This document shows, one piece after another, positions 1 to 64,000 of a stretch of DNA of 64,000 nt. The notes under the pieces are model-generated. The model was not told the DNA's origin, did not search any database, and saw only the letters and a program-made list of their open reading frames with translations. Each line of letters begins with the position of its first letter. Positions within the stretch are counted from its first letter, which is position 1. The translations under genes were made by a program, and so were the position numbers. The stretch is taken from sequence record MT129652.1; one strand, 5' to 3'. This stretch comes from Escherichia phage MN01.

Positions 1-272
1 ATAACCATAACCAACCAGATCTTCTGGCCGCAGTAAAAGAAATCCATGAAGCCATTCGCCGTGCTGAGGAAATTGCAGACAAATATGAGACTCATTTTAA
101 TATATACCCTGCTCGCGGTATGGGCGGTGACTATTATTCTCCTGGCGCCTTGAAAGCTGACCTTGCTCATTGGGAAGAAGATGGTCATCCTGAATGGGCC
201 ATTGTTAATACTCATGACTACACAACCGACCTGGAAAATGGCGGTTGGGTGTCCTCTTCTTCTGAATGTTAA
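1..272 (+). CDS. Partial CDS (3-prime end); small protein ending GWVSSSSEC, first member of a tandem paralog family
   Basis: Open frame from window edge to TAA at 270-272; C-terminal W-x-SS-x-C motif shared with the next three ORFs; AAGGAA SD for next gene follows. Confidence 0.5.
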   Translation, partial: NHNQPDLLAAVKEIHEAIRRAEEIADKYETHFNIYPARGMGGDYYSPGALKADLAHWEEDGHPEWAIVNTHDYTTDLENGGWVSSSSEC

Positions 273-280
273 GGAATTAT

Positions 281-478
281 ATGTCTCGTGAATTAGATTG
301 TGCAATCCGTACTGCCGCAGCAGCTATTGAAAACGTTATCCAGATTTGCAAAGAAGAACGCGAAGAAGCTGATATCTATATCGATGGTGTTCGTGACCTA
401 GACCGACATATTACGCTTTATAATGGTTGTATTACTATTAGTGGTACCTCTTGGGTGTCCTCCTCTTACGAATGCTAA
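281..478 (+). CDS. Hypothetical small protein, W-x-SS-x-C C-terminal family
   Basis: ATG at 281 with AAGGAA 5 nt upstream; ends SWVSSSYEC; the C-terminus-plus-SD DNA block is repeated at 449-490 and 677-718. Confidence 0.55.
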   Translation: MSRELDCAIRTAAAAIENVIQICKEEREEADIYIDGVRDLDRHITLYNGCITISGTSWVSSSYEC

Positions 479-487
479 GGAAATAAA

Positions 488-706
488 ATGACTACTAAAA
501 CTGTTAAAGAAATCGAAGACCAAATCCGTGCACTAATCTGTGAAGGTCTGACTGCGGCGGATGAAACCGGCGAACACTTCCGCGCCGGTGGCGAAGAATA
601 TATTCCAGCTTCTAGCCCGGAATATGACGATTATGAATGGGTTCGTGATGAATATTGTATTCCAGAAGGTGAAGGTTTCTGGTTTAACTCCTCTATGTCT
701 TGCTAA
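488..706 (+). CDS. Hypothetical small acidic protein, W-x-SS-x-C C-terminal family
   Basis: ORF track 72 aa; ends FWFNSSMSC; SD AAGGAAA upstream. Confidence 0.55.
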   Translation: MTTKTVKEIEDQIRALICEGLTAADETGEHFRAGGEEYIPASSPEYDDYEWVRDEYCIPEGEGFWFNSSMSC

Positions 707-715
707 GGTGATAAA

Positions 716-949
716 ATGACTACTACTGTTGAACATGCTGAATTAGAAAAAGCTGCCCTTGAACTGGCCGCGCTGTATAAGAAAGTAAAAGATATGGCTT
801 TTGCTCAAGATTTCGGTGTCGAGCTTGATGATTATGACGGCGAAGTCCGTCTTGAAGACTGGTTGAACAGCTCTTGTTATGGTGAAGAAGCTGGGCGTAC
901 CTTCGTTGCTCGTGCCGATGGTAAAATCTGGTACCCAAGTTCATGTTAA
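716..949 (+). CDS. Hypothetical small protein, W-x-SS-x-C C-terminal family
   Basis: ORF track 77 aa; internal DWLNSSC and terminal IWYPSSC motifs. Confidence 0.55.
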   Translation: MTTTVEHAELEKAALELAALYKKVKDMAFAQDFGVELDDYDGEVRLEDWLNSSCYGEEAGRTFVARADGKIWYPSSC

Positions 950-1170
950 AATTAAAGAAAAGATATATTCGTAAAATAAATGGTCTTCGTGATTACGCCA
1001 AAGGTTGGCCGTTAAGTATTATTATGGCTGATAGACATCCACGTTACAATACCGAGTTGACTTATTACAAAAAGTATGATTCGTATTGTCGGTCTAAAGC
1101 GGGTCGTTTAGATGGTTCCTATGAAGAATATTTCGGTAAAAAACCTACTCGTATTTCGTTAGGAAAATAA
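943..1170 (+). CDS. Hypothetical basic protein
   Basis: 75 aa ORF overlapping previous stop; lysine/arginine rich; no recognisable motif. Confidence 0.3.
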   Translation: MLKLKKRYIRKINGLRDYAKGWPLSIIMADRHPRYNTELTYYKKYDSYCRSKAGRLDGSYEEYFGKKPTRISLGK

Positions 1171-1273
1171 TTTAATCACAAGGATGTGATAGGAGGACTT
1201 ATGCGCAGAAATTTAGTGTACAAGCTCAAAGAAACGTAGTATCATTATCTTGTCAACTAATGAGGAAACCATT

Positions 1274-1504
1274 ATGTGGTATTATGCCCCAATGGCTGAT
1301 GAGCCTGTAAAAATTAGCCGTGCTAAGTTTACAAAGATTTACGGTCTCGTTTATAAAAAGTCTGATTACGGTGTGCGTTTTGAAGATGCACACTGTATCA
1401 ACGACCCTTATAATGAAGACCTCTATGGCAAATTGGTTCCTATCGTTAAGGGGTCCGCCTCTGAGATGATAGATGAATCTAATATATCTGCTGCTGAAAT
1501 TTAA
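1274..1504 (+). CDS. Hypothetical protein
   Basis: Second in-frame ATG of ORF 1250..1504 has GAGGAAA SD; promoter-leader cassette (GTGTACA ... ATCATTATC) directly upstream. Confidence 0.45.
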   Translation: MWYYAPMADEPVKISRAKFTKIYGLVYKKSDYGVRFEDAHCINDPYNEDLYGKLVPIVKGSASEMIDESNISAAEI

Positions 1505-1523
1505 GTTATCTGAGGAAAATATT

Positions 1524-2483
1524 ATGATGTTAGTTATTGGTTCTCGTGCATTACATAACGCTGGCCTGATTGAAAGTCAGAAAATTGAAAACTCTGATTG
1601 GGACTTCATCGCTGACCAAGGTTCCTGGAACCACTTTAAAGCACGTATGTTCGGTGCTCATGTTCCTGTGGATAACCCTGATGTCCAAGCTTTTAAATGT
1701 ATGTACAATGGCAAAGAAACTTATTTTGAAGCTTATATTGTCCGTGCCCTGACCAACGTACGAGAAATTACTGGTGAGCTTCAAGACGAAGATTTCACCT
1801 CAAGTTATCGTCTCTTGAAATACGCTGAAAATCATATTAAGAAAGACCGTCTTACAGGTTTCTATTGGGCAACTCCTGATATTTGTCTGGCAATTAAACT
1901 GTCTCATCGTTACCTGAAGAACAATCCATTCTTCCTGAAGACCATGAGCCATATTAATTACCTTCGTAATAAGGGTGTTGTTCTTAATGATGAACTGCAG
2001 AAAATCATGCTGCAACGGCAGGCAGAAACACTGTCATACAGCCACCCTAAACTAGACGTGGGCAAGAAAACTTTCTTTAATGATACAATCTATACCCTTG
2101 ACCATGACTCCATCCACGAGGCCGTGGCGCTTGCTGATAAGCCTGCATATAAGTTCTATATGAAGGATGATTCAGAAGTCATGACCTCGCGTGAAAAATT
2201 TGAAGCACTCCCTGATGTTATTAAACTGGCAGGTGTTTATGAAGAAGCATGTGTACTTGCTCTGGAGCGTTCGCAGGTTCCCAATGAGTTTAATATCTCT
2301 CCATCCGTGAGCTTCCATATTGCTCTGGAAAAAGTCTGCACCTCCATTACTTCTGGATGGTTCCGTGAGTATGCCTGGGAACATTACCAGGAAGTGGTTA
2401 ATATGTACAACACCCTGGGTCGCGAAGACTATGTTAAACGTTTCAAGGCTAACCAACATTTAATTCGTCCTTTCACAAAATAA
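1524..2483 (+). CDS. Hypothetical protein (319 aa)
   Basis: Internal ATG at 1524 preceded by GAGGAAAAT SD; long open frame typical of phage coding density. Confidence 0.6.
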   Translation: MMLVIGSRALHNAGLIESQKIENSDWDFIADQGSWNHFKARMFGAHVPVDNPDVQAFKCMYNGKETYFEAYIVRALTNVREITGELQDEDFTSSYRLLKYAENHIKKDRLTGFYWATPDICLAIKLSHRYLKNNPFFLKTMSHINYLRNKGVVLNDELQKIMLQRQAETLSYSHPKLDVGKKTFFNDTIYTLDHDSIHEAVALADKPAYKFYMKDDSEVMTSREKFEALPDVIKLAGVYEEACVLALERSQVPNEFNISPSVSFHIALEKVCTSITSGWFREYAWEHYQEVVNMYNTLGREDYVKRFKANQHLIRPFTK

Positions 2484-2542
2484 GTGTGTACATCCAAGTG
2501 GGACTATGACACAATGGTCCCACAATCAATGAGGAAAATATT

Positions 2543-3229
2543 ATGAACGGTCCAAAAACTTTTAATTCTCAAGCTCATGCAGTAGGCAGTTTCGCTGGTA
2601 AAATTTCTAATGATAAAATCAAAAACGAAACTATGTTCTTTAACAGCTCATTGGCTTTCGCTTTTGACAATGGTGGCCCTATTACTCGTAGCTTTATCAT
2701 GAGTCTGCCGGATGATTGGAACACTGACCAGGTTGTATTTGATTCTCGGGTTCATATGCTTATGCCTGGTTGGTATCCTGCTATCCCAGGTTATCACCAT
2801 GATGATGTACCACGCCCGGATATTCCGGTTGGTCAACACTTTATTACTGCAGGGCAACCTGATTATGATAATCCTCGTTACCATTCTGAACATATTCTTG
2901 GTCTTGTTAACGCTGATGTGTGTCCTACTTATTTTGCAACCGGAACTGCGCAATTTAGTCAGATTCCTGAAGGCGAACTTATCTATCGCCAGTGGCATAA
3001 AGAAGTTCTGGAAAAAATTGAGTCCAATGAATTAACCAAGTGGGATGCTCCTGACCGCACGTTGCTCCAGTTTGATTGGCAGACATGGCATACAGGTTCT
3101 CGCGCAGTAAGTAATGGTTGGCGCTGGTTTGGTCGTGTGTCTCGTAATACTGACCGTGTTAAAAAGATTACAAATGAAATCCGCGTCAATGCTCAAGTAT
3201 ATCTGGAATTCCCTATGGAGGGCTGGTAA
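2543..3229 (+). CDS. Hypothetical protein, possible 2OG-Fe(II) oxygenase/cupin-like
   Basis: 228 aa; His/Asp cluster GYHHDD followed later by WHTGSR...RVSR, resembling an HxD...H...R triad; promoter-leader with inverted repeat upstream. Confidence 0.55.
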   Translation: MNGPKTFNSQAHAVGSFAGKISNDKIKNETMFFNSSLAFAFDNGGPITRSFIMSLPDDWNTDQVVFDSRVHMLMPGWYPAIPGYHHDDVPRPDIPVGQHFITAGQPDYDNPRYHSEHILGLVNADVCPTYFATGTAQFSQIPEGELIYRQWHKEVLEKIESNELTKWDAPDRTLLQFDWQTWHTGSRAVSNGWRWFGRVSRNTDRVKKITNEIRVNAQVYLEFPMEGW

Positions 3230-3816
3230 TGGCCCTTTATGAACCCGGCTGCATGGGTGTTGATGTAAACTTCATCCGCCGGGCAGAAAATACAGGTATA
3301 ATTGTATCAAGAGACGAATTTATGATTACCAAAAAATATTGGGCGAACCTTGATGATGGTGATGAAGGAATCAAGGTGGAAAATGTTGATTGGTCGCGAT
3401 GCAATCGTCATGTGAAAGAGCTTTTAATTAAGGAATATAAAATGGGATACATCATTAATGGGCATCAACCAGAACCGCTCAAAGAACAGACACCCGACCC
3501 ATTAATTTCTTATAGCAAGAAATATGGATTTCGTACCTGGAGTGATGAATTTGATAAGTTGATTTGTTCCAGGTTTTATGCCTGGGCTGGAATCTTATTT
3601 TTACCATTCCTGTGGTTTTTCTTGACAGGCAAAAATGAAGCACCCGTAGCTGTAATGGGCGCGTGCTTTTCTACTGCTCTTGCTGGGCTTATTGCATCAT
3701 TTTTATGGACTATGGTTATTGAAGTACCTTTTCGTATTTCTAAAGTTAAAAAGGTATATGACGATATCACTAAGAAAAATACATTGAACTCCTTTATTGA
3801 GGAATGCCGTAAATGA
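3229..3816 (+). CDS. Hypothetical membrane protein
   Basis: 195 aa; TAATG overlap with upstream stop; C-terminal hydrophobic helices (WAGILFLPFLWFFL, ALAGLIASFLWTMVI). Confidence 0.55.
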   Translation: MALYEPGCMGVDVNFIRRAENTGIIVSRDEFMITKKYWANLDDGDEGIKVENVDWSRCNRHVKELLIKEYKMGYIINGHQPEPLKEQTPDPLISYSKKYGFRTWSDEFDKLICSRFYAWAGILFLPFLWFFLTGKNEAPVAVMGACFSTALAGLIASFLWTMVIEVPFRISKVKKVYDDITKKNTLNSFIEECRK

Positions 3817-4049
3817 GTATTGCAATTTATATTAAATCCGAGTCATGTGATTCTTATCTGTATTCCTATGACACTGGAACACCAGAAGAGAAAATCAAAG
3901 ATGATTTAGAAACTGATTTAGATATGTTCCGCCCGATTTCTGAATACAGAATTCAAACTTCTGATAGTGAATCTCCTTCATTGGAAAACAGACTTGAATT
4001 TTTAATGAGTGATATTTTTAACCAATCATGGAAACGTGACGATGAGTAA
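3813..4049 (+). CDS. Hypothetical acidic protein
   Basis: 78 aa; ATGA start/stop overlap with upstream gene. Confidence 0.45.
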   Translation: MSIAIYIKSESCDSYLYSYDTGTPEEKIKDDLETDLDMFRPISEYRIQTSDSESPSLENRLEFLMSDIFNQSWKRDDE

Positions 4050-4500
4050 GAAAAACAAGGTGAAAGAATTATCTGCTGGCATTATTTTCATGACTGAAGA
4101 TAAAGAGTTATTCATGGGTCGTGTGACTGGTTCTCGTAAACCAGGTATGCCTGCACACAAATGGGACATCCCTAAAGGTCATGTTGAAGCTGGTGAATCC
4201 CCGATTGAAGCGGCTATCCGTGAAACCGAAGAAGAAACCGGGTTTACTCAATACGACCCGGCATTCTTAAAGGACCTGGGCGAATTCCGTTATTCAGATA
4301 ACAAAAATCTTCACCTGTTTTTGTACACGGTTCCGGTCGAGCATGAGCAGTTCAGACATAGTAAATGCTCTGCCTATCATACCTTCCCGGATGGTAGTTC
4401 GATTCCAGAGTTCGATGCATTTGCTCTGATTAAACCAAGTCAATGGCAGTATGTGATGGGCAAATCGATGTACAAGGTACTGACTCAAATTTTCGGATAA
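4042..4500 (+). CDS. nudE: Nudix hydrolase NudE (e.1)
   Basis: Nudix box GHVEAGESPIEAAIRETEEETGF; position immediately upstream of lysozyme as in T4. Confidence 0.8.
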   Translation: MSKKNKVKELSAGIIFMTEDKELFMGRVTGSRKPGMPAHKWDIPKGHVEAGESPIEAAIRETEEETGFTQYDPAFLKDLGEFRYSDNKNLHLFLYTVPVEHEQFRHSKCSAYHTFPDGSSIPEFDAFALIKPSQWQYVMGKSMYKVLTQIFG

Positions 4501-4526
4501 TAAATACCCCTATATAAGGGGGTATT
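4497..4526 (+). promoter_or_regulatory. Late-promoter-like TAATAAATA plus hairpin sequestering the lysozyme SD
   Basis: AATACCCC (4503-4510) pairs with GGGGTATT (4519-4526); SD AGGGGG sits in the 3-prime arm; ATG at 4527. Confidence 0.5.
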
Positions 4527-5018
4527 ATGAATATATTCGAAATGTTACGCATAGATGAAGGTTGTAAGTTGGATTTGTATAAAGATACTGAAGGCTATTG
4601 GACCATTGGTATCGGGCAACTGATAACTAAGAACCCATCAAAAGATGTTGCTCGTGCCGAGCTCGACAAACTCATGGGTCGCGTCTGTAATGGTCGCATA
4701 ACCCAGCACGAAGCTGAAACATTGTTTAACCGTTCGGTCGAAAAAGCTAAAGCCGGAATCTTGAGACACCCTGTCTTAAAACCTGTTTATGATGTGCTAG
4801 ATGAAGTTCGTCGTTGTGCACTCATTAATATGGTATTCCAGATGGGTGTTGCTGGTGTTGCTGGTTTTCCTAAGGGTATGCGACTTCTGAAGTCTAAATC
4901 ATGGGAAGCAGCTGCTAAGGAACTGGCGGACTCAAGATGGTATAAAGTCCAGACTCCGAACCGAGCCAAACGAGTTATAGAAACGTTCCGTACTGGAACT
5001 TTTAGCGCATACAAATAA
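4527..5018 (+). CDS. e: Endolysin (T4 lysozyme e, muramidase)
   Basis: N-terminus [12 protein letters not shown]...[13 protein letters not shown] and [12 protein letters not shown]...PNRAKRVI closely match T4 lysozyme. Confidence 0.95.
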
Positions 5019-5026
5019 GGTAAAAT

Positions 5027-5329
5027 ATGAAAACGTATAAAGAATTTATCACCGAAGCGCGCGTAAGTGCAGGTAAATTAGAAGCCGCTGTAAATAAAAA
5101 GGCCCATTCATTTCATGATTTACCAGATAAAGACCGTAAGAAACTTGTAAGCCTTTATATTGACAAAGAGCGTATTCTAGCTCTCCCTGGCGCTAACGAA
5201 GGTAAACAGGCCAAGCCTTTGAATTCTGTCGAAAAGAAAATTGATAACTTTGCTTCTAAGTTCGGCATGTCTATGGATGACCTTCAGCAAGCGGCTATCG
5301 AAGCAGCTAAAGCAATTAAAGGTAAATAA
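5027..5329 (+). CDS. Internal head protein (IPIII/IPII-like) with capsid-targeting sequence
   Basis: Starts [11 protein letters not shown], matching the T4 internal-protein CTS MKTYQEFIAE with an I-x-E protease site; 100 aa; adjacent to e as in T4. Confidence 0.7.
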
Positions 5330-5331
5330 CA

Positions 5332-5384
5332 GTTTACTTCCACGATACGTGTGATATAATGTTCTCCTACAAACATAGGAGAAC
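5332..5384 (+). promoter_or_regulatory. Sigma70-type early promoter followed by SD-sequestering hairpin upstream of denV
   Basis: GTTTAC (5332-5337), 17-bp spacer, TATAAT (5355-5360); then GTTCTCCT/AGGAGAAC inverted repeat (5361-5384) containing the SD. Confidence 0.5.
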
Positions 5385-5388
5385 AAAC

Positions 5389-5805
5389 ATGACTCGCATT
5401 AATTTGACCCTGGTATCTGAACTTGCTGACCAACATCTTATGGCCGAATATCGTGAACTTCCTCGCGTGTTTGGCGCTGTTCGTAAGCATGTGCAAAATG
5501 GTAAAAAGGTTTCTGACTTTAAAATCCCATCATCTTTTCTTTTAGGGACTGGTCATGTCACCTTCTTTTATGATAAGCTTTTGTTCCTTAAAAACCGACA
5601 TCAAGAACTTATTGCGGAATGTTTAAAGCGAGGGTTTAACATAAAAGATATTTCTACCCAAGACTTAACTGATATTCCTGATGAATGGAAGAATGATTAT
5701 CAACCATCAATCTGGTCAATTGAAATCAGTCAAGCTAGGCTGAATGAGAAAATTTCTCAAAAGCCCGCTTGGTACAAATACTATGGGAAAGCTGTGTACG
5801 CTTAA
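5389..5805 (+). CDS. denV: Endonuclease V (pyrimidine-dimer DNA glycosylase)
   Basis: [35 protein letters not shown]... near-identical to T4 endonuclease V; 138 aa. Confidence 0.92.
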
Positions 5806-5853
5806 CTACAAAGGTTGTATAATGATTTTATCAACCAAACAATGGAATATAAA

Positions 5854-6153
5854 ATGAAAACTTATCAAGAATTTATTACTGAAGCCAAAGCTCCTAAAGC
5901 ATTTCAAATTGGGGTTCAGGGTAATTTAGACCAACAATATGTTGATGCTATTGTAGCAAGCCTCGGTAAACAGGGTGTACAAGTGGATTTGGTTGATTTT
6001 ACTAAAGGTAATACTTTTAATATTGTTACATCTAAAGGTTCTTTAGCTAAAGTTAAAAAGGCCTTTGGTGTAGCACAAGCATACGAAATCGACCATTCTG
6101 AATTAGAAAATAAAGGTCGCCAGAACACAATTAAAGGTTCTGGTTCTTTCTAA
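5854..6153 (+). CDS. Internal head protein (IPII-like) with capsid-targeting sequence
   Basis: Internal ATG gives MKTYQEFITEAKAPKAF...; CTS identical in pattern to T4 IP proteins; 99 aa. Confidence 0.7.
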   Translation: MKTYQEFITEAKAPKAFQIGVQGNLDQQYVDAIVASLGKQGVQVDLVDFTKGNTFNIVTSKGSLAKVKKAFGVAQAYEIDHSELENKGRQNTIKGSGSF

Positions 6154-6313
6154 TAAAGGCAAGCCGGCCCTCTCCTCATGAACGTCGCGTCCTCTGAGTG
6201 ATGGACCTTTCCCTACCTGTAATAAGGTCGAGCCCAAGTGCGGTAAAGGGTTTACATACGGATACATGGATGAATTATGTGCCAAGGAACGGCCCCACAA
6301 TTAAGAGACAACT

Positions 6314-6841
6314 ATGAAATTTTTAACTCCAATTTATCTAACCTTAATGCACGCCTTCGCTGAACGCGCCATTGAACGCTTAGATTCAGACCAATACGCC
6401 TGGTATGAACCCGCTTCAAGAATGCAAGAGTTTGGTACTCTTAGACTTGATGGTGGAAGACAAACGGGTAAAACAAGTGCCATTGCGCAGTTTGCTGCGG
6501 ATTGGGTTTCTAAGGGTAATGATGTGATTGTTATGTCAAGTTCTTCGCATCGCTCACGAGAAATCTGTGATATAATAAAGCGGGTTTCTAAGGCACAGCC
6601 GCATCTTAATGTTGAACGACCTGGTTTTGTTGTATATGATACTGTTCGTTCATTTTTAGATGAAGATCATTTTCACAAGTATCGTGGACTGTCTGTTACC
6701 CGATTATTGATTATTATTGAAGAGCCTATTCGTCTCCCAGCGATGGATAAGTTCTATGAAGCTTATCAGACAATGATGAATAAATTTATGCGTCAGGGTT
6801 CTAAACCTCTGCCACTGTTCTTTGTGGTAGGAATGCAATGA
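6314..6841 (+). CDS. Hypothetical P-loop protein
   Basis: 175 aa; Walker-A-like GGRQTGKTS. Confidence 0.5.
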   Translation: MKFLTPIYLTLMHAFAERAIERLDSDQYAWYEPASRMQEFGTLRLDGGRQTGKTSAIAQFAADWVSKGNDVIVMSSSSHRSREICDIIKRVSKAQPHLNVERPGFVVYDTVRSFLDEDHFHKYRGLSVTRLLIIIEEPIRLPAMDKFYEAYQTMMNKFMRQGSKPLPLFFVVGMQ

Positions 6842-7137
6842 TGACTGATGAAGAACTTTTTGACAAAATCTACTTTATTCCAAAGGTTAGGTCTGAAGAT
6901 TTCGTAAAGAACTATGAAATCTTTAATAAAGCTAATTTCTTTGAGTATGTGTTTTTGTCTGGGCCTTTTATTGGGTCCAGATTTCGTTGCACTGCTCCGA
7001 GTATTCGCTTGATGAAGTTGGTTCCTTACTTTACTCTGGAATTTATTTCTGGACCGTGTAAGGGTATTATCACTCGTAGCCTCCTGACCTATGACCAGGA
7101 TGTGCGATTAATTAGTGACTGGAAAAAATATGTCTAA
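6838..7137 (+). CDS. Hypothetical protein
   Basis: 99 aa ORF; ATGA overlap with upstream stop. Confidence 0.45.
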   Translation: MMTDEELFDKIYFIPKVRSEDFVKNYEIFNKANFFEYVFLSGPFIGSRFRCTAPSIRLMKLVPYFTLEFISGPCKGIITRSLLTYDQDVRLISDWKKYV

Positions 7138-7344
7138 ATTGACTATTGAAGGTTCTGAAGAAGCTCTGAAGATGTTTGTTGACTGGTTCCACGAACAGGG
7201 CGAACAAGGCTTTATGGAATGTTGGGACGGCGGCCAATGGAATGGTAAAGAAATTGTTTACCCAACTACGTATATCTCCGTGCAAGGTTTGACTGAAGGC
7301 CTTCGTTTGGTAGAATACGATATCGCAACTGGCGAGGAAGTGAA

Positions 7345-7348
<4 letters not shown>
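7130..7348 (+). CDS. Hypothetical acidic protein
   Basis: Internal ATG at 7130 after GGAAAAAAT; 72 aa. Confidence 0.45.
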
Positions 7349-7928
<580 letters not shown>

Positions 7929-7984
7929 TGTACAAGCAGATTGAAATGAGTTATGATTATCCCATCAAACAAAAGGAGATAATC

Positions 7985-8443
7985 ATGACTACTATCGATT
8001 CAAGTGTTTACATTCGCCGCAATAAACTTCGTCGCATTTTTGAAACGGAGTTCCTCAAAATTAATAATGCTATCAACAAGGCTTGTAAAGAAGCAGGCCT
8101 TGAAGCATTCTTCATTAAGTACAGTCCGCACCTGTTGGACCGTGCAATCCAACGTGAAATTGATGAACAATATGTTTTTGACTTGTTTGGAAAAATCACA
8201 CCACATGTAAAAGAAATCGTTGAATTCCTGGAGATGAAACCACTCCCGGAAGTTGAAGCACAAATTGACCCGAATGTGAACTACCGTCCACTTCGTCTGG
8301 AAATCACAGACAAGAACCTGTGGTTAGGAATGACAGTTAACCCGGCTCTTCCTGGGAAGTCTCCAACCATGTGTTGTCGTATGGCGTTTGTTAACTCTAA
8401 TCGTCTGGAAGGAAAAATTAGCACAAAAGTAATTTATATCTAA
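7985..8443 (+). CDS. regB: Probable RegB-like sequence-specific endoribonuclease
   Basis: MTTIDSSVYIRRNKLRRIFETEF... resembles the remembered T4 RegB N-terminus; 152 aa vs 153 aa in T4; lies between denV and tk as in T4; AAAAGGAG SD. Confidence 0.5.
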   Translation: MTTIDSSVYIRRNKLRRIFETEFLKINNAINKACKEAGLEAFFIKYSPHLLDRAIQREIDEQYVFDLFGKITPHVKEIVEFLEMKPLPEVEAQIDPNVNYRPLRLEITDKNLWLGMTVNPALPGKSPTMCCRMAFVNSNRLEGKISTKVIYI

Positions 8444-8453
8444 TGGGGAATTC

Positions 8454-8996
8454 ATGAAAAAAGTAATCGCCACCTTACTATTGACAGTTAGTATGTCTGC
8501 CCATAGCGTAGAGCCTACTTTCAGTAATGAACAAATGGGAAACCTCCAATATGCTTATGCGTTTGGAGAACAGTTCCAGAAAAATGGTAAGTACAAAGAA
8601 AATCCGCACCAACATAATGGTTTGGGATATATCATGGCTGGTTTAGCCTGGCAGGAAAGTTCTGCCGGGATTAATACTGGATTAAATAAAGATAAGCACC
8701 ATGCATATGGTATATTCCAAAATTATCTTCCAACCATTCGCGAACGCGTGAAACAGGTTGGGTGGACAATGACAGATAAAGAAATAATCAAGATGATAAG
8801 CAAGAGAGAGAACAGCGCACGTTGGGCTTACATTGAGCTTTCATACTGGTTGAATATTCATAAGGGGGATATAAGAAAAACACTATCATCATATAACGCA
8901 GGGTGGAATGTGAAAGCTGGTAATACGTATGCTTCGCAGGTCCTAGAAAAAGCTAACTACTTAAAATCACGAGGCCTATTAAAAACGGTGGATTAA
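8454..8996 (+). CDS. Secreted lytic-transglycosylase-like protein
   Basis: N-terminal signal peptide MKKVIATLLLTVSMSAHS; motifs GLAWQESS, YGIFQ, SYNAGWN resemble family-1 lytic transglycosylase E-S / GLMQ / AYNxG. Confidence 0.55.
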   Translation: MKKVIATLLLTVSMSAHSVEPTFSNEQMGNLQYAYAFGEQFQKNGKYKENPHQHNGLGYIMAGLAWQESSAGINTGLNKDKHHAYGIFQNYLPTIRERVKQVGWTMTDKEIIKMISKRENSARWAYIELSYWLNIHKGDIRKTLSSYNAGWNVKAGNTYASQVLEKANYLKSRGLLKTVD

Positions 8997-8998
8997 AA

Positions 8999-9358
8999 AT
9001 GGTAAGAGTTATCACTTTAGCCATAGGGTTAGTATTCAGCATGGGAGGAATAGCTTCAGTACAGAGCGACGACAACAACAGCATCATAGAATATGCAACG
9101 AGGACGGCTAAAGATTATTGCGCAGCAAGCAATGTGGATTGTGTAATCCAGTTCAGCGCCAAGCTCACCGCAGCCTATAAAGACGGCCAAAATGATGTTG
9201 AACACACGCTTTTGAAAAAGAATGTATTGTCCAACAAATATGAAAAGAAATTATTTGAAATGGATTGCATTCTGTCAAGTGCAAAATATAAGGCGGCCTG
9301 CACCAGTATGGTGGACAGGTTAGTGGATTCATATAATAGAGGATTGAACTCTAAATGA
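8999..9358 (+). CDS. Secreted hypothetical protein
   Basis: 119 aa; signal-peptide-like N-terminus MVRVITLAIGLVFSMGGIASVQS; several Cys. Confidence 0.5.
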   Translation: MVRVITLAIGLVFSMGGIASVQSDDNNSIIEYATRTAKDYCAASNVDCVIQFSAKLTAAYKDGQNDVEHTLLKKNVLSNKYEKKLFEMDCILSSAKYKAACTSMVDRLVDSYNRGLNSK

Positions 9359-9828
9359 TTACCCAGTATATTAAGGGCGATATCGTCGCCCTCTTTCTTC
9401 AAGGCAATATTATTGCACATGGTTGCAACTGCTTCCACACAATGGGTTCTGGCGTAGCTGGACAGTTGGCGAAGGCTTATCCAAAAGTTTTAGAAATAGA
9501 TAAAACCACTACTGAATACGGTTCCAGAGAAAAACTCGGTGATATGTCTATTGTTTTTAAACATAAACCTATTGGGTTTGGTATGTGCTATAATTTGTAC
9601 ACCCAATATGAACCGGGCCCTAATCTTGATTATGGTGCTTTAGTAAATTGTATGATAGAATTAAATCTACAGGCAGAAACCCTTTTGTTTAAACCTGTAA
9701 TTTATATTCCTCGTATTGGTTGTGGTATTGCCGGTGGGGATTGGGAAAAGGTCTCTGTATTAATTGACATGTTTACTCCTGACATTGATTTAATAGTGGT
9801 GGATTATGAGCCAAGCTCGAATTCTTAA
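9355..9828 (+). CDS. Macro-domain (ADP-ribose binding/processing) protein
   Basis: Motifs AHGCNCFHTMGSGVAGQLAKAYP and IPRIGCGIAGGDW match the OARD1/TARG1-type macro-domain signature. Confidence 0.65.
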   Translation: MITQYIKGDIVALFLQGNIIAHGCNCFHTMGSGVAGQLAKAYPKVLEIDKTTTEYGSREKLGDMSIVFKHKPIGFGMCYNLYTQYEPGPNLDYGALVNCMIELNLQAETLLFKPVIYIPRIGCGIAGGDWEKVSVLIDMFTPDIDLIVVDYEPSSNS

Positions 9829-10012
9829 AACGGCCAAATGTGAAAAATGCGAATGGCCAGTAATCGCAGCTTTATGCAACGATGAAATGAATTGCGAATA
9901 TGATTACTGGTGGTACTGTTCTAATAAAGGATGTTCTAATCATAAGGGTGAAGGTTTTCATTCTGGTTATTGCGAACATCCTAAATTTGTGCGATATGGT
10001 GAACCGAAATGA
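9806..10012 (+). CDS. Hypothetical Cys-rich small protein
   Basis: 68 aa; CEKCEW...C...CEYDYWWYCSNKGCSNHKGEGFHSGYCEH suggests metal binding. Confidence 0.4.
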   Translation: MSQARILKTAKCEKCEWPVIAALCNDEMNCEYDYWWYCSNKGCSNHKGEGFHSGYCEHPKFVRYGEPK

Positions 10013-10194
10013 GTTTAAGTATTAGTCAGAAAAGTAGATTATTTGAGCTTATTCATGAGCTTTTGGATGAGCATGCAGAAGCAAACGCTTTTTACGATGA
10101 ATATGGCCCGATAGATGCCGAACATCAGGAAGAATTTGCTAATCGATTTGATGAGAAAGAAAACGAATTAATAGCTTATGTGAATACACTTTAA
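10009..10194 (+). CDS. Hypothetical acidic small protein
   Basis: 61 aa; ATGA overlap with upstream gene. Confidence 0.4.
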   Translation: MSLSISQKSRLFELIHELLDEHAEANAFYDEYGPIDAEHQEEFANRFDEKENELIAYVNTL

Positions 10195-10203
10195 GAAGGT
10201 GAT

Positions 10204-10776
10204 ATGGCGAGTTTAATTTATCATTACGCAGCAATGAATGCAGGCAAAACAGCTTCATTGCTGACTGCAGCTTATTCCTATAAAGAGCGTGGAATGAGTG
10301 TGCTTTTGCTAAAACCTGTTATTGATAATCGGGACTCGGAATCTGAAATTAAATCACGCATCGGTATTAGCCAGGAAGCAAACCTGGTAACGGCCGACAT
10401 GAACCTGTTTGAATTCTATAAATGGGCCGAGTCTCAAAAGGATATCCATTGTGTCCTGGTCGATGAAGCTCAATTTTTGTTACCAGAGCAAATTGACCAG
10501 TTAGCTCAAGTGGTTGATAATTACAATATCCCCGTTATGTGTTACGGGCTAAGAACAGATTTTCGGGGCCAATTATTTCCCGGTTCGGCCAGACTTCTGG
10601 CTATTTCAGATAAACTGGTTGAATTAAAAGGCGTCTGTCATTGCGGCCGGAAAGCAACCATGACCGCTCGAGTAATCGACGGTGCTGCTGTAAAGGACGG
10701 CGAGCAAGTATTGGTCGGTGGGAATGAATCGTACGTATCTTTATGCAGAAAACATTGGCTCGAATTAACAAGCTGA
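10204..10776 (+). CDS. tk: Thymidine kinase
   Basis: MASLIYHYAAMNAGKTASLL...KERGMSVLLLKP with P-loop and C-terminal CxxC...CRKH zinc site; 190 aa; matches T4 Tk. Confidence 0.92.
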   Translation: MASLIYHYAAMNAGKTASLLTAAYSYKERGMSVLLLKPVIDNRDSESEIKSRIGISQEANLVTADMNLFEFYKWAESQKDIHCVLVDEAQFLLPEQIDQLAQVVDNYNIPVMCYGLRTDFRGQLFPGSARLLAISDKLVELKGVCHCGRKATMTARVIDGAAVKDGEQVLVGGNESYVSLCRKHWLELTS

Positions 10777-10783
10777 GGTTCGC

Positions 10784-11059
10784 ATGGTATACAAGGTTTG
10801 GACGTATATCTCTATTTTGATATTTCTGGTTCTGGTTTTTGTTCCTATGCAACAGGACCAGGAAAGGTATGAGCGCGAAGTCGAAATCGTGGCAAGTACC
10901 TATCACTCGTTCAATAAAGAGTGTCCTAATAAAAATGGAATAAGCCTGCAACAAGCATACTATTTGTCAACGGTCACCAGTCCAAAACAACGGGTCTGGG
11001 TCGAACGTAATTTTGCAAGTTTATTTTCAGAGTACTGCTTTAATTTTAAACGTTTATAA
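10784..11059 (+). CDS. Hypothetical membrane protein
   Basis: 91 aa; N-terminal hydrophobic helix ISILIFLVLVFVP; late-promoter-like TATAAATA at 11055-11062 at its 3-prime end. Confidence 0.45.
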   Translation: MVYKVWTYISILIFLVLVFVPMQQDQERYEREVEIVASTYHSFNKECPNKNGISLQQAYYLSTVTSPKQRVWVERNFASLFSEYCFNFKRL

Positions 11060-11131
11060 ATACAGTTGCTAACTAGTATTCCGCTATGTTAAGGCTGCAA
11101 AGCGTAATCATGACCAACAATAGGAGTCCTT

Positions 11132-11425
11132 ATGGACCTTATTCGAGGACTTTCATTAAGTCTAATAATCCTGGGCTGTTTAGGTCCAAATCTGTCCTCT
11201 GCAGCAGAGGGGAAGTTTACCCAATATGCAGATAGTGCGATGAAGATTTATTCGCAATTCAAAGAACCAAGCGTACATCAATCCGAACAGTTCTGGGCAT
11301 TTATCAAGACTGAATGGAACAACAAAAGCCAATGCGAAACCGAAATCACCTGCAAAAGCGATGGTAAAGCTGCGGCGAGAGAGTATGCTAAATTAATGAA
11401 GGTAAAATTGGAAGATGAAATTTGA
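11132..11425 (+). CDS. Secreted hypothetical protein
   Basis: 97 aa; signal-peptide-like LSLSLIILGCLGPNLSSAAEG. Confidence 0.5.
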   Translation: MDLIRGLSLSLIILGCLGPNLSSAAEGKFTQYADSAMKIYSQFKEPSVHQSEQFWAFIKTEWNNKSQCETEITCKSDGKAAAREYAKLMKVKLEDEI

Positions 11426-11798
11426 TGATTTCGTAACGGGTCGTGGGTCTGAGGTGGATTCATACATTGGGTGGTTGTTAGTCTCTTTGGCTTATTTTAA
11501 GTCTGCCCATCTTGAAACCAAAAGTTACGCCCGCCATAAAGCTTATGATTTCTACTTCACAGAAATCCAAGGTCCACTCGACCAGTTCAGTGAGCAATGG
11601 TTAGGTTACAGCGGGAAACAATACAAAGCTGCATTACCGTCCGCCTCGGACTTGCCGAAAGATACAATTTTGTTTTTAGATGAAATGATTAAAAGCTCGG
11701 AAAGAGTCTATAAAGTTGTACCCAAGGCTATTCAATCGACTCTGGACGATATCGTTGGAGTTTTCTTTCAGACTAAGTATCTGTTAACACTAGAGTAA
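11415..11798 (+). CDS. Hypothetical protein
   Basis: 127 aa; followed by an intrinsic terminator. Confidence 0.5.
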   Translation: MKFDDFVTGRGSEVDSYIGWLLVSLAYFKSAHLETKSYARHKAYDFYFTEIQGPLDQFSEQWLGYSGKQYKAALPSASDLPKDTILFLDEMIKSSERVYKVVPKAIQSTLDDIVGVFFQTKYLLTLE

Positions 11799-11803
11799 TT
11801 CAA

Positions 11804-11832
11804 AAGGTCTGCCTTCGGGTGGACCTTTTTTC
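11804..11832 (+). terminator. Rho-independent terminator
   Basis: AGGTCTGCCTTCGGGTGGACCT hairpin (UUCG loop) followed by TTTTTT. Confidence 0.6.
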
Positions 11833-11899
11833 ATTTAGGGGGTTTACATCCTCATAAAAAGGGTGTACTATTATCCCATCAACTACTGAGGAGAACACA

Positions 11900-12103
11900 A
11901 TGAGAATTAAAAATATTAAGATTGATGCAGTTAATACTGGTGATGAGGTTGTTATCTATCTTAATGATTATGCAATCTTTATGGACAGTGCCACTGATGA
12001 AGAAGTGGTTGAACTCTTACAGAAAGCTCCATTTGAACTGTGTGAAGAAGATGCTACTCATCTTTCATCAGCAATTTTCTCATTATCATATGTGGTGGAA
12101 TAA
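11900..12103 (+). CDS. Hypothetical protein
   Basis: 67 aa; promoter-leader cassette (ATCCCATCAACTACTGAGGAG) immediately upstream. Confidence 0.5.
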   Translation: MRIKNIKIDAVNTGDEVVIYLNDYAIFMDSATDEEVVELLQKAPFELCEEDATHLSSAIFSLSYVVE

Positions 12104-12339
12104 TGAAACTTACAAATACCATGGTTTCATTGGAATATGAAACCAATAATCATATTCTTGAAATTAAGATATTTGATGACGGAAGCATATTTGCTGATTA
12201 CCGCGGATATAGAATTCGTCTGGAAAAGGACGAGCTCAAAGAGCCATGGCTCCTTAAAGACACTTTAAAGGGTTGTGGGTGTAAGCTGAAGACCACTCAA
12301 GCCCAAGAATTAATTTCTACCATCAAAAAATACTGGTGA
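12103..12339 (+). CDS. Hypothetical protein
   Basis: 78 aa; TAATG overlap with upstream gene. Confidence 0.5.
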   Translation: MKLTNTMVSLEYETNNHILEIKIFDDGSIFADYRGYRIRLEKDELKEPWLLKDTLKGCGCKLKTTQAQELISTIKKYW

Positions 12340-12343
12340 TATT

Positions 12344-12526
12344 ATGTTAACTACTGAACAGATTGAACAAATCCTTAAACTTGCTACTGCTATTGAACGC
12401 GATTCTTATGATAGTGCAGTAGAACATTGTGAAGGCTATTCATATTCCGGAATAGAGCAGTGTAAACGAGATTTAGCGAATTCTAAAGCAGCATTGGTTG
12501 AGTATCTGAATGAGTTGAAAGAATAA
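12344..12526 (+). CDS. Hypothetical protein
   Basis: 60 aa ORF; compact spacing. Confidence 0.45.
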   Translation: MLTTEQIEQILKLATAIERDSYDSAVEHCEGYSYSGIEQCKRDLANSKAALVEYLNELKE

Positions 12527-12783
12527 TGGCTGTTGGATTTGCAAAAGATGGTGCTGAACAGTTAGAGATGGAAGCGGTTGTACAAGCCGCTATCATCCAT
12601 GCGAGAGCACAGGTTACAGTTGAAAGGGAGTCTGCTGAATTCTGCTTTGACTGCGACGAAAAAATTCCTGAAGCGCGGAGACAAGCGATTAAAGGTGTGA
12701 TATATTGTGTTGGTTGTCAATCAATGCATGATGAAATTTTTAAACGTGAGCCACGTAACTGCTGGCATAGGAGCATGAGATGA
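12526..12783 (+). CDS. TraR/DksA-family C4 zinc-finger protein
   Basis: CFDCDEKIPEARRQAIKGVIYCVGCQ: CxxC-x17-CxxC spacing and IPE-ARR motif typical of TraR/DksA. Confidence 0.6.
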   Translation: MAVGFAKDGAEQLEMEAVVQAAIIHARAQVTVERESAEFCFDCDEKIPEARRQAIKGVIYCVGCQSMHDEIFKREPRNCWHRSMR

Positions 12784-12874
12784 TTTACTATCTTGAACCT
12801 TGGGCTTGGCTTACAATGCTTATTGGTCCAGTTTTAATAGGTTTATTCTTTTCATGGTTAGCGAGGAAACTGTA

Positions 12875-13072
12875 ATGTTATACGACCCAAGTGGTAATTC
12901 TGAAGACGGTATTATTGTCCTTTTGGCAGATGTTGAAGAGTCTGACGATGACATTTTTGTTAAAGATTGGGAAGAAAAAGGCGGAATAACAATCCAGCAA
13001 GAAAATGATATGATTTGTCTGAATGCGAGCCAAGTCGAAGAACTGTACAGTATTTTAAAACACAACCGTTGA
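12875..13072 (+). CDS. Hypothetical acidic protein
   Basis: Internal ATG at 12875 after GAGGAAA SD; 65 aa. Confidence 0.4.
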   Translation: MLYDPSGNSEDGIIVLLADVEESDDDIFVKDWEEKGGITIQQENDMICLNASQVEELYSILKHNR

Positions 13073-13082
13073 GGAACAGAAA

Positions 13083-13643
13083 ATGATTATTGAAACAACT
13101 GAATTGTTTGGCGAACTGACCGCTGAAGTAGTTAATAATGCAATTGAGCTTTGTCAAGAAGACGATAAAATCGTACTGACTATCCAAGATATTAAACCAC
13201 TTTATGATTTAAAGGTTTTGGATAAAGATGAATATCTTAGCGGTAGTTTTAGTGGTGTATTTGATATTAACGATGATGTATGTGCTCGCATTTATAAGAA
13301 CGATGGCGGGTTTAATATTGAAACAGATGAAAAATGCCTGAGCATTAGTAATTCTGATAAATTCTTTAAATGTATTTTCAAACTGTTCCAGGAAGAATGC
13401 AAGCCAGAAGTCGAATGGAAAGTCCCTGGACAAGATGCACTGATTCGCTCTAGTGAAACCTTTGACGGTGACGAAGAGGAATTGAATTATAATACCGAAC
13501 TGACTGTTGTTCAACATGACGGTCGTGACCAACTATGTATTACCCAAGTACACGATGGTTTTAATGAAGTGGTATTTACTAAAGACGAGCTAAAAGTTTT
13601 AGTCTCTTATCTGAACTCTGTTATCCCAACTATGAACTCTTAA
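13083..13643 (+). CDS. Hypothetical acidic protein
   Basis: 186 aa ORF. Confidence 0.55.
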   Translation: MIIETTELFGELTAEVVNNAIELCQEDDKIVLTIQDIKPLYDLKVLDKDEYLSGSFSGVFDINDDVCARIYKNDGGFNIETDEKCLSISNSDKFFKCIFKLFQEECKPEVEWKVPGQDALIRSSETFDGDEEELNYNTELTVVQHDGRDQLCITQVHDGFNEVVFTKDELKVLVSYLNSVIPTMNS

Positions 13644-13653
13644 GGAAAATATT

Positions 13654-14106
13654 ATGATTATCAATTCAAACTCTTGGCACGTTAAATTACACGACCGTTT
13701 TTATGACCGTCATTCTCGACCACACTCTTTGTGTGCTTATTTCTGGAAAATGATTTGGGCTTGTTTTGCTTGTGCTATTGTTGCAGGTAGTACGCTTTTT
13801 GGATTAACTGTTGCAGGCGCTGGTGTATTAGAACATTTCTTTGTATTAAGTACTCCTGTTCTGTTGAGTCTAGGGTTTGTTTTAGGGTTGGCTGCAATAG
13901 CTCTTATTATTGCGCTATCCATTGGTTTGGCATTAGGTGCGATGAATTTACACGCATGGTATGATGCACGTATAGAAGAAAAGGAATGGCAACGTATTCA
14001 AGCTGAGCGGGAAGGCCGAGAAATTAAAGAAAATATCGTTATTCAATACATTAAAGCTCGTAAATCTAAGATGTGCCCGGTAATCCATTTTGAGGCGAAG
14101 AAATGA
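13654..14106 (+). CDS. Hypothetical membrane protein
   Basis: 150 aa; two or three hydrophobic helices (MIWACFACAIVAGSTLFGLTVAGAG; VLLSLGFVLGLAAIALIIALSIGLALG). Confidence 0.5.
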   Translation: MIINSNSWHVKLHDRFYDRHSRPHSLCAYFWKMIWACFACAIVAGSTLFGLTVAGAGVLEHFFVLSTPVLLSLGFVLGLAAIALIIALSIGLALGAMNLHAWYDARIEEKEWQRIQAEREGREIKENIVIQYIKARKSKMCPVIHFEAKK

Positions 14107-15113
14107 GAACAGTTATGAAAGGCTACTTCGGTAGCCATCTTTATGGGACAAGTACTCCGGAATCTGATGTCGATTTTAAAGAAATCTTTGTTCCTCATCC
14201 GCGAGATATCCTGCTCGGAACCGCGATGAACCATACCAACCTGAACACAAATAACACGGCTACCAAAAATACAAAAGATGATGTTGACCATGAACTTTAT
14301 AGCCTGAAATATTTCTTTAAACTGGCAGCCGAAGGTGAAACCGTTGCCCTGGATATGATTCACACACCGGCTGACCTGGTAGTCAAATCCGATTTACCAG
14401 ATGTATGGAAGTTTATTCAAGACAACCGTTCGCGGTTCTATACAACTAACATGAAAGCCTATTTGGGGTATGTCCGTAAGCAAGCTTCCAAATATGGTGT
14501 TAAAGGTTCTCGATTGGCTGCACTGCGTGGTGTACTGGCAATCGTTAACCAGATTCCTGAACAGTGGGTCGACTATCAAGAAGGAATCCCTGATAAACTT
14601 CGTCGTACTAAGGTAGAAGATATCAAACATCGACTTCCTGAAAACGAGTTCTGTGAATGGGTATTCCATAACCATGAGAAAACAGGTCCTCAAACGTTCT
14701 ATACTGTCCTCGGACGTAAGTACCAAACTACTCTGTCATTGGTCGAGCTTAAGCAATCTCTGAATAAACTTGATGCCGAATATGGCGAACGTGCTCGTAA
14801 GGCTGAAGCTAATGAAGGTATTGACTGGAAAGCACTGAGCCATGCATATCGTGCAGGGTATCAATTGATGGAAATCTACCAAACAGGTGACTTGGTATTC
14901 CCATTGCGTGAAGCCTCTATCATTAAGCTGATTAAAGCTGGTGAATTACCATTTAAAGAAGTTCAAGAACTTCTTGAAGATACTGTCGATTTAGTTGAAG
15001 TTCTGGCCATCCAGGCTGCTAAGAATGGTATGCCTGCGAAGGTGGACATGAAGTTCTGGGACAAGTTTGTTGAAGAGGTATACCTTGACAACCACAATTC
15101 CTATTATCGTTAA
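14103..15113 (+). CDS. Pol-beta-superfamily nucleotidyltransferase-fold protein
   Basis: GS-x10-DxD motif (GSHLYGTSTPESDVDF) and downstream acidic VALDMIH; 336 aa with helical C-terminal domain. Confidence 0.6.
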   Translation: MRTVMKGYFGSHLYGTSTPESDVDFKEIFVPHPRDILLGTAMNHTNLNTNNTATKNTKDDVDHELYSLKYFFKLAAEGETVALDMIHTPADLVVKSDLPDVWKFIQDNRSRFYTTNMKAYLGYVRKQASKYGVKGSRLAALRGVLAIVNQIPEQWVDYQEGIPDKLRRTKVEDIKHRLPENEFCEWVFHNHEKTGPQTFYTVLGRKYQTTLSLVELKQSLNKLDAEYGERARKAEANEGIDWKALSHAYRAGYQLMEIYQTGDLVFPLREASIIKLIKAGELPFKEVQELLEDTVDLVEVLAIQAAKNGMPAKVDMKFWDKFVEEVYLDNHNSYYR

Positions 15114-15309
15114 CAAAGAAATCAAGGTCTTCTTATCATACGGAAGACCTCATAAAGGCCGCCGATGGTATCTCGAAGCAGTCTGTCGAGAAACTGGTCG
15201 TCGAATCAATATCAAGTACACATGCAAACCAACACCCAAGCAAACTCGCAGGTTTGCTAATTGGGCTATCAATAATATCAGATTCCATAATTTTTGGAGT
15301 GCAATCTAA
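15067..15309 (+). CDS. Hypothetical basic protein (uncertain)
   Basis: 80 aa ORF overlapping the previous gene by 47 nt; no alternative in-frame ATG; ends just before a terminator. Confidence 0.3.
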   Translation: MLKRYTLTTTIPIIVNKEIKVFLSYGRPHKGRRWYLEAVCRETGRRINIKYTCKPTPKQTRRFANWAINNIRFHNFWSAI

Positions 15310-15332
15310 GGACCCTTCGGGGTCCTTTTTTA
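15309..15332 (+). terminator. Rho-independent terminator
   Basis: GGACCCTTCGGGGTCC hairpin followed by TTTTTT. Confidence 0.65.
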
Positions 15333-15393
15333 TTTTAAAGGTGTACAAACTTGTCTCTGTTGATGCATAATGAATTTTTACTAAGGAGCCATT

Positions 15394-15570
15394 ATGAATC
15401 ATATGAGACCTCGCGTATCCAAACAAACGCGAGAAGAAGCGATTGAACATTTTAAACGCCATCATGGAAGTCAATCATGCGAGGTGATTGTTGGTATCGA
15501 CATAGAAAAGATGAAGGAAACTGCCAAGCACTACCAGGGCAGGATTGATATTAAAAATTATATAAAGTAG
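15394..15570 (+). CDS. Hypothetical small protein (58 aa)
   Basis: ATG at 15394 with AAGGAG SD 7 nt upstream; below the ORF-track size cut-off. Confidence 0.4.
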   Translation: MNHMRPRVSKQTREEAIEHFKRHHGSQSCEVIVGIDIEKMKETAKHYQGRIDIKNYIK

Positions 15571-15639
15571 TGTACATCAGTATGGGGATAGACGTATAAT
15601 GTTCCCATACTGAGTTACCAAATAAAAACGGAGAATAAA
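15567..15639 (+). promoter_or_regulatory. Promoter-leader cassette, family A (GTGTACA...TATAAT in hairpin loop...CATACTGAGTTACCAAATA)
   Basis: Near-identical copy at 16154-16223; AGTATGGG/CCCATACT inverted repeat brackets the -10 TATAAT. Confidence 0.5.
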
Positions 15640-15846
15640 ATGTTAGAATTAATCAAAGCTGCTGGTGAAAAAGGTCTGATGGTTAACACTCGTGACCCTG
15701 AACAACGTCAAGCATTTGGTGAGTTAAAAGCTAAAGGTCTGGTTAAAGCATCCCTTGGTATTGGTAATGCTTTGCGTGTGACTTTGACCCCTGCTGGTAA
15801 AGCAATGTTCTTCCCTAAACCATTACCAAAACGTCGTCGCAAGTGA
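15640..15846 (+). CDS. Hypothetical small basic protein
   Basis: 68 aa; C-terminal PKPLPKRRRK. Confidence 0.5.
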   Translation: MLELIKAAGEKGLMVNTRDPEQRQAFGELKAKGLVKASLGIGNALRVTLTPAGKAMFFPKPLPKRRRK

Positions 15847-15852
15847 GGAATT

Positions 15853-16155
15853 ATGAAAAAGTATGAACTTGACATGATTGACGCATGTCTGAAATCTGCT
15901 GACCATTTTAAGTTGAAAATGCACAAGTTAAGAGGAATGGTCAAAACTCCAGAAGAGAAGAAGCGTTATGCTCTGAAGGAGAAATGTAAAGCTCTTATCA
16001 TGATGGATAAGATGCAAATGGTCGCCGCAGAAGCTCACAGAACACGTAAAGCTGAGGCCCTTGGTGTTTATATGGCGGAGCAGCTCCATCGCGCCCAGCA
16101 AGCCGTTAAGAGCGTCTGGTTCAGCGGTGAAAATACTGAAAGAACTTTTAATTAA
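15853..16155 (+). CDS. Hypothetical protein
   Basis: 100 aa; bracketed by the two family-A cassettes. Confidence 0.5.
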   Translation: MKKYELDMIDACLKSADHFKLKMHKLRGMVKTPEEKKRYALKEKCKALIMMDKMQMVAAEAHRTRKAEALGVYMAEQLHRAQQAVKSVWFSGENTERTFN

Positions 16156-16223
16156 ATGTGTACATAGTATGGGGATAGACGTATAATGTTCCCATACTGA
16201 GTTACCAAATACTGGAGAATAAA
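16154..16223 (+). promoter_or_regulatory. Promoter-leader cassette, family A (second copy)
   Basis: GTGTACATAGTATGGGGATAGACGTATAATGTTCCCATACTGAGTTACCAAATA; differs from the 15567 copy at only a few positions. Confidence 0.5.
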
Positions 16224-16748
16224 ATGGAAGCCAAATCAATCTTTAATCTGATTAATTACAATAATGGTAATTTTAAATCAGAAGCACAAAGCAAGTTCTT
16301 TAATGATGTTGCTTGTGCAGGTGAGATTACAGTATCAGGTGGCCAAACTTATAAAAACGCCTGGAACTGGATTGTGACTGTTGATTCAGTTGGTATTGTT
16401 GATGTGTATAAAAACACCAATAAAAACCGCTCTTTGTTCTGGTCAAGAGAGACTAATGCTGAGTATCAGGCAACAAGAGCAAAGAAAAATATGCCTACTG
16501 AATCTGATGTACAAAACATCAAATCAGATATCCAGTATTATGATGGTCTGATTGCTGAACAACAAGCGGTGCTTGATAAGTTCAATGAAATCAAAGCATG
16601 CAAAGAAATTCCTGAATTCATGCGGGAATCAGTTAATGAACAATACAATCTCACTTCAGAGCGTATTGAAACCTATACCAAACAAAGAGCAGAGCGCCAG
16701 GTACTCCTTCAGAAGTTTGAAGAGCGTTTAAAGACGGTTCTCGCATAA
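16224..16748 (+). CDS. Hypothetical protein
   Basis: 174 aa ORF. Confidence 0.55.
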   Translation: MEAKSIFNLINYNNGNFKSEAQSKFFNDVACAGEITVSGGQTYKNAWNWIVTVDSVGIVDVYKNTNKNRSLFWSRETNAEYQATRAKKNMPTESDVQNIKSDIQYYDGLIAEQQAVLDKFNEIKACKEIPEFMRESVNEQYNLTSERIETYTKQRAERQVLLQKFEERLKTVLA

Positions 16749-16811
16749 ACGCTTTATACCAAGGATGGTATAATGGTTCTGACCTTTGATTAATCTATTG
16801 AGGAAATTATT

Positions 16812-17660
16812 ATGTCACAAGCAATTAATGAAATTCGTTCTGAAGTTAAAAAAGCTATTAAATTTGGTCGTATTCCAAGCACCAAAGATGTGGTTTTAAA
16901 TGTTCTATATATGATGTGGAATAAGTTCAATGTTTGTACTAATTCCGCTGAATTCACTAAAATCTTTGAAAAGACCACTGGCCTTCTTACATTAGAAGAC
17001 CGAGTCATGAAAACTCTTCATCGTTCAGGTATGTTGTCTCGTGCTAATGCCAAAATTTTACTTAAAAATTATAACAAAGGCTATGACCTTTATGGTCGTG
17101 CGATTAGCACCATGACGTTTGATGAAGTGGTTAAAGACCTTTGGAAAAACCAGCGTCGTTTACTGGCATTAGGTGCTCGTTTAGCAAGCGGTCAAGATAA
17201 ACAAATGACCTTTAAAACCAATAATTCTTTAGATTATAAACTATTTAATGTTATTAAAGGTCAAAAAGAAGGCGAATACAGTATTTCTTCTTTTAGTGGC
17301 TGCCAATATGATAATTGGAAGTTCCATCTTCGTTTAGCATTGTCTGAACTGGAATGCCAGGGTGTTCTTACCTTTTATGATGTTCAAACTGGAGGTGTCC
17401 AGCGTATTAAATTATGTCAAATTAAAGACCAAGTTGAAGTCGAGAGCCCCATTGAACAAGCTCCTAAAATGGAACCTGTTCCAGTGCGAAGCAATGAAAA
17501 ATATTCAGAGCAAATTGAGCTTTTCACTAAACAGATTGAAGAGCTTAATATCACCATCCAGCAACAAGATGATGAAATTTTCCGTCTGGCGGGACTGAAT
17601 AACGCGGCGAAAGCCGAACGTCAGAAACTGATGAACGTTATTGAATTGCTTAAGGATTAA
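16812..17660 (+). CDS. Hypothetical protein with C-terminal coiled coil
   Basis: 282 aa; heptad-like C-terminus EQIELFTKQIEELNITIQQQDDEIFRLAG... Confidence 0.55.
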   Translation: MSQAINEIRSEVKKAIKFGRIPSTKDVVLNVLYMMWNKFNVCTNSAEFTKIFEKTTGLLTLEDRVMKTLHRSGMLSRANAKILLKNYNKGYDLYGRAISTMTFDEVVKDLWKNQRRLLALGARLASGQDKQMTFKTNNSLDYKLFNVIKGQKEGEYSISSFSGCQYDNWKFHLRLALSELECQGVLTFYDVQTGGVQRIKLCQIKDQVEVESPIEQAPKMEPVPVRSNEKYSEQIELFTKQIEELNITIQQQDDEIFRLAGLNNAAKAERQKLMNVIELLKD

Positions 17661-17744
17661 TAATGGAATGGCTTGCTGTTCTTGGTTATGTAATCGTCGC
17701 CACAGGTATTCTGTGGCTTATATTCTCAAATATTGTAGGTTAAT

Positions 17745-17960
17745 ATGACCATTTTGAGTATCAGTATTATTTTTGGCTATCTTGTGGTAGGATTTATTAC
17801 TACCCTGTTGCTCCACAAGTTTGATAGTCCCTACGAAAGTGGGGACGAGTATGATGCGGCGTTCACAACATTTTGCTGGCCTATATTCTGGGTAGTCGCT
17901 GTTATAATGTGTGTGACCTGGCCTATTGCTAAATTCTATGAAAAATTATTTGGACTATGA
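17745..17960 (+). CDS. Hypothetical membrane protein
   Basis: 71 aa; two hydrophobic helices. Confidence 0.45.
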   Translation: MTILSISIIFGYLVVGFITTLLLHKFDSPYESGDEYDAAFTTFCWPIFWVVAVIMCVTWPIAKFYEKLFGL

Positions 17961-17961
17961 T

Positions 17962-18861
17962 ATGAAAATTAAAACTCGTGCTGAATATGCTAGTAGTTAT
18001 GAACCACATGACGGTCGTGTGACTCGTCTTATCGCAATGAATTCTTTGGTTAACTTTGGCAAAATCAAATCAGGTTCTGCTACCCAGGGGTATGGTCAAC
18101 GTATTGTAAGAATTAACTCTCTGAATGATTACTGCCGCCGCCCAGCGTTTTTGTTTGGTGCCACGGTTCGTAAGAGTATCAAGGAAATTCTGGCCGGCGG
18201 ATTTCGTATTCGCAAAGCTCCGGTTAACATCAAGAACTATAATTTTAACTCTGACAACTTGATTATCAATATCAAGAATGATGGTGTACAGATTAAGTTC
18301 AAACCAACCACCAAGGGCGATGTTGCTCTTTGTCATAACTTTAAAGAGGTTATGGGTATTGCGCTGTTTTATATGCGCCATGCTGTTGAATCGTACACGT
18401 TTGATGAAGATACAAATTATATCCACCAAACGGAAAAATTCCTCAAAACTATAGCTATTGATATTAAATTAACTAAAGAATATCTTTTGTCTTATGCTCC
18501 TTATCAAGAGAAAAATGAACCAGAAGATAAAAAGGAACCAGAAATGGAACGTATCCCTACCGCATCATATGGCCCAGCATTTGCAGGTCAGTTTAAATCT
18601 TACGACCAGACTAAAATTTCACCACTGGAAGTTAAAAATATGTATCAATGGAAAATCCAGCCCGACAGCTCTCTTGAAATCTTTAACCCACCAATGAAGC
18701 CTATTGAGAGCTATCATGCTGATGCTATCCGGGAATCGGTTAACCGCTTAAATGGTCTGATTGAAGATGAGAAAAAGGGTATCCAGGATGTTCTGAATCG
18801 CATCAAGAATATGGAAAAACAACGCAATAAATTGCAAGCTGCAATCAAAGCATTAAAATAA
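17962..18861 (+). CDS. Hypothetical protein with C-terminal coiled coil
   Basis: Internal ATG at 17962 directly after upstream stop; 299 aa; C-terminus IQDVLNRIKNMEKQRNKLQAAIKALK. Confidence 0.55.
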   Translation: MKIKTRAEYASSYEPHDGRVTRLIAMNSLVNFGKIKSGSATQGYGQRIVRINSLNDYCRRPAFLFGATVRKSIKEILAGGFRIRKAPVNIKNYNFNSDNLIINIKNDGVQIKFKPTTKGDVALCHNFKEVMGIALFYMRHAVESYTFDEDTNYIHQTEKFLKTIAIDIKLTKEYLLSYAPYQEKNEPEDKKEPEMERIPTASYGPAFAGQFKSYDQTKISPLEVKNMYQWKIQPDSSLEIFNPPMKPIESYHADAIRESVNRLNGLIEDEKKGIQDVLNRIKNMEKQRNKLQAAIKALK

Positions 18862-18862
18862 T

Positions 18863-18892
18863 GTTTACTTCCAAGGATGGAGGGAGTATAAT
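18863..18892 (+). promoter_or_regulatory. Sigma70-type early promoter
   Basis: GTTTAC, 18-bp spacer, TATAAT; upstream of gene 18920. Confidence 0.45.
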
Positions 18893-18919
18893 GAATTCCT
18901 ACTTTATGAGGAGAACACT

Positions 18920-19912
18920 ATGACGCGTAACGAATATATCCAGGCCTTTAATACCACTATTGATGCAAAAGTAAAACCATTAATAGGTGAATCGGCTATC
19001 CTTTTAATTATCAATTACTGGTTAAATCAGATTGACTCGACGATTGTTGCATCCGGTCGCTTCAAGAAAGACATTGCGACTATTGCGAGTCGTGCCGGTA
19101 AAGATGATATCAAGAAAACTTTTAAAGGTTCCCGAGTCCTGGCATACCTAGTTAATAAAGACCTTCTTAATAAGTTTGGTGTTGAATCCAGACGTGGTAA
19201 AGGTACAATTGGATATCATTGGTTTGGTGATGTTGAAAAATACTACCTTGATAATCAAGGCTATACTGTTTCTGAATTCGCAAATTGCTGGGCTCGTGAA
19301 TTCAGAGATAACAAAATGTCTATCATCAAATCAGCGACAAAATTGATGGGTGGCGATTATCGCACTATCTCCCATTTGGCTGAGCACATGATAAAGGTTA
19401 AAGAGTCTGGTGCAAACCAGGTAATTATTACAGCTAAGTATGGATTCTTTACGCCAGTGGCTACCCCAGAAAATGTCAAAAAGTATTTTGATGCTGCAAG
19501 TACGCTTACTTCACAGATGCAGTGTGCCCTTAATTATATGCGTACTGTTGAAAAAATTAAAGTAGACCCTATCACCAGTACTCATGGTTGGAAAGGTTGG
19601 AAAATTGTGGTGACATTACGCGAAGTTAAATGTGCAAAGCAACCAACTGTTGCAGAAATCCATAAAAAGAAAAATGAGGAAATTATGAACGCTCCGCATG
19701 AAGTTACCACCCTTGAAGACCTGATTGATAATCTGAATAATGAGCCAGTGAAACAAAAAGCGCCTGAAATTGTTGCCCTGGAAACAGCGTATAATGAAGC
19801 TCTTGCTGTTAATAAAAAAGCAACTGAAGACTATACAAAAGCCAAGCGACTTTGGGAAGAATCAACCAATCGTCTGGATAAACTGGAACAGGCCCTGGAG
19901 CTGCTGAAATGA
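18920..19912 (+). CDS. Hypothetical protein with C-terminal coiled coil
   Basis: 330 aa; C-terminus ...ESTNRLDKLEQALELLK. Confidence 0.55.
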   Translation: MTRNEYIQAFNTTIDAKVKPLIGESAILLIINYWLNQIDSTIVASGRFKKDIATIASRAGKDDIKKTFKGSRVLAYLVNKDLLNKFGVESRRGKGTIGYHWFGDVEKYYLDNQGYTVSEFANCWAREFRDNKMSIIKSATKLMGGDYRTISHLAEHMIKVKESGANQVIITAKYGFFTPVATPENVKKYFDAASTLTSQMQCALNYMRTVEKIKVDPITSTHGWKGWKIVVTLREVKCAKQPTVAEIHKKKNEEIMNAPHEVTTLEDLIDNLNNEPVKQKAPEIVALETAYNEALAVNKKATEDYTKAKRLWEESTNRLDKLEQALELLK

Positions 19913-20247
19913 AACAACGTTTAGCTGAAGATATTGCAGAAACTGCATTTCCAGAATGGACCCCCGCTGTGGGGGTTAATAAAGGTCTTTTAAAATTTAT
20001 TGAAAACGCCGAAGGCGAAGACCTTGTACAGTTAGGAAAGATTCATGGCTGTGATGATTATAGTCAGGTTCCCGATTGGGATATGGTAATGGCTATGGTT
20101 CGCCGCCGTGAACGCGCTTCTAAGAGCGTTCCAAACTGTCCAGAATGCGGAACTGAACAGGTCCAGTTGGTCCATTGGCAGACTAGCAATCTTCGTTATA
20201 AATGCAGACATTGTAAACACAAATTTGAGCGAGAAGAAAATGATTAA
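19909..20247 (+). CDS. Hypothetical zinc-ribbon protein
   Basis: 112 aa; CPECG-x17-CRHCKHKF zinc-ribbon pattern. Confidence 0.5.
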   Translation: MKQRLAEDIAETAFPEWTPAVGVNKGLLKFIENAEGEDLVQLGKIHGCDDYSQVPDWDMVMAMVRRRERASKSVPNCPECGTEQVQLVHWQTSNLRYKCRHCKHKFEREEND

Positions 20248-20419
20248 TTTAGACGAATTAAAAAAGCTTAAAGAAAAATGTGCTTTGGATATAAATGACT
20301 TCGCAAAACAAATTTGTGAAGTCCAGCCCATGCCGGATAATTTAGTGTCAGACATCCTGGAAGCACTTGATGGTAAATCACTTGTAATCAGTCCGCGAGA
20401 AGAAAATGGCAAAGCGTAA
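20240..20419 (+). CDS. Hypothetical small protein
   Basis: Internal ATG at 20240; 59 aa. Confidence 0.35.
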
Positions 20420-20648
20420 AGAATATCTTGAGACTGCTGATAAGGTGGTCCGTGAATTAACTCTGGCCTATTATAAAGAACACGGTAAACTTCCGGATAG
20501 TTATTCAGTATTGAAATCTGCTTTAACTCGTTCATATAATAATATGCGTTCAGAAGTTTATGGTATTATGGTCAAACATAAAGAACAAACCGGTCAATAC
20601 CCCGATTATACTGAGACCTTCAAACAAGTATTAGGAATTAAGGAATAA
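20406..20648 (+). CDS. Hypothetical protein
   Basis: 80 aa ORF. Confidence 0.45.
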
Positions 20649-20649
20649 T

Positions 20650-20913
20650 ATGTTTAAAGTATATGGTTATGATTCATCTATTCATCGCTGCGTTTTCTGC
20701 GATAATGCAAAACGTCTACTTGACGTTAAAAAACAACCTTACGAATTCATCAATGTTATGCCGGAAAAAGGTGTGTTTGATGATGAGAAGATTGCTCAAC
20801 TCCTGGCTGCACTTGGTCGCGAATCCCAAATTGGTTTGACCATGCCGCAAGTATTTGCCCCTGACGGAAGTCATATTGGTGGCTTCGACCAACTGCGAGC
20901 ATATTTCAAATGA
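20650..20913 (+). CDS. nrdC: Thioredoxin/glutaredoxin NrdC
   Basis: MFKVYGYDSSIHRCVFCDNAKRLL...TMPQVFAPDGSHIGGFDQLRAYFK closely matches T4 NrdC; CVFC active site; 87 aa. Confidence 0.92.
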   Translation: MFKVYGYDSSIHRCVFCDNAKRLLDVKKQPYEFINVMPEKGVFDDEKIAQLLAALGRESQIGLTMPQVFAPDGSHIGGFDQLRAYFK

Positions 20914-21077
20914 TTGAATTATTGTTGGGTATTTTGTATCTTATCATCGGTATTGGTTATGCTAAGACCCTAGCTAAATTAGATGATTTCGGTGCAGGTG
21001 ACTTTTGCTGGTGGCTAACGTCTATGATTTGTTGGCCTTTATTTCTGGTTGGTGCTTCATTCTGGAACTTTAAATGA
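20910..21077 (+). CDS. Hypothetical small membrane protein (55 aa)
   Basis: ATG overlapping the nrdC stop; two hydrophobic segments; below ORF-track cut-off. Confidence 0.35.
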   Translation: MIELLLGILYLIIGIGYAKTLAKLDDFGAGDFCWWLTSMICWPLFLVGASFWNFK

Positions 21078-21099
21078 TTGACAAATTTATGGTGGAATT

Positions 21100-21408
21100 A
21101 TGAGTGAATTAGACGGACAAACAATTTATCTGGGTGACGGTAAAGAAGACGACCTGGAATATAAACTATACGAATACATGGTAGCCCTGGCAAAGGAAGA
21201 AGGTATTGACTTTGCTGTGGCTAACCCGTATGGTGAGAACACTGTTGTAATTGGCGGCACTGCTTATGAAGTCCAATGGCAATACGTTGGCCTTGAATCT
21301 GAAGTATATGAAGAAGATAAGCATGGCGATTGGCATCCCATGGGCCCTTGGTACTGGGACGACGGCGAGCCTGATTTTGAAGTATCAAGCTATTGGAGTG
21401 ACCAATGA
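21100..21408 (+). CDS. Hypothetical acidic protein
   Basis: 102 aa ORF. Confidence 0.5.
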   Translation: MSELDGQTIYLGDGKEDDLEYKLYEYMVALAKEEGIDFAVANPYGENTVVIGGTAYEVQWQYVGLESEVYEEDKHGDWHPMGPWYWDDGEPDFEVSSYWSDQ

Positions 21409-21725
21409 CTATTGAAAATGAATTAGATGTTGATGCTGTTTTAAGCGAAATCATTGAAGACCATGATGCGTTTACTGAATCATACGAGTTTGAATTTTCG
21501 GACTACCTGGTTCCGGTTGAATTAGGCGAATGGACACAAACCGGCAAATACCAATATCGCCAAGCAATTTATTTCAGCAAGAAACATAACGTGCATGTGG
21601 CCGTAAACGAAACTCGTACTGGTTCTTATCATACTGACTGGGACCATATGGTCCCGACTGTTGAACTGGTCAAGCTCCAAGAACGTGTCGTAACCCAAAC
21701 TATCAGAGAATGGATTACGCTATAA
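21405..21725 (+). CDS. Hypothetical acidic protein
   Basis: 106 aa; ATGA overlap. Confidence 0.5.
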   Translation: MTIENELDVDAVLSEIIEDHDAFTESYEFEFSDYLVPVELGEWTQTGKYQYRQAIYFSKKHNVHVAVNETRTGSYHTDWDHMVPTVELVKLQERVVTQTIREWITL

Positions 21726-21772
21726 AACCATGGTATACCGCTCGATGGGAAACCGTCGAGCCAGAGGAACCT

Positions 21773-21802
21773 GTTTACAACGATTCCGAAATAGATTATA
21801 AT
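21773..21802 (+). promoter_or_regulatory. Sigma70-type early promoter
   Basis: GTTTAC, 18-bp spacer, TATAAT. Confidence 0.4.
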
Positions 21803-21840
21803 GAACCTTCAAACAATGATTTAATCGATATGGAGTTTGG

Positions 21841-22014
21841 ATATGAGTACCAAAATTGAAATCGGCCGTCATAAAGGCCGTCTGATTGAACATTCGCTTT
21901 ATGAATTGTCGGATTCTCGTAAGTTACCCGATGAAGAATCTGCTTTGATTTTTGCCGCAGCTGACTACATTCATTGGCTTGAAGCCCAACTCCGCTTTTC
22001 TGATGAGGCCTTCT
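21841..22014 (+). CDS. Hypothetical small protein (57 aa)
   Basis: ATG at 21841; stop overlaps next ATG (TGATG). Confidence 0.35.
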
Positions 22015-22015
22015 G

Positions 22016-22318
22016 ATGAATTTATTTGAATTTGAAGGTAAAACTATTCGTATTACTGAAGAAGATGTCGACCATTATGTTGACTGGCCTGAATTAAACG
22101 GCAATCGCGGTTTTGAGTCAGGCGAGCTCTGTGAAGGTGCTGAAGTTAAAATCTTGAAGGTGGAGATTTCTCCATGGGGCAATCCTGAAATCATTGGCGT
22201 AACTGCTATCGAATTCAATGGTAAGGTATACGAATACACTAAAGAAATGTTTGAAGATACTAAAGCTTCATTCTGGTGTTTTTGGACTAACGATGATAAT
22301 GAATTTGAGGTCGCATGA
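22016..22318 (+). CDS. Hypothetical acidic protein
   Basis: 100 aa ORF. Confidence 0.5.
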   Translation: MNLFEFEGKTIRITEEDVDHYVDWPELNGNRGFESGELCEGAEVKILKVEISPWGNPEIIGVTAIEFNGKVYEYTKEMFEDTKASFWCFWTNDDNEFEVA

Positions 22319-22491
22319 AAACTGCATTAGTCTATACCGAAAAGTTAAACGGTGACAAGGTCTGGAAACTTCTTATCAAAGGAAGCCCTACTGACCAGTT
22401 TATGGCCACCTGTGTGGGATTGTATACTCGTCCTACCAAAAAGATGATTCGTCAATTTAAACGGTTGCACCGTTCGTTCTACGGGGTCTGA
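22315..22491 (+). CDS. Hypothetical small protein (58 aa)
   Basis: ATGA overlap with upstream stop; basic C-terminus. Confidence 0.35.
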   Translation: MKTALVYTEKLNGDKVWKLLIKGSPTDQFMATCVGLYTRPTKKMIRQFKRLHRSFYGV

Positions 22492-22582
22492 TATGGATGC
22501 TCTTATTACGGTATTTTGGGTCGGAGTTGTTTTATTCGGATTGTTGTTAGTGCTAAGTTGCACTGCTAAACTATTAGGATAT

Positions 22583-22620
22583 TAATAAATACCCTTATCT
22601 AATAATGGTAAGGGTTTATT
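22583..22620 (+). promoter_or_regulatory. Late-promoter-like TAATAAATA plus hairpin sequestering the gene 49 start region
   Basis: AATAAATACCCTTA pairs with TAAGGGTTTATT immediately 5-prime of the ATG at 22621; same TAATAAATACCC motif as upstream of e. Confidence 0.5.
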
Positions 22621-23094
22621 ATGTTGTTGACTGGCAAATTATACAAAGAAGAAAAACAAAAACTTTATGATGCACAAGCTGGTAAGTGTCCAATTTGCCA
22701 CCGTGATTTGGACTCTGATGTTCAGGCCAACCATCTTGACCATGACCACGAATTGAACGGGCCAAAAGCCGGTAAGGTTCGCGGGTTACTATGCAATCTG
22801 TGCAATGGAACAGAAGGGCAAATGAAGCATAAGTTCAGCCGTTCGGGTCTGAAAGGTCGTGATGTTGACTACCTGGAATGGTTAGAGAGTTTGCTTGTCT
22901 ATCTGAAATCTGATTATACCGAAAACAATATTCACCCTAATTTTGTGACAGACAAAGCTAAAGAGTTCGGTCGCCTGGGGAAAGAAGAAATGATTCAGGA
23001 AATGCTTTTGAACGGCATGACTTATAATGAATCTGATACGAAGCCTAAACTACAAGCTTCATTTAAAAAACAACTGAGGAAATCGCTTAAATGA
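22621..23094 (+). CDS. 49: Endonuclease VII (Holliday junction resolvase)
   Basis: MLLTGKLYKEEKQKLYDAQAGKCPICHRDL...HLDHDHELNGPKAGKVRGLLCNLCN...KKQLRKSLK closely matches T4 gp49; 157 aa. Confidence 0.93.
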   Translation: MLLTGKLYKEEKQKLYDAQAGKCPICHRDLDSDVQANHLDHDHELNGPKAGKVRGLLCNLCNGTEGQMKHKFSRSGLKGRDVDYLEWLESLLVYLKSDYTENNIHPNFVTDKAKEFGRLGKEEMIQEMLLNGMTYNESDTKPKLQASFKKQLRKSLK

Positions 23095-23179
23095 TTAATT
23101 TTTATGGAATTATTGTATATTGTATTGGCGAAGCTATAAACAATTTAATACGATTGATGGGTGAGGAGTATCCTTCTCA

Positions 23180-23431
23180 ATGGCTATTCCTCGTAACCAA
23201 TACAGGACCTTTCTAATGAACAAATTTCGTAATGCTGTTTCTGATATCCTGGCCAATATTACATTTGTCTTGTTTATTGTGTGCCTTTTAATTCTGGTCG
23301 TCCCATTTGGATTGCTGTTTGTGATGATTGGCGCCCTGAGTACTGAAAAGGGCCTTGAAGGGTCTGAGTTCGACAAACGAATCCAGGCTGTCCATAGTGT
23401 TATTGCTAAAATGATGAAGGTGAAAGAATGA
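23180..23431 (+). CDS. Hypothetical membrane protein
   Basis: 83 aa; central hydrophobic helix ITFVLFIVCLLILVVPFGLLFVMIGAL. Confidence 0.4.
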   Translation: MAIPRNQYRTFLMNKFRNAVSDILANITFVLFIVCLLILVVPFGLLFVMIGALSTEKGLEGSEFDKRIQAVHSVIAKMMKVKE

Positions 23432-23727
23432 AACGTTTTGAAGAATATGTAGCTACTAATTGGACTGCATGGGACAAGTTCGGTGATGAATGGTACTTCC
23501 ACGACTGTGACCTGGACCCGAAATTCTTTGCTGATAAAGAAGAAGACCTTAAAGATATCTATGCTCTATCTGAGATTCATGGAATCAAACCGACGGTTTA
23601 TTTCTCTTTCGATGACACAGGTTTCCTTATTCAGATTTATGTCCCGTACGCAACTTCCAGCGATGAAGAAGTTATTAAAACCTGGAACTACCAAGGAGTG
23701 ATTTCCTGTGGGCCAAAACTCGACTAA
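23428..23727 (+). CDS. Hypothetical acidic protein
   Basis: 99 aa; ATGA overlap. Confidence 0.5.
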   Translation: MKRFEEYVATNWTAWDKFGDEWYFHDCDLDPKFFADKEEDLKDIYALSEIHGIKPTVYFSFDDTGFLIQIYVPYATSSDEEVIKTWNYQGVISCGPKLD

Positions 23728-24025
23728 GATTGAAATCTATGGTATTCCCGAAGAAGTCGGTCGATGCCCAGGTTGTATGCACGTCAGGAGCCTTCTGGGC
23801 TCCTTAAACCTTCCTTATACATTCTATTCAGTCCTTAACAAACAAGGCTCTGAAATCGCTTATGACAGGCCTTTAATCGTGTCTCTGGCCAAGCGTGCTG
23901 GATATCCTACCCTTAACATTCGTTACCCGGTGATTTTTGTCAATGATGAAAAAATGACCAATATTCCTGCCTTTAAAACAAAACTGATATCCCTGGGGTA
24001 TGACCAGGACTTAATTGAAGATTAA
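23708..24025 (+). CDS. Glutaredoxin/NrdH-like thiol-disulfide oxidoreductase
   Basis: GTG start with AAGGAG SD; KIEIYGIP-x5-CPGC active-site pattern and later YPVIFVND resemble a glutaredoxin fold. Confidence 0.55.
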   Translation: MGQNSTKIEIYGIPEEVGRCPGCMHVRSLLGSLNLPYTFYSVLNKQGSEIAYDRPLIVSLAKRAGYPTLNIRYPVIFVNDEKMTNIPAFKTKLISLGYDQDLIED

Positions 24026-24030
24026 AAAGG

Positions 24031-24092
24031 GGTGTACAAGCCCCTTTGAATGATGTATCATTATCCCATCAACTACTGATGAGGAAAACATA
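24031..24092 (+). promoter_or_regulatory. Promoter-leader cassette, family B (GTGTACA in hairpin loop, TATCAT -10, ATCCCATCAACTACTGATGAGGA leader)
   Basis: GGGG-TGTACAA-GCCCC hairpin; leader motif recurs at about 11862, 43640, 50280, 54410 and in degenerate form elsewhere. Confidence 0.5.
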
Positions 24093-24269
24093 ATGACTAT
24101 CCAAGATAAAGAAATTAAAGTCAACCAGTATTATTCAATCAACGGCAAAGCTGTTCTAGTAACTGAAATATCTAGCCTGGATGTGTGGTATACCATAATT
24201 GACCTTAATATTAAAATGATTTGTGACCGTGGTGTATTTTGTTCGATAGCTAAGGAAATTAAATTATGA
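24093..24269 (+). CDS. Hypothetical small protein (58 aa)
   Basis: ATG at 24093 directly after the family-B leader; stop overlaps next ATG. Confidence 0.4.
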   Translation: MTIQDKEIKVNQYYSINGKAVLVTEISSLDVWYTIIDLNIKMICDRGVFCSIAKEIKL

Positions 24270-24520
24270 GCCTGAAATTACACTCAATGAAAAATATCAT
24301 TACCCTTAATCTGGATGATGAGCGCCTAATTTTTCTCACCGTCACTGATAAGAATATTGAAATTGCAAATGGTCCTAAGACTTATTGCTGCCCAGTGAAG
24401 AATTGGAAGCATGTAACCTTTTTGACCCTGTGTGACCGTCTGAAAGACCTTAAGTTGGATTTGGATGTCAAAGATATCCAGTACATTAAAAATCTTATTG
24501 GATACAAACTGTTGAGGTAA
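24266..24520 (+). CDS. Hypothetical protein
   Basis: 84 aa ORF. Confidence 0.45.
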   Translation: MSLKLHSMKNIITLNLDDERLIFLTVTDKNIEIANGPKTYCCPVKNWKHVTFLTLCDRLKDLKLDLDVKDIQYIKNLIGYKLLR

Positions 24521-24522
24521 CT

Positions 24523-24816
24523 ATGGGTAAAACTATTCGTCGTAAAGATTTGTCTTCTAAAGATTTTAATTGCATAGCTAGACGTAAAGCGCCTGATGGT
24601 GTATCAGAAGAAACTTTAAACGAAAATATCTTCCGTTCAGACAAATGGAAGCGCATGAGCGGTGTTGATTCTGAAGTTAAGAATGAAATGAATCGTCAAC
24701 TGCGTAAAGAAGTTCGTCAGTTGAAAAAAGATGTATACGTTGAGGATGATTTGGATTATAATACTTCTCACCGTGTTGCAAAGCGTAAATCAAACGAATG
24801 CTATCGTTACAGCTGA
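24523..24816 (+). CDS. Hypothetical basic protein
   Basis: 97 aa; lysine/arginine rich. Confidence 0.45.
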   Translation: MGKTIRRKDLSSKDFNCIARRKAPDGVSEETLNENIFRSDKWKRMSGVDSEVKNEMNRQLRKEVRQLKKDVYVEDDLDYNTSHRVAKRKSNECYRYS

Positions 24817-24823
24817 GGAAAAT

Positions 24824-24955
24824 ATGAATATCAAACGTATGCTTTTTAAACAAGGGTTATACACTTTAAATTCTGCTCCAAAAGGCGATACAACCAAGTG
24901 GTCAGTAAATGACTGGATTGAATTTATTGATGAAAACGGTAACTGGAAAATTTAA
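24824..24955 (+). CDS. Hypothetical small protein (43 aa)
   Basis: ATG at 24824 after GAGGAAAAT SD. Confidence 0.3.
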   Translation: MNIKRMLFKQGLYTLNSAPKGDTTKWSVNDWIEFIDENGNWKI

Positions 24956-24956
24956 A

Positions 24957-25154
24957 ATGAATCCACAATCTAAATTGTCACAACGTATTGCAGAAGAACG
25001 TGCCAAATTTTTCCAGAACATGAAACACTCTGGCATTGAGGATGAAGTTTTTCTGAACTGGTTTTGGAATAATAAGTATGCAGCATGTGAAGGCGCACTG
25101 CTTTTGTCCGTTGCAATGATGTATGAAGGCTGGAAAGCGGCTAAAGCGCAATAA
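24957..25154 (+). CDS. Hypothetical small protein
   Basis: Internal ATG at 24957 directly after upstream stop; 65 aa. Confidence 0.4.
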   Translation: MNPQSKLSQRIAEERAKFFQNMKHSGIEDEVFLNWFWNNKYAACEGALLLSVAMMYEGWKAAKAQ

Positions 25155-25226
25155 AAACCAACGGGGTCATGGTATAATGACCCCAGGATAATAAAATTTT
25201 AATTTAATGAGACTGAGGAATATATC

Positions 25227-25553
25227 ATGACTGCATCTATCACTAACATCATCGCTAATTTCGCATTTGCTAAAGTTAACACTCTGATGAAATCTGGTTT
25301 TGTTACCCCTGAGATTCTGGACCAGTGGGAAGGCGATGTACAGAAACTGATTATTGCGGAAGGTCAGACAATGGGTAAAGCGCGTATTCGTGAAAGCCTT
25401 GTCCAGTATATCCTGAATGAATTTGATGTAGTAGCGTTTGGTTTACCGCTTCTGCGTGAAAACAAAGAAGTTTCTGATAAAGCTATCAAGCGTATGAAGT
25501 CCCAACGCAAGAAGGGGTTTGTTGACCTGAAAATTGTTAAGGGTGCAAAATGA
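25227..25553 (+). CDS. Hypothetical protein
   Basis: 108 aa; upstream GGGGTC-ATGGTATAAT-GACCCC hairpin with TATAAT in the loop. Confidence 0.5.
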   Translation: MTASITNIIANFAFAKVNTLMKSGFVTPEILDQWEGDVQKLIIAEGQTMGKARIRESLVQYILNEFDVVAFGLPLLRENKEVSDKAIKRMKSQRKKGFVDLKIVKGAK

Positions 25554-25813
25554 TGTGCCCTGCTATTGAATTACCTGAAGGTGTTGCGGTAATAGTATCT
25601 TACAAACATACGTATGCTAATGGAATTCGCCGAGCTCATAAAATTAGTCACGGTTACTATTTACAAAGGACTTTAAATTATTTCATTTCAATGGGATATG
25701 AATTCAGAATCTATCCTATGTGTACTAAAACCAAGTACACTAAAATCGATGCTTGGGAAGCTTGGGCGGAAGGCATGACATTAGACGAATTCCTGGACTA
25801 CTTAAATGATTAA
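25550..25813 (+). CDS. Hypothetical protein
   Basis: 87 aa; ATGA overlap. Confidence 0.45.
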   Translation: MMCPAIELPEGVAVIVSYKHTYANGIRRAHKISHGYYLQRTLNYFISMGYEFRIYPMCTKTKYTKIDAWEAWAEGMTLDEFLDYLND

Positions 25814-26072
25814 AATAAAACTCTCTAATTACGATAAAAACCTGGAAATGATTACTATGAAAGAAGAACTCCTGAATGATGTCCGCTTTACGGGTTATGC
25901 AGTTCAATTTAATAATGCTGGTGTTCTCCAGATTGAAGGTGACCACTTTATTATCGAATATGAATTTAAACAGTATTGGTTGTATGCCAAAGATGAAGTA
26001 GGTGGGATTGATTATGTTGACCAGTTTGATAAGCTTGACGATGTTTTAGAAGCTGCTCAGATGGTGTACTGA
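25806..26072 (+). CDS. Hypothetical acidic protein
   Basis: 88 aa ORF. Confidence 0.45.
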   Translation: MIKIKLSNYDKNLEMITMKEELLNDVRFTGYAVQFNNAGVLQIEGDHFIIEYEFKQYWLYAKDEVGGIDYVDQFDKLDDVLEAAQMVY

Positions 26073-26338
26073 TGCACATCAATCATACAATGATATCCAT
26101 CCAGGACCTGGGAACGTTTTGTGTGGATGAATTCATGAAAATAACATTCTTCCCGCATGCAGAAGGATATGGCTCTTGGGAGTCTCATATCGGCATGTTG
26201 AATGAAGGACAATACCGCAACGAGCATGACCGTCTGATGGAATTCATTAGTGATGCCGAGGTTATTCCTTATATTGACATTCATGAATTTAAGGCAATTA
26301 TGGAGAAGGTCTTTCAGGCTTACTGTTTACTTCGCTAA
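26072..26338 (+). CDS. Hypothetical protein
   Basis: 88 aa ORF. Confidence 0.45.
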   Translation: MHINHTMISIQDLGTFCVDEFMKITFFPHAEGYGSWESHIGMLNEGQYRNEHDRLMEFISDAEVIPYIDIHEFKAIMEKVFQAYCLLR

Positions 26339-26386
26339 TGCTTTGTATCAAGGATGATATAATATTCATATACTAAGTGAGGCGAT

Positions 26387-26944
26387 ATGAACGAAATTAA
26401 ATTAACTAAGAATAACTATGTAAATAATAAAGAGCTTTTGAAAGCTATTTCGGAGTGGAAACAGAAGCTGAATGCGAACACCGACCCGAATAAAATTATT
26501 CGCCAGAACGATGTTATTGGTCTGGCAATTATGCTTATAGCCGAAGGTCTTAGCAAACGTTTCAACTTCTCCGGATATACCCAATCTTGGAAGCAAGAAA
26601 TGATTGCAGACGGAATTGAGGCCGCAATAAAAGGTCTTCACAACTTCGACGAAACAAAATACGATAATCCACATGCTTACATAACAATGGCTTGCTTCAA
26701 TGCTTTCGTTCAGCGTATCAAAAAAGAACGTAAAGAAATGGCAAAGAAATATAGCTACTTCGTCCATAACGTGTATGATTCACGTGACGACGATATGGTG
26801 GCTCTGGCTGATGAAACATTTATCCAGGACATCTATGACAAAATGACACAGTACGAATCCTCTTTAGTTAAAGCGCCAGGGTCTGATAAGAGCGCCAAAG
26901 ATAAAGAAGGTGATTTGGATTTTTTATATGGAACATCAATTTGA
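26387..26944 (+). CDS. 55: Late-transcription sigma factor gp55
   Basis: [16 protein letters not shown]...[40 protein letters not shown]... near-identical to T4 gp55; 185 aa. Confidence 0.93.
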
Positions 26945-27161
26945 TATTACCGATTTTTTAGATAAAATCGAGGAAGACTTTACTGCGCTCCCATATTTCA
27001 TTAAACTTTATCTGCGAGACATAAAAGGTCTTCCAATTGATATCGACCCTTTAAACGTCCGGAATCTGGAATTTACTTCACCGGATAATAACGTTGATTA
27101 CCGTTATCATGTGGATAATGCTAATCTATATTTTACAATTGAGTTAACTCCCAAGGATTAA
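26928..27161 (+). CDS. Hypothetical protein
   Basis: Internal ATG at 26928 overlapping the gp55 end; 77 aa. Confidence 0.4.
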
Positions 27162-27162
27162 T

Positions 27163-27474
27163 ATGCAAGCTCCAGATATTTCTCAACTGACCGATAAGCA
27201 GATTGAAGAAGCACAGGAACGTCTCGAAGAAGCGAACGCGCTCGAAGCACAGAGTCAAGCAGCAAAGATTCTGAAAAAGAATGCTCGTGAAATTGCACGA
27301 CTGAATAAGCATGCTCAAGGGGCAGTGCTGGAAAACAATTTTGAAGCATACAAATACGCTTTAGCTAAACTGCGTGGGATTTACCGCCAACCCGTTACGG
27401 AAGACCTGATTAAGTTGATGTGGGATTCTACTCGCAAACAAATTTGGGAAATCGTAAATGGCATTAGTAAATAA
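27163..27474 (+). CDS. Hypothetical protein
   Basis: 103 aa; helical, Ala/Glu rich. Confidence 0.5.
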   Translation: MQAPDISQLTDKQIEEAQERLEEANALEAQSQAAKILKKNAREIARLNKHAQGAVLENNFEAYKYALAKLRGIYRQPVTEDLIKLMWDSTRKQIWEIVNGISK

Positions 27475-27658
27475 ACCCTTTAAACGGCTTCTTATTGGAG
27501 CCGCTTTCAGACTTCGCTCATATGGTAATATCTGTATCAAGCAGACTGAAACCGAATATAAAATGGTTGGGCAGTATTCCGATGAAATTTTTCGGATTGA
27601 ACCTGTGGCCAAGGTTTGGGTGGATTCACATCAACTTAAGAAGTGGTGGCAACGATGA
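27458..27658 (+). CDS. Hypothetical basic protein
   Basis: 66 aa ORF. Confidence 0.35.
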   Translation: MALVNKPFKRLLIGAAFRLRSYGNICIKQTETEYKMVGQYSDEIFRIEPVAKVWVDSHQLKKWWQR

Positions 27659-27748
27659 TAACGTGGACAGGTGGCTAATGAAAGACGAACATCCGGATTT
27701 TTAAGCTTATGAATGACGAATACGAAAAAGTTTAAGAGGTCATATGAA

Positions 27749-27922
27749 TGACGAATTCGACGGATTTTGATAAGATTAAATCTGACAAAAATGAGATGAT
27801 ACTTCAATTTGAAGCCGCTCGCATTAAAGCAGAAAATGAAGGTACTATTACCTATAAGCCTATCAAGTTCAGGTCTTCTCATGAACCTCTGTATGGTGTA
27901 TTAATTGGAAAGGAAGCCTAGT
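27749..27922 (+). CDS. Hypothetical small protein (57 aa)
   Basis: ATG at 27749 after AAGAGG; preceded by a short duplicated pseudo-start ATGAATGACGAAT. Confidence 0.3.
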
Positions 27923-27958
27923 GCTTCCTTTTTTGCTTTATATTCGGGATGATAAAAT
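27911..27958 (+). promoter_or_regulatory. Terminator hairpin immediately followed by a MotA-box middle promoter
   Basis: GGAAGC-CTAGT-GCTTCC + TTTTTT; then TTTGCTTTA, 12 nt, TAAAAT. Confidence 0.5.
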
Positions 27959-27978
27959 GAACCAACTGAGGAGATTAT

Positions 27979-28122
27979 ATGGAATTATTTTTAGGATATG
28001 TTGTGTTATTCATGGCATTCTACACATTCACACGAGCTTGTTGGATAGGATTCTTTTCTACTCCTGACGGGTTCATTTCAATAATTTTATTTTGCACTGC
28101 GATAACGGCGCTTGGCTTATGA
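27979..28122 (+). CDS. Hypothetical small membrane protein (47 aa)
   Basis: ATG after GAGGAG SD; hydrophobic; stop overlaps the gene 47 start (ATGA). Confidence 0.35.
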   Translation: MELFLGYVVLFMAFYTFTRACWIGFFSTPDGFISIILFCTAITALGL

Positions 28123-29138
28123 AAATTTTAAATTTAGGTGATTGGCACTTGGGTGTCAAAGCTGACGACCCATGGGCTCAAAACATTCAACGTGATGGTA
28201 TTTTACAGGCGATTGCATATTCCAAAGCGAATGGAATTAAAGTCTGGATTCAATATGGTGATATTTTTGACGTCCGTAAGGCCGTAACGCATAAGACGAT
28301 GGAATTCAGCCGTGAGATTATGGAACTCCTTCGTGAAGCAGGAATTACTATGCACACGATAGTCGGGAACCATGACATGAATCTGAAGAATAAGATTCAT
28401 CCTAATGCTATCACTGAACTCCTGAATAAGTATGACCATGTTAAAATCTACGACAAGCCAACGACTGTTGATTTTGACGGTTGTCAGATTGATATGATTC
28501 CATGGATGTGTGACGAGAACGCGACTGACATTCATCAACACATCAAAACTTCTGGTGCCGAATATTGCATCGGTCACTGGGAATTAACCGGGTTTTATTT
28601 CTATAAAGGATTGAAATCCCACGGGCTTGAGCCTGATTTCCTTAAGAAGTACAAGCAGGTTTGGTCTGGACACTTCCATACCATTTCAGAAGCTGCAAAC
28701 GTTAAGTACATCGGGACACCATGGACATTAACGGCAGGTGATGAGAACGACCCGCGCGGGTTCTGGGAATTTGATACCAAAACCGAAGAGATGAAATTTA
28801 TTCCGAATGAAACCACCTGGCATCGGAAGATTTTCTATCCAAACGAAACTATTAACTACGACGACTTCAAAGACTTATCAGTCCGTGTTATTGTAGAAAA
28901 AGTCGATAAAGACCTGACCAAGTTCGAATCCGAATTAGAAAAGCGTGTGCATGAATTGCGTGTTGTCAATAAGGTTGATAACAGTGTTGATACGACTGAC
29001 TCCGAAGAAGAGTTAGATATAAAACGCTTAACTGATATGATGGCAGAATATATCGATGCATTACCTGACGCCAATGAGAAAGAATCAAAAGCTCTCAAAG
29101 CATTGGCCAACAAATTATACCTTGAGGTGCAACCATGA
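28119..29138 (+). CDS. 47: Recombination nuclease subunit gp47 (Mre11/SbcD-like)
   Basis: MKILNLGDWHLG phosphoesterase motif I, GDIFD, GNHD motifs; 339 aa as in T4. Confidence 0.92.
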   Translation: MKILNLGDWHLGVKADDPWAQNIQRDGILQAIAYSKANGIKVWIQYGDIFDVRKAVTHKTMEFSREIMELLREAGITMHTIVGNHDMNLKNKIHPNAITELLNKYDHVKIYDKPTTVDFDGCQIDMIPWMCDENATDIHQHIKTSGAEYCIGHWELTGFYFYKGLKSHGLEPDFLKKYKQVWSGHFHTISEAANVKYIGTPWTLTAGDENDPRGFWEFDTKTEEMKFIPNETTWHRKIFYPNETINYDDFKDLSVRVIVEKVDKDLTKFESELEKRVHELRVVNKVDNSVDTTDSEEELDIKRLTDMMAEYIDALPDANEKESKALKALANKLYLEVQP

Positions 29139-29398
29139 GACTTTATGATTTTAATGAAGCGGGGCTTGAGCATATCCGCGAATGTGATGTGGTTGACGAC
29201 GATAATCAACCGAATACTATTAAGTATTGGTTTGAAGCTATCACTGACCGGGAAACCGGTCAACTTATCAAAGTCTATGTAGTCACCGATTGGGCCGTGG
29301 AATTTAGCTTTAATGTAATGGAAGATGATACTCCAGAGACATTAATTCATATGGCTGAATCATGCATCAAGGATGCTTATTATGATGAAGACTTTTGA
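29135..29398 (+). CDS. Hypothetical acidic protein (46.2 position)
   Basis: 87 aa; ATGA overlap; synteny between 47 and 46. Confidence 0.5.
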   Translation: MRLYDFNEAGLEHIRECDVVDDDNQPNTIKYWFEAITDRETGQLIKVYVVTDWAVEFSFNVMEDDTPETLIHMAESCIKDAYYDEDF

Positions 29399-29591
29399 AT
29401 TTAATCTTGACGATGAATTTGTAGCAAATATTGATTATACCGAAGAAGATTCTAGATATATCGGAATAATTTATATCACATCAAAAACGGCGCAGGGAGT
29501 GGTTTGCATGGCTGAATTTGATGAATGCTTTTTAGATTATGATGATATGATAGAATGGTCTAAAAGATACATTAAAAGGAATCTTTTGTGA
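29373..29591 (+). CDS. Hypothetical acidic protein (46.1 position)
   Basis: 72 aa ORF. Confidence 0.45.
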   Translation: MLIMMKTFEFNLDDEFVANIDYTEEDSRYIGIIYITSKTAQGVVCMAEFDECFLDYDDMIEWSKRYIKRNLL

Positions 29592-31270
29592 AGACTTTTA
29601 AGCTTAAGAAAGTTATCTATAAAAATATTATGTCGGTTGGTGCTCAACCGATTACTGTTGAACTGGATAAAGTCCAGAAAACTCTGGTCACCGGCAAGAA
29701 TGGTGCGGGTAAATCTACGTTCCTTGAAGCGGTTACTTTTGCTATGTTCGGTAAGCCTTTCCGTGATGTAAAGAAAGGCCAGTTGATTAACTCGAGCAAC
29801 AAAAAAGATATGCTCGTTGAATTGTGGATGGAATATGATGGAAAAGAATACTATATCAAACGCGGGCAAAAACCCAATGTTTTTGAAATCTCTTGTGGCG
29901 GTAAACGTCTTGATGAATCTGCCAGCAGTAAAGACTTCCAAGCGGAATTTGAACAGCTTATCGGAATGTCATACGCCAGTTTCAAACAAATCGTCGTACT
30001 CGGCACAGCTGGATATACCCCTTTTATGGGCCTATCCACTCCTGCAAGAAGAAAACTCGTCGAAGACCTGTTAGAGGTTTCTGTACTGGCCGATATGGAT
30101 AAGCTGAACAAATCTCTTATCCGCGAAGTCAATAGCCAAATCCAGGTTATGGATGTACAGCATGACGGTATCGTTCAACAGATTAAAATCTATCAGGACA
30201 ATGAAGACCGTCAAAGAAAATTGTCAGGTGATAATCTGTTGCGACTGCAAACGATGTATGATGAACTTGCCACAGAAGCACGTGGAATCAAGGCAACTAT
30301 CGAAGAAGCAACGACAAGACTGACTGAAATAATCTTGGGAGAAGACCCCGAGCATGAACTCACGAAGTTAAAGCAGGAATCATTCCTGATTAAATCGAAG
30401 ATTGACGATTATCGAAAGGTTGTCAGCCTGTACGAGAAAGGTGGTTGTTGTCAGACTTGTGCTAGTCAGTTGCATCCAGGAGACCCTATTGTCGCCAGGA
30501 TTGAGTCAAAGATTGAAGAATGTAATGCATCGGCTGATAAGCATAAAGCTCGTCAGAATGCTGTTCAGGAGCAATTTGATACGTATTCTGCTGCAAGACA
30601 AAACCAGCGTACAATAGCACAAGACATTCAAACTAAGAAACAAACCTTAGTCCAGACTGTCGAAAAGGCTAAAAAGGTTAAAGCATTAATCGAGCAAGCC
30701 AAGTCAGAATTCATTGACCACGCAGCAGACATTAAAATGCTTCAAGACCAGCTTGATAAAATAGTCAAACAGAAATCTGACCTTGTGATGGAAAAATATC
30801 AACGTGGTATCCTAACGGATATGTTGAAAGATTCTGGTATTAAGGGCGCGATTATTAAGAAATATATTCCTATCTTTAATAAGCAGATAAACGCTTATCT
30901 TAAAGTTATGGAAGCTGATTATAGCTTTACGTTAGATGAAGAGTTCAACGAAACGATTAAATCTCGTGGTCGTGAAGACTTCAGCTATGCATCATTTAGC
31001 CAGGGTGAAAAAGCTCGTATCGATATTGCATTGCTGTTTACATGGCGCGATATTGCTGCAAAAGTATCTGGTGTGCAAATTAGTACGTTGATTCTGGATG
31101 AGGTCATGGATTCAGCCACTGACGCCGAAGGCATCAAAGCTATCCAGGCAATTATCAATAAATTGGAAGGTCAAAACGTGTTTATCATCAGTCACCGAGA
31201 CCATGACCCAGAAGCATATGGACAGCATCTTCAAATGAAAAAAGTCGGTCGATTTACTGTTCTGGAATGA
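29588..31270 (+). CDS. 46: Recombination ATPase gp46 (Rad50/SbcC-like)
   Basis: GTG start; Walker A TGKNGAGKST, central coiled coil with CxxC zinc hook (GGCCQTCASQ), signature SQGEKARI, Walker B LILDEV; 560 aa as in T4. Confidence 0.93.
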   Translation: MKTFKLKKVIYKNIMSVGAQPITVELDKVQKTLVTGKNGAGKSTFLEAVTFAMFGKPFRDVKKGQLINSSNKKDMLVELWMEYDGKEYYIKRGQKPNVFEISCGGKRLDESASSKDFQAEFEQLIGMSYASFKQIVVLGTAGYTPFMGLSTPARRKLVEDLLEVSVLADMDKLNKSLIREVNSQIQVMDVQHDGIVQQIKIYQDNEDRQRKLSGDNLLRLQTMYDELATEARGIKATIEEATTRLTEIILGEDPEHELTKLKQESFLIKSKIDDYRKVVSLYEKGGCCQTCASQLHPGDPIVARIESKIEECNASADKHKARQNAVQEQFDTYSAARQNQRTIAQDIQTKKQTLVQTVEKAKKVKALIEQAKSEFIDHAADIKMLQDQLDKIVKQKSDLVMEKYQRGILTDMLKDSGIKGAIIKKYIPIFNKQINAYLKVMEADYSFTLDEEFNETIKSRGREDFSYASFSQGEKARIDIALLFTWRDIAAKVSGVQISTLILDEVMDSATDAEGIKAIQAIINKLEGQNVFIISHRDHDPEAYGQHLQMKKVGRFTVLE

Positions 31271-31275
31271 GCCTC

Positions 31276-31992
31276 TTATTGAGGCTTCATTTTGCAGTTA
31301 TCAAAATGCCAACGTTTCATATTAGCTGGCATACCGACTACATTACAGTGTGGACACTGAATTTTGGGGTCCACCTTTTTCTTCCGGTTTGGATTGGATT
31401 TGCAGAATTGTTGGTGAGTGGATATAACACACTTTTTACCTTCAAGCCCGCAAAATTCACAATTTAAAATTTCATGTTTAGCTTGTTTTAAACCTACTGA
31501 AATTTTTTGCTTTTGCTTTTCCGGAATAGTATGAACAACCTTGTTTGGACCTTTGGAACAGTTATCAAAATGCCAACGATTCATATTGCCAGCGAGACCG
31601 GTTTTTCCACAGTGTGGACATTCGACTCTCGGTTTTAATTTGGCGGATTCTGACATTTTCTTTCTGGTTTCATCGGAGAAAATTTTATTTTGTTGAGCTT
31701 CCAAGTTTTTACGACGAAGCCATCCAAATAATTTGTTTTTGCTTCTGTCGGCATTTGGTGCAGAAACTGTCATCATGCGCGCGGCATAGACCAAAGAAGC
31801 GTTATTTGGATGCATTTTGACCAACAGTTGATGGCAAACGAAATGTTCCTCGGGAGTTAAATCAACAAGATTTGAAGCGTCGTCAGCCCCACCCATACAA
31901 CGGGGTATAATGTGATGGCTTTCAGAGTATGTGGTTAATTTGCGATTCAATGCTCTGCTAATAAGCTTTTGGTAAATGATGTTATAATTCAT
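31276..31992 (-). CDS. HNH homing-endonuclease-like protein with duplicated C-terminal zinc fingers
   Basis: Only long minus-strand gene in the region; HNH core SESHHIIPRCMGGADDASNLVDLTPEEHFVCH; repeats CPHCGKTGLAGNMNRWHFDNC and CPHCNVVGMPANMKRWHFDNC; start taken at internal ATG (MNYNIIYQ). Confidence 0.7.
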   Translation of the reverse strand: MNYNIIYQKLISRALNRKLTTYSESHHIIPRCMGGADDASNLVDLTPEEHFVCHQLLVKMHPNNASLVYAARMMTVSAPNADRSKNKLFGWLRRKNLEAQQNKIFSDETRKKMSESAKLKPRVECPHCGKTGLAGNMNRWHFDNCSKGPNKVVHTIPEKQKQKISVGLKQAKHEILNCEFCGLEGKKCVISTHQQFCKSNPNRKKKVDPKIQCPHCNVVGMPANMKRWHFDNCKMKPQ

Positions 31993-32005
31993 ATCAGACC
32001 CTTGT

Positions 32006-32224
32006 TTGATACTGCAACGGATAATATTATTTATGAGCAATTTTTTAACCGGGCAGCATTTACTGGCTGTCCCTGAAATTAAACGGTATGTGTTAGTTAA
32101 TACCTTTTCGAAAGATGAACACCTTGTCACTGAACGTGACTTGCAAAACGCTTTCGGTGAAGAATATGTTAAAATAATCGCGAACAGACACAATGCCTGG
32201 TTCGCATATGAATACTTTGATTAA
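32006..32224 (+). CDS. Hypothetical protein (uncertain; 45.2 position)
   Basis: 72 aa ORF between the HNH gene and rpbA; no motif. Confidence 0.3.
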   Translation: MILQRIILFMSNFLTGQHLLAVPEIKRYVLVNTFSKDEHLVTERDLQNAFGEEYVKIIANRHNAWFAYEYFD

Positions 32225-32248
32225 TTGATAATGAATAGAGAGAATATT

Positions 32249-32656
32249 ATGAACAACGTAACTGCTAAAGATATCCAAGTTAAAACCATCCGCACTGACG
32301 CTAACCCGCATAACCAAAACCGTGTGCGCAAATCCTGGGTTCTGGCCTGTGATGAAGCATCTGCTACCCGTCTGCAGTCTCTGCCGCAAGAAATTAAATT
32401 CATGCTGTACGGTGTGATTGATACTGATGTATCTGATAAGTGGATTGAACTGATGCGTAATCACTACAACGATTCACTGGCTGCTGGTGCTAAACTGGTT
32501 ATCGACCGTGACGGTTCCGAACGTCTTGAAGATGATTATTGCGTTAACTCTGACGACCATCTGGTGCAAGCTGGTTCTATTATTGCTGCACAACTTCCAG
32601 AGTATATTGAATCTCTTCCGGAAGCTATCCGCAAACAAATGGCAGTTGTTGCTTAA
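32249..32656 (+). CDS. rpbA: RNA polymerase-binding protein RpbA
   Basis: Synteny between 46 and 45; about 135 aa; internal ATG after AGAGAGAAT SD. Confidence 0.55.
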   Translation: MNNVTAKDIQVKTIRTDANPHNQNRVRKSWVLACDEASATRLQSLPQEIKFMLYGVIDTDVSDKWIELMRNHYNDSLAAGAKLVIDRDGSERLEDDYCVNSDDHLVQAGSIIAAQLPEYIESLPEAIRKQMAVVA

Positions 32657-32686
32657 TTAATTTTGATTTGAATAAAAGGTAATTAA

Positions 32687-33382
32687 ATGAAATTCTCTAA
32701 AGACACTATCGCAGTTCTGAAAAACTTCACTTCCATTTACTCTGGCATTATGCTTAAGCCAGGTAATACCATCCTGACTCGTTCCGTAACTGGAGCGTCA
32801 TATGGCGAATCTGAAATCAATGATACAATTGACTTTGAAGCTGCGATTTATGACCTGAACGGCTTCTTAAGTATCCTGGGCCTGGTAACTGACCAAGCTG
32901 AAGTATCTCTGGCTGAAGACGCATCAAACATCATTATCAAAGACCAACGTTCAACGATTCACTGGCCTGCAGCAGACCCGAGCACTATCGTGTTCCCTGC
33001 TAAGAAGATTCCTTTCCCGGTAGCTAAGGTTATCTTCGACCTGAAAGGTAGTGACCTGCAGCAGCTTCTGCGCGTGGCTGGTGGTTTGTCTCTGGATACT
33101 TTTGCAATCACCAACAAAGACGGTAAGATTGTTATCCATGGTTATAATCAGCTCGAAGATAAAGAGTTGGCGCGTCCATTGTATTCCCTGGTGTGTGGCG
33201 ACTACGAAGGCGATGCAGCGTTTAAATTTATCATTAACAAACTGAACATGAAAATGATTCCGGCTGATTACCGTGTTATGCTTTGGGCGAAAGATGATAA
33301 ATTTGCTACGAAGTTTGAAGGCACACAAGCAAGCTATGTGATTGCAATGGAACAAGGCTCTAGCCACGAATTCCAAGATTAA
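32687..33382 (+). CDS. 45: Sliding clamp gp45
   Basis: MKFSKDTIAVLKNFTSIYSGIMLKPG...TIHWPAADPSTIVFP...LLWAKDDKFATKFEG closely matches T4 gp45. Confidence 0.95.
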   Translation: MKFSKDTIAVLKNFTSIYSGIMLKPGNTILTRSVTGASYGESEINDTIDFEAAIYDLNGFLSILGLVTDQAEVSLAEDASNIIIKDQRSTIHWPAADPSTIVFPAKKIPFPVAKVIFDLKGSDLQQLLRVAGGLSLDTFAITNKDGKIVIHGYNQLEDKELARPLYSLVCGDYEGDAAFKFIINKLNMKMIPADYRVMLWAKDDKFATKFEGTQASYVIAMEQGSSHEFQD

Positions 33383-33405
33383 TAAATGGGGCTTCGGCCC
33401 CATGG
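33383..33405 (+). promoter_or_regulatory. Intercistronic RNA hairpin between 45 and 44
   Basis: TGGGGC-TTCG-GCCCCA stem-loop with no trailing T-run. Confidence 0.4.
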
Positions 33406-33438
33406 AGTACAAAGTAGAAACTAATATGAGGAAAATAT

Positions 33439-34398
33439 ATGTTAACGGTTAATGACAAAGAATTCATGTGGGAACAAAAATACCGCCCAGGTACATTATC
33501 AGAGTGTATTCTTCCTGCTCATGATAAAGAAACATTAGAGGCGATTGTTAAAAAAGGTTTGATTCCTAACTTGATTCTGGTCAGTAGTTCCCCTGGTACT
33601 GGTAAGACAACAGTTGCGAAAGCTATGTGCGCGGATACAAATTCTGATATGCTGTTTGTTAACGGCTCCGATTGCCGAATTGACTTTGTGCGTAATGAAT
33701 TGACTCGCTTTGCATCGTCCAAATCAATCGAAGGACGCCGCAAGGTAATCGTTATCGATGAGTTTGACCGTGCAGGTCTGGCTGAATCACAACGACACCT
33801 TCGCAGCTTTATGGAAGCTTATTCAAGCAACTGTTCAATCATTATGACCGCGAACAATATCGATGGCATCATCACTCCGTTGCAGTCTCGTTGTCGCGTA
33901 ATTAAGTTTGGTGAAGCAACTCCGGCTGACCAGACTACTATGATGAAAGAGATGATTCATCGCGCAGTCGCGGTATGTAAAAATGAAGGCGTTGAAATCG
34001 AAGACCTGAAAGTTGTTGCTGCTCTGGTTAAGCATAACTTCCCGGACCTGCGTAAGACAATTAACGAACTTGACCGTTACTCTGCAAAGGGTGTTATCGA
34101 TTCCGGTATTCTGAGTATCGTGACAAACAATCGCACGCCAATTGATGATGTGATTGATGCCCTTAAGGACCGCAACTTTAAAGTTCTCCGTGGTCTGGCT
34201 CCTAAGCATGCAAATGATTATTCAAACTTCATTGCAAAGCTGGCTGATGAAATGTACGGCAAACTGACTGGTGCAAGCATTATCCGTATGTATGAGATTG
34301 TGGGTGAGAATAATCAGTACCATGGCATTGCAGCCAATACCGAAGTTCACTTGACTTATCTGTTTGCTCAACTGGCTGGGGAAATGAAATGGCTGTAA
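33439..34398 (+). CDS. 44: Clamp loader large subunit gp44 (AAA+ ATPase)
   Basis: Walker A SPGTGKTT, Walker B VIVIDEFD, SRC motif; closely matches T4 gp44; 319 aa. Confidence 0.95.
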   Translation: MLTVNDKEFMWEQKYRPGTLSECILPAHDKETLEAIVKKGLIPNLILVSSSPGTGKTTVAKAMCADTNSDMLFVNGSDCRIDFVRNELTRFASSKSIEGRRKVIVIDEFDRAGLAESQRHLRSFMEAYSSNCSIIMTANNIDGIITPLQSRCRVIKFGEATPADQTTMMKEMIHRAVAVCKNEGVEIEDLKVVAALVKHNFPDLRKTINELDRYSAKGVIDSGILSIVTNNRTPIDDVIDALKDRNFKVLRGLAPKHANDYSNFIAKLADEMYGKLTGASIIRMYEIVGENNQYHGIAANTEVHLTYLFAQLAGEMKWL

Positions 34399-34967
34399 GT
34401 CTCTTTGATGATGACGTTCAATTAAACGAACATGAGGTTGCGTGGAAATCACGCGACTTTAACAAAATTCAGGAATTGTCCGATTCATACAAAGAGAAAG
34501 CAGAAAATGAATTGTTCGCGATTCTTAATGACATAACCGTTAGCAAAAAACCACGGAACCTGATTCAATCGGAAAACTACAATAAATTCTGGTTGGAAAA
34601 CGCATTGAGTCAACATGTCGATTGCATTATGCAGGTGAATGTGATGAACTTAATCGGTTCCGGGTTAACAGACCAACAGCATTATAATTATTTGCTGCAT
34701 GCAGTTCCACAAGGCAAGCGTTATGGCAAATGGGCAAAGGCTGAGCCGGATGTGGTCAACGTCCAGCTTGTGTTAAAGCTTTTAATGAAATATTATACAA
34801 TTAATGCAGATGATGCTTTGATGTATATGGAAACATTGAAAGTCAAAGGTAGTCTTAAAGATGTTTTGAAAAAGACAAAAGGTCTGGTAACGGATGAATT
34901 CTTAAAGACCGTTACCAGTAATGTGAAAGAACAAAAAGAAATTAAAAAACAAATATTGGAATGGTAA
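34389..34967 (+). CDS. 62: Clamp loader small subunit gp62
   Basis: QLNEHEVAW...KRYGKWAK...GLVTDEFLK...VKEQK matches T4 gp62; overlaps the gp44 stop. Confidence 0.9.
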   Translation: MAVSLFDDDVQLNEHEVAWKSRDFNKIQELSDSYKEKAENELFAILNDITVSKKPRNLIQSENYNKFWLENALSQHVDCIMQVNVMNLIGSGLTDQQHYNYLLHAVPQGKRYGKWAKAEPDVVNVQLVLKLLMKYYTINADDALMYMETLKVKGSLKDVLKKTKGLVTDEFLKTVTSNVKEQKEIKKQILEW

Positions 34968-34968
34968 A

Positions 34969-35337
34969 ATGATTGAAATTACATTAAAGCAACCTGAAGA
35001 CTTCCTGAAAGTTAAAGAAACTCTGACCCGTATGGGCATCGCAAATAATAAAGACCGTGTACTGTACCAGAGCTGCCACATCCTCCAGAAGCAAGGTCGT
35101 TACTATATTGTTCACTTCAAAGAAATGCTGCGTATGGATGGTCGTCAGGTGGATATTGATGGCGAAGACTATCAGCGCCGTGATTCCATCGCTCAACTGC
35201 TCGAAGACTGGGGCTTAATCGCTATCAAAGAAGAAGAGCATAATGAATTGTTCGCAGTAACAAACAACTTCCGTGTTATCTCCTTTAAACAAAAAGACGA
35301 CTGGAAGCTCGTAGCCAAATATACAATTGGTAATTAA
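34969..35337 (+). CDS. regA: Translational repressor RegA
   Basis: MIEITLKQPEDFLKVKETLTRMGIANNKD...; 122 aa as in T4; between 62 and 43. Confidence 0.9.
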   Translation: MIEITLKQPEDFLKVKETLTRMGIANNKDRVLYQSCHILQKQGRYYIVHFKEMLRMDGRQVDIDGEDYQRRDSIAQLLEDWGLIAIKEEEHNELFAVTNNFRVISFKQKDDWKLVAKYTIGN

Positions 35338-35346
35338 TTTAAAGCA

Positions 35347-35367
35347 AAGGGACTTCGGTCCCTTTTG
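35347..35367 (+). terminator. Rho-independent terminator (followed by TATAAT)
   Basis: GGGAC-TTCG-GTCCC + TTTT, then GTAGTATAAT. Confidence 0.55.
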
Positions 35368-35427
35368 TAGTATAATAGCGTCAAGTCATAAAACAAAAGT
35401 CAATCACTCGACTATAAAGGAAACCAA

Positions 35428-38142
35428 ATGCAAGAATTTTATTTAACTATCGAACAAATCGGTGACAATCTGCTCGAACGATATATTGACAAGAACGGTC
35501 ATGAACGTGTTCGTGAAATCCCTTATGCTCCATGCTTGTTTATGCACGCCCGCGAAGACCAGGCTGCAAAGTATACAGACATCTATAATAAAGGTTGTGT
35601 GAAAAAAGAATTCGATTCCATGCGTGATGCATCCCAGTGGATGAAGCGAATGAATGAAATGGGTCTCGAAGCTATGGGTATGGATGACTTTAAACTCGCA
35701 TACTTGTCCGACCGTTACCCGCACGAAATCAAATACGATTCAAGTAAAATCCGTGTGGCTAACTTCGATATCGAGGTGACATCTCCTGATGGGTTCCCTG
35801 AGCCGTCTGAAGCACGTCACCCTATTGATGCCCTGACACACTATGATTCGGTAGACGATAAATTCTATGTCTTTGACCTTTTGAGCTCACCATACGCCAC
35901 TGTGGAGCAATGGTCTATCGATATTGCTGCCAAGCTGCAAGAAGATGGCGGCGATGAAGTCCCTGAAGAAATCCTGGAAAAAATTGTTTATATGGCTTTC
36001 GATTCAGAAGAAGAAATGCTCCAGCAGTATTTGGTATTCTGGAACGAGAAAACTCCGGTTATGTTAACTGGTTGGAACATCGAGAAGTTTGATATTCCAT
36101 ATATCTACAACCGCCTTAAAAATGTATTTGGTGAAGCTACGGCAAAACGTCTGAGTCCACATCGTCGTACAAAAGTTAAGGTCATTAACAACGGTTTCGG
36201 TGAAGAACAAGAAATCATTCAGATTCTGGGTATCTCTGTTCTGGATTATCTGGACCTGTATAAAAAGTTCAGCTTCACAAACCAACCGTCTTATTCGTTG
36301 GATTATGTTGCGGAATCTGAACTGGGTGTTGGTAAACTCCCGTATGATGGTCCGATTTCTAAACTGCGTGAATCAAATCACCAGCGGTATATTTCTTATA
36401 ACATCATTGACGTTTATCGTGTTGTGCAGATTGACCGTAAGCGGCAGTTTATTAACCTGAGTCAGTCAATGGGTTATTACGCAAAAATGCAGATTCAGTC
36501 TGTATTCAGCCCAATCAAAACTTGGGATGCGATTATCTTTAACAGCCTGAAGACTCAAAACAAAGTCATTCCGGAAACCAAATCGCATGTTCGTCAATCG
36601 TTCCCTGGTGCATTTGTTAAGGAACCGATTCCGAACGCATACAAATATGTAATGAGCTGTGACTTAACATCTCTGTATCCGAGCATCATCCGACAGATTA
36701 ACATCAGTCCAGAAACGATTGCCGGGTCATTTACACCAGCGCCGATGTATGAATACATTGCAGGAACTGCTGACCGCCCATCTGATACATTTAGTTGTGC
36801 TCCAAACGGTATGATGTATTTTAAAGATGTTGCGGGTATTATTCCGACAGAAGTCACCAAGGTGTTTAATCAGCGTAAAGAGCACAAAGGTTATATGCTT
36901 GCGGCTCAACGTAATGGTGAACTGATTAAGGAAGCCCTGCGTAATCCAGGAACTGGTACAACCGAGCCTGAAGTTGATTATCGTTATGACTTCGATGACA
37001 ATATGAAAACAACCTTGCACGGTCTGAATCAAACAGTTCTGAATGGTATGTTGTACAAAGCGCAGATGGAAGAAGTTGCAGGCATGACCGCACAGATTAA
37101 CCGTAAACTGCTTATCAACAGTTGTTATGGCGCTCTGGGTAATATCTGGTTCCGTTACTTTGACCTGCGAAATGCAACCGCGATTACATCTTTCGGACAA
37201 CTTGCATTGCAGTGGATTGAGCGTAAAGTTAACGAATATTTTGATAGTGTTTGCGGTACAAGTGGTGAAACATATGTATTCTATGGTGATACTGACTCCA
37301 TTTATATCCAGTGCGATAACCTGATTAAAAAGGTTGGTGGTGAATCTAAATTCCGCGATACAAACCACCTGGTTGACTTCATGGACAAGTTTGCGAAAGA
37401 CCGTTTGGAACCGGCAATCGATAAAGCTTTCCGTGAGCTGGCTGAATACATGAACAACAAACAGCACCTTATGTTTATGGACCGTGAAGCGATTGCATGT
37501 CCTCCGCTTGGTTCTAAAGGTGTTGGTGGATTCTGGACAGCGAAGAAGCGTTATGCTCTGAACGTGTACGATATGGAAGGCACACGATATGCTGTTCCGA
37601 AACTGAAAATCATGGGTCTGGAAACTCAAAAGTCGAGCACACCAAAAGCATGTCAGAAAGCTCTGAAAGAATGTATCCGCCGTATGTTGCAAGAAGGTGA
37701 AGAATCTCTGCAGACATACTTCAAGGAATTCAATAAGGAATTTAATGAGCTTAACTACATGACCATTGCAGGTGTATCATCGGTTAACAACATCCAGAAA
37801 TATAATGAAGGTGGTTTCCCTGGATTTAAGTGTCCGGCTCATATCAAAGGCGTGCTCGCTTACATGCGTGCAACCAAAGGGTTGAAGACTGTTCCACAAA
37901 TCATGGAAGGGGAAAAGGTGTATGTGCTTCCTCTTAAAGTTGGTAACCCGTTTGGCGAAACCGTGATTGCATGGCCATCAGGGATTGAACTCCCGATTGA
38001 AATTCGTGACCAAGTCTTGCAATGGATGGACTACAACACACTGTTCCAGAAGACTTTTGTTAAGCCATTGACAGGGTTCTCTGAAGCAGCTAAGGTTGAT
38101 TACGAGAAAAAAGCATCTCTTTTTGATATGTTTGACTTTTAA
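35428..38142 (+). CDS. 43: DNA polymerase gp43 (family B, with 3-5 exonuclease)
   Basis: Exo motif FDIEV, polymerase motifs SLYPSII and YGDTDS; 904 aa; strong similarity to T4 gp43. Confidence 0.97.
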   Translation: MQEFYLTIEQIGDNLLERYIDKNGHERVREIPYAPCLFMHAREDQAAKYTDIYNKGCVKKEFDSMRDASQWMKRMNEMGLEAMGMDDFKLAYLSDRYPHEIKYDSSKIRVANFDIEVTSPDGFPEPSEARHPIDALTHYDSVDDKFYVFDLLSSPYATVEQWSIDIAAKLQEDGGDEVPEEILEKIVYMAFDSEEEMLQQYLVFWNEKTPVMLTGWNIEKFDIPYIYNRLKNVFGEATAKRLSPHRRTKVKVINNGFGEEQEIIQILGISVLDYLDLYKKFSFTNQPSYSLDYVAESELGVGKLPYDGPISKLRESNHQRYISYNIIDVYRVVQIDRKRQFINLSQSMGYYAKMQIQSVFSPIKTWDAIIFNSLKTQNKVIPETKSHVRQSFPGAFVKEPIPNAYKYVMSCDLTSLYPSIIRQINISPETIAGSFTPAPMYEYIAGTADRPSDTFSCAPNGMMYFKDVAGIIPTEVTKVFNQRKEHKGYMLAAQRNGELIKEALRNPGTGTTEPEVDYRYDFDDNMKTTLHGLNQTVLNGMLYKAQMEEVAGMTAQINRKLLINSCYGALGNIWFRYFDLRNATAITSFGQLALQWIERKVNEYFDSVCGTSGETYVFYGDTDSIYIQCDNLIKKVGGESKFRDTNHLVDFMDKFAKDRLEPAIDKAFRELAEYMNNKQHLMFMDREAIACPPLGSKGVGGFWTAKKRYALNVYDMEGTRYAVPKLKIMGLETQKSSTPKACQKALKECIRRMLQEGEESLQTYFKEFNKEFNELNYMTIAGVSSVNNIQKYNEGGFPGFKCPAHIKGVLAYMRATKGLKTVPQIMEGEKVYVLPLKVGNPFGETVIAWPSGIELPIEIRDQVLQWMDYNTLFQKTFVKPLTGFSEAAKVDYEKKASLFDMFDF

Positions 38143-38211
38143 GTGTTTACAACGGCAAAGGACTGCCGTATGATTACTCCATCAACTGATGATTAAATTA
38201 AGGATATTAAA

Positions 38212-38454
38212 ATGGAAACATTAATTGCAGGTACTGTTGTTCTTGGCGCTGGTTCTTTCTTCCTGGCTGCACTGGCATATTTTCTGCCGTGGATTATCGC
38301 ACTACTGCGAGGAACCAAAAGTAATTGCGGAATCTTCTTTGTTAACCTCCTGTTAGGTTGGACAATGGTCGGATGGTTTATTGCATTTATCTGGGCACTC
38401 GTTGCTGAGCGTAAATCAAACGCACAAGTAATTATCATCAAGGAAACCAAATGA
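38212..38454 (+). CDS. imm: Imm-like superinfection immunity membrane protein
   Basis: 80 aa, two TM helices, LLGWTMVGWFIAFIWAL motif; immediately downstream of 43 as in T4. Confidence 0.55.
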   Translation: METLIAGTVVLGAGSFFLAALAYFLPWIIALLRGTKSNCGIFFVNLLLGWTMVGWFIAFIWALVAERKSNAQVIIIKETK

Positions 38455-38594
38455 AGATAATTACAATTATTGTACTGACTGCATTTTTTAGTATGTCAAT
38501 CTATTGGGCAATAATGACTCCGCATATGATTCCAACTTTAATTTTGGGTTGGGTATTTTTGGGACTCCAAGCTCGCTATGAATGTTTTAATTGA
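38451..38594 (+). CDS. Hypothetical small membrane protein (47 aa)
   Basis: ATGA overlap with the imm stop; hydrophobic. Confidence 0.3.
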   Translation: MKIITIIVLTAFFSMSIYWAIMTPHMIPTLILGWVFLGLQARYECFN

Positions 38595-38604
38595 GGAAAA
38601 TACA

Positions 38605-39108
38605 ATGAAAAAGTTAGCTATCGCAGCTGTTATGCTGCTATCTGGTTGTGCTTACCAGGGTGATGTTGTTAATGCCAACGAGATTGGTAAAGCGCGAATT
38701 GCTGCAGACCGTCAGGTGCATAATGGTTCCTTTGATTTCAAAGGTGGTACTGGACTTATCTACAAACGCGACAACAATCAATGTGGAAATAACTGCGCGA
38801 AATATGCTCAACGTGAAGTTGAATATCAGCGTGAACAAGCCGCGAAGCATGATGAAGTAATCGCTAAATTGGAAGCAGAAACCAAGCGACAAAATGACCT
38901 GGATACTGTTAACCAGATTTCACAGGTCTGCATGTCATATATCAATATGCAGATAAACATCATGCGTGCAGAAGCTTATCAGGCAGCGGAGACGGGTTCT
39001 CCAAAAGCCAATGAGTATCGCGATATGTATCAGCGTTCTGCTCAAAACCGTCTGAGCTATATTAATAAATGTGTAGCTAAAGAGAAAGCACGCCAAGGTA
39101 TTAACTGA
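38605..39108 (+). CDS. Putative lipoprotein
   Basis: Signal peptide with lipobox MKKLAIAAVMLLSGC after GAGGAAAAT SD; helical/coiled C-terminal region; 167 aa. Confidence 0.55.
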   Translation: MKKLAIAAVMLLSGCAYQGDVVNANEIGKARIAADRQVHNGSFDFKGGTGLIYKRDNNQCGNNCAKYAQREVEYQREQAAKHDEVIAKLEAETKRQNDLDTVNQISQVCMSYINMQINIMRAEAYQAAETGSPKANEYRDMYQRSAQNRLSYINKCVAKEKARQGIN

Positions 39109-39215
39109 TGCTATTATTACTTCTGATTGTTGGAACAGTAATTGGTTTGCTGCTATTAGAAAAGCGTAATAAGCATTTGGCTGAAGAAAACTGGAAACGT
39201 GGAAACGTTTACTAA
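39108..39215 (+). CDS. Hypothetical single-pass membrane peptide (35 aa)
   Basis: MLLLLLIVGTVIGLLLL... ; ATG overlaps the lipoprotein stop. Confidence 0.3.
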   Translation: MLLLLLIVGTVIGLLLLEKRNKHLAEENWKRGNVY

Positions 39216-39242
39216 ATTACTCTGAACTGCGAGAAAAATATT

Positions 39243-39371
39243 ATGATTGGTACGCTATTGATTAGTCTGTGGCTGTTGTCTGCATTTGGTATTGGTTTTA
39301 TGTACTGGTGGGACAAACGTCAGACCCGGAAGATTGTTGAACGTGCAATTAATCGTGGATTCAATCGTTAA
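39243..39371 (+). CDS. Hypothetical single-pass membrane peptide (42 aa)
   Basis: MIGTLLISLWLLSAFGIGFMYWW... hydrophobic N-terminus, basic C-terminus. Confidence 0.3.
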   Translation: MIGTLLISLWLLSAFGIGFMYWWDKRQTRKIVERAINRGFNR

Positions 39372-39450
39372 TTGCTCTAAAAATACAGTGATATAATTAT
39401 CCTATCTTAAACCTGTGAGAAAAATATAATGGTGCCTATGGAAAAAATGA

Positions 39451-40629
39451 ATGTCTATTGCAGATTTGAAATCCCGTTTGATTAAAGCTTCTACATCTAA
39501 AATGACTGCGACTCTTACCAAGTCCAAGTTTTTTAATGATAAAGATGTAGTTCGTACAAAAATCCCGATGCTGAACATTGCAATCAGCGGTGCACTAGAT
39601 GGTGGTATGCAGTCAGGTTTGACTATTTTTGCTGGTCCGTCAAAACACTTTAAATCCAATATGGGTTTAACGATGGTCTCTGCATATATGAACAAATACC
39701 CCGATGCAATCTGTTTGTTCTATGATTCAGAATTTGGTATCACAGAAGCATATCTTCGTGCAATGAAAGTAGACCCGGAACGTGTTATCCATACACCAAT
39801 CCAGTCGGTTGAACAATTGAAAGTTGATATGGTTAACCAGCTTGAAGCAATTGAGCGTGGTGAAAAAGTCATTATCTTTATTGACTCAATCGGTAACATG
39901 GCGTCGAAAAAAGAAACAGAAGATGCGATGAACGAAAAAGTCGTTGGCGATATGACTCGTGCTAAATCCCTGAAATCTCTGTTCCGTATTGTTACCCCAT
40001 ATTTTAGTATCAAGGATATTCCTTGTGTCGCGGTTAACCATACAATCGAGACGATTGAGATGTACAGCAAAACCGTTATGACCGGTGGTACAGGTGTTAT
40101 GTATTCTGCGGACACAGTATTCATTATCGGCAAACGCCAGATTAAAGAAACTGGTAAAGAACTTGAAGGTTTCCAATTTGTTCTGAACGCCGAAAAATCT
40201 CGTATGGTCAAAGAGAAAAGTAAATTCTTCATTGATGTAAAATTCGATGGTGGTATTGACCCGTATTCTGGTCTGCTTGATATGGCAATGGAAATCGGAT
40301 TTGTGGTGAAACCGAAAGTTGGTTGGTATAACCGTGAATATCTTGATGTTGAGACCGGTGAAATGGTCCGCGAAGAAAAATCATGGCGTGCAAAAGATAC
40401 TAACTGCACCGAATTCTGGGGTCCGTTGTTCAAGCACGAACCTTTCCGCGATGCAATCAAACGCCATTACCAACTGGGTGCAATCGATAGCAATGCTGTT
40501 GTTGATGCCGAAGTTGATGCGCTTATTGCCTCCAAGGTTGAAAAATACTCTGCTCCTGAAGGTAAGACAAAACCGTCTGCTGCAGATATCGAAAACGATT
40601 TAGATATGATGGAAGACCTTGATGAATGA
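39451..40629 (+). CDS. uvsX: Recombinase UvsX (RecA-like)
   Basis: MSIADLKSRLIKASTSKMTATLTKSKFFNDKDVV..., Walker A GPSKHFKS; 392 aa vs 391 in T4. Confidence 0.95.
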   Translation: MSIADLKSRLIKASTSKMTATLTKSKFFNDKDVVRTKIPMLNIAISGALDGGMQSGLTIFAGPSKHFKSNMGLTMVSAYMNKYPDAICLFYDSEFGITEAYLRAMKVDPERVIHTPIQSVEQLKVDMVNQLEAIERGEKVIIFIDSIGNMASKKETEDAMNEKVVGDMTRAKSLKSLFRIVTPYFSIKDIPCVAVNHTIETIEMYSKTVMTGGTGVMYSADTVFIIGKRQIKETGKELEGFQFVLNAEKSRMVKEKSKFFIDVKFDGGIDPYSGLLDMAMEIGFVVKPKVGWYNREYLDVETGEMVREEKSWRAKDTNCTEFWGPLFKHEPFRDAIKRHYQLGAIDSNAVVDAEVDALIASKVEKYSAPEGKTKPSAADIENDLDMMEDLDE

Positions 40630-40963
40630 TATCGATTTATCTGATTTAGATAATTTCGAGAAAGATGCGGAGGGAGCTAAGGCTCCTTCTGTACCTTACT
40701 ACGAAAAAAGTTTGGAGATTATCCGGCAATCCATGGGAACTGTACGACAGGAAATTCTGTTATCACTCCCTGATGGGTCCAGTCACATCGTGTACGTAAC
40801 CGGAATTAAAATTGAACCATCTGGAAAAGTTTCAGTTGATTTCGGCACCCCTTCTGAAGACCGCAAAGCGGAGCTTGCAGTGCATGTAGAAAAGTGTGTT
40901 ACAATGCAAATACAAGATGAAATTGATAAGATTAAAATGAAAAAGAGGTGGTGGAAGTGGTAG
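40619..40963 (+). CDS. 40: gp40-like protein (head vertex assembly chaperone position)
   Basis: 114 aa; synteny between uvsX and 41. Confidence 0.55.
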   Translation: MMNDIDLSDLDNFEKDAEGAKAPSVPYYEKSLEIIRQSMGTVRQEILLSLPDGSSHIVYVTGIKIEPSGKVSVDFGTPSEDRKAELAVHVEKCVTMQIQDEIDKIKMKKRWWKW

Positions 40964-42387
40964 AAACTATTTTATCCCAGCTACTCTTTAACAAGGAATA
41001 TTTTGTTAAAGTCTGGCCATATCTGAATAACACATATTTTGAAAAGGGTCCAGCGAAGACCCTTTTCAATACGATTAACGAACACGTAAAAGAATATCAA
41101 GCGGTACCAACTAAGACTGCACTTGATATCGCGCTCGACAGCTCTGACCTTTCTGAAGTCGAATATGAAGGCACAAAGAAACTCTTAGGAGTCCTGGCCG
41201 ATACTCCAGAAGACCAGGAATGGTTGGTTAAAGAAACCGAGAAGTATGTACAGAAGTCTGCGATGTTCAATGCCACATCCAGGATTATCGAAATTCAGAG
41301 CAATGCCGAACTTCCGAAAGATAAACGTGATAAACGAATCCCGGATATTGGTGCTATCCCTGATATCATGCGGGATGCATTATCTATCTGTTTTGACTCT
41401 GCCCTGGGCCATGACTGGTTAAACGATTACGAAGCTCGATTCCAGACTTATCTGAACAAATCGAAAAAGGTTCCGTTTCGCATTAACATCCTGAATAAAA
41501 TCACGAAGGGTGGAGTTGAGTATGGTACAGAGAACGTTTTACTGGCCGGGACAAACGTCGGGAAATCTCTAGGACTTTGTTCATTAGCCGCTGACTATCT
41601 TCAGACTGGTCATAATGTGCTTTATATAAGCATGGAAATGGCTGAAGAAGTATGTGCCAAACGTATTGATGCCAACTTGCTGGATGTGTCTCTGGATGAT
41701 ATTGATGAAGGTCATATATCATGGGCGGAATATAAAGCTAAGATGGAAAAATGGCGTGCTTCCGGGACTCTTGGGACTCTGAAGATAAAACAATATCCAA
41801 CTGGTGGTGCTCATGCGGATACCTTCCGCGCATTGCTGAATGAATACAAACTGAAGCAGGGGTTTGTACCGGATGTGATTATTGTTGACTACCTGGCAAT
41901 CTGCGCAAGCTCAAGACTGAAAACGTTTACCGAAAATAGTTACGGTCTGATTAAGATGGTTGCAGAAGAACTTCGTGGTCTGGCAGTCGAGAAAAATGTG
42001 GTTCTATGGACCGCGGCGCAGACAACCAGGGGCGCGAACGTTGCAGCTGAGATTGATATGGCTGATATCGCAGAATCCTTTGGTATTGCTCACACGGCTG
42101 ACTTTATGTTGGGTGTTGTTGAGACCGAAGAATTCGCTCAAATGGGGCTGCAGTTAATCAAACAGCTTAAGTCTCGTTATGGCGATAAGAACTACTATAA
42201 TAAATTCAAGATGGGCGTTAAGAAAGGCAATCAGCGCTGGTATGAGGTTGATGATGATTCGGCTCCTAAACAAGGCCCTACGGTTAAAGAAGCCACCGGT
42301 GAGATGAATCGCCAGGCTGAAATGAATAGACAAACCAGGGTCAACAGGAGCGACCTGGACGACCTCGCTGCTCAAATGAAATTTTAA
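40957..42387 (+). CDS. 41: Replicative DNA helicase gp41 (DnaB-like)
   Basis: GTG start (40948, 40951 or 40957; T4 begins MVEIILS); Walker A GTNVGKS; strong similarity along the whole length. Confidence 0.95.
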   Translation: MVETILSQLLFNKEYFVKVWPYLNNTYFEKGPAKTLFNTINEHVKEYQAVPTKTALDIALDSSDLSEVEYEGTKKLLGVLADTPEDQEWLVKETEKYVQKSAMFNATSRIIEIQSNAELPKDKRDKRIPDIGAIPDIMRDALSICFDSALGHDWLNDYEARFQTYLNKSKKVPFRINILNKITKGGVEYGTENVLLAGTNVGKSLGLCSLAADYLQTGHNVLYISMEMAEEVCAKRIDANLLDVSLDDIDEGHISWAEYKAKMEKWRASGTLGTLKIKQYPTGGAHADTFRALLNEYKLKQGFVPDVIIVDYLAICASSRLKTFTENSYGLIKMVAEELRGLAVEKNVVLWTAAQTTRGANVAAEIDMADIAESFGIAHTADFMLGVVETEEFAQMGLQLIKQLKSRYGDKNYYNKFKMGVKKGNQRWYEVDDDSAPKQGPTVKEATGEMNRQAEMNRQTRVNRSDLDDLAAQMKF

Positions 42388-42403
42388 AATATTTTTAAAA
42401 AAG

Positions 42404-42485
42404 GGGTGTACAAGCCCCTTGTCTTAGGACATAATGATTCCGTACTGAGTTACACAATAAACCAACTGTTAAAAAGGAAAACCAT
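42404..42485 (+). promoter_or_regulatory. Promoter-leader cassette (GGGG-TGTACAA-GCCCC hairpin, CATAAT -10, CGTACTGAGTTACACAATA leader)
   Basis: Hybrid of the family A leader with the family B style hairpin. Confidence 0.45.
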
Positions 42486-42788
42486 ATGTTTAATCAAACC
42501 GATATGAACCGTTACTATTTTGGTCAGTTCGCTCGCCGTGATGAAAACTGTGCTGCTCTTATCGCATCAGGCATTCAAACTGGTAAATTAATAAAGCTCA
42601 AAAGCGATGTTCAACCTTCATCTGTTCGCAGCTCTCTTCGTGAGTATCTGCTTGCAGGCGGTGAAGTATATGTTATCGCTGAACCTTTTGTTAACGTGTG
42701 TGATGATTACACAATTAGTGTGACTGTTATGCACCCAACTACTGGGAAAATTCGTTGTCTGACTATGCACAACTATGAGTTGGCGTAA
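42486..42788 (+). CDS. Hypothetical protein
   Basis: 100 aa; terminator follows. Confidence 0.5.
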   Translation: MFNQTDMNRYYFGQFARRDENCAALIASGIQTGKLIKLKSDVQPSSVRSSLREYLLAGGEVYVIAEPFVNVCDDYTISVTVMHPTTGKIRCLTMHNYELA

Positions 42789-42795
42789 GTGAACA

Positions 42796-42818
42796 AAGGG
42801 GCTTACAGCCCCTTTTTC
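42796..42818 (+). terminator. Rho-independent terminator
   Basis: GGGGC-TTACA-GCCCC + TTTTT. Confidence 0.6.
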
Positions 42819-42856
42819 TTATGTTATAATGACTCTATCAACTACTGGAGAATAAA

Positions 42857-43174
42857 ATGAAAACCATTGATTGCAAGGCAGAATACAAAGTTTATTATCA
42901 TGGGTCAAGCTCTAATGCTGGAATCCAAAATATGCTTTGTCCTCCTGATGCAACTGGTGTTCTGTCAGAAGTTGGACGTAAGAAAAATTTAGGGCGTGTG
43001 TTTTTTACTGAAGATATTGGTTTGGCGCGTATCTATGCAGGAAGAGCAGCTCGCTCATATGGAGGAGAACCCCGTCTTTATCGTGTGATTGCACCGGTTG
43101 ACGTGGTTTGTTTAAATGATACTAAAGGCGCAACAGTTTATCACGCTGCCTGGGCCTTTTGTGAGGAAATCTAA
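42857..43174 (+). CDS. Hypothetical protein
   Basis: 105 aa ORF. Confidence 0.5.
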   Translation: MKTIDCKAEYKVYYHGSSSNAGIQNMLCPPDATGVLSEVGRKKNLGRVFFTEDIGLARIYAGRAARSYGGEPRLYRVIAPVDVVCLNDTKGATVYHAAWAFCEEI

Positions 43175-43378
43175 ATGTATAAATTAGAGAACGTAGTGTT
43201 TATTGGTTGGTTTGAAAATGGTAATATGTTTACCAAAGAAACCGCCCTGGATGTCAGTGACAAAAATATGATTGAATGGGTTACAGTGCAGTATGCAGAA
43301 GTGAATAATGCGCTGGTTAAAGCCTTTGTTAATGACAATAAAGTTTTTGAATATGATGCCCGCATTGAGGAAATTTAA
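43175..43378 (+). CDS. Hypothetical protein
   Basis: 67 aa; TAAATG junction. Confidence 0.45.
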   Translation: MYKLENVVFIGWFENGNMFTKETALDVSDKNMIEWVTVQYAEVNNALVKAFVNDNKVFEYDARIEEI

Positions 43379-43618
43379 ATGAATATCGCATTAATGAAAC
43401 CTACCCCTAGTTCTTTTTGGAATAAATCTTTTGGTAAGCATAATATGTTTATCCAACGCACCGTAAGCAGCTGGGAACTAGTTCTTTCAGTCGGCCACAA
43501 TGATTATGAACAAGAATACGTAGAGTTCTTCGATTTTCCTGTGAAACCTACCAAGCGTCAGATTCGTCAGACAAAACGCAAATTCCGCAAAATTTATCTG
43601 GAAGATGCATTAAAATAG
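43379..43618 (+). CDS. Hypothetical basic protein
   Basis: 79 aa ORF. Confidence 0.45.
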   Translation: MNIALMKPTPSSFWNKSFGKHNMFIQRTVSSWELVLSVGHNDYEQEYVEFFDFPVKPTKRQIRQTKRKFRKIYLEDALK

Positions 43619-43675
43619 TGTACAACAAAGGGATAATGCTGTATATTATCCCTATCAACTACTGAGGAGATTGAA

Positions 43676-43969
43676 ATGAAAAAGTTATTAATCGCGGCAA
43701 TTCTTACCGTAGCATCATGTGGTACAGCTCCAGTTACTGCTGGACTTGATAAAGACCTTTGTGAGTGGTCTATGACTGCCGACCAGACTGATGTTGAACA
43801 TCAGATTTATGCTGATATCATGAACATAACTAAACGTGACCGCCCTGATATGGTTAAAGAAGTATCTGACCAATTGACTTCTGGTGACGTTATGCAGTAT
43901 AACTATGTTCTGTATTGCGATGCTTCATTTGACAATAGCAAAATTGTTCAATGGGTTACAGGTGAATAA
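43676..43969 (+). CDS. sp: Spackle-like periplasmic protein (possible superinfection exclusion)
   Basis: 97 aa with signal peptide MKKLLIAAILTVASCGTAPVTA; same size and position (between 41 and 61) as T4 Spackle. Confidence 0.5.
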   Translation: MKKLLIAAILTVASCGTAPVTAGLDKDLCEWSMTADQTDVEHQIYADIMNITKRDRPDMVKEVSDQLTSGDVMQYNYVLYCDASFDNSKIVQWVTGE

Positions 43970-43970
43970 A

Positions 43971-44408
43971 ATGATTAACAGAAATTTAGTTATCAAAAAA
44001 CTTCGCTGTAAAAATCCAAATGCACAGGCATACCGGGTGTTTTGGAGCGATGAAATTCAATACCTGGGTTATTTTCTTGTTGATAGTGATGACAGAATTA
44101 CGTTTGCTCATAAGCTTCTTAACAAAGAATTAAACCATTGGCAAGAACTTATTGCAGTCAAGTCTAAATTATTTTCGCGCAATACAATGCACCAATTGGT
44201 TTATTTTTTCGCTGATGGTATTCCTGACAAGGTTGAATTTGATGGGTTTGAATTTAAAGACATCAACCCTGACAATGAATTGAATGACAGTATTGTTAAT
44301 ATGGGTATCCCAGGTAAGTACATTAAAAACAGTCTTTTGAAACTTCTGGAAACCCCTGTATATTCAGTAGACGACCAAATTTTTAATGCCTTTATGAAGC
44401 GAGATTAA
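43971..44408 (+). CDS. Hypothetical protein ending DDQIFNAFMKRD
   Basis: 145 aa; C-terminal 11 codons plus junction repeated at the end of the next gene. Confidence 0.5.
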   Translation: MINRNLVIKKLRCKNPNAQAYRVFWSDEIQYLGYFLVDSDDRITFAHKLLNKELNHWQELIAVKSKLFSRNTMHQLVYFFADGIPDKVEFDGFEFKDINPDNELNDSIVNMGIPGKYIKNSLLKLLETPVYSVDDQIFNAFMKRD

Positions 44409-44409
44409 T

Positions 44410-44778
44410 ATGTATATTCAAAGCGATTTATCTTATCTGAATTTTGAATTAGTTAAAAATAATGATGGTAATGCTCATTATGAATTCCGTGAACCCAGGT
44501 TTAATCAGGCGATTGGTTATATCATCGTTAAAGATGATGTTATCATAAAGGCTCGCTCATTTATGGTAATGAATGGGCCTTATGAAGATACTCGTGGCTA
44601 TCCATTTGATAAAAAGAATGTACGCGATTGTGCAGCATGGATAACCGGAAACCCTGAAATTGGGGTCATGTTATCTACTGAAGCAAATGACATTCTGGAT
44701 GCTGGCTGGGTTAAAGCTCAAGAACCGCCTACTGATATTGATGACCAGATTTTTAATGCTTTCATGAAGCGAGGTTAA
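44410..44778 (+). CDS. Hypothetical protein ending DDQIFNAFMKRG
   Basis: 122 aa; shares only the C-terminal block with the upstream gene. Confidence 0.5.
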   Translation: MYIQSDLSYLNFELVKNNDGNAHYEFREPRFNQAIGYIIVKDDVIIKARSFMVMNGPYEDTRGYPFDKKNVRDCAAWITGNPEIGVMLSTEANDILDAGWVKAQEPPTDIDDQIFNAFMKRG

Positions 44779-44779
44779 T

Positions 44780-44971
44780 ATGACTGCAATGTGTACGGGC
44801 TCTAAGATTTCGGTCTTCCAGATTTTTGAAGAATATGAAATCGTGTCGCAAGACCAAGAAGCAATCCATGTTATTGCTGATGATGGGGTTACCTGGATTA
44901 TTCCGTTGTATCATGAAGACACTTATGAAGTGACTGATGCAAATGGTGATAAAGCTATCTTCGTTGTATAA
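44780..44971 (+). CDS. Hypothetical small protein
   Basis: 63 aa ORF. Confidence 0.4.
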   Translation: MTAMCTGSKISVFQIFEEYEIVSQDQEAIHVIADDGVTWIIPLYHEDTYEVTDANGDKAIFVV

Positions 44972-44974
44972 ATA
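44967..44974 (+). promoter_or_regulatory. Late promoter (TATAAATA)
   Basis: Exact T4 late-promoter consensus 17 nt upstream of the ATG at 44991. Confidence 0.45.
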
Positions 44975-44990
44975 GCGGAAAGGGGGTGTT

Positions 44991-45158
44991 ATGAAAACAT
45001 TCAAAGATTTTATCAACGAAGATATGGTTGCCGGTGATGCAGGCGGAAACCCAACTAATATCGCAACAGGTACCACTTCCGGGGCAGTTGTCAATAAAGG
45101 CCCTGAACAAATCCCATCAAAAAAGCGTAAGAACAAAGACGATAAACCTACAGTATAA
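44991..45158 (+). CDS. Hypothetical small protein with CTS-like N-terminus (MKTFKDFINED)
   Basis: 55 aa; N-terminus resembles the internal-protein capsid-targeting sequence; late promoter upstream; reading frame depends on the A-run at 45117-45124. Confidence 0.35.
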   Translation: MKTFKDFINEDMVAGDAGGNPTNIATGTTSGAVVNKGPEQIPSKKRKNKDDKPTV

Positions 45159-45190
45159 TGGTCCTTCGGGGCCATTGAAATGAGGAAACT

Positions 45191-46219
45191 ATGTCATATA
45201 TTGATAAAGAATTTGCAGTCAGAGCTTTATCGTATCAACCACGTTATAGAGAAGTCACCGGGAGCACATTTAAGGCAAACTGTCGTTGCAAGGTTTGCGG
45301 TGACTCTCAGAAAGATTCACACAAGGCCCGATTCTGGGCGTATACCAATCCGGCTGACGGTGCGGTTTACGTGAAATGTTTTAACTGTGACTACTCCACG
45401 CATATAAGCAAATACATAAAAGAGTTTGAGCCTGATTTACATCGGGAATATATGGTTGAGAAGTATAAGGAGAATGCCTTTGGCAGACAACGTAATGAAG
45501 TTGCAGAAACTCCGAAAGAACCAGAAAAAACTCCGGTTATTGAGCAACTTGCTTTTTGCGAAAGAATCGATACTTTACCAGAAGCGCATCCGATAGTTAA
45601 GTATGTAAAAAGTCGGTGTATTCCGAGCAATGTTTGGAACCGGTTATGGTTTACAAACAAATGGCCTGCATTAGTTAACTCCGTTAATCCTGGGACGTAT
45701 AAGAATGAAACGAATGAACCACGCTTGGTTATTCCTATCTTCAACGGCAAAAAAGAAATCGAATCTTTCCAAGGACGAGCTCTTCGCAAAGATGCACCAC
45801 AAAAATATATCACAATCAAAGCCCACCCAGAAGCTTCCAAAGTCTATGGTGTAGACAAGATTGACGAACGCAAGCGCGTGTGGGTAATGGAAGGTCCGAT
45901 TGATAGTTTGTTTATCCCTAACAGCATTGCGATAACCGGTGGAACATTAGCATTGGAAGCCGTTCCTTATGCAGAAACCCGAGTATGGGTAATGGACAAC
46001 GAGCCAAGACATCCTGATACGATTAAACGTATGAAGAAACTTGTTGAAGCCGGTGAAGCCGTTATGTTCTGGGACAATGCACCATGGCATACGAAAGACA
46101 TAAATGAGATGGTTAAATCAGAGGGTGCAACCCCTGAACAAATCGAATCATATATGGCCGATAACGTTACTCAAGGGCTGCTGGCGAGAATGCGACTTTC
46201 GAAGTACGCAAAAGTTTAG
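45191..46219 (+). CDS. 61: DNA primase gp61
   Basis: N-terminal zinc-binding CRCKVCGDS...CFNC, TOPRIM-like core; 342 aa as in T4. Confidence 0.9.
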   Translation: MSYIDKEFAVRALSYQPRYREVTGSTFKANCRCKVCGDSQKDSHKARFWAYTNPADGAVYVKCFNCDYSTHISKYIKEFEPDLHREYMVEKYKENAFGRQRNEVAETPKEPEKTPVIEQLAFCERIDTLPEAHPIVKYVKSRCIPSNVWNRLWFTNKWPALVNSVNPGTYKNETNEPRLVIPIFNGKKEIESFQGRALRKDAPQKYITIKAHPEASKVYGVDKIDERKRVWVMEGPIDSLFIPNSIAITGGTLALEAVPYAETRVWVMDNEPRHPDTIKRMKKLVEAGEAVMFWDNAPWHTKDINEMVKSEGATPEQIESYMADNVTQGLLARMRLSKYAKV

Positions 46220-46416
46220 GAAGGGATTCCGGTAAAGTAACCGATGATGGAATGGATATGTTCCATTGTGACCTGGGGTAAGTGTACCCCTTGTGATGCA
46301 GCGATAGGCACAACCAGTAAGTTCCACAGAAAAACATCAAGAGCTAAAAAGCCCATGATTAGTTTTTTGTCTTTCTTACTGGTTAATTTCCAAATCTGAT
46401 AGAATAATGTTCCCAT
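46216..46416 (-). CDS. Hypothetical small membrane protein, minus strand (paralog 2)
   Basis: 66 aa; GGTGG SD on the minus strand; LWNLLVVPIAASQG motif shared with the neighbouring minus-strand gene. Confidence 0.45.
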   Translation of the reverse strand: MGTLFYQIWKLTSKKDKKLIMGFLALDVFLWNLLVVPIAASQGVHLPQVTMEHIHSIIGYFTGIPS

Positions 46417-46424
46417 AGTTCCAC

Positions 46425-46622
46425 CTATACAAGGCCGATTAATGCCAGTGAAACATCTACAACCGATTCGAGCGCGACGACTGGTAATATAATACCATAT
46501 GTCAATGCAACAGGAGCAACAATGAAGTTCCAGAGTAGAACTGAACAGAGCACCGAAAGGACCAGAATCGTTCGCTTACGACTGCCTTTGATGGCTTGAA
46601 TTAGACTAGATAGTTTTAGCAT
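46425..46622 (-). CDS. Hypothetical small membrane protein, minus strand (paralog 1)
   Basis: Start at internal ATG with AGGAGG SD 6 nt upstream (minus strand); LLWNFIVAPVALTYG motif; 65 aa. Confidence 0.5.
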   Translation of the reverse strand: MLKLSSLIQAIKGSRKRTILVLSVLCSVLLWNFIVAPVALTYGIILPVVALESVVDVSLALIGLV

Positions 46623-46706
46623 ATATCCTCCTTTCTTGTATTTATGCTTCAAACCAATACGATATAATTAACATACAAATAACATGAATTGATAAGGAAA
46701 AATATA

Positions 46707-47225
46707 ATGGCTCATTTTAACGAGTGTTCTCAACTGATTGCGGGTGTTGATAAAGCTGAAGAAGCTTATGACAATGCAATTATCGAAGGTACTGACCCGC
46801 TGCAGATTATGCTTGATATGCAGAAATCTTTGCAGGTCCGGTTGGCTACTGAAAAACCAGAATATAACTCACATCCAGATGAATTGGCTACTGCAGGTGA
46901 TGTTGTTACCTGGCTCCGCAACCAGAAAGATTATATTGATGATGAATTCCGCGAACTGATTACTGCATTAGGTGGCATGTCCAATGGCGAGAAAGCTGCC
47001 TCGGCCGTATGGAAACCATGGAAAGCACAACATGGTGAAATGCAGCAAACCCTGATTAACGATTTGTCTCCTGAAGACCAGCTCGAAATTAAATTCGAAA
47101 TGATTGATATCCTGCACTTTGTTCTGAACATGTTCCATGGTCTTGGTCTATCTGCAGAAGAAATCTTTAAACTGTATTACCTGAAAAACGCTGAGAACTT
47201 TGCTCGTCAGGACCGAGGTTATTAA
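46707..47225 (+). CDS. 56: dCTP pyrophosphatase gp56 (MazG-like)
   Basis: MAHFNECSQLIAGVDKA...DPLQIMLDMQ...EDQLEIKFEMIDILHFVLNMF...NFARQDRGY closely matches T4 gp56. Confidence 0.9.
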   Translation: MAHFNECSQLIAGVDKAEEAYDNAIIEGTDPLQIMLDMQKSLQVRLATEKPEYNSHPDELATAGDVVTWLRNQKDYIDDEFRELITALGGMSNGEKAASAVWKPWKAQHGEMQQTLINDLSPEDQLEIKFEMIDILHFVLNMFHGLGLSAEEIFKLYYLKNAENFARQDRGY

Positions 47226-47506
47226 TGGCTCGTTTAAATAAACGTCAGCTTAAGAAAGCTCGTAAGAAGCATATTAATGATATAATTGAAAACGCTAATG
47301 TTGAAATCTTTGTAGAACTTTTAGCCAATCAACTAAAAAATTTATCTAAACAAGAAATTGCTATGAATACTGAAAATGCTAAAAATGTAATCGAAACTCA
47401 TAATGTTTTTGCCCAAGCTACTGCTGAATACATTGCTAATCCTACTGCTGAAAATCTAGCTAAAATGACCGAAGCCAATAAAGCAGTCCAAGCCGCCAAA
47501 TTGTAA
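47225..47506 (+). CDS. Hypothetical protein
   Basis: 93 aa; basic N-terminus. Confidence 0.5.
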   Translation: MARLNKRQLKKARKKHINDIIENANVEIFVELLANQLKNLSKQEIAMNTENAKNVIETHNVFAQATAEYIANPTAENLAKMTEANKAVQAAKL

Positions 47507-47508
47507 GT

Positions 47509-47516
47509 TATAAATA
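47509..47516 (+). promoter_or_regulatory. Late promoter (TATAAATA) for soc
   Basis: Exact TATAAATA about 32 nt upstream of the soc ATG. Confidence 0.55.
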
Positions 47517-47547
47517 CACCTGTAATTAAACATCAAAGGAGATAATT

Positions 47548-47781
47548 ATGGGTGGTTTCGTTAATATCAAAACCTTTACGCATGCAGCTGGTGAAGGTAA
47601 AGAAGTTAAAGGTACTGAGGTTTCAGTTCCATTTGAAATCTATTCTGATGCGCATCGTATTGCTAATGCTCATTATCAGACTTTCCCTTCGGCCGTTGCA
47701 GCCTATTCTACTGTAGTGACTGATGCTGCTGACTGGAAGACCAAGAATGAGGCAATGTTTACGCCGACCGATATTGTTTAA
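47548..47781 (+). CDS. soc: Small outer capsid protein Soc
   Basis: GFVNIKTF...EVSVPFEIYSDAHRIANAHYQTFPSAVAAYSTV matches T4 Soc; 77 aa. Confidence 0.85.
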   Translation: MGGFVNIKTFTHAAGEGKEVKGTEVSVPFEIYSDAHRIANAHYQTFPSAVAAYSTVVTDAADWKTKNEAMFTPTDIV

Positions 47782-47785
47782 TTAT

Positions 47786-47832
47786 AGGGACTCTTCGGAG
47801 TCCCTTTTTGCTTTTAATAGAAGCGGTATAAT
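47786..47832 (+). promoter_or_regulatory. Terminator hairpin followed by a MotA-box middle promoter
   Basis: AGGGACTC-TTCG-GAGTCCCT + TTTTT; then TTTGCTTTT, about 11 nt, TATAAT (47827-47832). Confidence 0.55.
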
Positions 47833-47857
47833 TATTTCAATTACAGAGGAGAATACT

Positions 47858-48055
47858 ATGTTAAACCGTTGGATTAAACCAAATAAAGCTTTAGATGAAA
47901 TTATTGCTCATGATGTCCATTTTAAGTATGGATTGGGTGTGTTTGATGAGGTTATCGTACATTCATTCATGATGCATGACGATGACTCTTTAGAATTCAA
48001 TATTGAAATCCGATGTGATGATGGTAAAGTTGAATTTAAACGAGGTTTCCTATGA
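47858..48055 (+). CDS. Hypothetical protein
   Basis: Internal ATG at 47858 after GAGGAGAAT SD; 65 aa. Confidence 0.4.
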   Translation: MLNRWIKPNKALDEIIAHDVHFKYGLGVFDEVIVHSFMMHDDDSLEFNIEIRCDDGKVEFKRGFL

Positions 48056-48393
48056 TTAGTTGGCTCAAGAATTTATTCAAGACTAAACCTGGTGAGGGTG
48101 TGGTTCCAGTTAACGTGCCAGATGTTAAGCTAAGAGAATATGTTTACATGGGCGACGGCATGATGGAAGAAGTGGTCAAATCGAAATCAAAAGACCTATA
48201 TTCTACAATGTCAGAAGAAGACTTACAAAAACGTTTAACTCGACTGCAAGAACAAAGAGCTCAAGCGCAAAGCAGTATCGATACTACTTCGATTGTGGTC
48301 ACCGCTGCTGCAGTCAGTTCGTGGACCGGTGATTCGTCTTATTCCTCCTATGATTCGGGAAGCTGTGATTCGTCTTCCAGCTCGTGTGATTAA
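48052..48393 (+). CDS. Hypothetical protein with Ser-rich C-terminus
   Basis: 113 aa; C-terminal SSWTGDSSYSSYDSGSCDSSSSSCD. Confidence 0.45.
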   Translation: MISWLKNLFKTKPGEGVVPVNVPDVKLREYVYMGDGMMEEVVKSKSKDLYSTMSEEDLQKRLTRLQEQRAQAQSSIDTTSIVVTAAAVSSWTGDSSYSSYDSGSCDSSSSSCD

Positions 48394-48588
48394 ATGAGAA
48401 TTACAAGTTGGCTTAAAGATTGGTTGGTTACTCCAGGGATTGATGATTCCTGGGTGGCCAGAGCCGAGGAAGAAATGCAGCGCGAAGCCGAAGAATGGGC
48501 CGTTAACGGGCTTAAAGCCATGCAGGAAAAGAAGACCGAACGAGCAGCGCTTAAACTGATGCGTGATATCTACGGAGATAAATCATGA
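48394..48588 (+). CDS. Hypothetical protein
   Basis: 64 aa; N-terminus [10 protein letters not shown] resembles MISWLKNLFK of the upstream gene. Confidence 0.4.
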
Positions 48589-48734
48589 CACAAGAAGACG
48601 CTGAACGCCGGGCAAAAGAAGCGCTGGATTTGCTTTTGAAAATTGGCAGTAAAATGATGGAAGAAAACGAAAAGTACATCAAGGAAAATAAAGTTCCTGA
48701 TGGTCCATTAGTTGGTAAGAGGAAATCATTATGA
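48585..48734 (+). CDS. Hypothetical small protein (49 aa)
   Basis: ATGA overlaps at both ends. Confidence 0.35.
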
Positions 48735-49219
48735 AAGTATATGAATTAGAATTCTATGTCCGTGATTCCGCTGGACAGACACGACCTTACGATGCTACCG
48801 CATGCCTTATCATGGTTTACAATGGCATGGATTCGGTCACTGCATTGGAAACAAAATTAATGAACCTGACGATGCCAGAAAACGTTATGCTGAAAGTATT
48901 TCATAGAAAAAACGTTAATGTGGCCGAAGGGTGCCCGTTTACTGTTTCCGAAGCTCTGCACATCAAAGGCTATCGTTATCCGGACCATTATGCAGAAGGA
49001 ACCGCGGATATTTTCTATAAAGATACTGATAAAAATTCCAATGAACGTCTTCAGGGTCGCACTTATCTGATTTCTGCACCTGAAGACCTTACTGAAGTCG
49101 AACGTCAGATTTGGAAACACTTTGATATCGGCTTGCGCTTTACTTTAACAGAAGAAGCTCTGCGCGATACTAAAATGCGTGCTCGTATGTATGGTTACGG
49201 TCCTATCGGTGGTTACTAA
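48731..49219 (+). CDS. Hypothetical protein (mrh position)
   Basis: 162 aa; position between soc and the modA/modB-like genes. Confidence 0.5.
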
Positions 49220-49398
49220 TGGATTTATTTGAACTTTTTGAAGAGCCTAAAGCTCCTACGGAAGCCCGTGTTGACCTAGTTGACGAACTTGATGCGATTA
49301 TACAGAAGCACGGTTTTAGCCTCCCAATGGAAGTTCTACGCGACCTGGCCTCATATTATGACGACCCACCTCCATGGGCACCATGGGTGAAACAATGA
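49219..49398 (+). CDS. Hypothetical small acidic protein (59 aa)
   Basis: TAATG overlap; ends PPPWAPWVKQ. Confidence 0.35.
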   Translation: MDLFELFEEPKAPTEARVDLVDELDAIIQKHGFSLPMEVLRDLASYYDDPPPWAPWVKQ

Positions 49399-49649
49399 AC
49401 TGGTTAACAAATATTCCCACATCGGCGCTGGATATCGACCGTAAACATGCTCATAAGGAAATCGAGCAACAAAAAATTAATCGGTTACAAAGGCTTAAGA
49501 CTGAATCCGAGACAATTAAAGCCGAACGACCGACAGAATCGAAAAGTTCTTACTCATCATATCAATCTCCTAACTCATCATATCAATCTCCTATTGGCAT
49601 GGCCGTAGACATTGCAGTCTTTGGCGTTCCACTTGGAGTGTTTAAGTAG
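49395..49649 (+). CDS. Hypothetical protein with SSYSSYQSPNSSYQSP repeat and hydrophobic tail
   Basis: Internal ATG at 49395; 84 aa. Confidence 0.35.
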   Translation: MNWLTNIPTSALDIDRKHAHKEIEQQKINRLQRLKTESETIKAERPTESKSSYSSYQSPNSSYQSPIGMAVDIAVFGVPLGVFK

Positions 49650-49705
49650 TTTACTTACTCCCCTCCTAATGACATAATGGTCTTTCTTACAACAGAGAGA
49701 CCATT

Positions 49706-50266
49706 ATGAACATCATCAAATCTGATACCGAACCCAACCAGTTAAAATTTAGTGAAATGGAGATAGCTTCATTATTTGAATGCCGCACATCAAAGGTTGA
49801 TAAGACCTTGCATTCAAATGTCAACTCAATCATCAAGTCAAGGTTGTCTATACCCGATACAGTCTTGTGGCGCGGAGTAACCCAGCAAGAGATTGATTTG
49901 TTAGATGAAGCAAAAGAATCAATGCAACCTTTTGAATTTGGACGGGTAACCTCCTTTACAGAAGACTATGGTATTGCCAGGGATTTTGCTGCAATGGAAT
50001 ATGTGACTAGGACTATCGTCAGATTGAATCAGACCAAAGCTTTTTGTTACCATGATGCGATGCGCAAAATCGCGCTTGACGTTCCACTGGAATTCTTCAA
50101 TACAGCTTCTGGTTCCGCCCGGGCAGCTACATTAAGGCGCGAAGAATACATGGACATGATTGATTCTGAGCTTGAATGGTTTGTTCCAGTTGACCAGAAA
50201 TTCGTGGTAGTTGACGCTGGATTTGTTGGTGATTATTATGTTCTTGACTGTGTACAAGAGCAATAA
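49706..50266 (+). CDS. ADP-ribosyltransferase, ModA/ModB-like (first copy)
   Basis: R-S-ExE triad candidates LWRGVT, TSFT, ELEWFVP; 186 aa; tandem with a paralog. Confidence 0.6.
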   Translation: MNIIKSDTEPNQLKFSEMEIASLFECRTSKVDKTLHSNVNSIIKSRLSIPDTVLWRGVTQQEIDLLDEAKESMQPFEFGRVTSFTEDYGIARDFAAMEYVTRTIVRLNQTKAFCYHDAMRKIALDVPLEFFNTASGSARAATLRREEYMDMIDSELEWFVPVDQKFVVVDAGFVGDYYVLDCVQEQ

Positions 50267-50310
50267 GACACGTTAAGATGTTCCTATCAACTACTGATGA
50301 GGATAATAAA

Positions 50311-50925
50311 ATGCTGTACACTGATGACGTTTTGAATGGAATTATTGACACTGCCGCTTCTAGCGAGTCTTTTCGTGACCAATGTCAAGCTGAGATTGAT
50401 GCTCTTTATACAGATAATGAGCAATCAGTACTCTGGCAGTGTATGGAAAATAAACCCGACCTGATTCAAGAAGACTTGTCCAGGATTATCCGCAACAATC
50501 TGAATACTGCACCGCCGGCAGCATTGTTCCGTGGTATATCAAAGAAAACCATGGAATACCTGGAAGATTTAAGATATGTTGGTGCAATAATTGAGTTCAA
50601 CCGTGTGATGAGTTTTTCCAGAGACTGGCAGGTTGCAAGAAATTTTGCATCATACAGTTTCTATGGCACAAGGAACATTTTCTGTATAAACAATGCACCA
50701 TATGCGTATAACTATCAGGAAGCAATCTTCAAAATGATTTGCGGTGCTCCTCCCGAAGAGTTCAATGGTGCATATCCAGAAGCAACCAGGAAGTCAAACC
50801 TACACCTGGTTAATGATGAGGATGAGTTTATGTTTCCCGCTGGGACTACGCTTCGCGTAGACTTGATTGAAACTCACCCATTGAATAACCTTTATACTGT
50901 TTGGCATTTGACTGTTTTGAACTAA
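50311..50925 (+). CDS. ADP-ribosyltransferase, ModA/ModB-like (second copy)
   Basis: LFRGIS, MSFS, DEDEFMFP motifs; 205 aa; family-B leader upstream. Confidence 0.6.
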   Translation: MLYTDDVLNGIIDTAASSESFRDQCQAEIDALYTDNEQSVLWQCMENKPDLIQEDLSRIIRNNLNTAPPAALFRGISKKTMEYLEDLRYVGAIIEFNRVMSFSRDWQVARNFASYSFYGTRNIFCINNAPYAYNYQEAIFKMICGAPPEEFNGAYPEATRKSNLHLVNDEDEFMFPAGTTLRVDLIETHPLNNLYTVWHLTVLN

Positions 50926-50982
50926 CCAAAGACCTTAGAACCATTATACGCAGTAAAAATAAAAGCGTTAAAGGTGAAAAAG

Positions 50983-51060
50983 TAGTGTACATGAAAGATG
51001 AACAGTGTATAATAATTTCATACTGAGTTACCAAATCGTCCGTAAGATGAGAAAAATAAC
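50983..51060 (+). promoter_or_regulatory. Promoter-leader cassette, family A variant
   Basis: GTGTACATGAAAGATGAACAGTGTATAATAATTTCATACTGAGTTACCAAAT. Confidence 0.45.
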
Positions 51061-51804
51061 ATGAATATGTCAAAAGAAGAGTTTGAATTAAAAGTTTACA
51101 AACGTCGCGAGCATACCAAAACGTCTGCAAAACGTCGTAACAAGGATTTCAATCTGTCTAGTAAGTATATTGCTAATCTTTTGAAACAAGAATTCTGTGC
51201 GTATTCTGGTGAACGTTTTGATGAAAATTCAACTCAAGATAAAGTTTCCTTTGAACGCTTTAACAATGATATAGGTTATATTGAAGGCAATGTTATCCCT
51301 GTCAAAACTAAGTACAACGGTTTACGTGCTGATTTATCTCTTGATGAACTTAAACGTGCACAGACTCGTTTGGCGGTGCGTATTAATGGCGGTTCTAAGA
51401 TGCCCAATAGTTTTAAAGTAACTCCTGATGGCTATTATAAAATTCGCAAAATTGTTAAAAATATTAAAGATACTGAACGTGGAATCAAGAAGCGTCAAAA
51501 ACATTTAAAAGAGCTTTATAAAAGTGGCGCTAAAGATACCACCCCTTCTGTGATTGCAGTCAAGGCTCGTATACATGGACAAATGGCTTCCATTGGAACT
51601 AGTCAACGTGGACTGAAAATGGTTATGGGTGGTCCTGACTGGCGTCTGAAAATGAAATCATCTGACGCTGAAACGCGTTACGATATGTATGATAAAATTA
51701 TTCAAGGTCTGGAGCGTTTAGATAAGTTGTCATTCATTGACCGTCTTAAACTGAAACGTGGCCTGCCTTTGAACGCGTCAATTTTTAAACTGATTAGAGG
51801 TTAA
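51061..51804 (+). CDS. srd: Srd-like protein
   Basis: 247 aa basic protein at the T4 srd position (between the modA/modB-like genes and dda.1/dda); no motif confirmed. Confidence 0.4.
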   Translation: MNMSKEEFELKVYKRREHTKTSAKRRNKDFNLSSKYIANLLKQEFCAYSGERFDENSTQDKVSFERFNNDIGYIEGNVIPVKTKYNGLRADLSLDELKRAQTRLAVRINGGSKMPNSFKVTPDGYYKIRKIVKNIKDTERGIKKRQKHLKELYKSGAKDTTPSVIAVKARIHGQMASIGTSQRGLKMVMGGPDWRLKMKSSDAETRYDMYDKIIQGLERLDKLSFIDRLKLKRGLPLNASIFKLIRG

Positions 51805-51805
51805 T

Positions 51806-52105
51806 GTGATGTACTACGCATATGTGCTGGTCCACAAAGATAAAGATGGTTTTGAACACCCATTGGAGTATAATGGAAAGGTTACCTTATACACCACAAA
51901 AGCGGGCGCAGAATATGAACTTGCCAACTATTCATATACTACAAACCGATATTTAAGTATGGGACGTATTGAAACCAGTTACATTCCCAGGAAGTGGTGG
52001 TTTGATAAACGGGAAACAAAAACAGTTTTTCCTACTGAAGAACACGCACGAGAATTGAAACAGGTTTTATATACTTTATATGTTAAGCGAGTAAAATTGG
52101 CATGA
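51806..52105 (+). CDS. Hypothetical protein (dda.1 position)
   Basis: 99 aa; ATGA overlap with the dda start. Confidence 0.5.
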   Translation: MMYYAYVLVHKDKDGFEHPLEYNGKVTLYTTKAGAEYELANYSYTTNRYLSMGRIETSYIPRKWWFDKRETKTVFPTEEHARELKQVLYTLYVKRVKLA

Positions 52106-53430
52106 TTAAATTTGAAGACTTGAACACAGGACAAAAAGAAGCTTTTGATTATATCACTGAAGCTATTCAGCGACGTTCAGGGGAATGTATCACTCTGAAT
52201 GGTCCAGCTGGCACAGGTAAGACCACTCTGACAAAATTTGTCATTGACCACTTAGTGCGTAATGGAGTTATGGGAATTGTGCTCGCTGCACCAACTCACC
52301 AGGCGAAAAAAGTTTTATCTAAATTGTCTGGTCAAACAGCGAATACAATCCATAGTATCTTGAAGATTAACCCGACCACATATGAAGACCAAAACGTTTT
52401 TGAACAGCGCGAAATGCCTGACATGTCAAAATGTAATGTTCTGGTTTGCGATGAAGCAAGTATGTATGACGGGTCTCTGTTTAAGATTATTCTTAACTCT
52501 GTTCCTGAATGGTGTACTATTCTTGGGATTGGTGATATGCACCAGCTGCAGCCGGTTGACCCAGGAAGTACACAACAAAAGATAAGTCCATTCTTTACGC
52601 ATCCTAAGTTCAAACAGATTCATTTGACTGAGGTCATGCGAAGCAATGCTCCTATCATTGAAGTGGCGACAGAAATTCGCAATGGTGGTTGGTTCCGCGA
52701 CTGTATGTATGAAGGTCATGGCGTGCAAGGTTTCACCTCACAAACTGCTTTAAAGGATTTCATGGTAAACTATTTCAGTATTGTAAAAGATGCTGATATG
52801 TTGATGGAAAACAGGATGTATGCATACACGAATAAATCAGTTGAAAAACTGAACAATATTATTCGTCGCAAGCTATATGAAACGGATAAAGCATTTTTAC
52901 CGTATGAAGTCCTGGTTATGCAAGAGCCGCACATGAAAGAGCTGGAATTTGAAGGTAAGAAATTCAGCGAAACCATTTTTAATAATGGTCAGTTGGTTCG
53001 CATCAAGGATTGCAAATACACTTCCACCATTCTCCGTTGTAAAGGCGAATCGCACCAGTTAGTGATTAATTACTGGGACCTGGAAGTTGAGTCAATTGAT
53101 GAAGATGAAGAATATCAGGTTGACCGCATTAAAGTTTTACCAGAAGACCAGCAACCAAAATTCCAGGCATATCTGGCGAAAGTTGCTGACACATACAAAC
53201 AGATGAAAGCCGCTGGTAAACGTCCAGAGTGGAAAGACTTCTGGAAAGCGCGCAGGACCTTTTTGAAAGTTCGTGCTCTTCCGGTCAGTACAATCCACAA
53301 GGCCCAGGGCGTTTCAGTGGACAAAGCATTCATCTATACTCCATGCATCCATATGGCCGAAGCTTCATTAGCGAGCCAGTTGGCTTATGTTGGAATCACA
53401 CGAGCGAGGTACGACGCATATTATGTATAA
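52102..53430 (+). CDS. dda: DNA helicase Dda (SF1B)
   Basis: Walker A GPAGTGKTT; LAAPTHQAKKVLSKLSG...; C-terminal TIHKAQGVSVDKAFIYTP; strong match to T4 Dda; 442 aa. Confidence 0.95.
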   Translation: MIKFEDLNTGQKEAFDYITEAIQRRSGECITLNGPAGTGKTTLTKFVIDHLVRNGVMGIVLAAPTHQAKKVLSKLSGQTANTIHSILKINPTTYEDQNVFEQREMPDMSKCNVLVCDEASMYDGSLFKIILNSVPEWCTILGIGDMHQLQPVDPGSTQQKISPFFTHPKFKQIHLTEVMRSNAPIIEVATEIRNGGWFRDCMYEGHGVQGFTSQTALKDFMVNYFSIVKDADMLMENRMYAYTNKSVEKLNNIIRRKLYETDKAFLPYEVLVMQEPHMKELEFEGKKFSETIFNNGQLVRIKDCKYTSTILRCKGESHQLVINYWDLEVESIDEDEEYQVDRIKVLPEDQQPKFQAYLAKVADTYKQMKAAGKRPEWKDFWKARRTFLKVRALPVSTIHKAQGVSVDKAFIYTPCIHMAEASLASQLAYVGITRARYDAYYV

Positions 53431-53668
53431 AGTACATAAAGAAGATTTAGATAATCTTATCTATGGTATTCAGGACGCGGTTGAATTTTTCGAAGATAAT
53501 CCGACTATCGTCGTGCAGGGTAATTACGTTTTGCTGGAACTGAATCTTATTCGGAAACGTATGGCCGCGATTGAATATTTTAACAATGAAGAGCCAGGGA
53601 TTTTTATCTCCGACTATGTTGCTGGTGAAATTCAGAAATTAAAAGAGATGTGCGATGGTTGCTGGTGA
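53423..53668 (+). CDS. Hypothetical protein (dexA.1 position); C-terminus altered by tandem duplication
   Basis: Internal ATG at 53423; reading frame runs into the second copy of the 40-bp repeat and ends ...EMCDGCW. Confidence 0.45.
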   Translation: MYKVHKEDLDNLIYGIQDAVEFFEDNPTIVVQGNYVLLELNLIRKRMAAIEYFNNEEPGIFISDYVAGEIQKLKEMCDGCW

Positions 53669-53697
53669 AATTCAAAAATTAAAAGAGATGTGCGATG
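53618..53697 (+). repeat. 40-bp tandem direct duplication (2 copies, 1 mismatch)
   Basis: GTTGCTGGTGAAATTCAGAAATTAAAAGAGATGTGCGATG at 53618-53657, repeated at 53658-53697 with CAG to CAA; spans the upstream stop and the dexA ATG. Confidence 0.9.
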
Positions 53698-54378
53698 ATT
53701 GATGCTATTATTGACTTTGAAACTCTGGGAAACGGCTCGAAGGGAGCCGTTATTGACCTGGCTCTGATTACATTCGAATCTGACCCTGCTATTGTGGAAT
53801 CATTCGAAACCCTGGTTAATCGCGGCAAACGTATTAAGTTCAGTCTCGAATACCAAAAAGGTAAGCGGTTGTTCGACACAACAACCATGGGTTGGTGGAA
53901 AAAGCAATCAGCGGAAGCCCGTGTTAACTTGGCTCCTTCTGCACAAGATGTTGATACTCTGACCGGTATCCAACAAGCAATTGATTATCTGAATGGTAAT
54001 GGAATTAACAAATACGAAAGCCTTATGTGGTGTCGTGGAATGTCTTTTGACTTCCCGTTGTTTGTTGACCTTATCCGCGACCTGCAACGCAATGAGGGGA
54101 TTCCTGAGCGCGAATTGAATACCTATGACCTGGAGCCGGTTGTATTCTGGAACCAGCGAGATATCAGGACAGCCATCGAAGCCCTATCACTCGTCCGTAA
54201 GATGTGTGAAACTCCATTACCGAAGGGGACTTTAGATGGATTTGTGGCGCATGATTCGGTGCATGACTGCGCGAAAGATATTTTGATGTTGAAGTATGCC
54301 CAGCGCTATGCTCTTGGTTTAGATGAAGTTCCTTCCGAAGAAGATGCAGACCCATTATCTTTACCGAAAAAACGATAA
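53695..54378 (+). CDS. dexA: Exonuclease A (DexA, DEDD family)
   Basis: MIDAIIDFETLG...WCRGMSFDFP...GFVAHDSVHDCAKDILMLKYA matches T4 DexA; 227 aa. Confidence 0.92.
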   Translation: MIDAIIDFETLGNGSKGAVIDLALITFESDPAIVESFETLVNRGKRIKFSLEYQKGKRLFDTTTMGWWKKQSAEARVNLAPSAQDVDTLTGIQQAIDYLNGNGINKYESLMWCRGMSFDFPLFVDLIRDLQRNEGIPERELNTYDLEPVVFWNQRDIRTAIEALSLVRKMCETPLPKGTLDGFVAHDSVHDCAKDILMLKYAQRYALGLDEVPSEEDADPLSLPKKR

Positions 54379-54445
54379 AAAGTAGTGTACAAGGCCAATG
54401 GAAAGAGACATAATTATCTCATCAACTACTGATGAGGATAACAAA

Positions 54446-54703
54446 ATGATTACTTCTTTTGAAATTGGCCAACAATATGAAATGTCTGCTCTTCAAGCTG
54501 CTGAAGCAGGTCTGACTAAAGCGTTTGAATGTGCATTTACAAATATTCGTGGTAAAATCTTTACTGTCAATAAAATTGCGGTATATGATAAAGAAACAGA
54601 CATGAACAAAGGCATCTACTTGAACGTGTCAAACGCAAAAGGTCGTCGTGAAATTATGGTTGTACAACCTAACCAACTGGCGATGTTCAATAAGGTTGCA
54701 TAA
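54446..54703 (+). CDS. Hypothetical protein
   Basis: Internal ATG right after the family-B leader; 85 aa. Confidence 0.45.
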   Translation: MITSFEIGQQYEMSALQAAEAGLTKAFECAFTNIRGKIFTVNKIAVYDKETDMNKGIYLNVSNAKGRREIMVVQPNQLAMFNKVA

Positions 54704-55458
54704 TGAAACCAGAATTTATTGACTTTGATGTTGTAAGCATGTATGTTCGCCCAATTAAACCATTAAAACTTGAGAAACAAAATATGACTATTGAAATTAA
54801 CAAAACTTATCAACTGATTGAACCTATTATTCAAAACGCAGCTATGGTTTCTGGGTATAATACTCTGACTGATGCTTTAGGCGAAGGTGAATTTATTGTT
54901 GAAACTTTTGTAAAAAGTAACTGGTTTGATAAAGCATATATTCTACATGCACGTCGCCTTGATACAAATGAAGTAGAAAAAATTACGGTTTATGAAGCTG
55001 AGATTGAACTCTTCAAAGAAGTTGAAGAAACTCCTATCAAAGTTGGTAAAACCTATCAGCTTATTGAAGATGCTAGTCAGTTTGGAAAGACCGTTGCAAT
55101 GCATGCTGGTTGGCGCGTACTGAAAGGTATTTTTGGATTTGCTCCATTTACCGTTAAAACAGTTAAGTACCACAATCACCAAAGCATCTTTGAATTTACT
55201 GCGGTCAATGAATCAGGTGACAATCTTGAAGCTATCCTTTATCCGCGTGAATCTGTACTGCTGGAAGAAGTTAGCGAACTGGGTGACCCTATTGACTTGC
55301 TGTGTAAACCAGTTCAAATCAAACGCCCATTTAACAGTTCCATTTGTGGTTGGGTAACAGACCAGTGGATTGAAGAGGGTGTTGAACTCCTGAACGTTGT
55401 TCATGCTGGTGAATTTACTGTTGTACCACGTTCCATGGTTGTTGAAATTTTTAATTAA
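54703..55458 (+). CDS. Hypothetical protein with internal repeat; paralog of 55538..56098
   Basis: 251 aa; repeated NKTYQLIEPIIQNAAMVSG / GKTYQLIEDASQFGKTVAMHAG; C-terminal GWVTDQWIEEGVELLNVV...FTVVPRS shared with the next gene. Confidence 0.55.
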   Translation: MKPEFIDFDVVSMYVRPIKPLKLEKQNMTIEINKTYQLIEPIIQNAAMVSGYNTLTDALGEGEFIVETFVKSNWFDKAYILHARRLDTNEVEKITVYEAEIELFKEVEETPIKVGKTYQLIEDASQFGKTVAMHAGWRVLKGIFGFAPFTVKTVKYHNHQSIFEFTAVNESGDNLEAILYPRESVLLEEVSELGDPIDLLCKPVQIKRPFNSSICGWVTDQWIEEGVELLNVVHAGEFTVVPRSMVVEIFN

Positions 55459-55537
55459 ATTTAAAGTGTACAAACTCTTGGGGTCGGAGTATAATGACCC
55501 CACTGGAGAATAAACTTATTAACCAAGAGAGAAAATT

Positions 55538-56098
55538 ATGAAAGTTGAAGCTGGCGAAATCGTTCGCGTATCCAAAAAATCTCGTTCAAGAGCTGCTGGA
55601 CGTTTTGTTGAGGTTGTCAGTATTCGTGCTGATATTTTTGTTGACCATCCTGATAATGAAGTAAAGGTGCGTATCATTCCCAAAAATGGTCAGACTGAAA
55701 CTCAATTCGCTTATGTACGTGCTAAATTCCTGGAATCAACTGCTATCACTGCCACCAACCTCCCTGTGGTTGAAGAAGTTGAATCCCATGATGGATATGT
55801 GTGCGAAAGCAATGATATTCGTGGCGTAATTGCTCAAGACGTTGAAACCATTGACCAGTCTCATGTTGGGGTTGATTTTAAATGGAAATTGGGCAAAGGT
55901 GTCTTTTTTGTTTCACCTAAACCGTTTGAATATGTTGACGAACCTTTTGGTACTTATGAAACCACTAGCATGTCTGGTTACATCACAGACCAGTGGGTTG
56001 AAGAAGGCGTTAAGCTCTATAACATCGTGTTCCTTGGAACCTTTAAGGTGGTTCCTGAAAGCTTTATCGTTGAGTATGCTGATATTCATCGTGCCTAA
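55538..56098 (+). CDS. Hypothetical protein; paralog of 54703..55458
   Basis: 186 aa; C-terminal GYITDQWVEEGVKLYNIVFLGTFKVVPES. Confidence 0.55.
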   Translation: MKVEAGEIVRVSKKSRSRAAGRFVEVVSIRADIFVDHPDNEVKVRIIPKNGQTETQFAYVRAKFLESTAITATNLPVVEEVESHDGYVCESNDIRGVIAQDVETIDQSHVGVDFKWKLGKGVFFVSPKPFEYVDEPFGTYETTSMSGYITDQWVEEGVKLYNIVFLGTFKVVPESFIVEYADIHRA

Positions 56099-56146
56099 AT
56101 TATAAAAATGATAGGGTAATTTTGCCCTATCAATGAGGAGAATATT

Positions 56147-56371
56147 ATGTTTAATGAAGATTGTGTAACCACTTCCCTGACCGCTGAAGAGTTTTGGGAT
56201 ACTGCTGAAAGTGATAAAGTGATTGTGAAGAAAAACATCAATGAATTTCTTTGCACCACTGATATCATTTATGTGTATGCAGACAAAGACGCAGAACTAC
56301 CTAGCTATGCACTGTTCCGCGAAGAATCAGAAAATGGTACAGATTTTTGGAAGGAGATTTATAATGTCTAA
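56147..56371 (+). CDS. Hypothetical acidic protein
   Basis: 74 aa ORF. Confidence 0.4.
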   Translation: MFNEDCVTTSLTAEEFWDTAESDKVIVKKNINEFLCTTDIIYVYADKDAELPSYALFREESENGTDFWKEIYNV

Positions 56372-56735
56372 ATTTGAAACTGATAAGTGGTATTATTTTA
56401 AAGATAATGTTGCTGAAAGCAGATTCCGTTTGTTATGCTCTGATAATGATAATATAGCCAATGCTATAATCAATGGCGAGGGATTTAGACCAGTCAGAAT
56501 TGAAGATGGTGATGTGTATAAAATGGAATTATCAACTGGTGAATTTGTGAGCCTATTCATAAAGGAAGATGAATTCCGTTTCTTTGAAGAAGAAAAAGAT
56601 GACGATACTGAAGATGAATGCGAAGACGCAGCTCCATCTGAGCCAAGCGAATTCCCTTTGACTAAAATCACCATCTCTAATAACTCCGAAGCCTGGACCG
56701 TTTACCAGATGTTGAAAGCACACTTTAAGGAATAA
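56364..56735 (+). CDS. Hypothetical acidic protein
   Basis: Internal ATG at 56364 after AAGGAG SD; 123 aa; Asp/Glu-rich stretch. Confidence 0.45.
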   Translation: MSKFETDKWYYFKDNVAESRFRLLCSDNDNIANAIINGEGFRPVRIEDGDVYKMELSTGEFVSLFIKEDEFRFFEEEKDDDTEDECEDAAPSEPSEFPLTKITISNNSEAWTVYQMLKAHFKE

Positions 56736-56736
56736 C

Positions 56737-56913
56737 ATGCCACTTTATGATTACAAATGTCAATCTGATGACTGCGCGAAAGAATACGAAAAAATCAAGA
56801 AAATCTCTGAAAGAGATAATGATGTTTGTCCTGATTGCCATCGGCTGGCTGTTCGGTTAGTCTCGGCTCCTAAACATGTTAATGGCGGTTTTTACGACCT
56901 GCTGACTAAGTGA
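56737..56913 (+). CDS. FmdB-like zinc-ribbon small protein (58 aa)
   Basis: MPLYDYKCQSDDC...CPDCH pattern typical of the FmdB/regulatory zinc-ribbon family. Confidence 0.45.
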   Translation: MPLYDYKCQSDDCAKEYEKIKKISERDNDVCPDCHRLAVRLVSAPKHVNGGFYDLLTK

Positions 56914-56919
56914 GAAATT

Positions 56920-57180
56920 ATGAAATACATTAATCGTTCTATTGCCGCGCTGGTGCTGGCGGTTTCATTGGCTGGTTGTACTGATGCAGATAACGCCATT
57001 CGTGTATTAGATGCAAACGGCTATGAGCAAATCCAAATCACCGGTTATAACTGGTTGGGTTGCTCTGAAGATGATTTTCAGCATACTGGTTTTACAGCCG
57101 TAGGCCCAACTGGTAAGAAAGTTAAAGGAACTGTTTGTTCTGGTTTGCTGTTTAAGAATTCAACCATCCGATTTGAATGA
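56920..57180 (+). CDS. Putative lipoprotein
   Basis: Signal peptide with lipobox LAVSLAGC; 86 aa. Confidence 0.45.
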   Translation: MKYINRSIAALVLAVSLAGCTDADNAIRVLDANGYEQIQITGYNWLGCSEDDFQHTGFTAVGPTGKKVKGTVCSGLLFKNSTIRFE

Positions 57181-57592
57181 GGCTATTATGTTTAAAATTG
57201 GAAAGAGTTATTGCATTAAAGATTTAGATGGCTTCCTTAAACATGTCGGTATGCCCGGTAGCATTTTGAACCAACAAGGAACCTCTATTATTGATTTGGT
57301 TACTACCAAAGAGTTTTCAGTCACTAAGATGGAAGCAAATGTTGTTACGGAATTTAGTACTATCGATGGAACTGGATTTTCTTTCCATAGTCGTAATGGA
57401 ACCGGTCTTATTTTTGGTGATGAATTTAAATATTTTGAAGAAACCCCGATAAAGGAATGTGATTCTGAAATAACCGAACAGGAATCAAAAGAGGATATCG
57501 TTGTTACCGGTGGCGATGTTATTATTACGGTTAAAACTGAAGTCGGACGCCTACAAGCTATTAAAATGTTAGAGCAGCTTCGATTCAAATAA
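57173..57592 (+). CDS. Hypothetical protein
   Basis: 139 aa; terminator follows. Confidence 0.45.
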   Translation: MNEAIMFKIGKSYCIKDLDGFLKHVGMPGSILNQQGTSIIDLVTTKEFSVTKMEANVVTEFSTIDGTGFSFHSRNGTGLIFGDEFKYFEETPIKECDSEITEQESKEDIVVTGGDVIITVKTEVGRLQAIKMLEQLRFK

Positions 57593-57635
57593 AAGGCCTT
57601 CGGGCCTTTTTGCTTTAAAATATGTGACTTATAAT
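57593..57635 (+). promoter_or_regulatory. Terminator hairpin followed by a MotA-box middle promoter for gene 39
   Basis: AGGCC-TTCG-GGCCT + TTTTT; TTTGCTTTA, 12 nt, TATAAT (57630-57635). Confidence 0.55.
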
Positions 57636-57657
57636 ACCTCCATACACAAGAGGAAAG

Positions 57658-59490
57658 ATGATGATTAATAATGAAATTAAAGTACTCTCGGACGTTGAGC
57701 ATATCAAAAAACGTTCCGGGATGTATATTGGTTCCAGTTCAAATGAAGCGCATGAGCGATTCTTGTTTGGTGAATATAAGTCCGTAAGCTATGTTCCTGG
57801 TATTGTAAAACTGATTGATGAAATTATCGATAACTCTGTTGATGAAGCAATTCGCACCAGTTTTAAATTTGCCAATAAAATTGATGTCCAAATTAAAGAT
57901 AATCAGATTTCGGTTTCCGATAATGGCCGTGGTATTCCACAGGCAATGGTTACAGACCAAAACGGTGAACAAATCCCTGGCCCTGTTGCAGCATGGACTA
58001 TTCCAAAAGCTGGTGGTAACTTCGGCGATGATGCTGAACGTAAAACTGGCGGGATGAACGGCGTCGGGTCTTCTCTGACCAATATTTTCTCTGTATTGTT
58101 TACCGGGATTACCGCTGATGGTGCAAATGAAATCACCGTTAACTGCTCCAATGGTATGGAAAACAAATGTTGGTCGACTAAGAAATCAAAAGGTAAAGGT
58201 ACGACTGTTATATTTATTCCAGACTTTAGTCACTTTGAAGAAAATAGTCTGTCCCAGATTTATCTGGATATTACATTGGACCGTCTGCAGACTCTTGCGG
58301 TTGTTTATCCGGATATTCAGTTTACCTTTAATGGTAAAAAGGTTGATGGTAATTTCAAAAAGTTTGCCAAGCAATTCGGAACCGAAGTTGTTATCCAGGA
58401 AACTGATACAGTATCGATGGCCTTTACGACTAGTCCGGATGGTTTCCGTCAGTTGACTTATGTCAACAACATTCATACAAAGAATGGTGGGCACCACGTT
58501 GAATGTGTTATGGATGATATCTGTGAACATCTTCAACCAGCCATTAAACGCAAATATAAAGGCATTGAGGTGACCAAGGCACGAGTTAAAGAATGTCTCA
58601 CCATGCTTATGTTCATCCGCGATATGAGCAACATGCGATTTGATTCCCAGACTAAGGAGCGATTGACTTCTCCGGCTGGTGAAATTCGAAATCACATTAA
58701 GATTGATGCCAAGAAAATCGCGCAAGCTATTCTGAAAAATGAACCGCTGATTATGCCGATTGTTGAAGCTGCATTAGCCCGTAAATTGGCAGCAGAGAAA
58801 GCAGCAGAGACAAAGGCGAATAAGAAAGCTTCGAAGGCCAAGGTGCAGAAACATATCAAGGCAAACGAATGGGGTAATGATAAACTGGAAACGACTCTGT
58901 TCCTGACCGAAGGTGATTCCGCAACCGGTCCATTTATCAAGGTTCGCGACCGTGAATTGCAAGGTGCTTATCCGTTACGCGGTAAGTTCAAAAACACATG
59001 GGGTCTGAAAGCTGTTGACGTTATGAAGAACGCCGAAGCCTTTGATGTGTGTGCGATTACTGGTTTAACGATTGGACAACCGGCCGAGAATATGAATTAC
59101 CGAAACATTGCTATCATGACAGATGCGGATGTGGATGGTGTCGGTAGTATCTATCCATCGTTATTGGCGTTTTTCAGTAACTGGCCAGAGTTGTTCCATG
59201 AAGGACGAATTCGCTTTGTGAAAACTCCTGTTATTATTGCGCAGCTCAAAGATAAACAAGAATGGTTCTATTCTCTTCCTGACTATGAAGAAGCTAAGGA
59301 TAAACTTCCGAAGCACACCATCCGATATATCAAGGGGCTTGGTTCTCTGGAAGATGCCGAGTACAAACGCGTATTGCTCGAACCGGTATTCGAAGTTGTT
59401 GAATTACCTGACAACTGGAAAGAACTGTTCGAAATGCTCTTCGGTAAAGATTCCCAGCAGCGTAAAGATTGGATGAATGCGACACTATAA
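57658..59490 (+). CDS. 39: DNA topoisomerase II large subunit gp39, fused with the gene 60 portion
   Basis: GHKL ATPase motifs (IDNSVDEA, DNGRGIP, GGMNGVGSS) and C-terminal TOPRIM region in one 610 aa frame; close match to T4 gp39. Confidence 0.95.
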   Translation: MMINNEIKVLSDVEHIKKRSGMYIGSSSNEAHERFLFGEYKSVSYVPGIVKLIDEIIDNSVDEAIRTSFKFANKIDVQIKDNQISVSDNGRGIPQAMVTDQNGEQIPGPVAAWTIPKAGGNFGDDAERKTGGMNGVGSSLTNIFSVLFTGITADGANEITVNCSNGMENKCWSTKKSKGKGTTVIFIPDFSHFEENSLSQIYLDITLDRLQTLAVVYPDIQFTFNGKKVDGNFKKFAKQFGTEVVIQETDTVSMAFTTSPDGFRQLTYVNNIHTKNGGHHVECVMDDICEHLQPAIKRKYKGIEVTKARVKECLTMLMFIRDMSNMRFDSQTKERLTSPAGEIRNHIKIDAKKIAQAILKNEPLIMPIVEAALARKLAAEKAAETKANKKASKAKVQKHIKANEWGNDKLETTLFLTEGDSATGPFIKVRDRELQGAYPLRGKFKNTWGLKAVDVMKNAEAFDVCAITGLTIGQPAENMNYRNIAIMTDADVDGVGSIYPSLLAFFSNWPELFHEGRIRFVKTPVIIAQLKDKQEWFYSLPDYEEAKDKLPKHTIRYIKGLGSLEDAEYKRVLLEPVFEVVELPDNWKELFEMLFGKDSQQRKDWMNATL

Positions 59491-59517
59491 ATAGATACGG
59501 GAGAATATTCTCCCGTC
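59486..59517 (+). promoter_or_regulatory. Late promoter (TATAAATA) overlapping the gene 39 stop, followed by a hairpin
   Basis: TATAAATA at 59486-59493; inverted repeat ACGGGAGAATATTCTCCCGT at 59498-59517. Confidence 0.4.
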
Positions 59518-59532
59518 TTATAGGAGAAGTCC

Positions 59533-59685
59533 ATGAAAAAGTGGTGGGTTACGTTGTCAAATGGCGAATACGGTTATCTGTGGGCCGATACTAAACCTCT
59601 GTTTGCATCCTTTGTCACCATTATGTGCGAGACTTGGGATGGCGAATACTATACCGCATATGGGCAAGTCTATAAAGTTGAGTAG
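59533..59685 (+). CDS. Hypothetical small protein (50 aa)
   Basis: ATG after AGGAGAAG SD; Trp/Tyr rich; terminator follows. Confidence 0.3.
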   Translation: MKKWWVTLSNGEYGYLWADTKPLFASFVTIMCETWDGEYYTAYGQVYKVE

Positions 59686-59688
59686 CCA

Positions 59689-59711
59689 AAAGGACCTTCG
59701 GGTCCTTTTTT
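59689..59711 (+). terminator. Rho-independent terminator
   Basis: GGACC-TTCG-GGTCC + TTTTTT. Confidence 0.65.
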
Positions 59712-59761
59712 ATTATGTACAAGCCACAAAAATTACGTTAAGATATCCTTGAGGTGAACAT

Positions 59762-60061
59762 ATGATTATGTCTGACGGAAGTTTAGTTAATCTGCAGAAT
59801 GTTGCACGTTGTATTATGGAAGCTGGTCTGAGGAAGGTACAGGAGCTCCCAGATAGCGACAGGAAGCGAAGTTACTTGTTGGCTGTAAGAGCATCAGCCA
59901 TGAGCATTAAGGCTGGCCAGAAGGTTCCTGAGGAGCGAATTGAAGCACTCCTTGCATTGATATACCATGGCCAAGAACATAAAGCTACCATGCGTAGTAT
60001 GAGAAAAATATTGCAGGAGATTGGAAATGACAAACTTCAAAGTGAATATGGAACTGTTTGA
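59762..60061 (+). CDS. Hypothetical protein
   Basis: 99 aa ORF. Confidence 0.45.
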   Translation: MIMSDGSLVNLQNVARCIMEAGLRKVQELPDSDRKRSYLLAVRASAMSIKAGQKVPEERIEALLALIYHGQEHKATMRSMRKILQEIGNDKLQSEYGTV

Positions 60062-60230
60062 TAAGGCTATCCATAAAGAATACCGTGTTATCCAACGATT
60101 TTTTGATATAAGAGAAGCTGAAGAGTTTAAAGAACGCTTCAAAGAAATCCGTATTAAAATAGCTTCAGACACCGCAACAAAGGATGAACTTCTTGAAGTT
60201 GCAGAATTAATCAAACGTAACATAAAGTGA
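60021..60230 (+). CDS. Hypothetical protein (start uncertain)
   Basis: 69 aa ORF overlapping the previous gene; alternative ATG at 60048. Confidence 0.35.
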   Translation: MEMTNFKVNMELFDKAIHKEYRVIQRFFDIREAEEFKERFKEIRIKIASDTATKDELLEVAELIKRNIK

Positions 60231-60237
60231 GAAAAAC

Positions 60238-62472
60238 ATGATTTTAGAAACTGAAAAGGAAACAATCCTTGGTAATGGTGCCAAGGCATCAGCATTCACA
60301 ATCCAGGCATCTCCAAAGGTGTTTAAGATTCTGACCAGCGACCTTTACACAAATAAGGTGCGTGCAGTTGTTCGTGAGCTGATTACCAATATGATTGATG
60401 CTCATATGCTCAATGGCTGTCAGGATAAATTCATTGTCCAAGCTCCTGGTGAACTGGACCCACGTTTTGTGTGTCGTGACTTTGGTCCGGGTATGAGTGA
60501 TTTCCAGATTCGTGGTGATGAAAATACTCCAGGTCTGTATAACAGTTTCTTTGCATCATCCAAGGCTGAATCCAATGATTTTATTGGTGGCTTTGGTCTG
60601 GGTTCTAAATCTCCGTTCAGTTATACAGAGACGTTTAGCCTGATTTCGTATCATGATGGCCAAGTTAATGGTTATGTCGCTTATATGGATGGCGATGGTC
60701 CACAGATTAAGCCGACCTTTAGCGAACCAATGAAACCCGGTGACCGTACGGGGATTGAAGTTGTTGTCCCGGTTGATAGTAATGATTTTGGTAAGTTCCG
60801 CCACGAGATTTCATATATCATGCGCCCATTTGCTGGACTGGCTGAAGTACAAGGCGTAGGCGAAATTAATTACTTCCCGGAATTTGATGATTATTATGCT
60901 CCAGAGCGTATTGATTATAGCAGCCCAGAACGTTATGGTCTTTATGCAATTTACGGTGGAATTGTTTATCCAATTGCCGACGGTTATACAAAGAAAACCT
61001 GGATGACCGCCAAAAATGATGTTGTCTTTATTAAGTTCCCGATGGGTTCGTTGGATATTGCACCTTCTCGCGAAGCATTATCACTGGATAAACGTACGGT
61101 CGCAAATATCGTTGAACGTATTGAATCCCTTGATAAGAAAGTCATGGAAGATGATTGTAAGAAATGGCAGGAATCAGAATGTATCCGCCACACGTATCGC
61201 GAATTACAGAGTCTGAGTTATGAAGCTCGTAATTTTCTGAAAGCTCGTAATGCTGAAACGAAATTTACGAAATCGCAATTGACCTTTAACCAGATGTATG
61301 AAATGTTCGAGCTGGACAAAGACCTTATTAATGCCGGGGTTGTCTATGATATCTATAGCACTACCCGTCTGAAACGTCTGCGTAACTCAAGCTCGAACAC
61401 GAATACTGCAAGCCTGACGAGCATGTTTGGTATTCAGAATAATACCTTGAACATTGTTATTGACGATGCTAAAGGGCGAATTGCGATGATTCGGGGCATC
61501 AGTTCAATGCTGTATGACACCAGCGCGAAAGCCAAAAAGCTCAAAGCATCTGGTAAAGTCCCGACTGTACAAGGTAGTAGTCTATTGTTCGTTGACCCAA
61601 CCAGCGAAATTCAAACACGTCTGATGGTTCAACTTCAAGAACGATTTAAAGGCGATACAGTTAATATCTATCGTACGTCTGAACTGACCGCCCTTGTAAA
61701 AGACTGGATTCCGGTTGCTGACCCGAAAGCGCGCGTTAAGTCAAAGACTCCATCATTGATTCGTTGGACTAAAACTAATGGCAAATGGCAGTCTGTTGAA
61801 GAATTTACATGTGCAGCTGATGCAGAGGAAATCGATGGTTATGCTGTATTCATTAACCGCAGTAGCATTTCCCCGTTGAATCAAGAATATGGCACCACGA
61901 CCTTCGGGACCCAGACATTGTGTAAACTGGCAAACCTGTTGGAAATCAATGAATTCTGTGTTATTCGTCCACAGCTTCAGAAAAAGGTTACCAAGCTGGC
62001 GCAGTGTGATTGTTTGATTGAAGCTGCAGTCAATCGTTATGTGGAATTGATTGATTCAGTTGATGCGGACCAGTACATTGCCGCTTCAAGCCGTTCGCGT
62101 TATTATATTCCTATCCTGTCTGAATATGCGGAACTGAATTTTATGTTCAAGTATTTTTATGCAAAAGATGTTCAGAAAGATGTGAATACTGACTATGCCG
62201 AACTAATGCAGTTCAATAAGTTCTTTGCTTATAACGCATATAACAGTGGAACGGTTGATAAGACCATGCAGGAAACTCTGGTCCTTTGTAATAAGATTTA
62301 TGACGACCTGACCAAAAACGCTTCGGTAACAAGTGATAAAATGGTTTTTGAATTTGAAAAGAATCACCCGATTGTTTCACACTTTTTATATAACCGTAAC
62401 GCCATGTCAACTGAACAAGTACAGAACGTTGCTCAAATCATGAAGGCCGTGGAAGCGGCCAATAAGGAATAA
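60238..62472 (+). CDS. rIIA: rIIA protein (membrane-associated, GHKL-type ATPase domain)
   Basis: N-terminal N-box ELITNMIDAH and G-box DFGPGMS; 744 aa (T4 rIIA about 725 aa); followed directly by an rIIB-like gene. Confidence 0.8.
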   Translation: MILETEKETILGNGAKASAFTIQASPKVFKILTSDLYTNKVRAVVRELITNMIDAHMLNGCQDKFIVQAPGELDPRFVCRDFGPGMSDFQIRGDENTPGLYNSFFASSKAESNDFIGGFGLGSKSPFSYTETFSLISYHDGQVNGYVAYMDGDGPQIKPTFSEPMKPGDRTGIEVVVPVDSNDFGKFRHEISYIMRPFAGLAEVQGVGEINYFPEFDDYYAPERIDYSSPERYGLYAIYGGIVYPIADGYTKKTWMTAKNDVVFIKFPMGSLDIAPSREALSLDKRTVANIVERIESLDKKVMEDDCKKWQESECIRHTYRELQSLSYEARNFLKARNAETKFTKSQLTFNQMYEMFELDKDLINAGVVYDIYSTTRLKRLRNSSSNTNTASLTSMFGIQNNTLNIVIDDAKGRIAMIRGISSMLYDTSAKAKKLKASGKVPTVQGSSLLFVDPTSEIQTRLMVQLQERFKGDTVNIYRTSELTALVKDWIPVADPKARVKSKTPSLIRWTKTNGKWQSVEEFTCAADAEEIDGYAVFINRSSISPLNQEYGTTTFGTQTLCKLANLLEINEFCVIRPQLQKKVTKLAQCDCLIEAAVNRYVELIDSVDADQYIAASSRSRYYIPILSEYAELNFMFKYFYAKDVQKDVNTDYAELMQFNKFFAYNAYNSGTVDKTMQETLVLCNKIYDDLTKNASVTSDKMVFEFEKNHPIVSHFLYNRNAMSTEQVQNVAQIMKAVEAANKE

Positions 62473-62473
62473 T

Positions 62474-63451
62474 ATGTTTAATATCAAATGTATGTCTAAA
62501 GCCGAACAAGCTGATGTGGTCCAGATGTATTCAACGGGCAATTATACCCAGCCTGAATTGGCAGAATATTTTGCTGTGTCCGTTGACACCATTCGCCGCG
62601 TTTTGAAAAATGATAAAGAATCAAAATTAGCTAGAACCATTTCCGCATCACTGAAAGCAGCTGTTGGTGTGGCGATTAATGCTCCGGTGACAGTAACGGT
62701 TGAAGTCCCGGTTGCTGATACAATCGGCGGTAGCCGCCCGGAAATCGTATGGAACGCATCAAGCAAATTCGTTTCCATCACCGAAGGCCGCACGGTCTGG
62801 AACGCAACAAAAGACCATAAACACTTTGATGATATTATTCAGGCATTGATTGAATTCCGGTATGAAGATGCTATCGAGTTTATCTCTATCAAAGCTGCAG
62901 TGCAAAAATATGTGAAAGGTGATGTGCGTATTGAAGGTGGTAGCCTGTTCTATCAGGGAATTGAACTGCGCTCTGGTTTGGTTACTCGTATCATCGATTC
63001 AATGCAAAATGGCGAAGACTTTGAATTCTATCTGCCATTCCTTGAAAATCTCCTTGAGAACCCGAGTGAGAAAGCTGTACAGCGTTTGTTTGACTTCTTG
63101 GTTGCTAACGATATCGAAATCACCGAAGATGGCCATTTCATCGCCTGGAAAATGGTTCGTTCAACCTACAAAGATTGCCACTCAAATACATTCGACAACA
63201 GCCCTGGTCAATATGTTAAAATGCCGCGCTCTCGTGTGAATGACAATGACGAACAGACCTGTTCAACTGGGCTGCACGTTTGTTCTAAAGGTTATATCGG
63301 AAGTGGCTTTGGTCATGGTGATGGGCGCATCGTATCCTGTAAAGTTCACCCGCGCGATGTTGTAAGCATCCCGGTGGATTATTCCGATAGTAAGATGAGG
63401 GTTTGCGGTTACCTGGTTCTTGAAGATGTGACCGAACGTTTCAATGATTAA
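62474..63451 (+). CDS. rIIB: rIIB protein
   Basis: 325 aa directly downstream of rIIA with N-terminal helix-turn-helix-like segment (ELAEYFAVSVDTIRRVL); synteny. Confidence 0.7.
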   Translation: MFNIKCMSKAEQADVVQMYSTGNYTQPELAEYFAVSVDTIRRVLKNDKESKLARTISASLKAAVGVAINAPVTVTVEVPVADTIGGSRPEIVWNASSKFVSITEGRTVWNATKDHKHFDDIIQALIEFRYEDAIEFISIKAAVQKYVKGDVRIEGGSLFYQGIELRSGLVTRIIDSMQNGEDFEFYLPFLENLLENPSEKAVQRLFDFLVANDIEITEDGHFIAWKMVRSTYKDCHSNTFDNSPGQYVKMPRSRVNDNDEQTCSTGLHVCSKGYIGSGFGHGDGRIVSCKVHPRDVVSIPVDYSDSKMRVCGYLVLEDVTERFND

Positions 63452-63935
63452 ACAAACAATTGCTAAAGATGGCTCGGCTCGTGGTATTGTCCACGGGCTA
63501 GGTCACACGCCTGAATACATTGTATGGATTGGCATGAAAGCTCGGTGTTGCAATCCAACACATATTAGTTATTCTCGATATGGCGGTCGGGGTATCACTG
63601 TTTGCGATGAATGGCTGCATGATTTTGAAAGATTTTATACAGATATGGGGCCACGACCCACTGACAAACATCAACTTGACCGAACAGATAACGATAAAGG
63701 GTACTCTCCCGATAACTGCAGATGGGTTAGTCCAGGCGAGAATGCTTTAAATAAGCGCCCGTATAATAACAACAAGTCTGGATTTAAAGGAGTCTCGTTT
63801 GATAAACGAGCTTTGAATAAACCATGGCGAGCCACTATTATGCGAAATAAAAAACAAATTCAAGTCGGAGCTTTTGCAACTCCAGAAGAAGCAAATGAAG
63901 CTCGATTAAAATATATGGAAGAACACAATGTCTAA
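63444..63935 (+). CDS. HNH endonuclease domain protein with C-terminal AP2-like DNA-binding domain
   Basis: YSPDNCRWVSPGENALNK (HNH_3-like) followed by NKSGFKGVSFDKRALNKPWRA...GAFATPEEANEA (AP2-like); 163 aa. Confidence 0.6.
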   Translation: MIKQTIAKDGSARGIVHGLGHTPEYIVWIGMKARCCNPTHISYSRYGGRGITVCDEWLHDFERFYTDMGPRPTDKHQLDRTDNDKGYSPDNCRWVSPGENALNKRPYNNNKSGFKGVSFDKRALNKPWRATIMRNKKQIQVGAFATPEEANEARLKYMEEHNV

Positions 63936-64000
63936 AGAAATGTTAGGTTTCCAAGCACGTGTAGTTGAAGAATATGACCAGCTGGTTTTGAAAATCAATG
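63928..64000 (+). CDS. Partial CDS (5-prime end), hypothetical
   Basis: ATG overlapping the upstream stop; open to the window edge (MSKEMLGFQARVVEEYDQLVLKIN...). Confidence 0.35.
   Translation, partial: MSKEMLGFQARVVEEYDQLVLKIN

Follow-up and report, generated by a model that had tools for sequence, protein, structure and literature searches.

The stretch of DNA analysed here (the window) comprises 64,000 nucleotides of Escherichia phage MN01 (sequence record MT129652.1), and its first 949 nucleotides are occupied by four small ORFs arranged in tandem on the plus strand, each array gene having an SD sequence and an ATG start. ORF1 (1..272, +) is cut by the window edge and lacks its first four codons; the 89 codons present are the C-terminal part of a 93-aa member of the main subfamily, ending GGWVSSSSEC-stop, and the full-length 93-aa orthologue (MMNDNHNQP...GGWVSSSSEC) was found in the relatives L001, L002 and L004. 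ORF2 (281..478, +) encodes 65 aa (MSRELDC...TSWVSSSYEC) and belongs to a short subfamily which has only the tail in common with the rest of the family; its start at 281 agrees with the SD sequence AAGGA (271-275) and with the orthologues. ORF3 (488..706, +; 72 aa) is again of the main subfamily and ends GFWFNSSMSC. Its middle part is a mosaic between phages, and the amino acid identity to orthologues is just 67-78%. ORF4 (716..949, +; 77 aa) represents a double-motif subfamily: DWLNSSCYGE lies inside the protein and KIWYPSSC at its end. The internal copy of the W-x-x-S-S-C motif (DWLNSSC, 860..877, +) is invariant in the alignment of this subfamily, in which D48, W49, S52, C54, G56 and E57 do not vary. 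ORF1, ORF3 and ORF4 match phrog_899 (E = 2.8e-19, 5.5e-10 and 5.9e-9, respectively) and ORF2 matches phrog_4882 (E = 1.6e-36); ORF3 is also detected with the family HMM (E = 3e-14).

The four array ORFs, to which intact relatives add a fifth, truly encode proteins and are tandem paralogues of one family. When compared with three relatives, all are under purifying selection with dN/dS values of 0.04-0.39 (ORF1, 0.07-0.33; ORF2, 0.04-0.19; ORF3, 0.21-0.39; ORF4, 0.07-0.22), and the array region is present in 265 phage records. An earlier note on this DNA, made by a model from the letters, had described four consecutive small ORFs with the endings given above. This is exactly what was found: all lie on the plus strand and end W-x-x-S-S-x(0-2)-C-stop. 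The number four holds for the window, but UPEC07, IME08 and VR7 carry a fifth member of 96 aa, ending GAWVSSSxMC, just to the left of the window start. A six-frame scan of the 64 kb for W-x(1-2)-SS-x(0-3)-C-stop gave five matches, four of which are the array ORFs; the fifth, at 34753, is not a family member. Across 84 related loci, a looser end-motif was found in 208 of 3361 plus-strand ORFs and in none of 3945 minus-strand ORFs, which excludes a chance origin of the tail. Pattern matching in and around the array gave no late promoter motif (TATAAATA) for the window, UPEC07 or IME08; in IME08, a match resembling a middle promoter lies 85 nt upstream instead.

Homologues of the array proteins were collected by an exhaustive HMMER search and clustered at 50% identity, which resulted in 123 clusters. 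Nearly all are 67-136 aa long, and the HMM match extends to the protein end. The strict ending W-x-x-S-S-x-x-C-COOH was found in 110 of the 123 cluster representatives and a loose form in 120; the chain ends at the Cys, with one residue beyond in seven cases, and the terminal Cys is the sole Cys in 70 representatives. An alignment of 100 diverse members shows no variation at W, both S and the terminal C, while the Ala in IAD and the Tyr in YYP are near-invariant. The family signature is a C-terminal G-x-W-x-S-S-(S)-x(0-2)-C-COOH. The family is large and phage-restricted and consists of small, very acidic alpha/beta proteins (median net charge -8). ORF1, ORF3 and ORF4 have in common an N-terminal helix, an ADxxGxxF motif, a G..Y.P loop and a central W, and the ORF4 type aligns with the main family over 60 columns with an hhalign probability of 96.3%. 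Judged by these profile comparisons, the three are full-length homologues in one family (phrog_899). For the ORF2 type, the probability is 95.8% for the last 14 residues only. The statement that the bodies are otherwise unrelated fits ORF2, which matches significantly in the tail only, and is wrong for the other three ORFs, whereas the view that the tail is not due to chance is upheld by the invariant W, S, S and C. We consider it highly probable that the family is real and the tail functional.

The same note did not recognise the family, and neither did the databases: no match was obtained in Pfam, NCBIfam or PADLOC, and a sequence profile search of the PDB gave no informative match. In the literature, nothing was found on phrog_899 or the RB69 ORF names, nor was a paper on the family found. 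Both phrog_899 and phrog_4882 (PHROGs v4) are annotated as of unknown function. Database annotations lead to ORF136c/137c/139c of RB69, ORF126c-129c of JS98 and ORF138c-142c of VR7; the array ORFs belong with these catalogue entries, which record neither function nor motif nor partner.

An AlphaFold2 model of a family member was obtained with a pLDDT of 90.8. In this predicted fold, the last beta-strand contains the W, and SSxxC then closes the folded domain with a short turn. The tail had been taken for a shared targeting or modification tag added to the proteins; in the model, it is not freely appended, and it may instead be structural or ligand-binding and not a docking handle. In the PDB, the model had no structural match, and in BFVD, a collection of predicted viral protein structures, it matched uncharacterised family members only. 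Identity as a RiPP precursor with an AviCys-type ring was rejected, since the neighbouring ORFs encode no maturase domain (such as radical SAM, LanM/LanD or YcaO) and the small protein is modelled as a compact fold.

The ORFs are joined by similar junctions. In junction 1 (254..291, +), the ORF1 tail codons are followed by a TAA within the SD sequence (TAAGGAA) and the ATG of ORF2; junction 2 (460..497, +) consists of the ORF2 tail codons, TAAGGAA and the ATG of ORF3, and junction 3 (688..725, +) of the ORF3 tail codons, TAAGGTG and the ATG of ORF4. A cassette repeated at each junction had been proposed. Such a repeat exists at these three junctions (61-79% identity over 38 nt) but not at the fourth (946-949), where the ATG of the next ORF overlaps the TGT-TAA of ORF4. 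The plus strand of the window contains the pattern TAAGG[ATG]-N3-9-ATG 20 times, and 17 of these copies lie elsewhere than in the array; the non-coding half of the cassette is therefore an ordinary stop/SD overlap of the T4 type. The cassette is conserved tail codons plus this ordinary TAAGGA overlap. Exactly one unit, of the ORF2 type, is missing in the relative L012; the deletion has junction 1 as its left and junction 2 as its right endpoint, and the crossover lies inside TAAGGAA. Furthermore, the order of the subfamilies within arrays varies between genera. The array evolves by gain, loss and reordering of units via crossovers in the repeated junction (tail codons, TAAGGA and ATG). [quoted passage not shown] The junctions resemble them as short repeats in a hyperplastic region at which crossovers add or remove individual ORFs, one unit being deleted in L012. 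However, PeSLs are about 100 nt long, whereas the array junction is coding sequence plus SD, and 7 nt of identity (TAAGGAA) were used in the crossover. Since no promoter, terminator or stem-loop is found in the junctions, which from stop/SD to ATG are only 9-12 nt long, identity with PeSL was rejected; the intergenic region 1165-1275 likewise has no significant structure (z = 0.03). The one-unit deletion in L012 is a clean example that conserved coding ends and SD sequences can drive array plasticity in T4-type hyperplastic regions.

Downstream of the array lies a gene for a 319-aa protein (1524..2483, +; phrog_2141) with the Pfam domains DUF7277 and DUF7275 (E = 9.5e-76 and 4.2e-26, respectively). 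By inspection, its DUF7277 N-terminus shows the pattern hhhGSxA...DxDhh...E, which resembles nucleotidyltransferases of the pol-beta type; hG[GS]-x(9-25)-DxD on a strand-helix-strand with a third acidic residue on a later strand was likewise recognised by inspection. GS...DxD...E was found in the N-termini of all 80 relatives, with G6, S7, D25 and D27 invariant and E69 conserved in >90%. No NTase family of Pfam was matched by 36 relatives of the partner, even at E-values up to 10, PDB sequence searches gave no NTase, and hhalign against E. coli GlnD, Cca and an approximate KNTase sequence gave probabilities of at most 0.4% (GlnD, 0.1%). A single-sequence AlphaFold prediction of the 319-aa protein had a pLDDT of 36.6 and no usable fold. 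Going by the short motif, the N-terminus looks like a putative nucleotidyltransferase. An HD domain was also considered, but the PDB profile search, the Pfam scan at E-values up to 10 and PADLOC yielded nothing beyond two weak HEPN-type matches for residues ~99-141, namely to the RNase L KEN domain (E = 0.13) and the CARF_HEPN model of PADLOC (E = 0.018). A HEPN identity of DUF7275 is not supported, as the matches are weak and the R-x(4-6)-H motif is absent, the invariant R148 having no conserved His after it. The protein is phage-restricted, with 731 phage records against two MAG contigs among 185,579 species genomes and three weak plasmid matches. Nothing was found in the literature on phrog_2141, DUF7275 or DUF7277.

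New in this analysis is that members of the small-protein family are coupled to the DUF7277-DUF7275 gene, on the same strand and almost always upstream of it. This linkage is the strongest clue to the array and had been missed in the earlier reading. At 84 loci with a DUF7275 gene, which are phylogenetically non-independent and whose DUF7275 is too conserved for clustering to separate lineages, 162 members lie upstream on the same strand, one downstream and none on the opposite strand. The gap from member to DUF7275 gene ranges from -13 to 1622 nt. Detection by HMM and motif together gave 250 members in arrays of 1-6; at about 5-10 of the 84 loci, no family member was found. As a control, other neighbour genes of the window are conserved in just 6, 12 and 21 of the 84 loci. 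The linkage is kept in T4-like phages, in Otagovirus COT4 and in Phapecoctavirus ESCO13, and in two distant metagenomic phage contigs a family member abuts the DUF7275 gene. The 98-kb COT4 genome and the 64-kb window, each taken whole, have a single DUF7275 gene with every family member in the 3 kb upstream of it. In phage IME-SM1, the members sit downstream instead, which indicates that the adjacency has outlived rearrangement. The coupling is thus shared by large virulent phages from several unrelated groups, all with Gram-negative hosts. The distant DUF7275 homologues analysed, in Streptomyces, Gordonia, Vibrio K408, Alteromonas and DSS3_VP1 phages occur without the family and with a different small-protein family downstream, and in the 58 kb of phage T4 examined (1-50 kb and 65.5-73.5 kb) neither the family nor a DUF7275 gene was found.

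The near-constant position upstream of one enzyme-like gene suggests a two-part phage module not described before. Our preferred guess is that the DUF7277-DUF7275 protein has the array proteins as its partners or substrates and that both act as a single module. The invariant tail would be the common handle by which the enzyme-like partner recognises every paralogue, and the divergent bodies would supply different targets, in host take-over or counter-defence. The partner possibly also modifies the tail chemically; candidate sites would be the hydroxyls of Ser-Ser and the terminal Cys, whose carboxylate is free, and perhaps also the Tyr conserved in the G..Y.P loop. Given the nucleotidyltransferase-like N-terminus, nucleotidylylation is a possible chemistry, although the known protein modifiers of the NTase fold target Tyr and not Ser or Cys. 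A functional partnership between the array and the DUF7275 protein appears rather probable, and for the explanation as a whole, with tail-sharing paralogues and DUF7277-DUF7275 protein forming one module, we regard the balance as even. Covalent modification of the tail by the DUF7275 protein is speculative and on balance unlikely. Equally doubtful is its most specific form, an undescribed phage protein-modification system in which the DUF7277-DUF7275 enzyme recognises the G-x-W-x-S-S-S-x-x-C-COOH tail and modifies it covalently. Nucleotidylylation of Ser or chemistry at the terminal Cys would then arm or regulate small acidic effectors in early infection; the analogous role would fall to a different small-protein family in other phage lineages, where in one case it is fused to the enzyme. 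The linkage alone can also be compatible with co-regulation or a shared pathway.

Among the alternatives, the one that survives best, though it is still unlikely, regards the small proteins as independent binders, which could either soak up a small molecule or metal as sponges or inhibit host proteins as acidic mimics. The aspartate of IAD and the Gly-rich YG(M)GG.Y.P loop would form the binding site together with the tail, and the DUF7275 gene would merely be a neighbour under common regulation or provide a separate step within one counter-defence island. Such a function would suit the three conserved patches (IAD, YGMGGTYYP and GxWxSSSxxC) in a fold of ~85 aa, the position of the tail within that fold and the strong acidity, as known phage mimic and sponge proteins are strongly acidic. 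For the ORF4 type, with one of its two motif copies internal, a binding unit is a better fit than a handle confined to the terminus, and in L006 an Acb1 gene lies a few kb away. However, binding by itself leaves unexplained both the adjacency to DUF7275 across unrelated phage groups despite turnover of the other neighbours and the conservation of nothing but the tail in the ORF2 type, and no structural similarity to any solved sponge or mimic was found.

It is a good deal less probable that the DUF7277-DUF7275 protein is a potentially toxic nucleotidyltransferase, acting for example on host tRNA or RNA, with the small proteins as tail-binding inhibitors or regulators. The order of the genes recalls the AbiE and MenAT modules, in which a small upstream gene is followed by an NTase-like gene, and the genes are on the same strand, often overlapping or abutting. 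Yet up to 5-6 distinct paralogues per enzyme are unlike any antitoxin, bacterial genomes are without the module apart from the two MAG contigs, and PADLOC gives nothing beyond the weak HEPN-type match. As there is no bacterial two-gene module and the number of small genes per enzyme is 1-6, membership in MNT-HEPN, AbiE or MenAT was rejected. tRNA genes lie <5 kb away in 13 of 60 loci and RNA ligase or Thg1 genes near some loci; this proximity is inconsistent between loci (in COT4, the distance is ~65 kb), and a linkage of the module to tRNA or RNA repair was dismissed as weak.

Slightly less credible still is the earlier reading of the tail as a targeting or processing tag on unrelated cargo for virion packaging, export or cleavage. 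It would account for the ORF2 type, which has just a 14-residue tail in common with the rest, and for a chain that has to end at Cys, and the T4 internal proteins are a precedent for divergent small proteins with a shared terminal signal in one genome region, ipII and ipIII lying near gene e. But full-length homology unites three of the four ORFs, the model places the tail within the fold as strand and turn, and in T4 the capsid-targeting signal is at the N-terminus. The proteins look cytoplasmic and are acidic, with neither signal peptide nor membrane segment, and the late promoter motif was not found near the array in the window, UPEC07 or IME08. Neither targeting to the virion nor processing by proteolysis is indicated by any of the findings. 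A likeness due to chance, or to ORFs called wrongly, can practically be discounted in view of the opposite-strand control, the purifying selection and the same ending in 123 diverse clusters.

Hundreds of early genes in large virulent phages have no known function, and many of those recently solved act in counter-defence or host take-over. The family offers an experimental handle: an invariant, chain-terminating signature of eight residues, a confidently predicted fold without solved relative, arrays of diverged paralogues and a single, tightly linked, phage-only partner, which joins two Pfam DUFs in >700 phage genomes. What are at present 'hypothetical proteins' become a testable two-component hypothesis (binding, modification and phenotype on defence-system panels). 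The phages concerned are the Dhakavirus, Gaprivervirus, Mosigvirus, Phapecoctavirus and Otagovirus phages analysed here, along with T4-like phages that infect other Gram-negative hosts; from several of these groups, members have been isolated with phage therapy in mind. Should the proteins be only small binders, the family definition would still be useful, though of ordinary interest.

Further known systems can be compared. Like IPI, IPII and IPIII of T4, the array encodes divergent small proteins with a short shared terminal motif in a plastic region near gene e. The signal of the T4 internal proteins is N-terminal, has about ten residues and is cleaved by the prohead protease, whereas in the array proteins the N-termini differ on inspection, the shared motif is C-terminal and within the predicted fold, and most members are full-length homologues. 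With Tad2, Acb2 and Ocr-type mimics, the family shares size, acidity, phage restriction and a location among early accessory genes. Unlike these, it has no sequence or structural similarity to any solved structure, and Tad2, Acb2 and the Ocr type are neither defined by a C-terminal Cys nor tied to a DUF7275 gene. GlnD uridylylates PII on Tyr, and MntA poly-AMPylates HepT on Tyr. The present pair differs from both: homology is not detectable (hhalign, GlnD 0.1%), the array proteins belong to neither PII nor HEPN, each enzyme has several partners in a phage-only module, and the modification is hypothetical here. As a working analogy, however, GlnD/PII and MntA/HepT match the array in having an enzyme-like protein with GS...DxD beside small proteins with invariant hydroxyls, in this case the SS of the tail and the Y of the Gly-rich loop.

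The four small + strand ORFs at the start of the window were found in translation with the endings that the earlier note had given them: ORF1 (cut at the window edge, ending at 272; C-terminus GGWVSSSSEC), ORF2 (281-478; TSWVSSSYEC), ORF3 (488-706; GFWFNSSMSC) and ORF4 (716-949; KIWYPSSC). Only the first four codons of ORF1, which has 93 aa in relatives, are cut off; a fifth family member (96 aa, ...GAWVSSSxMC) precedes it in relatives, just outside the window. For counts, 80 viral contigs retrieved by the DUF7275 partner protein (39-99% identity; 8-390 kb) were combined with four phage records to give 84 loci. ORF1-ORF4 are genes, and, as had been proposed, chance does not explain their motif: a looser end-motif was present in 208 of 3361 + strand ORFs of these loci versus 0 of 3945 - strand ORFs, and dN/dS of the four ORFs against IME08, VR7 and UPEC07 was 0.04-0.39. 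The six frames of the 64 kb contain five end-motifs, four of them ORF1-ORF4, and the family HMM plus the looser motif gave no further members in the window. The sole other W-x-x-SS-x-C-stop, at 34753-34776 (...RMWSTSSLC*), escaped the family HMM and is regarded as a chance occurrence.

The family is linked tightly and specifically to one enzyme-like gene. In two distant metagenomic phage contigs a member immediately precedes the gene of a ~300-aa DUF7277+DUF7275 protein, and the window ORF 1524-2483, which encodes 319 aa, is of the same type (E about 1e-76 and 4e-26; phrog_2141). In the 84 loci, the family HMM placed 162 members upstream on the same strand, one downstream and none on the opposite strand, with a gap to the DUF7275 gene of -13 to 1622 nt; HMM and end-motif together gave 250 members, all on the + strand. 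The pairing extends beyond T4-like phages to Pseudomonas phage COT4 (Otagovirus) and E. coli phage ESCO13 (Phapecoctavirus). All three members in the complete 98-kb COT4 genome lie ≤ 2.8 kb upstream of its single DUF7275 gene, and in the 64-kb window, likewise, members occur solely upstream of the single DUF7275 gene. Stenotrophomonas phage IME-SM1 carries family-like members downstream of this gene (5050-5743 of its locus), thus adjacency outlived a rearrangement; one of them ends ...PLWMPSSQEGC and one copy looks disrupted or mis-framed. Neither family nor partner gene was found in the 58 kb of T4 examined. The control neighbours 943-1170, 1274-1504 and 2543-3229 were kept in only 6, 12 and 21 of the 84 loci. 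The first two, + strand ORFs between array and DUF7275 gene (75 aa, basic, phrog_7065; 76 aa, phrog_3723), are conserved only in close relatives and therefore probably lie outside the module. That the family proteins are autonomous binders, merely co-located with the DUF7275 gene, is the likeliest alternative, and we consider it unlikely.

The partner is essentially a phage protein, with 731 phage records, only two MAG contigs among 185,579 species genomes and three weak plasmid matches; no literature on it was found. All 80 relatives share an N-terminal hhhGSxA-(9-25)-DxDhh and a later conserved E, a pattern typical of pol-beta-type nucleotidyltransferases; the protein is labelled putative nucleotidyltransferase in some records of Acinetobacter phages. 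Invariant basic and His/Asp residues (K/R/H/D) are numerous in the C-terminal DUF7275, where one Cys is also nearly invariant. Pfam, PDB sequences and hhalign against GlnD, Cca and KNTase gave no statistical support, and nucleotidyltransferase activity is a lead only. Two weak HEPN-type matches fall on one stretch of the partner. A toxin-regulator pair appears improbable. The metagenomic phage contigs L006 and L007 have a Thg1-like gene immediately 3' of DUF7275, with PrkA/DUF444/SpoVR, PhoH, ThyA, DHFR and Acb1 genes nearby. tRNA genes lie ≤ 5 kb from DUF7275 in 13 of 60 loci; the RNA-related context is weak and inconsistent.

Near the distant DUF7275 homologs examined, from Streptomyces, Gordonia, Vibrio K408 and DSS3_VP1 phages, the family is absent, and another small-protein family, mostly ending ...EVKPVQKTITxY, lies 3' of DUF7275. 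The Streptomyces and Gordonia phages have it as a tandem duplicate, and in Alteromonas phage PT11-V22 it forms the C-terminal part of a 383-aa DUF7275 fusion protein. The positions concerned are L091 4630-5322, L092 4872-5800, L095 4614-4979, L096 3812-4963 and L097 4953-5348. This shows a tendency of DUF7275 proteins to act together with small partners and lends indirect support to an array-enzyme module.

An exhaustive profile search over 1.84 billion representatives, clustered at 50% identity, gave 123 clusters, nearly all of 67-136 aa and matching to the last residue. The family is real, diverse and phage-only, and its chain-terminating tail is functional, as had been supposed, and kept across homologs. 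The exact ending W-x-x-S-S-x-x-C occurs in 110 of the 123 (consensus G-G-W-[VIL]-S-S-S-x-x-C); the chain stops at the Cys in 114 and one residue later in 7, and this Cys is the only one in 70. Median net charge of the representatives is -8. Among 100 aligned diverse members W, S, S and C are invariant, and the A of IAD and Y of YYP exceed 90% conservation. The proteins had been called otherwise unrelated, which does not hold for most: ORF1, ORF3, ORF4 and the fifth member match phrog_899, and 34 aligned close relatives share an N-terminal helix, ADxxGxxF, a G..Y.P loop, a central W and the tail along their full length. ORF2 matches phrog_4882; both PHROGs are catalogued as of unknown function. 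In profile alignments the ORF4 subfamily, which has a second, internal motif copy (DW.SSCYGE), matched the main family over 60 columns (96.3%), and the ORF2 subfamily over its last 14 residues only (95.8%); the tail therefore behaves as a portable module.

A repeated cassette had been described at every junction. It is present at three, as a 38-nt repeat (61-79% identity) in which conserved tail codons run into a Shine-Dalgarno sequence that includes the TAA stop (TAAGGAA or TAAGGTG) and, after a short spacer, the next ATG; at the fourth the repeat is missing and the ATG overlaps the stop codon. Since TAAGG[ATG]-N3-9-ATG occurs 20 times on the window + strand, the non-coding half is an ordinary T4-style coupling signal. 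A PeSL was ruled out because promoter and stem-loop are both missing. The junction does matter for array plasticity: in the relative L012 precisely the ORF2-type unit is missing, and the sequence is that of junction 1 up to TAAGGAA and of junction 2 thereafter. The tandem arrays are reshaped at this point, and comparison among related phages gave copy numbers of 1-6 and a subfamily order of 0-0-2-0-1 in Dhakavirus/Gaprivervirus versus 0-0-1-0-2 in Klebsiella and Enterobacter phages. ORF3 is mosaic relative to L002 (UPEC07, MW250787) 4488-4718 and L004 3799-4026, with ...HFRAGGEEYIPASSPEYDDYEW... at its centre in the window and ...IFNLHAADRFQRYIPASSEEYEEYDW... in both relatives. Its conserved ends and differing centre, 67-78% amino acid identity and the highest dN/dS of the array (0.21-0.39) suggest segment replacement by recombination.

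The window derives from a T4-like coliphage (Dhakavirus/Gaprivervirus). Bases 1-3300 matched 265 phage records, with TH55, UPEC07 and fPSFA at 92-94% identity over the full length. The region is flanked in annotated relatives by a tRNA cluster with e.3/e.4-like genes on one side and e.2/nudE/e lysozyme on the other, and every gene runs in the direction of the window + strand. The UPEC07 record names small ORFs here (3817-4272, 4728-4961, 5286-5516, 7243-7830) 'tail completion protein', 'major capsid protein' and 'portal vertex protein', which is clearly spurious; its first annotated CDS, overlapping the fifth family member, starts upstream in the wrong frame context. In the window, UPEC07 and IME08 the array and its surroundings lack the late-promoter motif TATAAATA, and a middle-promoter-like match lies 85 nt upstream of the IME08 array; expression timing is only hinted at. 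The gap 1171-1273, before ORF 1274-1504, contains a sigma-70-like TGTACA-17-TATCAT (1217-1245) and a small inverted repeat, ATCACA-AGGA-TGTGAT; it folds no better than shuffles (z 0.03) and may be a weak PeSL-like element.

We favor array and enzyme forming one module, in which the tail would be the common element recognised or modified by the enzyme and the divergent bodies would address different targets in early infection. The targeting tag of the earlier note is an improbable reading. Of its interpretation the functional tail stood, and the lack of relationship did not for most of the proteins. Pfam, NCBIfam and PADLOC scans of the small proteins gave no match, and fold, signature and linkage could be matched to nothing known; the family, which had gone unrecognised, is catalogued in PHROGs yet undescribed, and together with its partner it is a well-defined experimental lead.

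Follow-up and report, generated by a model that had tools for sequence, protein, structure and literature searches.

Escherichia phage MN01 carries the T4-type lysozyme (endolysin) gene e directly behind nudE (e.1), the gene for a Nudix hydrolase. Both are found in the window analysed here, a stretch of 64,000 nucleotides assigned to Gaprivervirus, the VR7/SP18 group of T4-like phages. Around the e leader, a stretch of 501 nt is matched by 33 phage records at 90-98.6% identity. The two genes stand in the same order as in T4, on the + strand, with an intergenic gap of 26 nt that reads GGATAATAAATACCCCTATATAAGGGGGTATTATG. The features of the locus are collected in Table 1.

The maximal open reading frame of nudE begins at GTG 4009 (4009-4500). 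The probable start is ATG 4042, which gives 459 nt, the length annotated in SP18. The product of e is 67% identical to T4 gpe and has an identical N-terminus; judged by these sequences, the gene is the orthologue of T4 e. Two components of the late transcription machinery, gp55 (80% identical to T4 gp55) and gp45, are also encoded in the window, while gp33 is not among its genes. Searching the whole 64 kb window against Rfam at the gathering score matched no family, tRNA included.

Table 1. Genes and leader elements of the nudE-e region, and late transcription genes encoded in the same window
Feature	Position	Strand	Basis or remark
nudE (e.1), Nudix hydrolase	4042..4500	+	PHROG nudix hydrolase, E = 9.6e-76; VR7 and SP18 annotations; adjoins e upstream
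Outer helix, upstream strand UUUCGGAUA (end of nudE)	4491..4499	+	pairs with 4534-4542; minimum-energy and centroid fold
T4-type late-promoter octamer AATAAATA (-13 to -6, A at -13)	4499..4506	+	sequence match; overlaps 5' arm
Hairpin 5' arm AAUACCCCU	4503..4511	+	CCCC run acts as anti-Shine-Dalgarno
Predicted late transcription start, A4512	4512	+	in loop, 6 nt past octamer; inferred from T4 late-promoter geometry
Hairpin loop AUAUAA	4512..4517	+	minimum-energy fold
Hairpin 3' arm GGGGGUAUU	4518..4526	+	contains most of the Shine-Dalgarno sequence (AAGGGGGU, 4516-4523) and the spacer to AUG
e, T4-type lysozyme (endolysin), 163 aa	4527..5018	+	ATG 4527-4529; PHROG endolysin
Outer helix, downstream strand UAUUCGAAA (e codons 3-6)	4534..4542	+	pairs with 4491-4499
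Internal-protein gene	5027-5329	+	downstream of e
denV	5359-5805	+	downstream of internal-protein gene
gp55, late sigma factor	26387..26944	+	PHROG late sigma factor, E = 3.7e-68
gp45, sliding clamp, T4-type late transcription activator	32687..33382	+	PHROG DNA polymerase processivity factor, E = 9e-78

The hairpin over the e ribosome-binding site

Positions 4497-4529 read ATAATAAATACCCCTATATAAGGGGGTATTATG. Within them, a repeat finder identifies AATACCCC (4503-4510) and GGGGTATT (4519-4526) as arms of 8 nt that lie 8 nt apart and are 100% complementary, in agreement with the perfect 8-bp stem that the initial annotation had placed at the e start. Two details of that description need correction. 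The loop had been given one base too short: there are five Gs at 4518-4522, and thus the loop is TATATAAG (8 nt), or AUAUAA (6 nt) when the wobble pair U4511-G4518 of the minimum-energy fold is counted and the stem becomes 9 bp long. The stem had also been said to end 1 nt before the ATG; T4526 directly adjoins A4527, with no base between them.

The Shine-Dalgarno sequence AAGGGGG (4516-4522) lies mostly in the 3' arm and partly in the loop. It is the sole purine-rich run of its kind between the nudE stop codon (4498-4500) and the ATG, as the earlier description of the only such sequence within the 3' arm had implied.

RNA folding had been proposed as a check on the hairpin. The fold of the 81 nt at 4480-4560 contains it as a stem of 9 bp, together with an outer helix that had gone unmentioned, also of 9 bp, so that the AUG falls within an internal loop. 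Its energy is -18.4 kcal/mol (z = -2.73), and one of 200 dinucleotide shuffles folds equally well.

The cost of opening the ribosome-binding site depends on where the RNA begins. Freeing 4516-4529 is computed to take 14.4-14.7 kcal/mol in RNAs that start at 4400, 4450 or 4480, and 3.5-3.7 kcal/mol in RNAs that start at 4511-4514. When 118 non-overlapping ORF starts, with start codons chosen heuristically, are ranked by the closure of the region from Shine-Dalgarno sequence to AUG, e comes fourth at 14.7 kcal/mol; the median is 5.8 and the 95th percentile 12.2.

Of the three starts that are more closed than that of e, two are at 7985 and 3229. The third, the most closed of all, belongs to an ORF of 186 aa (49706-50266, +) and costs 19.4 kcal/mol. 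In the leader of this ORF (region 49665-49708), which has no recognisable Shine-Dalgarno sequence, AAUGGUCUUUCU is paired with AGAGAGACCAUU, and the latter extends as far as the AUG.

Late-promoter octamers at e and elsewhere in the window

A T4 late promoter consists of an 8-bp TATA box that spans positions -13 to -6 (PMC1524935). A late-promoter-like motif had been noted earlier at the base of the stem, and AATAAATA is indeed found there, at 4499-4506. It forms part of TAATAAATA (4498-4506), and its first base, A4499, lies in the middle of the nudE stop codon. This TAA (4498-4500) is followed by a second TAA in the same frame (4501-4503) and ends 2 nt before the hairpin stem. With the stop codon and the octamer overlapping, four elements are packed into about 30 nt: stop codon, promoter, RNA stem and ribosome-binding site.

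The octamer departs from the consensus TATAAATA by an A at -13. Among 50 listed T4 late promoters, 32 are perfect and 9 have this same A (PMC2988020), and T(-13) is poorly conserved among T4-like phages (PMC1524935). The A(-13) octamer is the commonest natural T4 variant and a recognised form of the late promoter. With the octamer at -13 to -6, transcription would start at A4512, and the late RNA would lack all nine bases of the 5' arm.

On the + strand, the 2 kb that precede e hold no second octamer with one mismatch or fewer to TATAAATA, save TATGAATA, which runs across the ATG. A loop promoter like the second one of T4 was considered and rejected: TATATAAG carries three mismatches.

Over both strands of the window, the core ATAAATA is strongly under-represented: there are 9 copies, where shuffles give 22.1 +/- 5.1. 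For eight of the nine, an ORF start follows at a distance of 16-44 nt; the genes concerned include e, 49, an ipI-like gene (about 44991), soc (about 47548), small ORFs (about 11086 and 59533) and two ORFs of the - strand. The core thus behaves like a signal, being both depleted and placed before ORF starts.

Gene 49 (endonuclease VII; 22621-23094, +) provides a further case of the design seen at e. Here AATAAATA at 22584-22591 is followed by a hairpin, ACCCUUAUC...GGUAAGGGU, which is lengthened by AAUAAA/UUUAUU, contains the Shine-Dalgarno sequence and reaches the AUG (region 22584-22623). The leader has a minimum free energy of -19.4 kcal/mol (z = -2.34) and ranks sixth of the 118 ORF starts for closure. 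This arrangement is the known design of T4 gene 49.

Two other sites carry late-promoter-like sequences. Just upstream of gene 45, an HNH endonuclease-like ORF (31276-32193, -; MNYNIIYQKLISRAL...HHIIPRCMGG...) runs antisense to its neighbours and has CATAAATA at 32035-32028, 35 nt before its ATG. At 59486-59535 (+), a consensus TATAAATA is directly followed by the perfect hairpin ACGGGAGAAUAUUCUCCCGU, a Shine-Dalgarno sequence GGAG and an ORF of 50 aa. This last hairpin would stand at the 5' end of the late RNA, where it could have a stabilising effect; alternatively, it could terminate transcription of the gene upstream.

Conservation of the leader

Homologues of e are present in roughly 1,800 phage records. 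Scanning IMG/VR with the lysozyme protein gave 71 loci. The Tevenvirinae-type sequences number 34 (the window, T4 and the loci L002-L033) and amount to 24 distinct leaders. In 23 of these, NATAAATA (N = T, A or G) stands directly before, or overlaps, a hairpin that contains the Shine-Dalgarno sequence. For these 23 leaders, the predicted cost of opening is 12-19 kcal/mol in the long RNA and 2-8 kcal/mol in the predicted late RNA. The exception, L029, has TCTAAATA within its 5' arm, an octamer of the type used by Aeh1 late promoters, which is CTAAATA (PMC1524935).

As primary sequence, ATAAATAC and GG.GGT are unvaried in all 17 aligned e leaders. The stem is formed in two registers, AAUACC.../...GGUAUU and CUCCUAUC/GAUAGGAG, with the spacers UAUU and CCU. 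In the first (window, T4, L009-L013, L031 and L033), the spacer UAUU pairs with AAUA of the octamer. In the second, the spacer stays unpaired and the stem is lengthened on the side of the loop, where CUCCUAUC pairs with GAUAGGAG; two of these leaders, L019 and L023, have replaced the loop-closing C-G pair by A-U. The compared sequences thus suggest that structure rather than sequence is kept, by a stem in two registers. An attempt to describe all 17 leaders by one consensus structure was abandoned, since the MAFFT alignment mixes the registers. For the same reason, covariation was counted on the six leaders of the window's register, and the others were listed sequence by sequence.

In these six leaders, 54 of 54 cells are paired. 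There is one double compensatory change, and two pairs vary only by G-U wobbles; 88 of 500 shuffles do as well, and the statistical case for covariation is weak. The double change is the window's own: at pair 10-27 the window has C-G where the other five leaders have U-A, and it is linked to the change of the Shine-Dalgarno sequence from GGAGG to GGGGG. Both arms are constrained in other ways as well, as promoter and as Shine-Dalgarno sequence, so part of the conservation is not evidence for structure. The CCCC/GGGG stem of the VR7/SP18 group is the only one of its kind among the leaders compared.

Within Gaprivervirus, the leader hardly varies. The 61 nt at 4485-4545 are identical in 30 of 32 records. 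Nine aligned genomes, which share 81-93% identity with the window over about 1.06 kb, have no substitution at 4486-4579, while the flanks of this segment contain 4 to 26 variable columns per 60 nt. The only differences within it are loop insertions of 1 nt in TH54 and TH57, which leave the fold unchanged. The outer helix and the hairpin are common to the folds of all nine sequences.

Escherichia virus TH15 (MT446392; 765-1532, locus L073), also a Gaprivervirus, has an ORF for an HNH homing endonuclease of 251 aa between nudE and e, directly after AATAAATACA. There is no hairpin any more, the endonuclease reading frame and the e start codon overlap by 32 nt, and the late octamer now precedes the endonuclease gene. 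The N-terminus of the insert's product is similar to that of the HNH-like ORF at 31276-32193 in the window.

Interpretation and comparison with known systems

The arrangement is best explained as the Gaprivervirus version of the translational switch of T4 gene e, made up of a hairpin and a late promoter, and a probability of about 0.8 can be put on this reading. Its course can be modelled on T4, from which the read-through, the point of initiation and the influence on translation are taken. Early and in the middle period, RNAs of nudE and of the genes upstream would run on into e, because the gap is only 26 nt long and has no terminator. On such RNA, AAUACCCCU would pair with GGGGGUAUU, and the outer helix would close around the hairpin. 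The region from Shine-Dalgarno sequence to AUG would then be double-stranded, and both binding of the 30S subunit and translation of e would be poor. Late in infection, after the onset of replication, RNA polymerase with gp55, assisted by gp33 and gp45, would read AATAAATA and start at about A4512. The resulting RNA would have neither the 5' arm nor the upstream strand of the outer helix, its ribosome-binding site would be single-stranded, and lysozyme would be made.

The features that count against a switch of the T4 type include the non-consensus octamer and the missing second promoter. A literature search for transcript ends, translation data and mutants of this phage or of Gaprivervirus found none.

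The complementarity of the arms might instead be a by-product without regulatory role. The 5' arm would then be kept as late promoter and initiation region, the 3' arm as Shine-Dalgarno sequence and spacer, and the timing of e would be set by the late promoter alone. That six of the nine pairs are invariant, that the shuffle control is not significant and that ATAAATAC and GG.GGT are held as primary sequence all agree with such an account. It is nevertheless improbable, given that the stem is maintained in two registers with different spacers, that the A-to-G change in the window's Shine-Dalgarno sequence is matched by U-to-C in the 5' arm, and that L019 and L023 have exchanged their loop-closing pair. 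In addition, the e start is among the most closed of the window, and in T4 both the formation of the structure and its silencing of translation have been shown by experiment (PMC3014915). Still less probable is a role of the hairpin as a terminator or in the protection of RNA ends, whether of nudE RNAs on the + strand or of antisense RNAs on the - strand. The palindrome is flagged as terminator-like on the - strand (4521-4507, tail TATTTATTAT), but no gene of that strand converges on it, and the region has 6 terminator-like sites against 5.1 in shuffles, which is no excess. A Rho-independent terminator on the + strand was rejected: the tail AUUAUGAAUAUAUU has no U run, and the scan calls no terminator-like site on this strand of the nudE-e interval.

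Other alternatives involve the ribosome that translates nudE. In this lineage, the hairpin might serve chiefly to couple the two genes in translation: on ending at the stop codon, the ribosome would melt the 5' arm and free the e ribosome-binding site. Early lysozyme would then be proportional to nudE translation, with the late promoter as no more than a supplement. When the A site holds the stop codon, the position of the ribosomal helicase (+11 to +13 from the P site) reaches 4506-4508, which takes in six of the nine bases of the 5' arm; the last nudE codons lie within the outer helix, and the gap between the genes is shorter than in T4. Even so, coupling of this kind is unlikely. T4 has a similar though looser arrangement and yet shows strong early silencing (PMC3014915), the stem can re-form once the ribosome has departed, and the late octamer is conserved in all lineages examined. 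A related possibility, also doubtful, is that the switch has been rewired in the VR7/SP18 group. Only 2 nt separate the nudE stop from the stem, and the final codons of nudE are part of the outer helix; ribosomes that terminate there could therefore open up the start region of e and couple lysozyme to nudE on early RNA. The change from GGAGG to GGGGG would also eliminate the RegB motif. If this were true, the hairpin would tune coupling rather than impose strict late-only expression.

The T4-type switch thus remains the preferred reading, with one reservation that follows from the same geometry. Since the nudE stop codon ends so close to the stem, a terminating ribosome should melt about six of the nine pairs, which may make early silencing leaky or link it to nudE translation.

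The mechanism itself is textbook knowledge, and its conservation in relatives of T4 was already described in a review in 2010; no new mechanism is involved. What is new is a sequence variant in another genus, with one A(-13) promoter, a short loop, a CCCC/GGGG core without GGAG, an outer helix and a stop codon that overlaps the promoter. If the preferred reading holds, the T4 lysozyme switch of 1986 has been kept, with a compensatory change in its stem, in another genus of Tevenvirinae. The design of octamer, anti-Shine-Dalgarno sequence, loop and Shine-Dalgarno sequence recurs across the subfamily in two stem registers. The reach of the finding beyond annotation is small. It provides a regulatory annotation for 4491-4542, and a small natural data set on how promoter, stop codon, stem and ribosome-binding site can share about 30 nt.

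The closest known system is T4 gene e. There, long early RNAs form an inhibitory structure that lowers lysozyme synthesis 100-fold, while RNAs that start at either of two late promoters are missing the 5' portion and are translated efficiently (McPheeters et al. 1986, Nucleic Acids Res 14:5813, as summarised in PMC3014915). This is also how the initial annotation had recounted the T4 case, early RNA being silenced by the hairpin and late RNA being translated. Its further statement that the architecture appears conserved is supported by the orthology of e, the gene order, the skeleton of the leader, the position of the octamer and the opening energies.

The T4 leader reads TTTTATAAATACCTTCTATAAATACTTAGGAGGTATTATG, and its stem is formed by AAUACCUUC and GGAGGUAUU. 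Base for base, both phages have the skeleton ATAAATACC...GG.GGTATTATG. Both also have a core stem of 9 bp, a 3' arm made of Shine-Dalgarno sequence and spacer, and a late octamer that overlaps the 5' arm. Under the same protocol, opening costs 15.3 kcal/mol in the long RNA and 4.0 kcal/mol in the late RNA of T4, compared with 14.7 and 2.0 kcal/mol in the window.

The differences concern the promoters, the Shine-Dalgarno sequence and the spacing. T4 has two octamers of the consensus TATAAATA, one over the 5' arm and the other in a loop of 12 nt, whereas the window has its single A(-13) octamer and a promoter-free loop of 6-8 nt. The Shine-Dalgarno sequence is GGAGG in T4 and GGGGG in the window, where a C in the 5' arm compensates for the change. 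Through this replacement the window lacks the GGAG motif, which is a RegB cleavage motif in T4 (PMC3014915). The outer helix is extra in the window. From the nudE stop codon to the stem there are 2 nt in the window and about 10 nt in T4, and nudE and e are 26 nt apart as against 37 nt.

Close relatives of T4 have similar e leader RNAs, with a T4-type late promoter in the region that encodes the 5' strand (Uzan and Miller 2010, PMC3014915, section 29, Fig. 5A). The running text of that review and the legend of Fig. 5A do not name the VR7/SP18 group.

The same logic is found beyond gene e. In the T4 genes 49, soc, I-TevI, I-TevII, I-TevIII and segB, and in mobE of Aeh1, a late promoter lies in or next to the 5' strand of a hairpin (PMC3014915; PMC2988022). 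As would be the case for e in the window, the ribosome-binding site is sequestered on early or middle read-through RNA and freed on late RNA. These are, however, other genes with non-homologous hairpins, and I-TevI adds autorepression at its promoter.

Follow-up and report, generated by a model that had tools for sequence, protein, structure and literature searches.

Two putative internal-protein cassettes flank denV in the T4-related Escherichia phage MN01

We analysed a stretch of 64,000 nucleotides (64 kb) from Escherichia phage MN01 (MT129652.1), henceforth the window, which derives from a T4-related myovirus of the genus Gaprivervirus (SP18/VR7/P896-like). Here denV is flanked by two open reading frames, ORF A and ORF B, each of which is very probably a cassette of the polymorphic internal-protein (IP) locus of T4-type phages. 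Their products would be packaged into the head, cleaved by gp21 and injected into the next host, ORF A acting as an IPII-type inhibitor and ORF B against another defense. This reading draws on sequence identity, the determinants of the capsid-targeting sequence (CTS), synteny, a mosaic pattern of identity and a deletion junction. The 2.9-kb stretch around both ORFs has 92–97% identity to P896, SP18, VR7 and relatives. The local features are:

4039–4500 (+): nudE
4499–4521 (to 4527) (+): late-promoter-like sequence AATAAATA, then a predicted hairpin CCCCTATATAAGGGG over the e Shine-Dalgarno
4527–5018 (+): e, lysozyme (Phage_lysozyme), syntenic in T4, SP18, VR7 and P896; left anchor of the locus
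5027–5329 (+): ORF A, putative ipII orthologue, 100 aa, beginning 8 nt past the e stop codon
5333–5383 (+): PeSL-like unit (see below) closing the ipII cassette on its 3' side, with an early-type promoter-like sequence TTTACT-16-TATAAT (TG-extended; 10/12 scan match)
5389–5805 (+): denV, pyrimidine-dimer DNA glycosylase (Pfam Pyr_excise, E 9e-16; phrog_1183, E 7e-62)
5800–5823 (+): promoter-like leader of the denV-proximal slot (GCTTAA, 12-nt spacer, TATAAT)
5849–5883 (+): 35-nt repeat ATAAAATGAAAACTTATCAAGAATTTATTACTGAA, composed of the 30-nt CTS-coding sequence preceded by 5 nt of leader; deletion junction relative to P896
5854–6153 (+): ORF B, putative Ip7-family internal protein, 99 aa
6314–6841 (+): vs.8

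Identity of the two proteins and their shared leader

ORF A is identical to T4 ipII at 94 of 100 amino acids and 286 of 303 nucleotides (94.4% DNA identity), and it matches phrog_7857 ‘internal virion protein’ over residues 1–100 of 100 (E 1e-54). Proteins with 95–100% identity to ORF A were found in about 190–197 phage records, many of them labelled ipII, from phages of Escherichia, Klebsiella, Shigella, Salmonella and Yersinia. These comparisons make ORF A the T4 IPII (Ip2) orthologue, with the same 100-aa length, the same position between e and denV, the same CTS layout and 94% identity. Relative to T4 IPII, the CTS of ORF A carries two substitutions (K5 for Q, T9 for A), and four more (S14G, K47R, S67A, G99D) lie in the mature part. 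The CTS is encoded at 5027–5056, and the predicted mature protein, starting at Ala11, has 90 aa (9.8 kDa, pI 9.7) and is modeled by AF2 as a 4-helix bundle (pLDDT 85).

The mechanical ORF of ORF B spans 5815–6153 and begins at TTG. We regard ATG 5854 as the biologically sensible start, which yields a predicted protein of 99 aa beginning MKTYQEFITEAKA; MKTY is where all homologues begin, and this ATG has a GGA 9 nt upstream. The protein is 100% identical to SP18 gp122. Its identity to Ip7 of T2 and CC31 is 49–51% over 97 of 99 residues, and phrog_2667 ‘internal head protein’ is a full-length match (E 8e-43). The VR7 annotation relates the gp122-type protein to ‘T2 internal head protein Ip7’. 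On this basis ORF B is a member of an already named family; the name Ip7, also used in the VR7/SP18 annotations, reportedly goes back to Repoila et al. in 1994. ORF B aligns full length with Ip7 of T2, CC31 and JS98-type phages and has the same CTS and size, whereas the gene of T2 and CC31 is in the other IP locus, beside 57B, and that of ORF B is between denV and vs.8. Its CTS is encoded at 5854–5883, and the predicted mature protein has 89 aa (9.5 kDa, pI 9.3), with an AF2 model of a ferredoxin-like beta-alpha-beta-beta-alpha-beta fold (pLDDT 75). Searching an Ip7 alignment profile against 1.8 billion representative proteins returned two strong clusters only, which suggests that the family is confined to T4-like phages. 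Fold searches with the predicted structures gave generic matches that indicated no mechanism, and nothing useful came from a PDB sequence search, NCBIfam or PADLOC.

An earlier note on this DNA had proposed two CTS-bearing internal-protein genes on both sides of denV, and the ORFs, their leaders and the PHROG matches bear this out. The note described both as 100-aa ORFs beginning MKTY(K/Q)EFITEA; the leader is as described in both, and the length is correct for ORF A and one residue too long for ORF B. The alignment against T4 internal proteins that it proposed as a check places ORF A with IPII. Its suggestion that the payload domains may differ from those of T4 consequently fails for ORF A, which by this alignment is IPII itself in its T4 place.

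The two proteins have 10 of their first 11 residues in common and then 4 of 88 in an ungapped comparison, so the leader is a specific shared module and does not reflect overall homology. We searched a relaxed CTS pattern in all six frames of the window and obtained three matches, namely ORF A, ORF B and gp61.1 at 44991; with so few matches the likeness of the two leaders is not a matter of chance. For T4 IPIII, the first ten residues suffice for packaging; residues 4 (aromatic) and 7 (Phe) carry targeting, and residues 8 and 10 carry processing (PMC9026906). The protease gp21 cuts after L/I-X-E, and an Asp at position 10 blocks cleavage (PMC9026906). Both ORFs encode the targeting residues Y4 and F7 (MKTY.EFITE) and a gp21 site at I8-T9-E10↓A11 (the arrow marks the cut), which is the sole (L/I)-x-E motif in each protein. 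Judged by sequence, ORF A and ORF B thus carry every experimentally defined determinant of capsid targeting and processing, and both predicted mature proteins are small and basic, as are the T4 internal proteins.

By analogy with T4, the proteins would be packaged, cleaved and injected as follows. The 10-residue CTS MKTY(K/Q)EFITE would dock each protein on the prohead scaffolding core, and gp21 would then cut after Glu10 (I-T-E↓A). A basic protein of ~9.5 kDa, probably hundreds of copies of it, would thereby be left free amid the packaged DNA. In the next infection it would be injected ahead of or with the DNA. The delivery principle (CTS, gp21 cleavage, injection) would be the same as that of T4 IPI*, the inhibitor of GmrSD-CT596, which is of similar size and charge. 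Gene 21, the scaffold genes and the head gene module lie outside the window; the head gene module is a core module of T4-related phages (PMC9026906). Our literature search found no virion proteome paper for the VR7/SP18 group.

Cassette turnover in the e-denV-vs.8 interval

ORF A and ORF B lie in the polymorphic e-denV-vs.8 ip locus (the other ip locus being 57B-ipI), in synteny with T4, SP18, VR7, P896 and 32 other loci. With denV as anchor, we collected the CTS-bearing ORFs of 36 T4-like loci. Such ORFs occur on both sides of denV and fall into 17 unrelated payload families, of which Ip7 is the commonest (18 of 36 loci). We interpret the interval as a two-slot cassette locus, with denV (77% amino acid identity to T4 denV, 98% to SP18) as the conserved gene between the slots. 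The gene orders most relevant here are:

SP18 and VR7: e – denV – ip10 – 125c-like – ip7 – vs.8
P896: e – ipII – denV – 125c-like – ip7 – vs.8
T4: e – ipIII – ipII – denV – vs.8
MN01 window: e – ipII – denV – ip7 – vs.8

The order around denV had been described as unlike that of T4. This is so in that ipIII is absent and an ip7-type gene lies beyond denV, and not so for ORF A, which occupies the place of T4 ipII between e and denV. The order ipII-denV-ip7-vs.8 is collinear, at ~85% DNA identity, in the Dhakavirus-type phages IME08, IME341, C6 and MX01, and IME08-type genomes annotate these genes as ipII and internal head protein. The arrangement and both gene families are therefore already known from annotated genomes.

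The ipII cassette and its surroundings have different affinities to T4. DNA identity is 94.4% in the cassette and 66–70% in the flanking nudE, e, denV and vs.8, a mosaic signature that points to horizontal exchange of the cassette, which here stands without its T4 neighbor ipIII.

A second event is evident beyond denV. Relative to its closest relative, P896, the window has a 321-bp deletion that has removed the 125c-like cassette: it matches P896 at 3284–3326 and then at 3648–4119. In P896 this cassette is bracketed by two exact copies of ATAAAATGAAAACTTATCAAGAATTTATTACTGAA, of which the window keeps one. The leader of ORF B is the denV-proximal leader, identical to that before ip10 in SP18 and before the 125c-like gene in P896; ip7 itself has another leader in both of these phages. 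A deletion at the 35-nt repeat accounts for this, since it would leave ORF B with the denV-proximal leader.

Exchange and loss of cassettes would thus proceed by homologous recombination at the CTS-coding 30-mer and at promoter/stem-loop units of the PeSL type. PeSLs combine a promoter with a stem-loop and have been proposed to bring about the modular shuffling of ORFan cassettes in T4-type phages (Arbiol et al. 2010, PMC2839356). The present locus resembles that system in that a cassette has its own sigma-70-like promoter and stem-loop, and in that indels fall between short conserved repeats. One such intergenic unit lies beside the variable gene at 5333–5383; its stem-loop, TTCTCCTA-CAAACA-TAGGAGAA, has an 8-bp stem and overlaps the denV Shine-Dalgarno. 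Comparable units occur in SP18 and T4, and SP18 and P896 have GTTTAC...CATAAT inside a stem-loop upstream of ip7. In contrast to PeSL shuffling, the repeat that recombined here is mostly coding (the 30-nt CTS), and the junction of the P896 indel is in this leader/CTS-coding repeat, downstream of the promoter and stem-loop. Because the repeat is mostly CTS-coding, a protein-targeting signal would double as a homology patch.

We compared CTS codons among cassettes. The mean number of differences per 30 nt is 3.9 for different families in the same genome, 4.9 for different families in different genomes and 2.9 for orthologues, which points only weakly to homogenization within genomes (concerted evolution). 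Tandem IP neighbors often have identical 30-mers, whereas the two CTS copies of the window differ at 4 of 30 nt and so are poor recombination partners.

Expression and the anti-restriction role

No exact late promoter TATAAATA was found in window positions 3000–7500, and four are present on the + strand of the whole window. Upstream of e, AATAAATA is a 7/8 variant of it, one base off. T4 has two canonical TATAAATA in the equivalent place directly upstream of e, and its ipIII/ipII unit has no others. The region upstream of e resembles that of T4, where early transcripts keep the lysozyme ribosome-binding site sequestered and late ones start within the hairpin, the late promoter being here the one-base variant. 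Late transcripts starting at AATAAATA most likely read through e into ORF A, given that ORF A begins so close to the e stop codon and that no terminator-like site was found on the + strand between e and 6486.

The early-type sequence upstream of denV, and the leader at 5800–5823 upstream of ORF B, which appears to resemble the T4 middle-promoter layout, together with the lack of a canonical late promoter in 3000–7500, would fit a different account. The leaders could be inherited relics, on proteins made early from sigma-70-like promoters that stay in the cytoplasm and are never packaged. We consider this very improbable. T4 ipIII/ipII also has canonical late promoters only upstream of e, and yet IPII is packaged at about 360 copies (PMC9026906), and no + strand terminator-like site separates e from ORF B. 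Furthermore, the leader is kept to its four functional residues across the 17 unrelated payload families, which indicates selection for targeting.

The claim that the packaged internal proteins of T4 include anti-restriction factors is established for Ip1–3 (PMC12373910). T4 Ip2 inhibits the BrxU-like type IV nuclease GmrSD-ECOR21, as described in 2025; for Ip3 the target is the GmrS1/GmrSD2 pair of ECOR17 and for Ip1 it is GmrSD-CT596, each of the three blocking one GmrSD variant without cross-protection (PMC12373910). By analogy this role carries over well to ORF A. With a mature part 96% identical to that of T4 Ip2, ORF A most probably shares the Ip2 function. The most likely mode of action is that of T4, stoichiometric inhibition of a BrxU-like GmrSD type IV nuclease; the Ip2-type target is likewise extrapolated from T4. 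Its specificity could instead have diverged from that of T4 Ip2 toward another nuclease variant. The four mature-part substitutions would allow for this, as would the strict specificity of Ip-GmrSD pairs (PMC12373910), and four differences between the IPI proteins of T4 and RB69 have been discussed as possibly altering specificity. We judge such divergence improbable, as the changes in the otherwise 96% identical mature part are conservative and the same protein is kept at 95–100% identity in phages of Escherichia, Klebsiella, Shigella and Yersinia.

For ORF B, with its predicted ferredoxin-like fold, the most likely activity under the same scheme would be neutralization of another host defense at DNA entry, although the assignment of a different defense to ORF B is speculative. 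Silas et al. assayed ip4–ip10 against further GmrSD variants, and an apparent interaction between ip7 and CLS_011 ‘could not be reproduced’ (PMC12373910). This lack of reproducible GmrSD inhibition is one of several observations that would suit a mainly structural or DNA-associated head filler with no anti-defense role, which neutralizes DNA charge or aids head assembly, as proposed for IPIII. Ip7 is also the commonest cassette and well conserved in sequence, the mature ORF B is basic, and IPIII mutants of T4 show assembly defects (PMC9026906). However, Ip7 appears dispensable, being absent from many T4-like loci including the e-denV locus of T4, and IPIII, formerly thought structural, proved to be a GmrSD inhibitor (PMC12373910). 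ORF B moreover sits in a hotspot in which all three characterized members are anti-restriction proteins. A head-filler role is accordingly rather unlikely, although less so than a changed specificity of ORF A, and we favor an anti-defense role for ORF B.

The DNA modification of the phage bears on which type IV enzymes threaten it. No homologue of gp42 or beta-glucosyltransferase was found between imm and uvsX (38212–40626) or elsewhere in the window. A gene 56-like dCTPase/dUTPase is at 46689–47225, the ORFs at 49.7–51.8 kb are modA/modB/srd-like, and recent work has placed alternative cytosine-modification clusters in related genera.

A structured element upstream of vs.8 and a gp23-like peptide

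Two further observations in the window are more novel than the internal-protein finding. They concern the following features:

6151–6315 (+): conserved structured RNA-like element, ~165 nt, between ORF B and vs.8
44991–45158 (+): gp61.1, 55 aa, upstream of the primase gene
45191–46219: primase gene 61

By blastn, DNA conservation of the 160-nt spacer between ORF B and vs.8 extends to 987 phage records from several genera, and a 40-nt core of the element is also found in Vequintavirus. We drew its structure by hand, with seven helices, on a MAFFT alignment of 19 diverse copies. In this structure 90% of cells are paired, compared with 25–45% in slid controls, and compensatory changes are seen at 10–17 pairs (44 cells at 10 pairs), compared with ≤6 pairs (14 cells) in the slid controls. 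None of 500 shuffles reached the observed percentage of pairing, the counts of compensatory changes or the covariation score; for further pair types the count did not exceed that of the shuffles. Several positions have G-U pairs, consistent with an RNA on the gene strand. Folding of the spacer as a single sequence gave z = -0.26, and the structure is seen by comparative analysis only.

Searches with a covariance model (R1) recovered exactly one copy from the window and a single copy from each T4-like locus. Its place is always the gene strand, after the denV/IP array and before vs.8. In one T4-like contig the element forms a tandem pair (locus L019, 4414–4539 and 4549–4690). In some Klebsiella phages (L034–L036, about 5036–5201) it lies between two IP cassettes and not beside vs.8, and can thus sit inside the IP array. 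The Vequintavirus copy is partial and intergenic, with the same architecture and different helix sequences. The link between the element and the IP array is positional only. A search of 185,579 species genomes of bacteria and archaea did not recover the invariant core of the element.

Several identities for the spacer were considered and rejected. It is not T4 oriE (6154–6313 having been the candidate), which lies near repEA/repEB, and it is not a known RNA family, tRNA or tmRNA, with no match to Rfam (E ≤ 10) or by ARAGORN. A 38-aa ORF at 6201–6317 overlaps the vs.8 start, and a conserved peptide is unlikely because homologues have single-nucleotide indels.

In T4, vs.8 is annotated with 219 aa, and a 44-codon extension overlaps the element (locus L004, NC_000866 about 64.80–64.94 kb, gene strand). 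The vs.8 start used in the window (6314) and in its relatives aligns with a downstream T4 ATG that is preceded by GAGAAGAA. The T4 annotation is probably too long, and the element may have been overlooked in T4 because it is hidden under the annotated vs.8 N-terminus.

The third match to the CTS pattern, gp61.1, has a canonical late promoter 24 nt upstream. It begins MKTFKDFINE↓D, in keeping with the CTS determinants, and T4-type versions likewise have ten residues and then ↓D. Longer homologues, from Acinetobacter, Aeromonas, Vibrio and other T4-like phages, read ...LFE↓DMVAGD at the same junction, a gp21-type site. We compared gp61.1 with T4 gp23 residues 57–101 and obtained a gapless alignment with 44% identity (E 2e-10), in which the cleavage sites are in register (FLTE↓AEIGGD in gp23, FINE↓DMVAGD in gp61.1) and F59, F62, L63 and E65 of the gp23 propeptide fall at the positions of the CTS determinants. 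In this alignment gp61.1 has the appearance of a miniature of gp23, covering its cleavage-site region and N-terminal arm. The likeness suggests that gp61.1 may be targeted to the capsid and released by the protease as a mimic of the major capsid protein's N-arm, and that the capsid-targeting sequence of internal proteins may imitate the end of the gp23 propeptide. We found no paper describing it in a literature search.

A broader proposal would treat the locus as an array of injected effectors in which the CTS 30-mer is both address label and recombination site, bounded at its 3' side by a functionally tied, hitherto undescribed and Tevenvirinae-wide structured RNA (for transcript processing, stability or boundary homology), with Ip7 directed against a defense beyond the tested GmrSD variants. 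We regard this proposal, taken whole, as a doubtful one.

The internal-protein finding mainly confirms annotation. It adds a probable anti-BrxU/GmrSD role for a gene that most Gaprivervirus records call ‘hypothetical’, and singles out ORF B as a widespread putative injected protein. The structured RNA under T4 vs.8 and the mimicry by gp61.1 are each directly testable in T4. The deletion junction indicates that the codons of a targeting signal may also serve as a recombination patch, which helps to explain how T4-like phages reshuffle their injected counter-defense repertoire, and such reshuffling is relevant to host-range prediction in phage therapy.

Follow-up and report, generated by a model that had tools for sequence, protein, structure and literature searches.

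An early promoter embedded in a predicted SD-hiding RNA hairpin: a probable translational insulator at denV of T4-type phages

The denV locus and the predicted folding of its leaders

The window, meaning the whole 64,000-nt stretch of DNA that was analyzed, derives from a T4-type myovirus closest to the VR7/SP18 group and is 97% identical to Escherichia phage P896 over 1.7 kb. Its + strand carries nudE (4009-4500), the lysozyme gene e (4527-5018), an internal virion protein (ip) gene (5027-5329; phrog_7857), denV (5389-5805; phrog_1183, E 7.5e-62) and, downstream of denV, a second internal head protein gene (5854-6153). The product of denV is the 138-aa endonuclease V, a pyrimidine-dimer glycosylase. 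A capsid-targeting leader, MKTY(K/Q)EFITEA, is found in both ip genes that flank denV (window 5027-6153). The order e-ip-denV-ip seen here differs from e-ipIII-ipII-denV in T4 and from that of close relatives with denV directly 3' of e; these differences show module shuffling at the denV locus. Terminator scans found no + strand terminator-like sites between 1 and 5400, and read-through RNA into denV is therefore to be expected.

The TAA of the upstream ip gene (5327-5329) lies 2 nt from the -35 element of the denV promoter, and the 59-nt gap between this stop and the denV ATG houses both the promoter and an inverted repeat. As the preliminary description had claimed, a GTTTAC-17-TATAAT promoter precedes denV; it was read directly and located by script at 5332-5360 (+ strand). 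It comprises the -35 element GTTTAC (5332-5337), which is the T4 early-promoter consensus, a 17-nt spacer (5338-5354) that contains a small stem (CACG-ATA-CGTG, 5341-5351) and ends in an extended -10 TGn (5352-5354), and the -10 element TATAAT (5355-5360). The pattern GTTTAC-N14-TGN-TATAAT has one exact occurrence in the 64-kb window, for an expected number of 0.00 even with one mismatch. No late-promoter TATAAATA was found near denV.

The last T of the -10 element (5360) doubles as the first base of the 5' arm of the inverted repeat. This arm, TGTTCTCCTA (5360-5369), carries the anti-SD CUCCU and is followed by the 6-nt loop CAAACA (5370-5375) and the 3' arm TAGGAGAACA (5376-5385), all on the + strand. 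The denV SD, AGGAG at 5377-5381, falls inside the 3' arm, again as had been proposed, and stands 7 nt upstream of the denV ATG (5389-5391). The coordinates and sequences first given for the hairpin beside the promoter hold, while the stem, reported as 8/8, is 2 bp longer, with the two arms complementary at 10/10 positions. Within the 3' arm, GGAG followed by an A-rich tract forms a candidate RegB site. An intrinsic (rho-independent) terminator at the hairpin was considered and rejected: the sequence 3' of the hairpin is AAACAUGACUCG, with no U run, and the scans returned no match there. Rfam yielded no family matches, the sole sub-threshold hit being a chance match elsewhere (SNORD123, at 23 bits where the gathering score is 45).

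The denV transcription start was placed from the distance to the -10 (7-9 nt), the presence of a pyrimidine-purine step and the consensus numbering. In the T4 early consensus, GTTTAC occupies -36 to -31 and the -10 element -12 to -7 (PMC1524935), numbering that puts the denV +1 at 5367-5368; T5368/A5369 is the only pyrimidine-purine step in range. The predicted start is thus 5367-5369, where the 5' arm ends. Earlier the start had been put simply inside the 5' arm; we infer more exactly that it falls on the final 1-2 nt of that arm or on the nucleotide that opens the loop. Any start in 5366-5369 keeps at most 4 nt of the 5' arm. The case for this hairpin hinges, as for others in which the 5' arm directly follows or overlaps the -10 (class A, below), on initiation 6-9 nt past the -10; a start at G5361 would retain the hairpin.

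The folding energy of the 24-nt hairpin is -11.4 kcal/mol, compared with -2.0 +/- 1.8 kcal/mol for dinucleotide shuffles (z -5.24, 0/200), and in a 121-nt context the SD helix is present in the MFE and centroid structures alike. The unpaired probability of the denV SD in the long leader is about 0.00, a closure (<0.05) reached at only 14 of the 118 candidate gene starts on the + strand. Short leaders with their 5' end at 5365, 5367 or 5369 reach only -3.6 to -4.2 kcal/mol, no better than shuffles (z +0.7 to +1.0), and the SD on the short leader is partly closed (unpaired probability 0.29) by weak pairing with codons 8-10. Predicted folding therefore agrees with the original proposal that the long leader folds over the SD and the short leader exposes it. 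A helix of about -11 kcal/mol would lower translation and need not abolish it.

Conservation and covariation in two architectures

The comparison covered 80 denV loci from IMG/VR, T4 and eight named phages, with about 40 T4-type phages among them. For every denV examined from Tevenvirinae and Bragavirus, a GTTTAC-type promoter lies within ~60 nt, the SD is base-paired on read-through RNA, and the 5' arm is at or upstream of the predicted +1; the GTTTAC -35 is itself kept upstream of denV in nearly all T4-type loci. Six more named phages show a like fold (Winklervirus, Kanagawavirus, Tequatrovirus pSs-1, Marfavirus, Moonvirus and Bragavirus). Among 34 T4-type sequences, the long leader leaves the SD unpaired with a probability of no more than 0.03 in 29 and no more than 0.39 in all 34; in their predicted short leaders this probability rises to 0.28-0.74. 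All the denV SDs compared contain GGAG with an A-rich tract after it.

The 5' arm occupies one of two positions. In class A, which includes the window, Winklervirus LC53, Marfavirus EI, Bragavirus phiP4-3 and several IMG/VR genomes, it lies directly past the -10 or overlaps it. In class B, represented by T4 (GTTTAC-A-TCTCCTGTAG...CTACAGGAGA), Kanagawavirus and Moonvirus, it lies within the -35/-10 spacer, and the loop contains both the -10 and the start site; from this position, the class B 5' arm would certainly be upstream of any start, whatever the exact +1. The mean arm-pairing energy of class A is -13.4 kcal/mol at its own location against -4.3 kcal/mol at the class B location, and that of class B is -17.3 kcal/mol at its own location against -5.9 kcal/mol at the class A location. 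Among the denV carriers examined, the arrangement is absent from 346-378 kb jumbo phages, Tulanevirus IME13, Klebsiella phi1_146015 and marine metagenomic contigs; the jumbo-phage denV instead has a TTGAC promoter overlapped by a terminator-like stem. Three loci (L001-L003) encode DenV proteins that are 98-99% identical and have different upstream modules, indicating that promoter and arm were swapped and fitted anew to the SD region already in place.

Covariation was evaluated separately for the two classes. Among the 12 distinct class A sequences, 81% of cells are paired, compared with 41-55% when the partner is slid, and 18 cells at six pairs are altered on both sides; the covariation score of 0.352 exceeds the 0.07-0.13 of slid partners and was reached by none of 500 shuffles. 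Full class B leaders gave no consensus structure with MAFFT/RNAalifold, their SD registers being misaligned, and an alignment of the arms only, anchored solely on the invariant CTCC/GGAG core, was therefore used for the 13 distinct arm pairs. Each of the five pairs flanking the SD core shows three to six double changes. Column 11/30, for example, is UA in eight arm pairs, GC in four and AU in one, with none unpaired. Double-change cells number 32, against 16.2 +/- 2.8 in shuffles (0/500). Arms also pair better with their cognate partner than with the partner from another phage (p about 5e-4 for class A and for class B). Wobble pairs in the class A helix are asymmetric between strands, with 12 U.G cells and 2 A.C cells, an excess that points to a sense-strand RNA helix, its SD side fixed by the ribosome, and not to a DNA palindrome or operator.

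Proposed control of denV translation and alternative explanations

The comparison strongly supports the preliminary interpretation, and all the sequence-level predictions of a promoter-split hairpin hold across phage genera. The arrangement is probably a cis-acting translational insulator, in which the early promoter of denV is embedded in an RNA hairpin that hides the SD. RNA derived from upstream, whether early read-through or late e/ip transcripts, would carry both arms and fold into the 10-bp helix, burying the denV SD so that 30S subunits could not bind. When host sigma-70 RNA polymerase uses the denV promoter, the start at about 5367-5369 would fall where the 5' arm ends, and the RNA would lack the anti-SD strand, leaving its SD exposed for translation. 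Production of DenV would thereby depend on the gene's own early promoter and be confined to the brief early-promoter burst. The purpose may be insulation from the abundant lysozyme/ip transcripts, which encode late proteins, and from upstream early promoters. The GGAG and A-rich tract exposed on the short RNA may in addition be a RegB site that sharpens the shut-off.

Two bodies of T4 work bear on this proposal. In T4, denV yields an early RNA and an early protein, while e, ipIII and ipII yield early RNA and late protein (PMC9697503 supplements). These omics data fit a scheme in which translation of denV uses the gene's own early transcript and the neighboring genes are held back; being silent on which transcript is translated, they are non-discriminating. 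For gene e of T4, there is a precedent for the size of such an effect, as structured long transcripts yield 100-fold less lysozyme (PMC3014915 section 29).

PeSL cassettes (Arbiol et al. 2010; Comeau et al. 2014), which combine an AT-rich upstream region, a sigma-70-like early promoter, a stem-loop, an SD and an ATG, share this layout with denV, and the stem-loop might be the terminator or attenuator half of such a cassette, stopping upstream transcription and supplying homology for recombination while its overlap with the SD is incidental. The denV element answers formally to that definition. denV has an intergenic, strong sigma-70-like early promoter with an SD and ATG on its 3' side, a 5' arm that overlaps the -10 together with the small spacer stem at 5341-5351, and a hyperplastic setting of gene shuffling, with variable ip genes on its flanks and an upstream promoter module swapped among close relatives (L001-L003). 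The published cassettes run from early promoter through stem-loop and SD to ATG, and the stems of RB49 either sit in the -35/-10 interval or overlap the -10, one of them having acted as a strong terminator (PMC2839356; PMC4122927). Compact spacer stem-loops also occur at other early promoters of the window. We nevertheless regard this explanation as unlikely for denV, where the sequence signature of a terminator or attenuator is absent: the helix lacks a U-tract on its 3' side both in the window (AAACAUG) and in T4 (ACACUAAAAUG), and scanning for terminators gave no match there. PeSL stems are compact terminator/attenuator hairpins set apart from the SD, whereas the 3' arm at denV is always the SD itself, with a proposed role in translation, and its flanks covary with the promoter-side arm, which a terminator would not need. 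The helix has moreover shifted between two promoter positions while keeping the SD as its partner. The PeSL stems of the T4/PST set stand just upstream of the promoter.

An effect on the fate of the RNA, by which the helix would shield the GGAG of the SD from RegB on long transcripts or stabilize the 3' ends of processed upstream ip mRNAs, is improbable as a replacement for SD occlusion. RegB cleaves the GGAG of early SDs, structure protects against it and an A-rich 3' context favors it (PMC3014915), so that the GGAG and A-rich tract of every denV SD suit a scheme in which RegB sensitivity would be restricted to the short early transcript. However, an SD protected by pairing would still be untranslatable, and this effect would therefore add to occlusion. 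T4 regB itself has a promoter-embedded helix, which suits translation control at least equally well.

Under translational coupling, ribosomes that finish the upstream ip gene would open up the 5' arm, so that denV could be translated from the long RNA. This has some appeal in class B, where the upstream stop codon is ~8-13 nt from the 5' arm. It is very unlikely: in the window the stop (5327-5329) precedes the arm (5360) by 30 nt, which puts the arm out of reach of a terminating ribosome on established footprint sizes, and coupling would have no need of the promoter that is conserved along with the helix. That the repeat is a palindrome acting at the DNA level, as a protein operator or a cruciform at the promoter, or that it arose by chance, is scarcely credible: although the repeat overlaps the -10 and discriminator, as a repressor site might, the shuffle z of -5.2, compensatory changes in both classes and the 12 U.G against 2 A.C cells speak against it, and the arm sequences vary between genera, with no common operator sequence.

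The kind of mechanism proposed for denV is already known from T4 late promoters. In T4 e, soc, 49 and I-TevI, the DNA for the 5' strand of an SD-sequestering helix contains a late promoter (PMC3014915 section 29). The SD in these genes is sequestered on transcripts from upstream promoters, and denV has in common with them a stable helix (-11.4 kcal/mol, with covariation). The internal promoter removes the inhibitory arm, for which the equivalent at denV is predicted from the end of the -10 at 5360 and the +1 at 5367-5369. The difference lies in the promoter: e, soc, 49 and I-TevI rely on a gp55 late promoter, TATAAATA, and make late proteins, whereas the denV promoter is a sigma-70 early promoter and the T4 product is early. 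The temporal logic would thus be inverted at denV, with early expression allowed and read-through translation blocked, also late in infection. A second group, the homing-endonuclease genes Aeh1 mobE, T4 segB and I-TevII/III, possesses an RBS helix that limits read-through translation, as proposed at denV, but relief by a sigma-70 early promoter in the 5' arm is not described for these hairpins (PMC3014915). Neither denV nor any early-promoter case is among the switches listed in the T4 review (PMC3014915), and Hinton 2010 and Nolan 2006 mention neither denV nor such hairpins. The T4 denV hairpin as such may have been seen before, but no functional interpretation of it was found in the sources consulted. 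Possible stem-loops before ipIII, ipII and denV are reportedly noted in the abstract of Valerie et al. 1986.

The comparison with the lysozyme switch made in the preliminary description is apt, and the window contains that switch itself ~860 nt upstream of the denV hairpin (4503-4526). There, the hairpin AAUACCCCU/GGGGGUAUU (-13.1 kcal/mol) sequesters the SD of e and abuts the ATG at 4527, and a late-promoter-like TAATAAATA at 4498-4506 overlaps its 5' strand. Gene 49 (endonuclease VII, ATG 22621) likewise has an SD-sequestering hairpin, ACCCUUAUC/GGUAAGGGU at 22591-22615, like the known T4 gene 49 case, and a TAATAAATA at 22583-22591 precedes it.

If the proposal for denV is correct, the T4 device of a promoter inside an RBS-sequestering hairpin reaches beyond late promoters to host-type early ones, and production of an early repair enzyme would be limited to transcripts of its own short-lived promoter, shielded from heavy late e/ip transcription. 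The two interchangeable architectures with covarying arms provide an unusually clean natural experiment in RNA-structure selection across a promoter. There are also practical consequences for the annotation and engineering of T4-like therapeutic phages, in which moving or deleting the promoter would silence denV translation despite the presence of RNA. For synthetic biology, the element would offer a compact, portable insulator of the type 'translate only from this promoter'.

Similar arrangements at other early genes

Comparable pairings were found at several other genes. In the window, a modA-like ADP-ribosylase gene (49706-50266, ATG 49706) has a GTTTAC-18-CATAAT promoter within the span 49649-49708 and a 15-bp stem, CATAATGGTCTTTCT/AGAGAGACCATTATG, whose 5' arm extends from the -10 (49673-49687) and whose 3' arm (49694-49708) buries both SD and AUG. 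The region upstream of T4 modB (L091 2331-2390, minus strand) has the same class A design as the modA-like gene. A scan of T4 from 1 to 76 kb returned cognate pre-start:TIR duplexes of -14 to -22 kcal/mol at denV, regB, nrdC.8, modB and motB.2, each of which ranks first or second of 25 promoters. With e.8 included, the T4 subset has a spacer or discriminator strand complementary to its own SD region at -10.7 to -21.9 kcal/mol; the corresponding minus-strand ATGs in NC_000866.4 are at 62740 (regB), 53885 (nrdC.8), 13130 (modB), 8161 (motB.2) and 70623 (e.8).

Cognate pairing exceeds non-cognate pairing in a permutation test on the mean (p = 2e-4 for T4 and 4e-4 for the window), and a score above 0.8 is attained by 9/27 promoter-proximal starts against 14/111 other gene starts (Fisher p = 0.014). 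Taken over all early promoters, SD occlusion by pre-start sequence does not reach significance (Mann-Whitney p = 0.10 for the window, 0.13 for T4), and the design is therefore a feature of a subset and not universal. It is a tentative possibility, somewhat less probable than its opposite, that T4-type early cassettes follow a general design, with denV as one visible member, in which about a fifth to a third of early promoters encode in their spacer or discriminator an anti-TIR strand matched to the SD/AUG of their own gene. Under such a design, each of these genes would be translated only from its own promoter, which would explain the autonomous expression of shuffled cassettes inside long read-through transcripts. 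Many 'PeSL' stem-loops would then be translational insulators, not terminators, and PeSL cassettes would have to be reinterpreted if the pattern at regB, modB and others holds.

Two further candidates were noted in the window. At ATG 7985 (7928-7987), the -10 TATGAT with TATC (7953-7961) pairs with GATAATCAT (7978-7986) at -13.3 kcal/mol, and at ATG 55538 (55466-55540), the spacer CTCTTGG (55475-55481) pairs with CCAAGAG (55523-55529) at -11.5 kcal/mol; each of these cognate duplexes ranks first of 17 promoters.

The early promoters of T4 ipII and ipIII (L081 3219-3345 and 3916-4015, minus strand) contain long inverted repeats around the -10, for example CTCCTAGAATTGTGA/TCACAATTCTAGGA, with 3' arms that have at their end CTAGGAT, resembling a decayed SD, ~40 nt upstream of the real ip SD. 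This suggests insertion of ip genes 3' of what was once a promoter/SD-hairpin module. The denV promoters of L017 and pSs-1 are homologous to the T4 ipIII promoter.

Compact spacer stem-loops were observed at other early promoters of the window (11842-11871, 18863-18892, 38145-38174 and 42790-42830), exemplified by CGGCA-AAGGAC-TGCCG at 38153-38168. A terminator-like GGGGCT-TAC-AGCCCC+TTTTT at ~42792-42819 overlaps a -35 element. These compact stem-loops are PeSL-like and distinct from the SD-occluding type. Just 3' of the -10, many early promoters have a leader motif, (C)TATCAACTAC(T)G, found in the window at 11871-11884, 42834-42845 and 50286-50299 and also in the T4 denV leader, which may be part of the PeSL consensus. 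Among candidate early promoters in the window, GTGTAC often replaces GTTTAC as the -35 element (e.g. at 1216, 7928, 24032, 54385 and 55466).
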